Of a stretch of DNA of 29,600 nt, positions 1 through 29,600 are shown in pieces. Under the pieces are notes generated by a model, which worked only from the letters and a program-made list of their open reading frames with translations, did no database searches and was not told where the DNA came from. Numbering within the stretch: the stretch's first letter is position 1; each line of letters starts with the position of its first letter. Position numbers and translations under genes: made by a program. Origin of the DNA: a virus (lineage: Duplodnaviria > Caudoviricetes); the IMG/VR virus record IMGVR_UViG_3300017913_000395, positions 1-29,600 of that record. One strand, written 5' to 3'.

Positions 1-429
1 GTGGTAATCAAAAGAGCCAGAGGATACGCTAATTTCATCATCCGCATCTAAATCTAAAATGGTAGCAAGCTCCATACATTCATAGCTTGATGCGTTTGTT
101 GCTGAGTTTACCTGTGTGGAAGCTACATCTGAGCCATTTTTCTGTATGCTTAGTTTACAACGAACATTTCCATCAGAGTATGCCTGTGCGGAAAAGAAAT
201 ATAACCCAGCCACAGGCGCAGTAAATTTATATGTAGATGTGTCGTAATTCCCACCGTGGTCAAAGTCTTCTACGTTGTATTCAATTGTCCCTGTGCTTTC
301 GACATTGCCAGTCACTATCGCTCTGAATGATGGACGAGCAGGTGTAGTAACACGCCCACTACTATCAATGCTTAACGCACTAGTTCCAGAGGAGTTCTGG
401 ATGTTGTCTACTTTTAATACTGAAGTCAT
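1..429 (-). CDS. C1q-like domain fibre/adhesin protein (3' end truncated by window)
   Basis: Not in ORF track. ATG at 429 overlaps upstream TGA (ATGA); reads open to base 1: MTSVLKVDNIQNSSGTSALSIDSSGRVTTPARPSFRA...FDHGGNYDTSTYKFTAPVAGLYFFS...ILDLDADDEISV, matching the gC1q pattern (P.F.A; F.APV.GLY.F; L.L...D.I.V). Confidence 0.8.
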   Translation of the reverse strand, partial: MTSVLKVDNIQNSSGTSALSIDSSGRVTTPARPSFRAIVTGNVESTGTIEYNVEDFDHGGNYDTSTYKFTAPVAGLYFFSAQAYSDGNVRCKLSIQKNGSDVASTQVNSATNASSYECMELATILDLDADDEISVSSGSFDYH

Positions 430-968
430 CCTGCAATCTCCGTAACTGTAATCGTTGAGGCGGTTCTCCAATTTGTATCGCTAGGAAGTCTATTAACATA
501 TCCTGTTCCAGCATTAACATACATACTTGCTTTATAAGTTGTTGCTGATGTTGTAGAAGGACTATCTAAAAAACTAAATGAAACAGGAATACCAATTCCA
601 GTTTGGTTATTGTGGTAAAATACTAAAGAACCATCTCTATCATCAGAAGTTCCTTGATCTGAATCACCTATTACAGTTGAACCTCTGTATATTCTAATAG
701 AACTTGCGCCATTTGAAGTTATGCCTATGCACCCTAAATGCAAAGTAACTAGAACTTTACTAGAGGTTGACTTTGGCGTTATAGAGACAGACAAACCAGT
801 AATATCTTCATGCCCTGATGTTCCAGTAGTGTTAAATACATCATCCTTAAATGTTTGCTGAACTTGAATAACATGACCAGCAGGGTACAGCGTACCGTCT
901 GACTGTATGGTAGCCGCTGATGTGCCGTTGGTGTGCTGTATTTCATTTACGCCGATTATACTAGCCAT
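426..968 (-). CDS. Short tail-fibre/adhesin module protein
   Basis: Start moved to ATG 968 (GGAGG RBS upstream). C-terminal domain (GHVIQ...ITPKSTSSKVL...FLDSPSTTSATTY...EIAG) is paralogous to that of 2879-3715. Confidence 0.7.
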   Translation of the reverse strand: MASIIGVNEIQHTNGTSAATIQSDGTLYPAGHVIQVQQTFKDDVFNTTGTSGHEDITGLSVSITPKSTSSKVLVTLHLGCIGITSNGASSIRIYRGSTVIGDSDQGTSDDRDGSLVFYHNNQTGIGIPVSFSFLDSPSTTSATTYKASMYVNAGTGYVNRLPSDTNWRTASTITVTEIAG

Positions 969-1551
969 TGTAAGCACCTCCTAATGCTGTGATTGTTAGT
1001 GTAGGTGCGGCAAACACATCAGTACCAGAACCATCAAACTCTTGGATTATGTGAAATCTACCTTCATATGATGCGCTGTATTCACGGAAAGTAATTTTCA
1101 ATTCCTTGCCAGAAGTCCAGCTTGCAAGCCTTCCAGTGTTGCTATCTGCTGTACCACCAATAGGGATGACCCATTTAAAGTTCCACAAACCCCCACCATC
1201 ACCGCCATCAATACCACGCCTTGCGTACACAACCTCTGAGCCGTCAACATAAAACCTCATGCTCATAATAACTCTTGAGTCATTGCCTGTAGCGTAGTTT
1301 GCGCTAAATTCATAAATTACGGCAGTTGCACCAGTTGGCGGAGTGTAGGTAATTACAGAACCTGTAAGGTCATCATAACTTGTCGCCGCAGACTTCACGC
1401 CTGTAACATTAGGTGCTGTATATGTACCGCTTGGCACAGTGTATGAACCGCCATCGCAGTTCATCGCCAGCACTTCCAGCACATTACTCAGACCATTGAC
1501 AATGTTTCCTGTGGTCTTTGGCTTAATCTCATTTACATATAGCTTGCTCAT
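961..1551 (-). CDS. Short tail-fibre/adhesin module protein
   Basis: N-terminus MSKLYVNEI resembles the neighbouring modules; beta-rich Thr/Gly/Ser domain; tight packing with neighbours. Confidence 0.65.
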   Translation of the reverse strand: MSKLYVNEIKPKTTGNIVNGLSNVLEVLAMNCDGGSYTVPSGTYTAPNVTGVKSAATSYDDLTGSVITYTPPTGATAVIYEFSANYATGNDSRVIMSMRFYVDGSEVVYARRGIDGGDGGGLWNFKWVIPIGGTADSNTGRLASWTSGKELKITFREYSASYEGRFHIIQEFDGSGTDVFAAPTLTITALGGAYNG

Positions 1552-2022
1552 TTAAACCACCGTGAATGTGCCGTTGATTGTCAGCGTTGCGTTCAGCGTA
1601 AACGGACCAGCGACCATTGCGTTCTCATCTGATGCAATCGTCACATCATTACCGCTTGCCAGTTCCGTATCGTTTACCCTGATAGCGTTGTCCTTCATGA
1701 TTGAAGAAGACATTTTGTTTACGTCTACAGTGCCGTCACTTACTACGGTTGTATTGCCAACATCACCAAGAGTAATAATAAAGTCTATAGAGTCACCTGT
1801 AACAAGCGTCTCACTGAAGGTAATAGTACTGCCGCTGATTGTGTATGCTGAACCAGGCTCTTGAATAACCCCATTTACAGATACAATAAGCTGCTCTGCT
1901 GAGCCTGGCTTATAGTTAGCACTGTTAAGCTGCATGGTGTAAGCAGCCTGATTATTCACTACAGATATAGCATCTAGCTTCGAGAACTTACCTGTAACTG
2001 GTGCACGGCCTACATAGGGCAT
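1552..2022 (-). CDS. Fibre-associated structural/adaptor protein
   Basis: MPYVGR N-terminus and VNGVIQEPGSAYTISGSTITFSE module shared with 2879-3715; ends AGPFTLNATLTINGTFTVV. Confidence 0.65.
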   Translation of the reverse strand: MPYVGRAPVTGKFSKLDAISVVNNQAAYTMQLNSANYKPGSAEQLIVSVNGVIQEPGSAYTISGSTITFSETLVTGDSIDFIITLGDVGNTTVVSDGTVDVNKMSSSIMKDNAIRVNDTELASGNDVTIASDENAMVAGPFTLNATLTINGTFTVV

Positions 2023-2309
2023 TAGTCGCCTCCCTGTGCTGATGCATATTTGGCTGCAAGGTCAGCCGCTAATGCCGCCGCTCCTGCATCCCATGTTGTT
2101 GATACATTTGACCACCAGCTTTGCGTAGTAATGTCTTCATACCAAATCTGTTCACCGTTATACTCTACAGCGGCTTCAACGCCATCTGATGATTGAACGG
2201 CTCTGATGTTTGAAGGTAACCAAGAAATGTCTAAATCGAAGTAAGGAGCATTGTCTTTGACAATAGTCCCCATTGTGTCACTCTCTCGTGTTATCGTCCA
2301 TTTTGCCAT
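2022..2309 (-). CDS. Putative tail-fibre assembly/accessory protein
   Basis: Small acidic Trp-rich protein directly downstream of the collar-domain gene; function inferred from position. Confidence 0.45.
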   Translation of the reverse strand: MAKWTITRESDTMGTIVKDNAPYFDLDISWLPSNIRAVQSSDGVEAAVEYNGEQIWYEDITTQSWWSNVSTTWDAGAAALAADLAAKYASAQGGD

Positions 2310-2317
2310 TAGAACAC

Positions 2318-2869
2318 CTATGTTTTGATAATGTAGTTTAGAACGATGGATGGCTGAACATTAGCGTGTGCATTACTGCTACCGCTATTACTCATAAATT
2401 CATTATAAATATCGCCACTTTCACTCTGTGCTCTCATGCCATAACTTGCACCTGATCCACCAAACCAATCTGGAACGTCACCATTGCCGCCTTTTAGCTG
2501 GTGATAGTGTGAAGGCATTTCACCATTTGAGAGTGTGTGGGTTTGTGCGCCACCAGCAGTACCCAGTGTTGAACCGTCAATAGTTGAACCAGAAGTAAGT
2601 CTGTTAGCGGCTGTGCCACCCATATTGTCTTTGCCACAAACTGTTCTGCCACGAATGTCTGGAACATTAAATGTAGTTGAACCATCGCCAGAGCCATAGG
2701 TAGTGCCTATTGCAGTAAACAAGGCTGAGTAAGTTGTTCTTGATACAGCAGAACCATCACACTCTAACCACCCCGTAGGAGCAGATGTACCACCCCACGG
2801 AACGATTGAACCTGTTTCACTTCCTATTGAACCATCGGTAGAAGCAACTTTAATCTTTGATAATGCCAT
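2318..2869 (-). CDS. Phage tail collar domain protein
   Basis: GSIVPWGGTSAPTGWLECDGSAVSRTTYSALFTAIGTTYGSGDGSTTFNVPDIRGR is the canonical collar motif; ends H.NVQP...NYIIKT. Confidence 0.9.
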   Translation of the reverse strand: MALSKIKVASTDGSIGSETGSIVPWGGTSAPTGWLECDGSAVSRTTYSALFTAIGTTYGSGDGSTTFNVPDIRGRTVCGKDNMGGTAANRLTSGSTIDGSTLGTAGGAQTHTLSNGEMPSHYHQLKGGNGDVPDWFGGSGASYGMRAQSESGDIYNEFMSNSGSSNAHANVQPSIVLNYIIKT

Positions 2870-2878
2870 TGCTTACTC

Positions 2879-3715
2879 CTACCCTGCTAATTCCTGCACC
2901 AGCAAACCAGATATACCTGAGCCGGTGTCTGTTGAGCCTGTTGACTCTGTTCTGTTTATATAAAATGTATCACTACCACTAACCTGATGATAAATTTCTA
3001 CAGAGTACGTCACCTGAGAAGTTGTTGCTGGGGAATCAATGAAGAACCCACTGTCTGTACTCATTTCCCATACTTGAAAACTTGTGCCGCCAAATGCCGC
3101 CCTAATCGTACCAAAGTCACCAGTAGACCCAGATATTGCTGTTCCATCTCTTAAAAACCTTATGAAAACCTCATTTCCATAAGCGGAATAACTTATAAAA
3201 GACTGAAGCAAAACAGTGCTAGATGATGATGTTGGCGTAAAAGTTGTAGACACAATTTCATGCCAGCTATTAGAAGCCTTTGATGAAGATGTTGTATTAA
3301 AATCACTAGCAGTTTGTATAACAGCACCAGTAGGAAATCTTGCTGTACTCAAAGTGCCAGTTAATTTACTAGCCGCAACAGTATCTATCTTGGCATTAGT
3401 CACAGCCCCATCAGCAATAGCACCTGTACTTACACTATCATCTGGCGGGTTAGTCGTTGCTACAGACCTACCGATATACAAAACATAACAGTCATCAGAT
3501 GAAGTAATCGCTTCAGAGAAAGTAATGGTAGTTCCTGATGCTGTGTATGCTTTGCCAGAACCTGGCTCTTGGCGCACATTGTTCACGAACACGGCAATGT
3601 CATTACCATTAGCGACTGAGTTTGTGAGAGTGTAGCCTGTGCTGCCATCACCTGTGATGGTCTGCTTCTCAATGCTAGAGAAGGTAGGCGTAGCTTGATT
3701 ACCAATGTACCCCAT
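2879..3715 (-). CDS. Tail-fibre module protein (adaptor + shaft + receptor-binding-like domain)
   Basis: MGYIGN start, VFVNNVRQEP module, IADGAVTNAKI shaft repeat, C-terminal domain paralogous to 426-968. Confidence 0.7.
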   Translation of the reverse strand: MGYIGNQATPTFSSIEKQTITGDGSTGYTLTNSVANGNDIAVFVNNVRQEPGSGKAYTASGTTITFSEAITSSDDCYVLYIGRSVATTNPPDDSVSTGAIADGAVTNAKIDTVAASKLTGTLSTARFPTGAVIQTASDFNTTSSSKASNSWHEIVSTTFTPTSSSSTVLLQSFISYSAYGNEVFIRFLRDGTAISGSTGDFGTIRAAFGGTSFQVWEMSTDSGFFIDSPATTSQVTYSVEIYHQVSGSDTFYINRTESTGSTDTGSGISGLLVQELAG

Positions 3716-3725
3716 AGTTATACCC

Positions 3726-4064
3726 TTATGAGCTTATGTCGTCAACAGTAGAAATCCACGCATCTGCAGAAGTTGCTGCAGAACTTTTGACTAAGAGCTG
3801 GTCACCGTTCTGAACTACGAACTTTGCGCCGCCGTCCAAAACCTGTAGAGCACCACCAGCACTGATTGGTGCAGACTTGACTAAGTAAATGTCATTAGTG
3901 CCGTCATTGATGTACACATCAACTTCGATAGCACTGTCTGTGACATTTGCCACATTTATGCCTACGATTGTGTCATATGAGTCAAAGGTAGATGAGTCAC
4001 TAGGCACACCCTTAGCAGTTGTGCCAATGTCATGAAGCGTATACCGCCTAAAGTTTTGTGCCAT
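3726..4064 (-). CDS. Small beta-rich virion/fibre adaptor protein
   Basis: GGAG RBS; follows the gene ending in AIAMAIAL, a pairing recalled from marine phage fibre cassettes. Confidence 0.6.
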   Translation of the reverse strand: MAQNFRRYTLHDIGTTAKGVPSDSSTFDSYDTIVGINVANVTDSAIEVDVYINDGTNDIYLVKSAPISAGGALQVLDGGAKFVVQNGDQLLVKSSAATSADAWISTVDDISS

Positions 4065-4077
4065 TGTTTATCTCCGA

Positions 4078-4356
4078 TCAGAGGGCGATTGCCATAGCGA
4101 TGGCAAAGCCGTTAGTAGCACCAGCAGAAATGCCGGTGAGTGATGAGCCATCACCACTGAATGATGTGGCAGTTACAGTACCAGTAACATTTACGTTACC
4201 AGTTCCTGTAATATCCCGATTATTTAAGTCCAGATTGCCGCCTAGTTGTGGCGTAGTATCATCCACAACATCGGTCATTGAGTTATCCAGATGGGTGGTT
4301 TTTACATCACCATCACTCTCAAGCAAGTCTGATATGTTACGTGTTCTTGTAGTCAT
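4078..4356 (-). CDS. Mini tail-fibre protein ending in GFAIAMAIAL
   Basis: DVVDDTTPQLGGNLDLNNRDITGTGNVNVTG matches DLVDDTSPELGGNLSLNSSDITGTGNINITG in the large fibre. Confidence 0.7.
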   Translation of the reverse strand: MTTRTRNISDLLESDGDVKTTHLDNSMTDVVDDTTPQLGGNLDLNNRDITGTGNVNVTGTVTATSFSGDGSSLTGISAGATNGFAIAMAIAL

Positions 4357-4359
4357 CTA

Positions 4360-4803
4360 TTAGTCCTCGCCCTGTAGATCAGAAACTATGTCCGCTATTG
4401 CCGATGAGTACAGCCCTTGCCAGTCTGCGTTATTAATTATTGTGGCTGCATCACTGTATCTGTCTTCGTCTATTGCCGTTGCAAACCCAGGAAGGTTGTA
4501 CACAGTGATGTAATTAAACATAGCTACTAGCTTCATGATGCTATGCTGAACAACCTCTGTCTTAGAAGTAAAGTTGGTATATTGATCTATGCAAAACTGA
4601 ACAGTGTTATCGTAATCAATAGTAAACAATTCATCTATTCTATCATCAGTAATAGTGTCACCCACAGCAGATGTGTTCTCTGTATCATTGCCTGTTATAA
4701 TGTGGGCTATACCAACCGTACGAATGCCATCACTATTTTCTGCTATAGTATTACTGCTACCAAGTATGGCTGTAATATCAGTTTTGAACGTGGCTTTATT
4801 CAT
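4360..4803 (-). CDS. Putative catalytically inactive GH24 (T4-type) lysozyme homologue
   Basis: Aligns by eye with the endolysin at 20310-20792 without gaps in both terminal blocks; catalytic E and D positions are L14 and N23, T29 retained. Confidence 0.7.
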   Translation of the reverse strand: MNKATFKTDITAILGSSNTIAENSDGIRTVGIAHIITGNDTENTSAVGDTITDDRIDELFTIDYDNTVQFCIDQYTNFTSKTEVVQHSIMKLVAMFNYITVYNLPGFATAIDEDRYSDAATIINNADWQGLYSSAIADIVSDLQGED

Positions 4804-6107
4804 ACTGACTTCCGTGAATAGTTACCAGTAAAGTTAGTCAGCGTAATGCCATCAGTTACCGCGCCAGTTGTGGCGTTGTTTGTAACAGCACTGCCGCCAA
4901 AAGCATTTTCACTAAATGCCAGTGGATTGCCGTTGCTGTCTGTGCTTGAGACAGCTTGATAGAACCAAACAATACCAGCCGCACCAGACTGAGAAGCATT
5001 ACCAGATGAACCGCCGTCACCCCAGCCACCTTCACCGAAGTTCCAATCAGGCGAGTTGCCAGCATTAGGCAAATCACCTGTCTGACCACCGCCACCAGAG
5101 CCATATCCAGCGTATGACTTGTCGTTGTTTCTCCATGTTTGATAGCCTCTGCCACCAAACTGATATGGACCAAAGCGAGAGCAACCCCCTGGAAATCCAG
5201 ACCACGGTGCGCCGCAAGGTGGGCGAGTTTCGTTGTTAGACTTTTCGTCAGTAATGGTTACACCATTGCCAGAGCCAGTGTTTGTTTTAACATTAGACAA
5301 AGCATAACCAACATCACCGCCCCTGCCAGCCTTTGCCGTAATGGTAACAGTGTTTGATGATGTGGGGCTTGTCCAGCTAATCTGACTATCGTGACCATTA
5401 GCGTTGTTTGAACTTGTTGATGCTCTGCCTACAGTTACAGTAATTTCCATGTCTTCTTCAGCGTCTGTAATCTCGCCAGTCACCCAACCACCGGCGTTGC
5501 CGCCATGAATGCTGGCATACTGAGAAGCACCATCACCACAACCACCAGATGCTTGTACCAAGAAATATACAGTGCCATCTTTCGGCACAGTGTATGTACC
5601 TGTTGTGTTTGCTGAACCACCGTTCTCATTACCTAAAAAGACTTGCAAGCCATTAGCTCCGTCTTTTGCTGAGATACGACTACTGTTGTCTGTTGTCGTT
5701 GCGCTACCCCAAGACCATTGTGAAGATGCAATGGTATAATAATATATAGGGTCTGCTTCAGTGTTTGTTCTGTCTGTGTACGGTATTGCACCAGCAGAAC
5801 TAGGGGCTTCCGCATCACCGTTTGCATCTACAGTGCCAGATGTAATAATACCGCTGCCAATAACTTCAAAGTCATCTGCGCTTGAGTTGTTAATGACAGC
5901 GTTAGAGCCATCACCTTCAATAGCCTCACCATTCATATCCAAGATAATCTTAGCATGGTTGCTATTGTCAGGCATTGTAAGAGTGCCAGAGATAATATCT
6001 GTCACTTTGTAGTACTGTACAGGAAAGTCAGATGTGCTACCGGCTTTAGTCTCCAAATCGCCAGAGCTATTAACTTCTGTATATGATAGACCTTTAGCAA
6101 GAAACAT
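4800..6107 (-). CDS. Glycine-rich tail fibre/spike protein
   Basis: YTVP...V.FLVQASGG.G; GG.AGG.V.G.I; GYGSGGGG; GAAGIVW.Y pattern typical of Gly-rich fibre domains. Confidence 0.7.
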   Translation of the reverse strand: MFLAKGLSYTEVNSSGDLETKAGSTSDFPVQYYKVTDIISGTLTMPDNSNHAKIILDMNGEAIEGDGSNAVINNSSADDFEVIGSGIITSGTVDANGDAEAPSSAGAIPYTDRTNTEADPIYYYTIASSQWSWGSATTTDNSSRISAKDGANGLQVFLGNENGGSANTTGTYTVPKDGTVYFLVQASGGCGDGASQYASIHGGNAGGWVTGEITDAEEDMEITVTVGRASTSSNNANGHDSQISWTSPTSSNTVTITAKAGRGGDVGYALSNVKTNTGSGNGVTITDEKSNNETRPPCGAPWSGFPGGCSRFGPYQFGGRGYQTWRNNDKSYAGYGSGGGGQTGDLPNAGNSPDWNFGEGGWGDGGSSGNASQSGAAGIVWFYQAVSSTDSNGNPLAFSENAFGGSAVTNNATTGAVTDGITLTNFTGNYSRKSV

Positions 6108-6529
6108 TAAGAGTACACCGTCTCACTGTAATAAACTACGTCAGTTGTGTCGTTGTAAACGCCAGATGCAATCTCACAAGAGCTGCCTAGCGTAATACCC
6201 TGGCTGTTTGCCGGATAAGCCATAGTCAATGTACCTGTAGTCGTAACATTGAATGATGCACCATCTGGGGTATTTGCATCTTTAGCTATAGTTACAGTAC
6301 CCGTACCTGTGTGTTGTACATAGGTAATGTCAGCAGATAGAGTAACCGTACCACTACCTGACACTGTTTCTACACTTGCCAATCCGTTGATAGCGGCAGC
6401 ACCTACGGCATTATCTGCAATAGCAGCCGAACCCACAGCATCATCTGCTATAGATGAGCTGACAACCCTATCTGCTGCAACCTCTCCACTTGTGTTAATA
6501 ACTTCAGTGCTTCCTACAAAAAATGCCAT
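6107..6529 (-). CDS. Short fibre/adaptor protein
   Basis: IADDAVGSAAIADNAVGAAAI shaft-type repeats; TAATG coupling on both sides. Confidence 0.6.
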   Translation of the reverse strand: MAFFVGSTEVINTSGEVAADRVVSSSIADDAVGSAAIADNAVGAAAINGLASVETVSGSGTVTLSADITYVQHTGTGTVTIAKDANTPDGASFNVTTTGTLTMAYPANSQGITLGSSCEIASGVYNDTTDVVYYSETVYS

Positions 6530-9036
6530 TAGATAGTTCCTTCTGAAATTACGTTTCCTACTACCGTCAGGTTGCCTGATGTATCTAGCTTCATCTTAGA
6601 TGTACCTGCGTATTTAATAAGAAGGTCGTTACCAGAGACTTCAAAGGTCCAATCGTTTGAAGCGTTCTCAAGAGTAAACGTACCACCGTGAACATCACCA
6701 GATGCAGTCACGTCACCTGTAATGTTTATATTGCCTGTTCCTGTAATATCGGAACTGTTCAAGCTCAGGTTGCCGCCCAGCTCTGGAGATGTATCATCTA
6801 CCAAGTCAGTGCTGATAGTTGATGGCTCAAAGTTGCTTGATGTGCTGTTGTAAGCCAGCACCTGACCATTACTAACGCCTGTTGTAGATACATCTTGTGC
6901 ATCACCGATGTTAAATGAAGCCAGGTCGAATGTGCCGTAGGCTACAATATCAACCAGGTCACCTGTTGCTGCCGCAGTAGTCAGCGTAAGTGAGCTTCCG
7001 TTAGTTGCGGTAAAATCTGTACCGTCTACCAGCTTAACACCATTGAGATATACATCAATGTAACCAGCGTCATAGGTAGCAGGGAATACTGTAGTAGAAC
7101 CTGTGTATGTTCCTTTGGTAGTTCCAACCACATAGTTTTCACGTTCTGCTGTACCGTTGACTGAAGAACCAGCAGCAACCCAGCCGCCTGAACCATACAC
7201 CTTCATAGTATTAGAAGTTGAATCAAAATACAGCGCACCAATTACAAGTGGGTCACCGTCATTATCGACTGTCGGAGCTGAAGATTTGCTGCCTAAGTAC
7301 CGATCGTCAAATTGGTCGTATGAATTTGCTGCATTCGTAGCCGAACTTGCGGCGGCTGTAGCTGAGTTAGCGGCATTTGTTTCCGATGTTGCAGCATTAG
7401 ATTCAGAAGTCGCTGCATTTGAGGCTGAGGTAGAAGCTGCTGTAGCACTTCCAAGAATGCCATCTACATAGGTCTTTGTTGTTGCATCCGTGTTAGCAGT
7501 AGGCGTTCCAAGACCTGTAATCTTGTTACTACCCATTGCAATCGCGCCAGACATAGTACCACCTGCTAACGGCAGCATTGTGTCTGCGTATGCCTTTGTA
7601 GCAGCGTCTGTGGTTGCTGTAGGTGTGCCAAGACCAGTGATCTTGTTACTACCCATAGCAATAGCACCAGTCATTGTGCCACCAGCCAGAGGCAGTTTAG
7701 CGGCAATGCTAGTTGTTACAGTTGTAGCAAAGTTAGCATCATCACCAAGTGCTGCAGCCAGCTCATCGAGTGTGTCCAGGGCAGCAGGAGCAGAAGATAC
7801 AAGGTTAGAAATTTCAGTATCAACATAGTTCTTTGTTGCCGCATCTTGCGCTGAGGTTGGGTCTACAACATTTACCAGGCGAGTAGTGGTAAAGTCTGCT
7901 GTACCATTGACCACAAGGTTCTCAAGGGTGGTAGTGCCTGAGCTTGCGGTTACGTTGCCGGTGACATTACCTGTCAGATTACCAGTAACATTACCTGTGA
8001 CGTTGCCGGTTACAGCCCCTGTAATGTCGCCTGTAAAGCCACTGTTAGCTGTAATGGTTGTACCAGTGATGGCAGCAGCAGTTGTGCCACCAATAACTGC
8101 GTTGTCTATTGCACCGCCATTAATGTCTACTGTAGCAAGTGTCGCTTGGCCTGATGTAGATAGTGTTGTGAATGCGCCAGTCGATGCTGCATTAGCACCA
8201 ATCGGTGTGCCATCAATCTCACCGCCGTTTACATCTACTGCACCAATAATTACTTCACCAGTGCCAGCAGGTGTTAAATTAATATCACCGTTTGTGTTGG
8301 TAGATGAGATTGTATTCCCATCCAGCTTCAGGTTATCAATACGCAAGTCAGTTACTGCAGTATTAGTACCTATAGTTACTCCATCGATGCTGCCACCGTT
8401 AATGTCTATGGTAGTAACTGTGCCGCCATTTGATACAGTAGCACCTGTGTAGTTTACTGTTCCTGTAGCTGTGAGATTGGTGAAGTCGGCTGCAGCAGGG
8501 GTTGTGCCGCCGATTGTTGTGCCGTCAATAGCACCACCATTAATATCTGCAGTGGCAATAGTTCCTGTTGTAAACTCACCGGCTGCTGGGGTAGTTGAAC
8601 CGATGGTAGTGCCGTCAATGCTACCACCATCAATGTCAACACTTGTCATGTTGGTTGTGCCAAGATTTGATATGCCGTTTACATAAAGGTTCTTAAATCC
8701 CTTAGAGGCAGAACCTAAATCAACATCATCATCTGTCTCTGGCTCAATCTTGCCATCTGCAATGTGAACCTGCTTGGTAGATGTACCAGATACATCTGTA
8801 GAAATAGTTACTCTGTCGTTAGTTCCGTCAATCTCAACTTTGTTTTTAGGTGTAGTGGCTGCTGGATCACCAATCAATCCGATGACTGGGCCTTCAGCAG
8901 AAGAGCCATCATGAGCATGACCTGTCGTGTTGCTGAATGCATCACGAACCTGGTTGAGTTCATTGTTGAGTGGAGCAGCACGTACGGTTGCGCCTGGGGT
9001 AATATCCGCTGCACTCTGTCGTGTATAACCTGCCAT
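6529..9036 (-). CDS. Large tail fibre protein
   Basis: Follows the nozzle gene; anchor-like N-terminus (MAGYTRQS...H.HDG); DINGG.IDG..IG, GNVT, DAATK.Y.D and APAALDTL.ELAAALGDD repeats; Ala/Ser-rich coiled stretch. Confidence 0.85.
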   Translation of the reverse strand: MAGYTRQSAADITPGATVRAAPLNNELNQVRDAFSNTTGHAHDGSSAEGPVIGLIGDPAATTPKNKVEIDGTNDRVTISTDVSGTSTKQVHIADGKIEPETDDDVDLGSASKGFKNLYVNGISNLGTTNMTSVDIDGGSIDGTTIGSTTPAAGEFTTGTIATADINGGAIDGTTIGGTTPAAADFTNLTATGTVNYTGATVSNGGTVTTIDINGGSIDGVTIGTNTAVTDLRIDNLKLDGNTISSTNTNGDINLTPAGTGEVIIGAVDVNGGEIDGTPIGANAASTGAFTTLSTSGQATLATVDINGGAIDNAVIGGTTAAAITGTTITANSGFTGDITGAVTGNVTGNVTGNLTGNVTGNVTASSGTTTLENLVVNGTADFTTTRLVNVVDPTSAQDAATKNYVDTEISNLVSSAPAALDTLDELAAALGDDANFATTVTTSIAAKLPLAGGTMTGAIAMGSNKITGLGTPTATTDAATKAYADTMLPLAGGTMSGAIAMGSNKITGLGTPTANTDATTKTYVDGILGSATAASTSASNAATSESNAATSETNAANSATAAASSATNAANSYDQFDDRYLGSKSSAPTVDNDGDPLVIGALYFDSTSNTMKVYGSGGWVAAGSSVNGTAERENYVVGTTKGTYTGSTTVFPATYDAGYIDVYLNGVKLVDGTDFTATNGSSLTLTTAAATGDLVDIVAYGTFDLASFNIGDAQDVSTTGVSNGQVLAYNSTSSNFEPSTISTDLVDDTSPELGGNLSLNSSDITGTGNINITGDVTASGDVHGGTFTLENASNDWTFEVSGNDLLIKYAGTSKMKLDTSGNLTVVGNVISEGTI
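7466..7700 (-). repeat. Tandem 120-nt (40-aa) duplication within the tail fibre
   Basis: LPLAGGTM.GAIAMGSNKITGLGTPTA.TDA.TK.Y.D occurs twice; lines 7501 and 7621 are near-identical in DNA. Confidence 0.9.
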
Positions 9037-10619
9037 TAGCGTTTATCTCCTACACCGAATGTAATCACAAAGCCCTGAATAGCGTGTGATGCTTGTGAGG
9101 CTGTGGTCACAAATCTAAGTGACACTGACCTACCTGACCCTGACACGTACTTGCGAAGAACTGGTGTACCTGTTCCGTCAAACTGTGCACTGCTGCCGTA
9201 TTGAGACTGTCCAAATGTCGCGGCAACGCCAGGGTCATTGATTTCAAAGTTAGCTGGGTTGAACGAATTAGTATCTTCGTAGTCATACAGAAGAGAGAAA
9301 GTAATATCTGTAGCTTCTGTTGTATCTAGGAACAATGAGATTAGATGCAGGTTCTTCCGCATCTCTGTATCCCCAAAGTCCAAGAATGGGGTTTGAAACA
9401 CTGAGACAATAGCTTCACCGTCTAGTGTCTCTCCTTCATCGTGATCAAAAACCTTACCGTTCTCATCACCATGAACAATCGTTTCAGTTTTACCTAAGTA
9501 TCCGCTGTCGGCTGCTGTAACGGCATGACCAAACAAAGTACCAAACTCATAGCCAATGCCACCACCCTGTGGGTTTTCTCGTAAGCCGCCGATAATCCCT
9601 GAGTTAGTATCCTTGTCAAAGAAGTATCTAAACTGAGACTTGCCTCTGATAACAACGCTAGAAAACTCTTCCAGAGTAAAGTCGTTGATGTAGCTTTTAA
9701 TCAGTGACTGAATACGCTTAGAGATTGTTTCAAGCTGAACGTCACCAATCTTATCTGTACCAGCAATAGGGCGAATACCGTCAGGCCCAAGAAACAGAAG
9801 GCTACCACCTATCTCAATGACACTGTCGCCAGCTACACAGCCCAGGTCATCTGTTACTGGCTCTACCACAAAGTTGCTGGTTGAGCTGCCTGTCAGCTTC
9901 TTGATGTTTGTAATGCCAAAGATATACAGAGCATCACGAAACGGTTTGATAGCTGTGATAGGGAAGCCTACGTTGATAACACCGCCGCCACTGGCTGTCG
10001 TAAAGTCTGTGTCATCATTTGAAGCTGAGTAATACAGCTTAGACTCGTTGTCTTTGTTTCCTGCTAGAAACAGCCTATTCTTAAATGCTGCTGCATACTT
10101 AGGCTTTGTCGGGGCAGGGGATGTGCTTATCTCTTCGTATGTAGCTGTACCTGCGCTGTCTACGTGATAGCGGAATGCATAGTCATCCCCATCACATCCA
10201 ACCATTGTCGCGCCGGTCCAGTTGTATTTAGTAAACCTAATCTTCTTTACAGTAGAAGGTAGGATGCGACTTACCGTATTGATGCAATCCCAGCTATCTG
10301 TTGTGTCGTTCCACTTATACAGAAAGTTGCCATCGTCTGCTGCATCGTAATCTGTATCACCGCTCTCGTGATAGCGTCTAGCACCTACAATACCAATGCC
10401 ATCTAAGACTGCCAGACCAAGAACACTTCCCTTACCCTCAATCGTACCATAGTTATGGGTAAATCCATTGATACGCTGATAGCCACCCTTCAGTGATGGC
10501 TCGTAGTTAAGAAGACGAATAGCACTACCTGGTGCTTGTACTGACTGGGTCAGTGCATCGTTATTAGTGTCCAGACCGCCTCTACACGATACTTTGTATA
10601 CTTGTAGTTTGTCTGCCAT
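9036..10619 (-). CDS. Tail nozzle / tail tubular protein B-like
   Basis: GGL start motif and beta-propeller-like repeats (FKNRLFLAG, LYYS, ITAIKPFRDALYIFG); lies after the adaptor gene. Confidence 0.75.
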   Translation of the reverse strand: MADKLQVYKVSCRGGLDTNNDALTQSVQAPGSAIRLLNYEPSLKGGYQRINGFTHNYGTIEGKGSVLGLAVLDGIGIVGARRYHESGDTDYDAADDGNFLYKWNDTTDSWDCINTVSRILPSTVKKIRFTKYNWTGATMVGCDGDDYAFRYHVDSAGTATYEEISTSPAPTKPKYAAAFKNRLFLAGNKDNESKLYYSASNDDTDFTTASGGGVINVGFPITAIKPFRDALYIFGITNIKKLTGSSTSNFVVEPVTDDLGCVAGDSVIEIGGSLLFLGPDGIRPIAGTDKIGDVQLETISKRIQSLIKSYINDFTLEEFSSVVIRGKSQFRYFFDKDTNSGIIGGLRENPQGGGIGYEFGTLFGHAVTAADSGYLGKTETIVHGDENGKVFDHDEGETLDGEAIVSVFQTPFLDFGDTEMRKNLHLISLFLDTTEATDITFSLLYDYEDTNSFNPANFEINDPGVAATFGQSQYGSSAQFDGTGTPVLRKYVSGSGRSVSLRFVTTASQASHAIQGFVITFGVGDKR

Positions 10620-11329
10620 CAGAGGTTCACTGCATATGTGCTGTTTCTGCTGATTACGGTAGAGGTGACTGATGCAACTGGCTGCTGCAGAAGTCTACGC
10701 ATATTGTCTATGCCTTCCTCAAACTTCTTCTCATGCATAGCAGCAGATTGTTCGTTTGATCTGAACCGCATTAAGAACACCATAGCACCTTCAATGATTA
10801 CGTGCTTGAAGCGGTCAGGGATAACAGGAGTGTCTGTTGAGGCACTCAGGTCTGCAGGAAATGACCAGTACTTAAACTCAATCTCGTATGCTTTGTCTGG
10901 TGTAGGTGTAACACCAAACTTATCTTGTTGAGTTTTGTAGATGTAGTCTGGCTCTGCATAGTCAGAGGCTGTACGTTGATCGTCAGCAGCTCTGTAGTAT
11001 CTTAGGTAATTATCATGGTCTAAAACGCCAAGAGCACCGCCTGTGGTTGACAGAGAGGTGCTTGGTTTTAGGTAAAAACTTTCGTAGTCAATAACAGATA
11101 AGTCAGACGGGAAGTTATATTCATTCTGACCTACGACTAATGTCTGCGTATAAACACTAATGGTGAAAGGCCATTGCTGTGCTGACTGTAGTATATGTCG
11201 TATAGAATTATTTACAGCGTCTTTAGCCAACGCCTGGATGTTACGTGTGGTGTTGAAATCACTTACGTCAATAGGCACTTCGTTTATTCTACGAAGAACC
11301 TCATTAGTCATATCAATGAAAGTCGCCAT
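10619..11329 (-). CDS. Head-tail adaptor / tail tubular protein A-like
   Basis: Directly after the capsid gene; N.VL..INE start, W.F, PTPD..Y.I...Y and IP..F..VI..GA motifs. Confidence 0.75.
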   Translation of the reverse strand: MATFIDMTNEVLRRINEVPIDVSDFNTTRNIQALAKDAVNNSIRHILQSAQQWPFTISVYTQTLVVGQNEYNFPSDLSVIDYESFYLKPSTSLSTTGGALGVLDHDNYLRYYRAADDQRTASDYAEPDYIYKTQQDKFGVTPTPDKAYEIEFKYWSFPADLSASTDTPVIPDRFKHVIIEGAMVFLMRFRSNEQSAAMHEKKFEEGIDNMRRLLQQPVASVTSTVISRNSTYAVNL

Positions 11330-11342
11330 ACCTTACACCCAT

Positions 11343-11376
11343 AAAAATGGGAAGAGCAGCGTGAACTGCTCTCCCC
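11343..11376 (-). terminator. Rho-independent terminator after capsid gene
   Basis: Minus strand GGGGAGAGCAG-TTCACG-CTGCTCTTCCC-ATTTTT, just after the capsid stop. Confidence 0.85.
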
Positions 11377-11382
11377 TTAGTA

Positions 11383-12459
11383 TTATTCACCGAGGTTATA
11401 GTTAGCTGTAACCAGGGCTTCTGGACGCAGAATCTTTGTGCCGTACATATGCAAGCCACGTACGATGTCAGCAAATGAATCTGGGTCACGGTATGTTTCT
11501 GTCTTGTTGATCTGCTGTGCAGTAGCTGCAGCAGAATCATGACCAGCAACAATCACACCGAAGTTAGTTTCAGAACCTGAAGCAGCAACTGTGCCTGGGC
11601 CTGTACCAACTGTTGGCAGGTTGTTTGAAACGTAGATGCGGAAGCCACGCAGCATACCAGACATACGTCCGTTACGCAGCATATCACCTGCATCCTGAGC
11701 ACCAGCGAAGTCGTTGTTGATCAGCTTTGAACCTGAGTTCATCAGCTTTTCAACGAAGACTGGGTCTACTACCAGCCAACGACCATCTGTAGGTACGTTG
11801 CCTGAATCCAGCAGACGCTTCATGCGGTTTACCAGTTCCAGTGGGTCAGTCTTACCTGATGCACCTGAACCAGTTGTCAGCGGGATTGATGTTACTTCTG
11901 ATGCAACACCCAGGTCTGAACCACCGAAGTCGGTGATGTCCAGCTTGTTAGCTGCCAGGAGTTCATCTGAACCTGCTGAGCTGTCGGCCTTTGTGCCGCG
12001 CACTGTTGTGCTACGTGCGTTTGAGCCGTCAAAACCACACAGGTACTGCAGTACGTCTGTGTCGTAGCTGTCACGGATTTTGTAAGCTGCACGGTCTGTT
12101 GCCAGTTCCATGAAGTTTACGTGTGTGATAGCGTCTTCCAGGTCATCCAGCTTGAATGAGAAGTAGTTCGCCATGTCAATGATCATGGTGAAGTCTGCAT
12201 CAGTCAGAGCCTGTTGTGAAATGTCTGTACCACGGGTATAGGCATTCACTGTGATGTCTGGTTCTTTGATGATCCGTACTGAATCACCAATGTTTGAGAT
12301 TTCGCCGAAGTAGTCATTGTTAGTAATGTCTTCGACAACTGAGGTCTTGCGGAATGCTACCTGTGCCTTCTTGCTGAAAATGATTGGCGAGAAGTTTGCA
12401 TTGGTAAACTGACCCGTAAGACCAGAGGTGGTGGAGGCAATTTTTGTACCTGCTGCCAT
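11383..12459 (-). CDS. Major capsid protein
   Basis: Start moved to ATG 12459 (GGGAG RBS). GDSVRI, VPTDGRWLVVDP, G...GF.IYVSNNLP, F.DIVRGLHMYG.K.LRPEAL motifs of HK97-fold podovirus capsids. Confidence 0.92.
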   Translation of the reverse strand: MAAGTKIASTTSGLTGQFTNANFSPIIFSKKAQVAFRKTSVVEDITNNDYFGEISNIGDSVRIIKEPDITVNAYTRGTDISQQALTDADFTMIIDMANYFSFKLDDLEDAITHVNFMELATDRAAYKIRDSYDTDVLQYLCGFDGSNARSTTVRGTKADSSAGSDELLAANKLDITDFGGSDLGVASEVTSIPLTTGSGASGKTDPLELVNRMKRLLDSGNVPTDGRWLVVDPVFVEKLMNSGSKLINNDFAGAQDAGDMLRNGRMSGMLRGFRIYVSNNLPTVGTGPGTVAASGSETNFGVIVAGHDSAAATAQQINKTETYRDPDSFADIVRGLHMYGTKILRPEALVTANYNLGE

Positions 12460-12690
12460 TTTAGTCTCCCTAGAAGGATTAGTTACACGAAAGGGCAGCG
12501 CAACCGTTGCACTGTCCTGCAAGAATTTCCCATCATGTTCAGAGGTCTGTGTTAGTCAGGTTACCTTTGCGCTAGGGGCTGACCTTATCAGAGTGTTCTA
12601 AAGTAGTCGGGCTTCTTAGTGATTTTCATGAAAATCCGTAGCCACTGATGTGGGGGGAAAGTAGGGGCATATAAAACGCCCCTAAGTTAT
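12460..12690 (-). ncRNA. Structured 5' leader of the capsid gene (candidate cis-regulatory RNA)
   Basis: About 230 nt between promoter and start, with several stems; three contain an NNAC/CC internal loop. Confidence 0.55.
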
Positions 12691-12695
12691 GTATA

Positions 12696-12724
12696 GTTAT
12701 ATACCATACATATATGTTTGTCAA
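12696..12724 (-). promoter_or_regulatory. Sigma70-type promoter for the capsid gene
   Basis: TTGACA-17 nt-TATAAC on the minus strand. Confidence 0.8.
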
Positions 12725-12733
12725 TAGTATTTT

Positions 12734-13609
12734 TTAACTACCTGACACATCGTAGATAAATCTGCCTTCTTCCATAGCCAGGGCAATCTCGTCACTCAGT
12801 TTTTCGTACTGACGTGCGGACATTGCAGCTACTTCAGATTCGCGGATTGTACCTTTTTCTTTTGGTACTTGCGTATTAGAACGTACAGACACATCACGTG
12901 CAGCATCCTCTGCTGCTGGACGGCCTTTCTTTTTACCGCTCTTAGTCAAGCCCATATCTGCTTTGTACAAATCTATAGCACGGGCTGCAGACTTTGCATC
13001 GTTGTCGTTTTCGTACAATGCTTGCTGTACCCAGCGTGGCTGCAGCTCTGCCCAGTCATGAAATGCATCATCGTCTCTGATGTTCTCAAAGTCTGGGTGG
13101 ATTGCCAGAAGTTCAGCTTCTGCTTTATCGCGCTTCGCTTCTGTCTGCAGCTCATCAATCTGCTTCATTCGTTCTTCCAGATGAGACTGCTGCTCTTTTG
13201 CTTTCTTCGCTGCAATCGTTTCTACGATAGCTGCTACATCTGGATATTCTTTTGCCCACTCATCAATCTCTGCTTCAGACTTAGGAAGCTGCATTGACTG
13301 CTTGGACACTTCAGATAGCTGCTGTTTCAGCTCTTCTATCTGTTTATCAAACTCTGCTTTTTGCTTTTGAGAATGTCTACGAAGATCACCGTAACGCTTT
13401 TTGAAGGTTCTTTCTTCAGCCGTCAGGTTCGCATCGTGCTCTTGAATAGCTTGCTCTGCCTGTTCGTGCTCTGAATCAGCCTCTTCATTAATTTGCGCTT
13501 CAAGCTCTTGTATTTCTCTTTCATCATCCTCAATGCTTTTCGGATTGCGATACATCATAGGACGTATCTTTACTTTCTTTTCTTCTTTGATTGCGATTGG
13601 CTCTGCCAT
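12734..13609 (-). CDS. Capsid scaffolding protein
   Basis: Immediately upstream of the capsid gene; acidic coiled coil with FKKRYGDLRRH, HPDF..I...F..W and AIDLYK motifs; C-terminal I..AM.EGR. Confidence 0.8.
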   Translation of the reverse strand: MAEPIAIKEEKKVKIRPMMYRNPKSIEDDEREIQELEAQINEEADSEHEQAEQAIQEHDANLTAEERTFKKRYGDLRRHSQKQKAEFDKQIEELKQQLSEVSKQSMQLPKSEAEIDEWAKEYPDVAAIVETIAAKKAKEQQSHLEERMKQIDELQTEAKRDKAEAELLAIHPDFENIRDDDAFHDWAELQPRWVQQALYENDNDAKSAARAIDLYKADMGLTKSGKKKGRPAAEDAARDVSVRSNTQVPKEKGTIRESEVAAMSARQYEKLSDEIALAMEEGRFIYDVSGS

Positions 13610-13621
13610 TCGTCACTCCAT

Positions 13622-13667
13622 TAATTGGGGCTACCGTAGCCTGTGCAGGGGGATAGGTTGCCAATTA
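13622..13667 (-). promoter_or_regulatory. Hairpin with two NNAC/CC internal loops just upstream of the scaffold RBS
   Basis: TAATTGG[CAAC]CTATC[CC]CCTG-CA-CAGG[CTAC]GGTAG[CC]CCAATTA followed by ATGGAG RBS. Confidence 0.65.
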
Positions 13668-13676
13668 CAGGGTTTA

Positions 13677-15458
13677 TTATTTAGAAGCTAACCCTTTGCG
13701 CTTCTTCTTCTTACGAGAAGAAATCTTTTTCTTATTCAGCAGACCGCCTTTGGCAATCATAGTGTTGCCACCAAAATCATCATCCGATGGATTACTCCAA
13801 TCTACGCCGCCGCCTGAGTCATTGTTGTCATCATCGCCGCCATTCCAATCTTGCCAGCTACCACCTTCCAGATCATCAAAGTCGTCATCGACTGTACGAC
13901 CTGCTCCAAAGGTAGATGAAAGGTCTACGCCTTTCACACCCGAATAATCATCATCATCTTCCTGTTGCTGATTTGCAGCGTTGTTAAACCTTAGACCAGC
14001 AACAATTCCACCTGGATTGTTTGTGGCAGATGATTGAGTAGAGGTAGTTGGGGTAGTGACTTCTGAAGTTACTTTACCTTGCTTAGCAGCCTCAACCTGC
14101 CCCTTCATACCTGTATTTTTACCTGTTACAGCATCAATGAATGCGGTAAGTTCTGTAAACTTGTTGCTGTCTAAGCCTGTAGCTGTACCAAGTGCTGTGC
14201 CATATGCAGTGTTCTGCTTACCTGCCAAAGCCAAACCGATTGCAGCAAAGTCCTGTTTAGTAAACTGGTTAGATGGCTTACCTAAAATCTGAGCTATGTT
14301 TCCTTCAAGCTCACCTACATTATTCTTGCCGGTGATAGCATCCATAATAGCACCACCTACACCACCGCCAGTGATGAAGTCAGCAAGACCTTTTACGCCA
14401 CCGCCCTGTCTATTTTGATTTACAAAGTCTTGACCGGCTTTTTGTAGCTCAGCTCTTTCAACAAGTGCTTTGTGTACTTCGTTGCCTTTAGCTGGGTCTG
14501 TAGGACTACCTGTAGACAGAATACCTGTCTGACGCTCTTTGTTTCCAAGCGGATTTGCGAAAGCGTCCTTAATATTATTTGCTATACCGCCTTTGCCACT
14601 TCCAAGCTGCAGATTAGCCGCTTCCTCAGCAGACAGTGTAACTTCCCCGTACTGCGAGTTCTTCAGCGTTACACCACCATCCAAGTTGCGTTCCATACCC
14701 CAGCGTGTGCCGCCTTCGATAGTTCCGTCCTTGACGTTGTGATAGCCACCTGTAGTAACAACCGCACCTAATCCACCATCTTCTGGCTTCATTGGTGGGT
14801 CATCATCGTTGTTATTGTCAGGCTGACGCTGTGGACGCTGTGGTCTTTGCGGCTGCTGCTGTTGTGGTGCGGCAGCTTCTTCTTCTGTTCTACCTACAGG
14901 ATTACCGTCTTCAGTAACTACATCACCACGGCTAAAGCCTTCAGGTACTTCGTTAGTGGGTACACCATCTACTTCTACAACCAGTATTTTTCTGCCATTC
15001 TCGTTGACATATTCAACAATGTCATAGCCTGTCTGTTCAGGTGTACCACCCTGAAAGCCCATGAGCTGTTCAAAGGTCTTGTAGTTCTTGTTTACAGAAC
15101 CACCCTGGTTCATCTCCAATACAAGAGCTGCCTGTGGTATTTCCATCTCTGGAATGTCAAAATAAGAAGCAGGTGGCTCACCCTCAATGGTAGCCTCTTC
15201 TGCATTACTCATCTGACCCATCTTATCCATACGCATCAAGCCTTCCTTAGCTTGCTGACGCATCATCATGAGTTTCTCAAGGCCGATATAGCGTACTACA
15301 TCAGCGGGGAATACAAACTCGCCTTCACTAAGCTGGGCTGGAATGTCATCCCGTACCTCTTCAGCCAAAGCACCAGGTGGTACTTCGTTTCCAGATACAG
15401 GGTCAACAGAGCCGCCTTCTTCTTTCAGGCCACCGTCATTATATTCCATCATCTGCAT
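13677..15458 (-). CDS. Putative internal virion/ejection protein
   Basis: Lies between portal and scaffold; N-terminal DDIPAQLSEGEFVFPADVVR domain, low-complexity Gly/Asp/Gln body, basic tail. Exact start among three Met codons is uncertain. Confidence 0.55.
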   Translation of the reverse strand: MQMMEYNDGGLKEEGGSVDPVSGNEVPPGALAEEVRDDIPAQLSEGEFVFPADVVRYIGLEKLMMMRQQAKEGLMRMDKMGQMSNAEEATIEGEPPASYFDIPEMEIPQAALVLEMNQGGSVNKNYKTFEQLMGFQGGTPEQTGYDIVEYVNENGRKILVVEVDGVPTNEVPEGFSRGDVVTEDGNPVGRTEEEAAAPQQQQPQRPQRPQRQPDNNNDDDPPMKPEDGGLGAVVTTGGYHNVKDGTIEGGTRWGMERNLDGGVTLKNSQYGEVTLSAEEAANLQLGSGKGGIANNIKDAFANPLGNKERQTGILSTGSPTDPAKGNEVHKALVERAELQKAGQDFVNQNRQGGGVKGLADFITGGGVGGAIMDAITGKNNVGELEGNIAQILGKPSNQFTKQDFAAIGLALAGKQNTAYGTALGTATGLDSNKFTELTAFIDAVTGKNTGMKGQVEAAKQGKVTSEVTTPTTSTQSSATNNPGGIVAGLRFNNAANQQQEDDDDYSGVKGVDLSSTFGAGRTVDDDFDDLEGGSWQDWNGGDDDNNDSGGGVDWSNPSDDDFGGNTMIAKGGLLNKKKISSRKKKKRKGLASK

Positions 15459-15660
15459 TTACCTCTTCTCTCAGCAGCTTTAGCCGCCGCAGTGCATTGA
15501 TTGAACCTTGAGTGCGATATATGAGCGTAGGGTCTTCCTGCTGCTCTAATGTTCTGTGATGCTGTTCTATTACTTCGTCTAAGTAATTATTGAACGACTG
15601 CCATTGGCGGCTGTTGTTGACCAGCGTCTTGAGGCTGCTGAGCACCTTGCGTTCCGTCAT
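15439..15660 (-). CDS. Small helical protein following portal
   Basis: LEQ..D...IYR.QG.I.ALR.L pattern; overlaps the portal 3' end and the next start. Confidence 0.65.
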   Translation of the reverse strand: MTERKVLSSLKTLVNNSRQWQSFNNYLDEVIEQHHRTLEQQEDPTLIYRTQGSINALRRLKLLREEVNADDGI

Positions 15661-17707
15661 TTCCTGTAAATCCTGGCTCTGCTGGGGCAGGGGCTACACC
15701 AGTACCTATAGTACCGCCACCTACACCCGATGGGTCTTGTACATCTGCACCTGCCGGTGCGCCTTGTTGTGCTTGCTGTGTAAGCCCACCAGCTTGTGCG
15801 ATCAGTGCAGCCTGTCGCTGTGCCTCTTCTACGTTGTTAGTCACCTTGTCTGGGTCTAGCTCAAGTGACTTAGCAATCTCTCTAATGATGTAAGAAGTCT
15901 TAGAGAATGGTGCTAGCATTGGGTTGCTAGTAATCTGCAGGAACTGCATCAGTCTCTGACTGCGTACCTCATTAGCCATCAGGCTTTCTGTGCCTCTAGC
16001 TTTGACTTCTAAGTCGCCCTTAATCTCTGGGTCAAAGTCAAACTGCATATTGAACTGAAACAAGCCTTCACCCAGAGGACGCAGCAGGTAGTCATCGATG
16101 TTCTTGATGACAGTCTTGATGCTGCCGCTAGCTGCATTCATCAGCATAGAAATGCCAGAGGCTGTTCTGCCTACGCCTGACACACCAGTCTGACCGTGTG
16201 CAAATGATGGGAAGCCTGTGCTTTCATCTGCAAGCTGTCTAGCTTTGTCAAAGAGCTGCATATTCTCGCCAGCCACGTTCGGGAACTTTGTACCGAAGAT
16301 AGCTTGACCAGGCGCACCTGCTTGTCTGCGGAATACCTTGCCTGGGTAGATAGACATATCCTGACCAGGTACAAGATTAGTCTCATCAATCTCAATCAAC
16401 AGATTGCCTGACAAGACAGCGTTATCTACAGCCATACGCATAAACCCGTTCATCAGGGTTTGCGTATCTTCCATGTTTTCAGCCAAGCCCACACCGAAGA
16501 AGCTGTACGGGTTAATCTCGTATGGCACAGCCATGTACGGAATACGCATCGGCTTGAACGGGTTGATGACAAGTCTAATGAGCTTGTTATTACATACCCA
16601 AGCATTTGCGTGTACCTCATCCATGCCATCGAATTCTTCAGGTATATCCATACCTGCTTCTTCAAGGTCGGATACATCCATCACACCCCAGTACTCAAGA
16701 ACCTCAAAACGGTTCACGTCTGTGTACTGCTGGTAGTCTTTTAGTGTATCTTCCCAGTATTCACGGGTGAAGTTCTCACCTTGATCAATACACTCTTCAA
16801 TAGCTTCCTCACGAAAGTATGGACGCTTCTTCAGAGCACGAAGCTGTGAGCGGTTTAATCTGTGTCTTTCAAAACAATACTGTGCATCGTCTACACGAGT
16901 AGCGTCTGGGTCTGGGTAAAAGTCCCAGATAGATACGTGGCTAACCTGCGGAATGAGTTTGTAGATTGGATCATACTCACCCTCATCAGACCAGTTTGCA
17001 TATTCTTTATCTACAGCAAACGGGCCTTTCATAATCCCTGTACCAAACAGGGCCATCTCAAAGGCTGTACTACGAAGATGCTTGCTAGCCTTGCTTTCTT
17101 CAAGCTGGTCCTTAATCTTCTTTTCCATCTTCTTTGCAGCAACCATAGCTGGGTAGAAGGTAGCTGAAGTAGGTGTAGCACCCGTTCCTTCCTTCAGACC
17201 CTCAACGTCTTGAAGGTCTTCGGAGAACGGGCCTAATCTATCTACCAAAGATGCTAGTGTATCACCTGGCTGCAAATCATTACCATCGCCAGGGAAGCCG
17301 TATGGTGAGCTTGGTGGGGCAGGGGGTGTAGCCTGGTCAAAGTGAACAGCCTCTACAACCTTCTCAGGCAGCTCTGTAGGCTCAATAGAAATGGGGAAGG
17401 TATTATTCGCAAACAGTACATCAGTAATCTGACCGTATGCAGCCAGTACCTTTGTCTTAGTTACTTTGACAAAGACACGTGACTTCTCACTTTCAGTGAA
17501 CTGCATATCCTCAGAGTAAATGCCTCTGTAGTTTTGATATGACGTTAGCCAACGCTTTTCATCATAGTGCCGTGCATCTGATGCTTTGGTCCACTTGCTT
17601 GTAACCATATCAAGAATAGCACGTACAGATGGATCGCCTTCATCTTCCTGTTGATCGTCTAAGACCAGGGCTTCATCTGTTTCTGGAATAATCTCTTCTT
17701 CTGCCAT
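15587..17707 (-). CDS. Portal protein
   Basis: 706 aa after terL; FGTGI.KGP, WDFYPDP, VLEYWG, PY.FFG.G..E motifs; Gln/Gly-rich tail. Confidence 0.9.
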   Translation of the reverse strand: MAEEEIIPETDEALVLDDQQEDEGDPSVRAILDMVTSKWTKASDARHYDEKRWLTSYQNYRGIYSEDMQFTESEKSRVFVKVTKTKVLAAYGQITDVLFANNTFPISIEPTELPEKVVEAVHFDQATPPAPPSSPYGFPGDGNDLQPGDTLASLVDRLGPFSEDLQDVEGLKEGTGATPTSATFYPAMVAAKKMEKKIKDQLEESKASKHLRSTAFEMALFGTGIMKGPFAVDKEYANWSDEGEYDPIYKLIPQVSHVSIWDFYPDPDATRVDDAQYCFERHRLNRSQLRALKKRPYFREEAIEECIDQGENFTREYWEDTLKDYQQYTDVNRFEVLEYWGVMDVSDLEEAGMDIPEEFDGMDEVHANAWVCNNKLIRLVINPFKPMRIPYMAVPYEINPYSFFGVGLAENMEDTQTLMNGFMRMAVDNAVLSGNLLIEIDETNLVPGQDMSIYPGKVFRRQAGAPGQAIFGTKFPNVAGENMQLFDKARQLADESTGFPSFAHGQTGVSGVGRTASGISMLMNAASGSIKTVIKNIDDYLLRPLGEGLFQFNMQFDFDPEIKGDLEVKARGTESLMANEVRSQRLMQFLQITSNPMLAPFSKTSYIIREIAKSLELDPDKVTNNVEEAQRQAALIAQAGGLTQQAQQGAPAGADVQDPSGVGGGTIGTGVAPAPAEPGFTGNDGTQGAQQPQDAGQQQPPMAVVQ

Positions 17708-17717
17708 CTGTATATCC

Positions 17718-19346
17718 TTAATAGCCGAATACTGAATCTACAGGTGTAAATCGCTGGGGTACGCTGTAGCTGTCGAAAGCGGTAAATCTAGGTCTGCTCA
17801 TAATGCCGTAACGCAAAGCATCGTAGATGTGGTCTTCTGCCTTAGTGTCTATATCTTCGGGGTTTTTCTTATCCAAAGGTATGATGGGTAACTGTGCTAT
17901 TGCATTTGTGCAGGTGTTAAAGAAAACAAGTCCAGGCTCGAATGTGTCTTCATCTACTTGTAACCTGCGGTGTAGTTCGTTCTTACCTGCAACACGACTA
18001 CCCGCACTTCTGTCAGAGGGTCGCCAACGGCAACCTCTACTGATCATCTGCTCTGCCAGACTAGGACCAATATCGCCACGCCTATGCCAACAACTGCTGT
18101 CCAATACACCATAGCGCAGATTGCCATCCTCTTCTTCGAGTTCAAGCACCATGTCTGCAAGGTCTTTAGCAAGGACTTTAGAAACGTATAGCTCACGGTA
18201 AACGATGAGCTGATTTTCTGGGCTAACGGCAAACCACAGTACGGCAGAATAACTTCCATAGCCGTAGTCACACGCTCTAAACTTAGTCCACGTCTTAGGT
18301 ATTTCATAAGGTTCAGTAACATGGATATTCCTATCCCATTCAGTAAATGCTGCGCCTTCTGATATATCCCAGCTACCCTCTAAGAGCTGTTTACGCTGGT
18401 GTTCTGGCAGTGATAGCAGGTTAGCTTCGTAGTCACCTGCATCTGAGAGGTATGGATTATCCGCTAGTCTAGCTGGTATAAACCGCCTCTTGAAAAGAGC
18501 CTGACCTGCTTTGCTGTGTCCATCGGGATAACGAAGTGTTTCACCAGTTTCGATGTCTGTAGCATCGAATGGTGTGCCGAAGTTAGCAGGGTCAATAAAC
18601 ATCTTTTTGACCCAACCATGACCAGCACCACCTGGGTTAGTCGTTGCCCTCATATAGACCGGCAGGTCAGGTGCAGTAGAACGTAGACGGCTTCGCAAGT
18701 AATTCCATGCAAATGGCGTATGCCATTGTGTCAGCTCGTCCATGCCTATCCAGCTAAAGCTAAGACCCTGGTAGCGAAGTACGTCCTCATCCCTGTCTAG
18801 GTAGGACAGCCATAATCTCGCCCCAGAAGGCGCGGTCCACTGCATTTTCCGTTCGGACCATTTAATACCTGGATATACCTTTGGATACAGTTCCTGGCTT
18901 TTCCAGATAAGTTCTCTCAGTTCTTCTGTGGTCTTACGCAGTAGCAGCCCACTGAACTGTGAATGTGTCATATAACGCAGTGGGTCTACCAACATGGCGT
19001 ATGATTTGCCACCACCCGCTGCGCCGCCGTACAAGACTTCTCTCTCCCCCGCTGCAAGGAACTCAGTCTGTGGTCCTTCGTTCGGGGCAAAGATGACGTT
19101 CTGCTCTACTTGAGGTACAGATACATCTTCTTCAGTTGCCTTCGGTGGCTGCACTATCTCCGGCTGCTTTTGAGCCGGTTCGTTTTTCTTCGAGGGCTTC
19201 CGCCTTCTCGATTGCCGTCTGGGCATATTCGGCCCACTTGCGGAGAGTTGCCGCTTTGTTTTTTCTAGCTCGTTCATGCAACAGTCTTTTACGAAGTCCT
19301 GTGTGTGATATTGACCTGCCTGTCTTTGTTGTAAGCCATTCAGCAA
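17718..19346 (-). CDS. terL: Terminase large subunit (true start probably downstream, around 19160-19230)
   Basis: Walker A YGGAAGGGKS, Walker B WIGMDE, ATTNPGG motif, nuclease DYG and EDH.YDALRY. Confidence 0.93.
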   Translation of the reverse strand: MLNGLQQRQAGQYHTQDFVKDCCMNELEKTKRQLSASGPNMPRRQSRRRKPSKKNEPAQKQPEIVQPPKATEEDVSVPQVEQNVIFAPNEGPQTEFLAAGEREVLYGGAAGGGKSYAMLVDPLRYMTHSQFSGLLLRKTTEELRELIWKSQELYPKVYPGIKWSERKMQWTAPSGARLWLSYLDRDEDVLRYQGLSFSWIGMDELTQWHTPFAWNYLRSRLRSTAPDLPVYMRATTNPGGAGHGWVKKMFIDPANFGTPFDATDIETGETLRYPDGHSKAGQALFKRRFIPARLADNPYLSDAGDYEANLLSLPEHQRKQLLEGSWDISEGAAFTEWDRNIHVTEPYEIPKTWTKFRACDYGYGSYSAVLWFAVSPENQLIVYRELYVSKVLAKDLADMVLELEEEDGNLRYGVLDSSCWHRRGDIGPSLAEQMISRGCRWRPSDRSAGSRVAGKNELHRRLQVDEDTFEPGLVFFNTCTNAIAQLPIIPLDKKNPEDIDTKAEDHIYDALRYGIMSRPRFTAFDSYSVPQRFTPVDSVFGY

Positions 19347-19566
19347 CTTGCCTGTACGAGTACTGCTTTACATATTCCCTAGCCAATTCAAGAGCTGCTA
19401 GCTCTAGTATGACTGGTTCAAGCACCCCATCATCTTCAGGGTTTACCTCGTAACCAAATGGTATGGTTCTGGCGATACGTGGTATTGCTACATATTCGCC
19501 GTCATCGTCCTTAATGTCCGTTGGCTGCGGTAGCTTGAATGTGCCTAGCTTATTCGTCCGTGCCAT
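19132..19566 (-). CDS. Putative DNA-binding protein with solo recombinase-like domain
   Basis: IPFGY...L.P...E...L......YSYR.VA.WL...G..IS..GL.K.L resembles the DNA-binding domain of large serine recombinases; no catalytic domain. Confidence 0.55.
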   Translation of the reverse strand: MARTNKLGTFKLPQPTDIKDDDGEYVAIPRIARTIPFGYEVNPEDDGVLEPVILELAALELAREYVKQYSYRQVAEWLTTKTGRSISHTGLRKRLLHERARKNKAATLRKWAEYAQTAIEKAEALEEKRTGSKAAGDSAATEGN

Positions 19567-19921
19567 GCTGTTTCGGAGGCAGGAGTATAACCCCGCCAGA
19601 CGCTTCCACTGCGACCTTCTCCGTTTTCACCAGACCCGTGCGATCTAGGATTTGATTGGCTGCTGCCAGTCTATCCCGATTGCCTAGTGCAGTAGGGTCA
19701 TCCACAACGCCCACCATTGCCATTGCAGCACGGGGTGCGTTACGAGCCAGGAACGACTGTGTGCGTTCCAGAATCTCTTCTTTCAGTGAGGCTGTAATCT
19801 CACTTGTCTTTGTACCTTGAGCATAACCAGCCAGACGCATAGCGGCACGAATGTCGCCACCTGCTTCCTCAAACAACACATCAAGGAACGTCTGCTGCCT
19901 CTCTGTTAATTGCCTAGCCAT
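19550..19921 (-). CDS. terS: Terminase small subunit
   Basis: LTERQQ.FL...A.RLAGY HTH-like start; AA..ILDR.G..K.EK; located upstream of terL. Confidence 0.7.
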   Translation of the reverse strand: MARQLTERQQTFLDVLFEEAGGDIRAAMRLAGYAQGTKTSEITASLKEEILERTQSFLARNAPRAAMAMVGVVDDPTALGNRDRLAAANQILDRTGLVKTEKVAVEASGGVILLPPKQHGTDE

Positions 19922-19949
19922 TCTGCTTCTTCCTTATTATAGGGCCACA

Positions 19950-20033
19950 TTACTTCTTGCTGCGCTTTGCACACTTCTTCATAGCGCGGCATTTAGTTTT
20001 GCTTCTGCATGATTTGCACGGTTCAAAAGCCAT
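19950..20033 (-). CDS. 27-aa basic four-Cys microprotein
   Basis: Not in ORF track. MAFEPCKSCRSKTKCRAMKKCAKRSKK with AAGGAAG RBS; fills the gap between genes. Confidence 0.6.
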   Translation of the reverse strand: MAFEPCKSCRSKTKCRAMKKCAKRSKK

Positions 20034-20034
20034 A

Positions 20035-20310
20035 TCACTTCTTCCTTTTCTTTAGGTTATCAACAGTAGACTTTGTCATACCTGTCTTGCGATAGTCTGT
20101 GACTAAACCGCCTTTGTTGTAATCCTTACCGGCATACAAATCTGCTCGTTTGGTAAACTGATCTACAACAGTTTCTAAAAACCCAGGCTCTTCCTTTTTA
20201 CCTGTATAGCGTCTACCCATGCCACGATGTGTGCCTGGTGGTAGCTGCTTATACTTACCTTTTTTCTTAGAAGAGCCTTCTTTCAATCCTAAAGATTCTA
20301 GTAAACCCAT
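20035..20310 (-). CDS. Basic hypothetical protein with YNKGGLV motif
   Basis: TAATG coupling to the endolysin stop; Lys-rich. Confidence 0.7.
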   Translation of the reverse strand: MGLLESLGLKEGSSKKKGKYKQLPPGTHRGMGRRYTGKKEEPGFLETVVDQFTKRADLYAGKDYNKGGLVTDYRKTGMTKSTVDNLKKRKK

Positions 20311-20792
20311 TATTCGCCTTCCCTCATTAACAGTGCTAATTTCATGCTGCGCTTGCCAACCTGCGTACTCCAGCGGCTGTCCAACATCTCCTTTGATGCG
20401 GTAGCAAAATCGCCTTCATGAATAGCGGCCCACATTTTCTTGAACTTCAGAAGGCGAGGCACACCCATATTAAAAGCCATATCGATAAGGCACATTTGTC
20501 GCTGAGCCGATAGCTCGTCCACACAGGGGTGGTGTGAGAGCAGTTCGTCTTCCACGATTGAAATGTCATTACAGGCCAGATAGACAGCATCAGCATAGGT
20601 AATACCGTGTTCATACACAGCTCGTATGTTTGGTAGGTCCAGGTAGTCCAGCTCATCCTTAGTAAGACCACGGTCCTCTAAATTTCTACCAATGCCCACT
20701 GTGTCTATGCCCAGCGAATCTTGGTAAACCTGGCTGCGAAAACCTTCGTGTTCTACAAGGGTTTCTACTAACTGTTCTCTGTCGTACTTCAT
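20310..20792 (-). CDS. Endolysin, GH24 (T4-type) lysozyme
   Basis: E16-x8-D25-x5-T31 triad (HEGFRSQVYQDSLGIDTVGIG); M.FNMG...F.KM; DSRW..QV..R. Confidence 0.92.
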   Translation of the reverse strand: MKYDREQLVETLVEHEGFRSQVYQDSLGIDTVGIGRNLEDRGLTKDELDYLDLPNIRAVYEHGITYADAVYLACNDISIVEDELLSHHPCVDELSAQRQMCLIDMAFNMGVPRLLKFKKMWAAIHEGDFATASKEMLDSRWSTQVGKRSMKLALLMREGE

Positions 20793-21175
20793 TTCTTACC
20801 TAGCATCTTGCTTGCTTGGCTCACGCCCTTAATCCCAAAAGAAGCTGAGATGGCAATGAACAACAGATATTGATAAAATTCTGGTAGGGTCTGCAGCACG
20901 TCAAATCCGGCCTGTACTTCTTCAGGCCAGATAAAAGCTCCCATTGCTGGCAACATCAGGGCTACTAAGGCAAACTCGTCTTTCCACGAATTGTCCGTAG
21001 CGTCTGCCATAGACTTTTCCCATTCAATCTCTCCTGCAGCCACACGTTCAGCTAGAGCTGCTTTGGCCTTTACAGTAGAGACTTTCAGTTCGCCTTCAGC
21101 TTTCTTCTGCTCAACGCGACCCTTTACCCAGGTGCTTGCCAATTCAATGGCTGGTCCAATAAGTAAGTTCAGCAT
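20789..21175 (-). CDS. Holin (GTA-type 3TM holin-like)
   Basis: Adjacent to the endolysin; SWKDE followed by hydrophobic helices, LP..YQ and ASFG.K motifs. Confidence 0.75.
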   Translation of the reverse strand: MLNLLIGPAIELASTWVKGRVEQKKAEGELKVSTVKAKAALAERVAAGEIEWEKSMADATDNSWKDEFALVALMLPAMGAFIWPEEVQAGFDVLQTLPEFYQYLLFIAISASFGIKGVSQASKMLGKK

Positions 21176-21203
21176 ATGTTAAGATTATCCAATTTTTTTA
21201 ACA

Positions 21204-21461
21204 TTACTTCTTGCGGTACTTTCTGACCTTCTTAGCTATTTTCTTAGGCTGCTTAGCGTGTTGCTTTCCTGCTTTAGTAGCTTTTCGCTTTGCCTTTGTT
21301 GTGGCTGCGTATTCTTTGGCGGACAGAGATTTGATCGCCTTCTCTGGCAGATAGCGTTCGGCTGTTGCCTTTGGACCTTGCGTTGAGGGCGTACCACTTT
21401 TGGTTCTCCACTTCTGCTTCGTCCATGCCTTGAGGCTTTTCTGTGATTTCTTTAGAGCCAT
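21204..21461 (-). CDS. Highly basic small protein
   Basis: About one third Lys/Arg; SQKSL..WT.Q.W.TK and ERYLP..A motifs. Confidence 0.75.
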   Translation of the reverse strand: MALKKSQKSLKAWTKQKWRTKSGTPSTQGPKATAERYLPEKAIKSLSAKEYAATTKAKRKATKAGKQHAKQPKKIAKKVRKYRKK

Positions 21462-21910
21462 TTAAGCCACAACACCCAATAAACTAAAGCGCACAAGCCA
21501 CCGATAAGGCTGATAATCATCAAAGCTAGAGAGGCATTCTCTATGAATTCTTTCCGTGCTTTGATCTGTTGCTCTATCGCTTGCTGTCTTTTGACACGTG
21601 CTTGTGCCTGGAACTTTACCCAGTCCTGCCACAATCCAGGTCTGCCATAGAGCTGCATTGTTTCTCGTAACTGGTCTTCTTTCTTTTTTAGCTCTTCAAG
21701 AGCCATAAACTCTTCAAAGTCTGATGAGGGTCTGCCTGTAGCCCTACTAAGTAGTGAGCCTTTACGCTTGGCTGCTTTCTTCTGCAGTAAGTCTTTTGCC
21801 GTTACATAGTCATGGAAAGCAGTACCTGCCTGAGACAGTTCTTTGCCGTTCATGACAAAGTTCTTCAAAATGGCAAAAGCTGCATTCGCTGCTGCCAGCT
21901 CTGCAAGCAT
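21452..21910 (-). CDS. Coiled-coil protein with C-terminal membrane anchor
   Basis: GGGGGAG RBS; hydrophobic C-terminal helix. Confidence 0.7.
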   Translation of the reverse strand: MLAELAAANAAFAILKNFVMNGKELSQAGTAFHDYVTAKDLLQKKAAKRKGSLLSRATGRPSSDFEEFMALEELKKKEDQLRETMQLYGRPGLWQDWVKFQAQARVKRQQAIEQQIKARKEFIENASLALMIISLIGGLCALVYWVLWLKWL

Positions 21911-21935
21911 TTTCTCTCCCCCTCAATGTGTAGAC

Positions 21936-22145
21936 TTAGGACTTGTAGCCGCCCCCAGCTTTCTTATATTCAGACGCTAGTAGCTGGGCTTTCCGCGCCG
22001 ACCACTGTCCAGGCTTTCCGCCCTTTGAACCTGCCTTAATCTTCTCAAACAGGCGTTTACGCATTGTAGGCTTTGTATAGTTGCCAGCCTCGTTGACACG
22101 AGACTTGGTCTTCTTTGGCTTTGATGGAGCTTTACGTGCAGCCAT
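21936..22145 (-). CDS. Highly basic small protein (GQWSARKAQ motif)
   Basis: YTKP..R..L...IKAG.KGGKPGQWSARKAQLLA.EYKK.GGGY; TAATG coupling. Confidence 0.8.
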   Translation of the reverse strand: MAARKAPSKPKKTKSRVNEAGNYTKPTMRKRLFEKIKAGSKGGKPGQWSARKAQLLASEYKKAGGGYKS

Positions 22146-22510
22146 TACTTTTTGTTTGCCGCTGCCATCTTATTCACCATGTTCTTTTGAGCTGGTGTAA
22201 GATTGTCGATTACGCTGCCGCCAATAGCATAGTTATGCTTCTTCTTATTAGCCATGCCGCCATACATCATCTGTGGACGGGAAGGGGGTGCTTTAGGCAT
22301 ACGCTTAGGCTTCTTCTCTTTCTGAGAAGGGTGATTGCCGTCACGCTTCATGTCCTGCTCTTTTGCATACTTAGCAATTACAGACTTAGCTTCCGCCACT
22401 TCTTTCTTGCTGTGCTTCTCAGGATTCTGAACAATCTGAATTGCAGCGGCACGTGCCTTTACAATACCATCTGAATCATAGTCGTATTTCTTACCACCAA
22501 CATTAGGCAT
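22145..22510 (-). CDS. Basic hypothetical protein with two xGG motifs
   Basis: Start moved to ATG 22510 (GAGG RBS, avoids overlap with upstream gene): MPNVGGKKYDY...MMYGGMA...YAIGGSV. Confidence 0.7.
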   Translation of the reverse strand: MPNVGGKKYDYDSDGIVKARAAAIQIVQNPEKHSKKEVAEAKSVIAKYAKEQDMKRDGNHPSQKEKKPKRMPKAPPSRPQMMYGGMANKKKHNYAIGGSVIDNLTPAQKNMVNKMAAANKK

Positions 22511-22520
22511 AGTTACTTCC

Positions 22521-22796
22521 TCACCATTTAACCTTGTGTGACCAATATTTTGCGCTGAGCTTTGAAGTAGGCTTACCCTGAGCATTGTGCCGTGCGTAGT
22601 AAGACTTCTTCCTAGCTTTATCTTTTGCTGACTTAGGGTTTTTGCCAGCACCCTTTACGCCCTGTTGACCAAAGCGAATAAGCCGTACTTTATCGCCTTC
22701 TTTGGCAAGCACGGCATGAGACTTTGTTTTATGATTAGGTGTACGCTTAGGCTTGTTGTAACCAGCAAACCTTTCGCCTCTATATTCAATAGACAT
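22521..22796 (-). CDS. Highly basic small protein
   Basis: LIRFGQQG...ARKKSYYARH...SA.YWS...W pattern. Confidence 0.8.
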   Translation of the reverse strand: MSIEYRGERFAGYNKPKRTPNHKTKSHAVLAKEGDKVRLIRFGQQGVKGAGKNPKSAKDKARKKSYYARHNAQGKPTSKLSAKYWSHKVKW

Positions 22797-22798
22797 AC

Positions 22799-23014
22799 TT
22801 ATACACTCATGTCGTTACGTACGCACTTGTATGAAAACTGAAGAGGTACGTCTGGTGTGTTCTTTAGATGAAAGTTGCCTAGTGCGGCTGCAGCTTCGAC
22901 AGCTCTGTCGTAGCATTGTTCTTCTGTACGATATGGACCGTACTGATCTTCAAACTCTAAGCACGTATCGGGTGGTGCACCTAGTACGCACATCATTACC
23001 CATGTCGTAAACAT
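22799..23014 (-). CDS. Small four-Cys protein with hydrophobic N-terminus
   Basis: Packs between neighbours; possibly exported and disulfide-bonded. Confidence 0.6.
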   Translation of the reverse strand: MFTTWVMMCVLGAPPDTCLEFEDQYGPYRTEEQCYDRAVEAAAALGNFHLKNTPDVPLQFSYKCVRNDMSV

Positions 23015-23015
23015 A

Positions 23016-23210
23016 TTATGGTTCTTTCCAGCCCTCCGCCTTCATAGCGGCTTCTACGTGTTCCAGGCTGTACTCAACACCAGTGTCGGCTTTTATCTTT
23101 GCTCTTACATAGAATACGTCAGAGTGTGGATAGTTTAGCTTCGTATCACCAAGATGGGCTTTACGGTAGAAGTCTTCTAGTACGGATAGGTATACTCGAT
23201 TGTTAACCAT
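23016..23210 (-). CDS. Hypothetical phage protein
   Basis: PHSDVFYVRA...HVE.AM.AEGW; packs in the operon. Confidence 0.65.
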   Translation of the reverse strand: MVNNRVYLSVLEDFYRKAHLGDTKLNYPHSDVFYVRAKIKADTGVEYSLEHVEAAMKAEGWKEP

Positions 23211-23217
23211 CTGTCAA
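23189..23217 (-). promoter_or_regulatory. Sigma70-type promoter candidate
   Basis: TTGACA-17 nt-TATACC on the minus strand, overlapping the start of 23016-23210. Confidence 0.5.
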
Positions 23218-23224
23218 TAGTTAT

Positions 23225-23479
23225 TTATATAGTAAGGTATTTAAGTATGCCAATAGCAAGGACACTAGAGGCAACAGCATTAAGCAGAATAAGACTACGG
23301 TCATGCCACAAATATCCTACGTATGCCCACAGAGACATACCCACAAACCCTAGACACATATCTAAGAGTACGGATACACCGGCTGCTCTGATTACAATGG
23401 ATACAAGTATAAGAATAGAGGCGGTCCATTTGATGTACCAACTCACATCCTTATACGGAGTGATTTTATTAATAGTCAT
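23225..23479 (-). CDS. Small three-TM membrane protein
   Basis: Three hydrophobic segments; WYIKW.AS...W..VG.LWHDR.LI.LN (recalled as DUF6552-like, unverified). Confidence 0.7.
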   Translation of the reverse strand: MTINKITPYKDVSWYIKWTASILILVSIVIRAAGVSVLLDMCLGFVGMSLWAYVGYLWHDRSLILLNAVASSVLAIGILKYLTI

Positions 23480-23571
23480 TTCAGGAAATACATAATTACT
23501 GTACAGTTATAAATGCTTTAGGCACTAACCTGTTTATTAACATTTGAATAACTGTTTCATTAATTATGTTA

Positions 23572-23600
23572 GTTATACACGTTACAAATACCCGTGTCAA
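23572..23600 (-). promoter_or_regulatory. Sigma70-type promoter heading the late operon
   Basis: TTGACA-17 nt-TATAAC on the minus strand. Confidence 0.8.
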
Positions 23601-24012
23601 TACCCAGTAAACTTTCTTAACGGCCCTAGTATGTAATAACCCCCAATTAGATATACAACACATTTATTCGTGTTACGCAGTCTATATGCATCGCTGGAAC
23701 TGCTAGTGGTTTCCAGTTTAAATCACTGATCTGTGTATTTCTGTGTATATACGTACGGGTACACCCCCACTGTCCCTAGCCCAGCCCCTTCGTGCGCTCG
23801 GATTACCGCGCAAATGCTGCGTGGTGACACACAATTCCTTGCGAACATTCACCATGAGCGGCATAATCCGCAGTAATCAGCCAGTTCTGTCCACATTTTA
23901 ACTGATGAAACATCAGTTGACGAGTCAACACCAAAGCAGAAATGTAAAATTTCTGAAATGAGGATGTGTTGACAGGATGGAGTACAGATTTCAGAACTAA
24001 GTAGTTCTGCCA

Positions 24013-24031
24013 ACTGGGAACTGTTCCTAGT
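24013..24031. repeat. Early-region palindrome, copy 1
   Basis: ACTGGGAAC-T-GTTCCTAGT. Confidence 0.85.
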
Positions 24032-24163
24032 CTCTAATGCCCTGGCTTACTGCTTTAGCAGTACTACCCCCTATTAGTGGGGTGGCTGGTCTGGAACACT
24101 TACCACCTTCTTAAAATTGCCCTGAGTTCTTACGAAGGGCAATTTAATAAGAAGGAGTTAGTT

Positions 24164-24982
24164 ATGCCGAAATCAACCAAAACCAAAATCGCTTTCAACA
24201 TCAACGATGTTCTTGCTAAGCCTTACGGCTTGGTCGGCAACAAGGACCACACCTTCGGTGAGGCACTGGACCATTTCACAGCAAAGCTGAAGTCTTTGCC
24301 GAATGTCAAGATGCATCAGAAGATGCTTCTTGGTTTGGGTCTGTTCCTTGTGGAACTGAAGGCTCAGTTCCCTGACACAAAGCAGTTCAGCGACTTTGTC
24401 GCTAAGACTGAACTTGGTGGCTATGCCAAGAAGAAGTGGGGCAAGAATGCCCCAACTGAAATGTCCAAGTTGCAAATCTTGGCAACTCAAGCCAAGCACG
24501 TTACAGCCTTCATTGAGGCTGGTGTTTCCGACTCTATCGGCGGCACTGGAATGCTGAAAGCATACAATGCTTTTGCCGCCAAGAATGACTTGCCGAAGGC
24601 AGAGGGTCAGCAACGTAAAGCGAAGGCTAATAAGCCTTCTGAACAGCCAAAGGCTGACAAGCAGACAAAGTCTGAGACTGGTAACGCTTCCCAGTCACAG
24701 CCTGTTAAGGCTGAAGCACAGTCTGGTAAGACTGACAAGCCAGCCGTTCAGCAGACTGTAAAGTCTGACAGCAAGCCTTCTCTCTCAGCTATTGCTGAGC
24801 AGTTGGTCAACACAATCAATGACACAGTGATAGGCTATGGCCTATCCGAAGAAGAATCCAGCGAAGTCTTTGAAAAGCTGTTTGCAGCTTTTGACCGTGA
24901 CCTGCCGGTTGCATCCGCTGTGGATATGGGCAACGTCACAGTGATGGCTAAAGCCATGCAGAAAGCCCAAGCAGCTTCGTAA
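24164..24982 (+). CDS. First early protein, hypothetical (Lys/Ala-rich)
   Basis: Start moved to ATG 24164 (AAGGAG RBS); followed by its own terminator. Confidence 0.8.
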   Translation: MPKSTKTKIAFNINDVLAKPYGLVGNKDHTFGEALDHFTAKLKSLPNVKMHQKMLLGLGLFLVELKAQFPDTKQFSDFVAKTELGGYAKKKWGKNAPTEMSKLQILATQAKHVTAFIEAGVSDSIGGTGMLKAYNAFAAKNDLPKAEGQQRKAKANKPSEQPKADKQTKSETGNASQSQPVKAEAQSGKTDKPAVQQTVKSDSKPSLSAIAEQLVNTINDTVIGYGLSEEESSEVFEKLFAAFDRDLPVASAVDMGNVTVMAKAMQKAQAAS

Positions 24983-25011
24983 GAAGCTGTTACATAGTTT
25001 CCTCCCCAACT

Positions 25012-25045
25012 GGGTCAGTAGCGTAAGCTACTGGCCCTTTTTTTT
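25012..25045 (+). terminator. Rho-independent terminator
   Basis: GGGTCAGTAGC-GTAA-GCTACTGGCCC-T8. Confidence 0.9.
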
Positions 25046-25098
25046 GGCCTAAAGGCCAAGAGGGTTGTGAATACAAATGCACTGGAAGGGGATAAGTT

Positions 25099-25290
25099 AT
25101 GAACTTATTACATGATATTTGCTGGATTATTTTATCGATTGTGCTGTTCTGTGCTGGCTTGCTATGCATCGTGGCGGCATTGTGGACTACGCTGATGGGC
25201 GACAAGATGGGCGGTGCTATAGGCATTGTCGTGGGCTTTGGCGCGATGGGATTGGCACTGGCAACATTGGATAGAAGAGGGATGCTGTAA
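25099..25290 (+). CDS. Small two-TM early membrane protein
   Basis: AAGGGG RBS; two hydrophobic helices. Confidence 0.7.
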   Translation: MNLLHDICWIILSIVLFCAGLLCIVAALWTTLMGDKMGGAIGIVVGFGAMGLALATLDRRGML

Positions 25291-25466
25291 TGGATGAATT
25301 TGTGGAAATGTGCCGTCAGCGCACAAACCCTGCGATGGAGCGGGGCAGAGCGAAAATGTTCGCTGCCTATGTAGAGGCACGGGCTACGTATTTCAGGGAT
25401 GCTGAGAACCAAGTCTGGGCTGACCTGTATCAGAATTTCTGTGAGGATGAGGGGATTGAACCATGA
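25290..25466 (+). CDS. Hypothetical early protein (58 aa)
   Basis: Not in ORF track. TAATG coupling; MDEFVEMCRQRTNPAMERG...FCEDEGIEP. Confidence 0.7.
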   Translation: MDEFVEMCRQRTNPAMERGRAKMFAAYVEARATYFRDAENQVWADLYQNFCEDEGIEP

Positions 25467-25615
25467 TGTGGATATTGATACGGGTTACACTTGCGGATGG
25501 TAGCACAGAATGGCAGGTGAGTGATGGCGTACCTGGGGACAGGTCAACTTCCTATGACTTCTCTTCTATCGAAGAGGCACTGGACTGTCTGCGGAGACTT
25601 ACGCATGGCCTATGA
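25463..25615 (+). CDS. Hypothetical early protein (50 aa)
   Basis: Not in ORF track. ATGA coupling, GAGGGG RBS; MMWILIRVTLADGSTEWQV...LTHGL. Confidence 0.65.
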   Translation: MMWILIRVTLADGSTEWQVSDGVPGDRSTSYDFSSIEEALDCLRRLTHGL

Positions 25616-25787
25616 AAATGCAATCAGACTGGGAACAGTTCCTAGTCGGCGTAGGTTCAGCAAGCCGCGAACTTACACACGGCGAATGCAACGGCTGATC
25701 AAGATGCACGAACGTGCGAGGCTTTTTCGTCATAGTGAGAATAAACAGTTGACACGTTATACAACAGAAGGGATAGTAGTGACATGA
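25605..25787 (+). CDS. Arg-rich hypothetical early protein
   Basis: Start moved to ATG 25605 (GGAG RBS): MAYENAIRLGTVPSRRRF. Confidence 0.55.
   Translation: MAYENAIRLGTVPSRRRFSKPRTYTRRMQRLIKMHERARLFRHSENKQLTRYTTEGIVVT
25627..25647. repeat. Early-region palindrome, copy 2
   Basis: GACTGGGAAC-A-GTTCCTAGTC. Confidence 0.85.
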
Positions 25788-25999
25788 CTATTGGAAGCAA
25801 AATGTTTGAGTTCACCATTCACATTGACGTGGTGGCTAACAGCGAGGCAGAGGCGCAGGAGCTTCTGCAGGACCAGCTGGATAACATGATCACAGCCAAC
25901 AAGCACAATGACAATTACGTGCTGGGCTATGGCGTGGAGCGTGACAAAACCCGTCACTGGGGAAGCACTGGACTAGGTGAGGTAGATGCAAATGACTAG
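25784..25999 (+). CDS. Hypothetical early protein
   Basis: ATGA coupling; V.A.SE.EA.E motif common in small phage proteins. Confidence 0.7.
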   Translation: MTIGSKMFEFTIHIDVVANSEAEAQELLQDQLDNMITANKHNDNYVLGYGVERDKTRHWGSTGLGEVDAND

Positions 26000-26264
26000 G
26001 TACAAATTTTCTGACATGGCGGTAGACCGCCTGATGAACACAGTTCAAATGAACTACACCATCAAGGCTCTCATCACAGAGGTGGAGATGCAGGGGGCTA
26101 TGCTGCGCTACATAGAGCAGGGGACTGTCTCTGACAGAACCTATGTGCATGGCCTTATTAATACGCTGGACAAGCGGTATGACAGAGCACTGAGTGCTGA
26201 CTCTATCTGTATGTCGATGGATAAGATGAGGGAAGTCGAGGTAAAGACAAGCTATGTCTCGTAG
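25986..26264 (+). CDS. Hypothetical early protein
   Basis: GAGG RBS; packs in the operon. Start could be 25992. Confidence 0.65.
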   Translation: MQMTRYKFSDMAVDRLMNTVQMNYTIKALITEVEMQGAMLRYIEQGTVSDRTYVHGLINTLDKRYDRALSADSICMSMDKMREVEVKTSYVS

Positions 26265-26276
26265 GTATGTGTACGC

Positions 26277-26324
26277 CGTATTCCCTGAAGTATCCCCCCT
26301 TTGGGGATACGAAGGGGATACTTC
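26277..26324 (+). promoter_or_regulatory. Long intergenic hairpin with duplicated arms
   Basis: CGTATTCCCT-GAA-GTATCCCC-CCTTT-GGGGATAC-GAA-GGGGATACTTC. Confidence 0.55.
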
Positions 26325-26343
26325 TGCCCCGACTGGTCAAACC

Positions 26344-26364
26344 GACTGGGAACAGTTCCTAGTC
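26344..26364. repeat. Early-region palindrome, copy 3
   Basis: GACTGGGAAC-A-GTTCCTAGTC, 3 nt before an AAGGAG RBS. Confidence 0.85.
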
Positions 26365-26380
26365 ACGAAGGAGATTAGAT

Positions 26381-26563
26381 ATGAGCGAAACACAGGATGA
26401 ACGCCTAGCAAGATGCGTGGTGGATGAAATACGTGAATGCTTTGAGCAGTATGCCTTATCCAACGTCACTCACATGATACTTGAGTTGCTAGAGAACGGC
26501 GTAGACAAAAGAAGAGTGCTGGCAGATTTTGTCAGACAAGGTTTGTATGATGGAGATGTATGA
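26381..26563 (+). CDS. Hypothetical acidic early protein
   Basis: AAGGAG RBS. Confidence 0.75.
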   Translation: MSETQDERLARCVVDEIRECFEQYALSNVTHMILELLENGVDKRRVLADFVRQGLYDGDV

Positions 26564-27375
26564 TGAATATGCAACGTAATACAATGCGTGGTGACATTCC
26601 ACAGATGACAGGCTGGCCTACTAAGCTGTTCTCTGTCAACGGTGACGCTAAGACCATCAAGGGTCTAAAGCACAAATACCTGACTATGGTGCACTACGGA
26701 GCACCTGCATGGGAGTCAGGCTATCAGACCTGCCCTGATGCATCAGATGGATGCAAGAACCATTGCCTGTTCAGCTCTGGTAGAGCCAGACAGTTCGCCG
26801 CAATCAAAGAGAGCCGCATCAACAAAACGCTGATGTTCTTCCAGCATCGTCCTGCATTCATGGCGATGATGTGCAAAGAGATTGACGCTGGCATTCGTAA
26901 GGCCAAGCGCGAGAACCTGACACTTTGCGTCAGACCTAACGGTACGACTGACATTACATTCGAGAAGACCAAAGCAGGTGTTAACCTGATGGGTACGTTC
27001 CCTGATGTTCAGTTCTACGACTACACCAAATCATACAAGCGTATGTGTCAGTTCCTGAATGGTGAAATGCCAGCGAACTATCACCTGACGTTCAGCCGCA
27101 CAGAGAACAACTGGGAGCGGTGCAAGGACGTACTGCTGCGTGGTGGTAATGTTGCTGTGGTGTTTGCTACCAAGAACACTGATGAGTTTCCAGATACATA
27201 CGAAGGCTTCCCTGTATACAACGGGGATGATTCAGACCTACGTTTCCTAGACCCAGAGGGTCACATAGGCAACATCATTGGTCTGACTGTGAAGGCTACT
27301 GACTTTGACCCAAAGGTCACTATAGACAGTATGCTTCTGAGCGGCATGGCTGTTCCATGCCATAGTGGAAAGTAA
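26560..27375 (+). CDS. GP88-like protein (putative Fe-S / radical-SAM-like fold)
   Basis: CP.AS.GC...CL..SGR cysteine motif, R.NGT.DI, FP.VQFYDYTK, NYHLTFS, NVAVVF, GD..DLRFLD. Confidence 0.7.
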   Translation: MMNMQRNTMRGDIPQMTGWPTKLFSVNGDAKTIKGLKHKYLTMVHYGAPAWESGYQTCPDASDGCKNHCLFSSGRARQFAAIKESRINKTLMFFQHRPAFMAMMCKEIDAGIRKAKRENLTLCVRPNGTTDITFEKTKAGVNLMGTFPDVQFYDYTKSYKRMCQFLNGEMPANYHLTFSRTENNWERCKDVLLRGGNVAVVFATKNTDEFPDTYEGFPVYNGDDSDLRFLDPEGHIGNIIGLTVKATDFDPKVTIDSMLLSGMAVPCHSGK

Positions 27376-27408
27376 CATTTGACTAAGCATAGAAGGAGTT
27401 AAACCGTC

Positions 27409-27870
27409 ATGAATGATATGACTATTCCACAGACTACCCTGAAAGCCCCTGAAAATTTAGATGAACTGCAGAAGATGCTCGACCACGTGGTGAGTTCGCT
27501 CACTGCCATTGGGCAGGAAGCATCTATGCTTCATCAGGAAGTGTCCTTACTGCAGGGCGTAGTAGAGCGTGAGCTGGAAGACGAACGTGCGTTTGAAGCC
27601 AAGATGGTAGACAACGCTGAGAAGCCACGCCGCGAATACAAGCTGACGAAGGCGGACTACGCATACATCGAACGGTTCGGTTCGGCATGGTTCAACACCA
27701 CTGTATTCAGAACACTGACAGGCAAATCAGACGGGGCGATGACTGGGTTCATCCACCGTGTCCGTCATGCTGAGAATAGCCAGTGGATTGTGAACTGCAA
27801 GAAAGCTGGTGGACGCAGAAAAATCTATCAAATCTTACCGAAGGGAGACGCATTACATGATGCAGCCTGA
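27409..27870 (+). CDS. Coiled-coil plus putative winged-helix DNA-binding protein
   Basis: AAGGAG RBS; heptad N-terminus; basic C-terminus ending GGRRKIY. Confidence 0.6.
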   Translation: MNDMTIPQTTLKAPENLDELQKMLDHVVSSLTAIGQEASMLHQEVSLLQGVVERELEDERAFEAKMVDNAEKPRREYKLTKADYAYIERFGSAWFNTTVFRTLTGKSDGAMTGFIHRVRHAENSQWIVNCKKAGGRRKIYQILPKGDALHDAA

Positions 27871-28033
27871 AGACATACGCCGGATCATTACGACAGCCGT
27901 GGAAAAGCTGGACAACCCGAAAGAGTGTCGTGACTACCTAAAGTCACAGCTCGCTGAGATTGACCAGCAGGACTTTGGCAACGGCACAAAGCCTATCGTC
28001 AACATGATAGCAAAGGTGCTGGGCAAGTTATGA
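27857..28033 (+). CDS. Hypothetical early protein
   Basis: Start moved to ATG 27857 (GGGAG RBS). Confidence 0.65.
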   Translation: MMQPEDIRRIITTAVEKLDNPKECRDYLKSQLAEIDQQDFGNGTKPIVNMIAKVLGKL

Positions 28034-28323
28034 CCAGCATCACACCACGTCCAGACGGGCAACGATGGCAGAAGGCAGAGCTGTACAGGGTTGCCTTGTA
28101 CAACAGCAGACTACCTGTCTGTGGCTGTCGCCTCGTCTGGGCAATCGTGGGGTGGAAATGGGTCTACGTTTGCACCCCCGTCACCAACATCAAATGGAAG
28201 ATGCGCCGTGCCGAATGGGATGGCGTAGAGCCTGAGCTTTTTGTCAGGCCACAGCAGACTGGGAACAGTTCCCAGTTAGAAGGAGCTGATGATGAAGGTC
28301 AGAGTATACTGGAATCTGCATAA
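28030..28323 (+). CDS. Trp-rich hypothetical early protein
   Basis: ATGA coupling with the upstream gene. Confidence 0.65.
   Translation: MTSITPRPDGQRWQKAELYRVALYNSRLPVCGCRLVWAIVGWKWVYVCTPVTNIKWKMRRAEWDGVEPELFVRPQQTGNSSQLEGADDEGQSILESA
28257..28277. repeat. Early-region palindrome, copy 4 (perfect 19-bp core)
   Basis: G-ACTGGGAAC-A-GTTCCCAGT-T, 2 nt before an AAGGAG RBS. Confidence 0.85.
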
Positions 28324-28669
28324 GAAGACATGGTCAATACAATGTTGCAAGACAAACAACGTAGTTGCCCATGCACAAACTGTACAGCTAGACAACGCCA
28401 AGTTCGTTGTCCGCAAAGCTGGTCAGCGCAAAGTACGTGAGACAGGACAGAAGAATGTCCATGCCTTCGCCGTAGGCGAGTTGCGTAACAACCGACCAGA
28501 CAAACCTATGCTGAAGCATCGCTTCTATCATGAGTGTGACCAGGTCACATACAACCCCCGCACAATGGACAACTTTGGGTACATCCATTCAGAAGACCCA
28601 GCGAATGCTGAGGACTATCACATTGGTATGTTCACTGTGAACGGCAAGCCGGAGGTATACGCAGTATGA
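28289..28669 (+). CDS. Conserved hypothetical phage protein
   Basis: V.VYWNLHK..WS...KNVHAF..G...VTYNP pattern, recalled from many phages; AAGGAG RBS. Confidence 0.8.
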   Translation: MMKVRVYWNLHKKTWSIQCCKTNNVVAHAQTVQLDNAKFVVRKAGQRKVRETGQKNVHAFAVGELRNNRPDKPMLKHRFYHECDQVTYNPRTMDNFGYIHSEDPANAEDYHIGMFTVNGKPEVYAV

Positions 28670-28929
28670 CTACATTGAAGATAACAGATTATGAGCTGGG
28701 CTTTCTCACAGCTACATCATACTACCTGTACGCTGACATATCCGATGCAGGATGGAATGGTGATGAGTGGATGGAAGTTACCTGTGATGGCAAGACCATA
28801 TATGACATGAACTTCTGGCAAGATGACGATGGTGCAGAGACACATTGCACCCTCTATGCAACCCGAAAAAAGGGCGAAGCGGAGATATTCCGTGAGACAG
28901 ATGGACTTAGCTACAGGAGATTATGGTGA
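28666..28929 (+). CDS. Acidic hypothetical early protein
   Basis: GGAGG RBS, ATGA coupling. Confidence 0.7.
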   Translation: MTTLKITDYELGFLTATSYYLYADISDAGWNGDEWMEVTCDGKTIYDMNFWQDDDGAETHCTLYATRKKGEAEIFRETDGLSYRRLW

Positions 28930-29144
28930 TGAGAAGCAACCACAAGCTACAAGTAAAAGCATACATAGAGAAGCAAATCACAGAGGTATATGTGATGGAC
29001 TGCACTGGAATGTCTGTAGATGAGATTGAAGAGCAGATGAACAATGCCTACGTAGAGGGCTTGCCTCAGTGGGAGTATATCGCTTCAGAGACTGACCATC
29101 ACGAGATTGATATGAAGCTGGAGATTGTCCGCAATGACGGATAG
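28923..29144 (+). CDS. Acidic hypothetical early protein
   Basis: AGGAG RBS; start 28923 or 28929. Confidence 0.7.
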   Translation: MVMRSNHKLQVKAYIEKQITEVYVMDCTGMSVDEIEEQMNNAYVEGLPQWEYIASETDHHEIDMKLEIVRNDG

Positions 29145-29157
29145 AGGAGAGTAAGTG

Positions 29158-29600
29158 ATGAATACAAAGATAGTACGTGTAGTTGCACACTACACAGAGA
29201 CACTGGATGTGTATGTAAAAGTACCGGCTCATGTCAGTGAAGAAGATGTTATGGAACACTACAAATCTGTCGGCGCAAACGGTGAGTTTGAACAGCAGGA
29301 TGCTAGCTGGGATTGGGATTATGCTGAAGAGGTGGATGAGGATGATCCACAGCAACCTGTTTGGCCTATGTTCACGCCGTTTCCTGGGCCTGAGTTCCCG
29401 TATGAAGAGATACGTGACACGAATGGTGATTACTTTCTCACCATAGAGGCAGCTAAGGCTGCGGGTCATGCATTCGATCACATATGGTCTGTCACCGTAG
29501 AAGATGACCATGATGATGAGACAGGGGATGACCTGATGTACTTCGGTTATGCCCACCCCGATCACTACGTTAACCGCATCGGCTTCATAGCTACGAAAGA
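29158..29600 (+). CDS. Acidic hypothetical early protein (3' end truncated by window)
   Basis: Not in ORF track. GAGGAG RBS, ATG 29158, open to window end: MNTKIVRVVAHYTETLDV...WDWDYAEEVDEDDP...HYVNRIGFIATK. Confidence 0.75.
   Translation, partial: MNTKIVRVVAHYTETLDVYVKVPAHVSEEDVMEHYKSVGANGEFEQQDASWDWDYAEEVDEDDPQQPVWPMFTPFPGPEFPYEEIRDTNGDYFLTIEAAKAAGHAFDHIWSVTVEDDHDDETGDDLMYFGYAHPDHYVNRIGFIATK

Follow-up and report, generated by a model that had tools for sequence, protein, structure and literature searches.

A Conserved RNA Internal Loop in the Scaffold and Capsid Leaders of HMO-2011-Type Podophages and Its Candidate Protein Partner

The leaders of the probable scaffold gene and of the major capsid gene in an HMO-2011-type podophage contain copies of one small RNA internal loop, and comparison with related phages demonstrates that this loop is a conserved, covarying, and uncatalogued RNA motif. 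What is new here is a candidate binding partner, namely a basic helix of the scaffold together with its residue 77. From the sequence comparisons presented below, it is probable that the scaffold binds the loops through the helix KRYxDL-R77, that free scaffold represses its own translation, and that procapsid assembly relieves this repression.

The Late Region and Its Five Loops

The window, which is the whole stretch of 29,600 nucleotides that was analyzed, corresponds to the late region of a podophage of the HMO-2011 type. Its minus strand carries the terminase and portal genes, a small gene, genes encoding proteins of 593 aa and 291 aa, and the gene for the major capsid protein. The major capsid protein (358 aa; 11383..12459, minus strand) belongs to PHROG 267 (E 8e-64) and is 57% identical to the coat protein of HMO-2011. 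The 291-aa protein (12734..13609, minus strand), encoded directly before the capsid gene, is 58% identical to gp48 of HMO-2011 and has relatives in Roseobacter CRP phages, pelagiphages, and phages of Rhizobium, Aeromonas, and Pseudoalteromonas. Vibrio phage CHOED was found via its capsid protein.

The 291-aa protein is a member of PHROG 13678, whose function is unknown. Its structure model (pLDDT 75) consists of long helices, a small helical bundle, and a C-terminal helix-turn-helix. Foldseek gave weak matches of this model to entries named scaffolding protein, and the Atlas lead is Phage-scaffold, found on 13% of the cluster members. On the basis of its position, the long-helix model, the weak fold matches, and the Atlas lead, the protein is probably the capsid scaffolding protein, and it is called the scaffold below. 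No scaffold-named match was obtained from the family libraries, and the Pfam family Phage-scaffold did not match any of 13 members of the 291-aa family. Searches of Pfam, PDB sequences, and PDB folds with the scaffold returned coiled-coil noise only, with no PDB relative at an E value below 0.03 and no Foldseek match in the PDB at E 0.001.

A sigma-70-like promoter for the capsid gene, TTGACA-17-TATAAC, is recognized from the sequence at 12696..12724 (minus strand); it escaped the consensus scan because its -10 box ends in C. Directly 3' of the capsid gene is a strong intrinsic terminator (11376-11349, minus strand). Elsewhere in the window, positions 24985-25051 (plus strand), located 3' of a 301-aa ORF, carry a UUCCUCCCC tract and a terminator, and give a weak suhB/mmgR-like Rfam match (27.5 bits versus a gathering score of 41). 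Some related loci have additional genes in this region. Extra ORFs are found 3' of the scaffold gene in L034, L045, L076, and L067, with the capsid leader retained, and the gene inserted between the scaffold and capsid genes of L700 is annotated as an HNH endonuclease. The capsid gene of L069 is seemingly split by approximately 1 kb with an endonuclease-like ORF, an insert that we take to resemble a group I intron.

The first-pass annotation had described five NNAC/CC internal loops with four nucleotides opposite two (4x2) in the two leaders. All five were located on the minus (mRNA) strand at the coordinates that it gave (13667-13622, 13656-13631, 12658-12635, 12602-12538, and 12584-12554), and the local minimum-energy folds contain 5/5 of them. 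The scaffold-leader hairpin (13622..13667, minus strand), identified from sequence, fold, and shuffles, holds two 4x2 loops in opposite orientation and 5 bp apart. The outer loop is CAAC (13660-13657) opposite CC (13630-13629), and the inner loop is CC (13651-13650) opposite CUAC (13639-13636). The innermost hairpin had been drawn as CCTG-CA-CAGG, but a loop of 2 nt cannot be closed, and it is corrected here to CCU-GCAC-AGG with a loop of 4 nt. The scaffold Shine-Dalgarno sequence GGAG (13616..13619, minus strand) lies 2 nt past the hairpin and is unpaired in it.

The capsid leader is predicted to begin with a plain 9-bp hairpin at the 5' end of the mRNA (12662..12684, minus strand; fold z -3.4). 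It is followed by a hairpin with one loop, CC/CUAC (12635..12658, minus strand; from fold and shuffles), and by a nested pair of loops in opposite orientation (12538..12602, minus strand), of which the outer is ACAC/CC and the inner, at 12584-12554, is CC/UAAC. The capsid Shine-Dalgarno sequence (12466..12471, minus strand) is approximately 70 nt 3' of the last loop. Between the loops and this site, a hairpin followed by UUUCG (12517-12488, minus strand) is present in the window's own clade. Attenuation in this leader was considered and rejected, as the terminator scan does not list this hairpin and the main HMO-2011 class has no equivalent.

The two leaders together contain 5 loops versus a mean of 0.13 in dinucleotide shuffles, with five or more in 0/5000, in a test that is post hoc since the motif was defined on the same leaders. 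The same loose pattern is found 16 times on the whole minus strand of the window versus 7.7 ± 3.3 times after shuffling, and thus a single isolated match is meaningless. Independent support for the loops is provided by the leaders of relatives. The fold stability of the scaffold leader alone is ordinary (z -0.65), and that of the capsid leader is z -2.7. A covariance model of the scaffold leader scores 53.2 bits on 13622..13667, with the window among its training sequences, and its second-best match in the window is the capsid hairpin at 12635..12658 (13.1 bits, E 0.058). Small shares of the stretch are found in RNA data from four runs of one study, and one RNA contig spans 12508-12734 with one difference. 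These contigs do not show strand or start and were therefore set aside as evidence.

Related Scaffold and Capsid Leaders

The related loci were picked by protein similarity (173 loci), and 161 have a usable scaffold leader; the other 12 were left out. A parse that is blind to pairing, GG[CUAC]N5-7[CC]C...G[CUAC]N5-7[CC]CC, succeeds in 145 of the 161 leaders. The remaining 16 mostly have one loop or a variant by eye, and two of them (L107 and L146) have none. In the middle stems, 112/121 positions are paired, with 22 distinct types, versus 92.3 ± 3.2 when the arms are swapped (0/10000 swaps reached the observed value). The ratio of G-U wobbles to C-A mismatches in these stems is 63:4, an excess that identifies the element as RNA on the mRNA strand. 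In a MAFFT alignment (A2) of 87 hand-picked double-loop scaffold leaders, from which single-loop and loop-less leaders were left out, 85.3% of the cells pair versus 74.0% when shuffled and at most 50.4% when slid, and there are 105 double changes versus 42.

The consensus can also be written as a direct repeat, GGCTAC-N5/6-CCCC, that a transcription factor might bind in the DNA, and the window contains the palindrome GGCTAC-G-GTAGCC. However, the spacers covary as base pairs with the 63:4 preference of G-U over C-A, the half-site spacing varies freely in the single-loop and capsid copies, and the palindrome is not conserved. A DNA-level element is largely refuted by these observations and is very improbable.

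When IMG/VR was searched with a sequence-only pattern that has no pairing requirement, 120 matches were obtained, and 117 of these have a scaffold match directly downstream. Of the other three, two are cut short but have a scaffold-like start, and one is a repeat. At least nine R77 loci have no loop before the scaffold gene (L107, L146, L482, L622, L625, L653, L656, L687, and L692). Three of these (L107, L146, and L482) are close relatives of the window that have lost the scaffold-leader loop and retained the capsid-leader loops and R77. In the loop-less L622 and L656, a TTGCAN-18-TATAAT match is found just 5' of the Shine-Dalgarno sequence. In L016 and L056, a promoter-like TTGACN-17-TATAAT abuts the scaffold hairpin, and the transcript would start inside the outer loop strand.

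The TTGACA-like/TATAAC promoter pattern is found in 136 of 148 related loci, approximately 200 nt 5' of the capsid AUG. In 99 distinct capsid leaders, 111 4x2 loops were counted versus 17.5 expected, together with 49 loops of a 3x2 form, [CAC]/[CC], versus 3.8 expected. In a census of 1038 possible 4x2 loops that is blind to their letters, AC/CC is the top class with 77, and the next class has 28. The homologue of the window's nested capsid pair covaries in 41 related leaders (alignment A3; 41 of the 99 capsid leaders, mostly of the HMO-2011 class). The two opposite loops are nested inside a closing helix, the fold is 93.1% paired, and 10 of its 19 pairs are changed on both sides. In the main HMO-2011 class, the 5' capsid hairpin (for example in L015, L018, L040, and L081) has, in place of the internal loop, the terminal loop NNNGCUA with a covarying R-Y closing pair, which is possibly a hairpin-loop version of the same site.

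In the HTVC103P and CHOED groups, in which 17-59 nt separate the scaffold gene from the capsid gene behind it, the loops are found only before the scaffold gene. Of the 120 matches considered for the HTVC103P group, 41 without a scaffold profile match were left out, and 40 of these have a downstream frame of less than 100 aa. When the window and a 50-kb portion each of HMO-2011, HTVC103P, and CRP-738 were scanned more strictly, no further gene leader with a loop was found. The matches beyond both leaders are in coding sequence or are single strays, in scans insensitive enough that the capsid loops of HMO-2011 and CRP-738 were also missed.

No Rfam match was found over the leaders at E values up to 5 for the window and up to 1 for nine related loci, the motifs GP20-a and GP20-b included. 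The first-pass annotation had pointed out that the stem sequences differ while the loop is kept within one genome. The comparison with relatives supports a conserved, covarying motif on the mRNA strand that is common to both leaders.

The motif is found in cultured phages of SAR116, Roseobacter, SAR11, Rhizobium, Vibrio, and Aeromonas, and this spread of hosts favors a reader that is encoded by the phage. It is conceivable that the loops tune the stability or translation of the mRNA without any phage protein, either as architectural C-loop-like modules or as sites at which an ion, a metabolite, or a host protein binds. The larger conserved capsid-leader fold with its closing helix would be consistent with such a role, as would the 3x2 [CAC]/[CC] variant (49 versus 3.8), which fits the sequence signature of the C-loop. 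This explanation is nevertheless quite unlikely given hosts that span alpha- and gammaproteobacteria, stricter-scan matches outside both leaders that are coding sequence or single strays, and loop letters that shift together with a phage residue, as described below.

Scaffold Residue 77, Ribosome Sites, and the Proposed Control

The candidate RNA-binding element of the scaffold is the basic helix F69-KKRYGDL-R77-RH79 (13373..13405, minus strand) at the start of a coiled coil. Residues K71, R72, Y73, and D75 are invariant in 81/81 clusters, for scaffolds that had been selected on this motif, and R72, Y73, and D75 are also invariant in the alignments A1, A4, A5, and A6. A heptad repeat runs from the basic helix (positions 69, 73, 76, 80, 83, 87, 91, 94, and 98) and is enclosed by a predicted helix, 64-103, in the structure model.

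The letters of the loop change within the CRP-738-like group of 62 loci. The short strand of the scaffold loop is AC in 42 of these. In the same 42 loci, the first capsid hairpin has AC in 41 (one is unparsed), and the capsid outer loop has AC in 34 and CC in 5 (three are unparsed). In nine sister loci, CC is found at each of the three sites. The letters at sites approximately 1 kb apart thus change together, which points to one shared ligand. In the AC lineage, seven otherwise conserved columns of the scaffold are changed, and three of these are in the basic helix (F69Y, L76I, and R77Q). The capsid protein of this lineage has two conservative changes at conserved columns.

The comparison was widened to 468 distinct scaffold/leader pairs, with 31 of 592 loci left out for having no leader. 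With R or K at position 77, C is the first letter of the ribosome-proximal loop in 395 of 398 parsed leaders, and the three exceptions are parse errors. With Q77, this is the case in 0/39. The short strand starts with A in 0/398 for R/K77 and in 35/39 for Q77. These counts are for parsed leaders; 20 of 59 Q77 leaders and 11 of 409 R/K77 leaders are unparsed. On a tree built without the motif, the residue must change three times and so must the loop, and 3/3 independent pairs agree, for which the sign-test p value is 0.25. Of 260 columns, position 77 alone is free of errors, a ranking inflated by a Q-containing fetch pattern. This pattern supplied most of the Q77 loci that are not in the CRP-738 group, and R77 relatives with A-type loops would therefore escape there. 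Four phages that were added later all have R77 and CUAC/CC, and they test the common state only.

Several cases mark the boundaries of the correlation. Two Q77 loci (L600 and L604) are readable as having a C-first 4x1 loop, and the Aeromonas phages 1233 and MQM1 have Q77, yet CC is retained. The C-first rule is limited to the scaffold-proximal loop, as ACAC and UAAC are found in the capsid leader of the window, whose scaffold has R77. The agreement of the loop letters with residue 77 makes the scaffold a candidate for the loop-binding partner. The earlier suggestion that the scaffold possibly reads the element thus gains a covarying residue, and the reading itself keeps the rank of a candidate.

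Another phage protein, such as the capsid protein, the portal, or the product of the small post-portal gene, might read the loops instead, with the scaffold residue tracking them by shared ancestry. The genes for all three are present in the cultured phages examined, the link to the scaffold is through three lineage changes only, and the covariation screen covered the scaffold and capsid proteins. On the other hand, the CRP-738 contrast sets two conservative capsid changes against seven in the scaffold, three of them in one basic helix, and Q77 arose in separate lineages with the same loop shift. We consider a different phage reader to be decidedly unlikely.

The last scaffold loop ends 13-25 nt 5' of the AUG in 107 of 114 leaders with a loop. 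When the scaffold loop fold is forced, the opening cost of positions -17..+13 increases by 3.9 kcal/mol; it is increased in 63 of 71 scored leaders and decreased in 4, and in 36 more the loop is inside the opened interval. The same direction was obtained in an earlier soft-bonus version of this test with 45 leaders. The opening cost of -12..+13 shifts by only -0.24 kcal/mol, which leaves unsupported a Shine-Dalgarno switch in which the C tracts would pair with GGAG until the protein is bound. In the HTVC103P group, the stem extends into the Shine-Dalgarno sequence. The loop fold in the scaffold leaders costs a median of 2.2 kcal/mol over the free ensemble, and it is thus often not the dominant unbound fold. 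The capsid loops end a median of 59 nt 5' of the AUG, and forcing them changes the opening of the ribosome site by -0.2 kcal/mol on average (9 up and 25 down of 98 scored). Judged by these positions and opening costs, occlusion is a plausible mode of action for the scaffold gene; for the capsid gene, it is not evident.

In the proposed mechanism, the probable scaffolding protein would bind the loops in both leaders with its short basic helix (KRYxDL-R77), and ribosomes would thereby be kept from loading on the scaffold mRNA when free scaffold is present. Because the basic helix starts a coiled coil, a scaffold dimer may present two basic patches to the two opposite loops 5-6 bp apart. Binding would stabilize the hairpin at the edge of the 30S footprint, so that repression would occur by occlusion, with the Shine-Dalgarno sequence not hidden. 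Uptake of scaffold into procapsids would then lift the repression. The sites in the capsid leader would soak up or recruit scaffold instead of repressing. The synthesis of scaffold would thus scale with capsid mRNA, and scaffold would meet new capsid chains. If the scaffold does bind, titration or recruitment at the capsid leader is somewhat favored over direct repression, since the loops are approximately 60 nt from the start codon and have no computed coupling to it; this is the weakest step of the proposal.

The first-pass annotation had envisaged a shared operator that couples the synthesis of scaffold and capsid. In the strong form of this idea, the ligand is the same as in the mechanism above, but scaffold would be a direct repressor of both genes by binding to their leaders, and the synthesis of head proteins would stop when unassembled subunits accumulate, for example when portal is limiting. 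The joint shift of the loop letters in both leaders fits this idea. So does the distribution of the capsid loops, which accompany a separate capsid leader and are absent where the capsid gene lies 17-59 nt after the scaffold gene, as if a separate transcript needed a control of its own. The part of the idea that is supported is the motif common to both leaders. Less well supported is the same action on both genes, as the capsid loops are a median of 59 nt from the AUG, have no opening effect (-0.2 kcal/mol when forced), and are missing from phages whose capsid gene lacks a separate leader. We also infer that free scaffold would normally signal too little coat, and repression of the coat would then be counterproductive. 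Direct repression of both genes is therefore unlikely.

The titration mechanism can be extended to a bolder and rather doubtful model, in which these scaffolds would be bZIP-like regulators (a basic helix plus a coiled coil) with a one-residue code, where R/K77 specifies CUAC/CC and Q77 specifies AUAC/AC, and the capsid leader would be both a counting sponge and a docking platform. If this is true, the scaffolds of a large and abundant phage group would be sequence-specific RNA-binding regulators that read a two-fold symmetric loop pair, and the capsid leader would set the stoichiometry of scaffold to coat and start head assembly on the capsid mRNA.

Comparison with Known Systems

Among cataloged RNAs, the Rfam motifs GP20-a and GP20-b and uncatalogued viral candidate RNAs are located upstream of phage structural genes and have been proposed as cis-regulators, according to the available part of PMC10690425. 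The same part of that source describes a marine candidate, DNAVirus_5306, that precedes Phage-scaffold genes in 3/18 cases, and the one candidate located before P22-type coat genes, DNAVirus_7287, which comes from gut samples. The loops described here are likewise structured RNA directly upstream of phage structural genes but, unlike GP20-a and GP20-b, they match no Rfam model. The motif is undescribed in the literature that was found, within the available parts of these sources; it may equal one of the 8,495 unnamed IMG/VR models of PMC10690425 or be contained in the supplement of PMC5737381.

The first-pass annotation had also likened the loops to the C-loop. As far as the available text of PMC9516175 and PMC4551918 describes it, the C-loop (found in rRNA helices, the thrS operator, and viroid loop 26) is associated with protein binding and translational control, with three bases in the long strand, often beginning with C, 0-2 bases in the short strand, and two base triads built from crossing non-Watson-Crick pairs. 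The motif reported here is similarly an asymmetric internal loop within a hairpin stem. Its long strand begins with C in 395/398 of the R/K77 scaffold loops and in 0/39 of the Q77 loops, and the nested capsid loops of the window begin with A or U. In the C-loop, the first C can have A, G, or C as its trans Watson-Crick/Hoogsteen partner but never U, in the portion of PMC9516175 that was available. If the first C is assumed to be the pairing base here, the partner is an allowed one in 71/71 outer loops, and it is U in 13/71 inner loops. Unlike the C-loop, the main form here has four (sometimes five) bases in the long strand, and the loops occur as two-fold symmetric pairs. The C-loop label is thus appropriate for the 3x2 [CAC]/[CC] capsid variant, the only form with three long-strand bases, which fits cleanly, and not for the main 4x2 form, which fails the three-base rule.

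The closest parallel is with phage P22, for which autoregulation of scaffold synthesis after transcription has already been reported as a kind of control. In the work of Casjens and Adams (1985) and of Wyckoff and Casjens (1985), the P22 scaffold was reportedly repressed post-transcriptionally by free, unassembled scaffold. A more recent account (bioRxiv 10.1101/2022.12.13.520362, in its available part) describes the P22 scaffold gene as proposed to be repressed post-transcriptionally by its own product, with the N-terminal region implicated. As in P22, we propose here that the scaffold gene of a podophage is repressed after transcription by its own free product. What sets the present phages apart from P22 is that an RNA loop can be defined and covaries, that a helix and a residue are candidates for binding and for specificity, respectively, and that the loop is found again in the capsid leader. 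The 291-aa scaffold has no homology to P22 gp8 in searches of Pfam, PDB sequences, and the PDB with Foldseek. The literature search found no such loop described for the P22 scaffold gene and no defined RNA site or binding surface through which a phage scaffold senses its own excess.

Since the P22 work of 1985, it has been an open question how phage scaffolds detect their own surplus. The HMO-2011-type phages are dominant and broadly distributed in the ocean, according to the available text of PMC9038755. What they offer here is an RNA site of small size, a helix of 11 residues as the candidate binding element, and a natural swap in specificity, each of which is found in cultured phages (HMO-2011, CRP-738, CRP-235, HTVC103P, phiM6, and CHOED), and two orthogonal protein-RNA pairs of this kind would be a compact tool for translational control.
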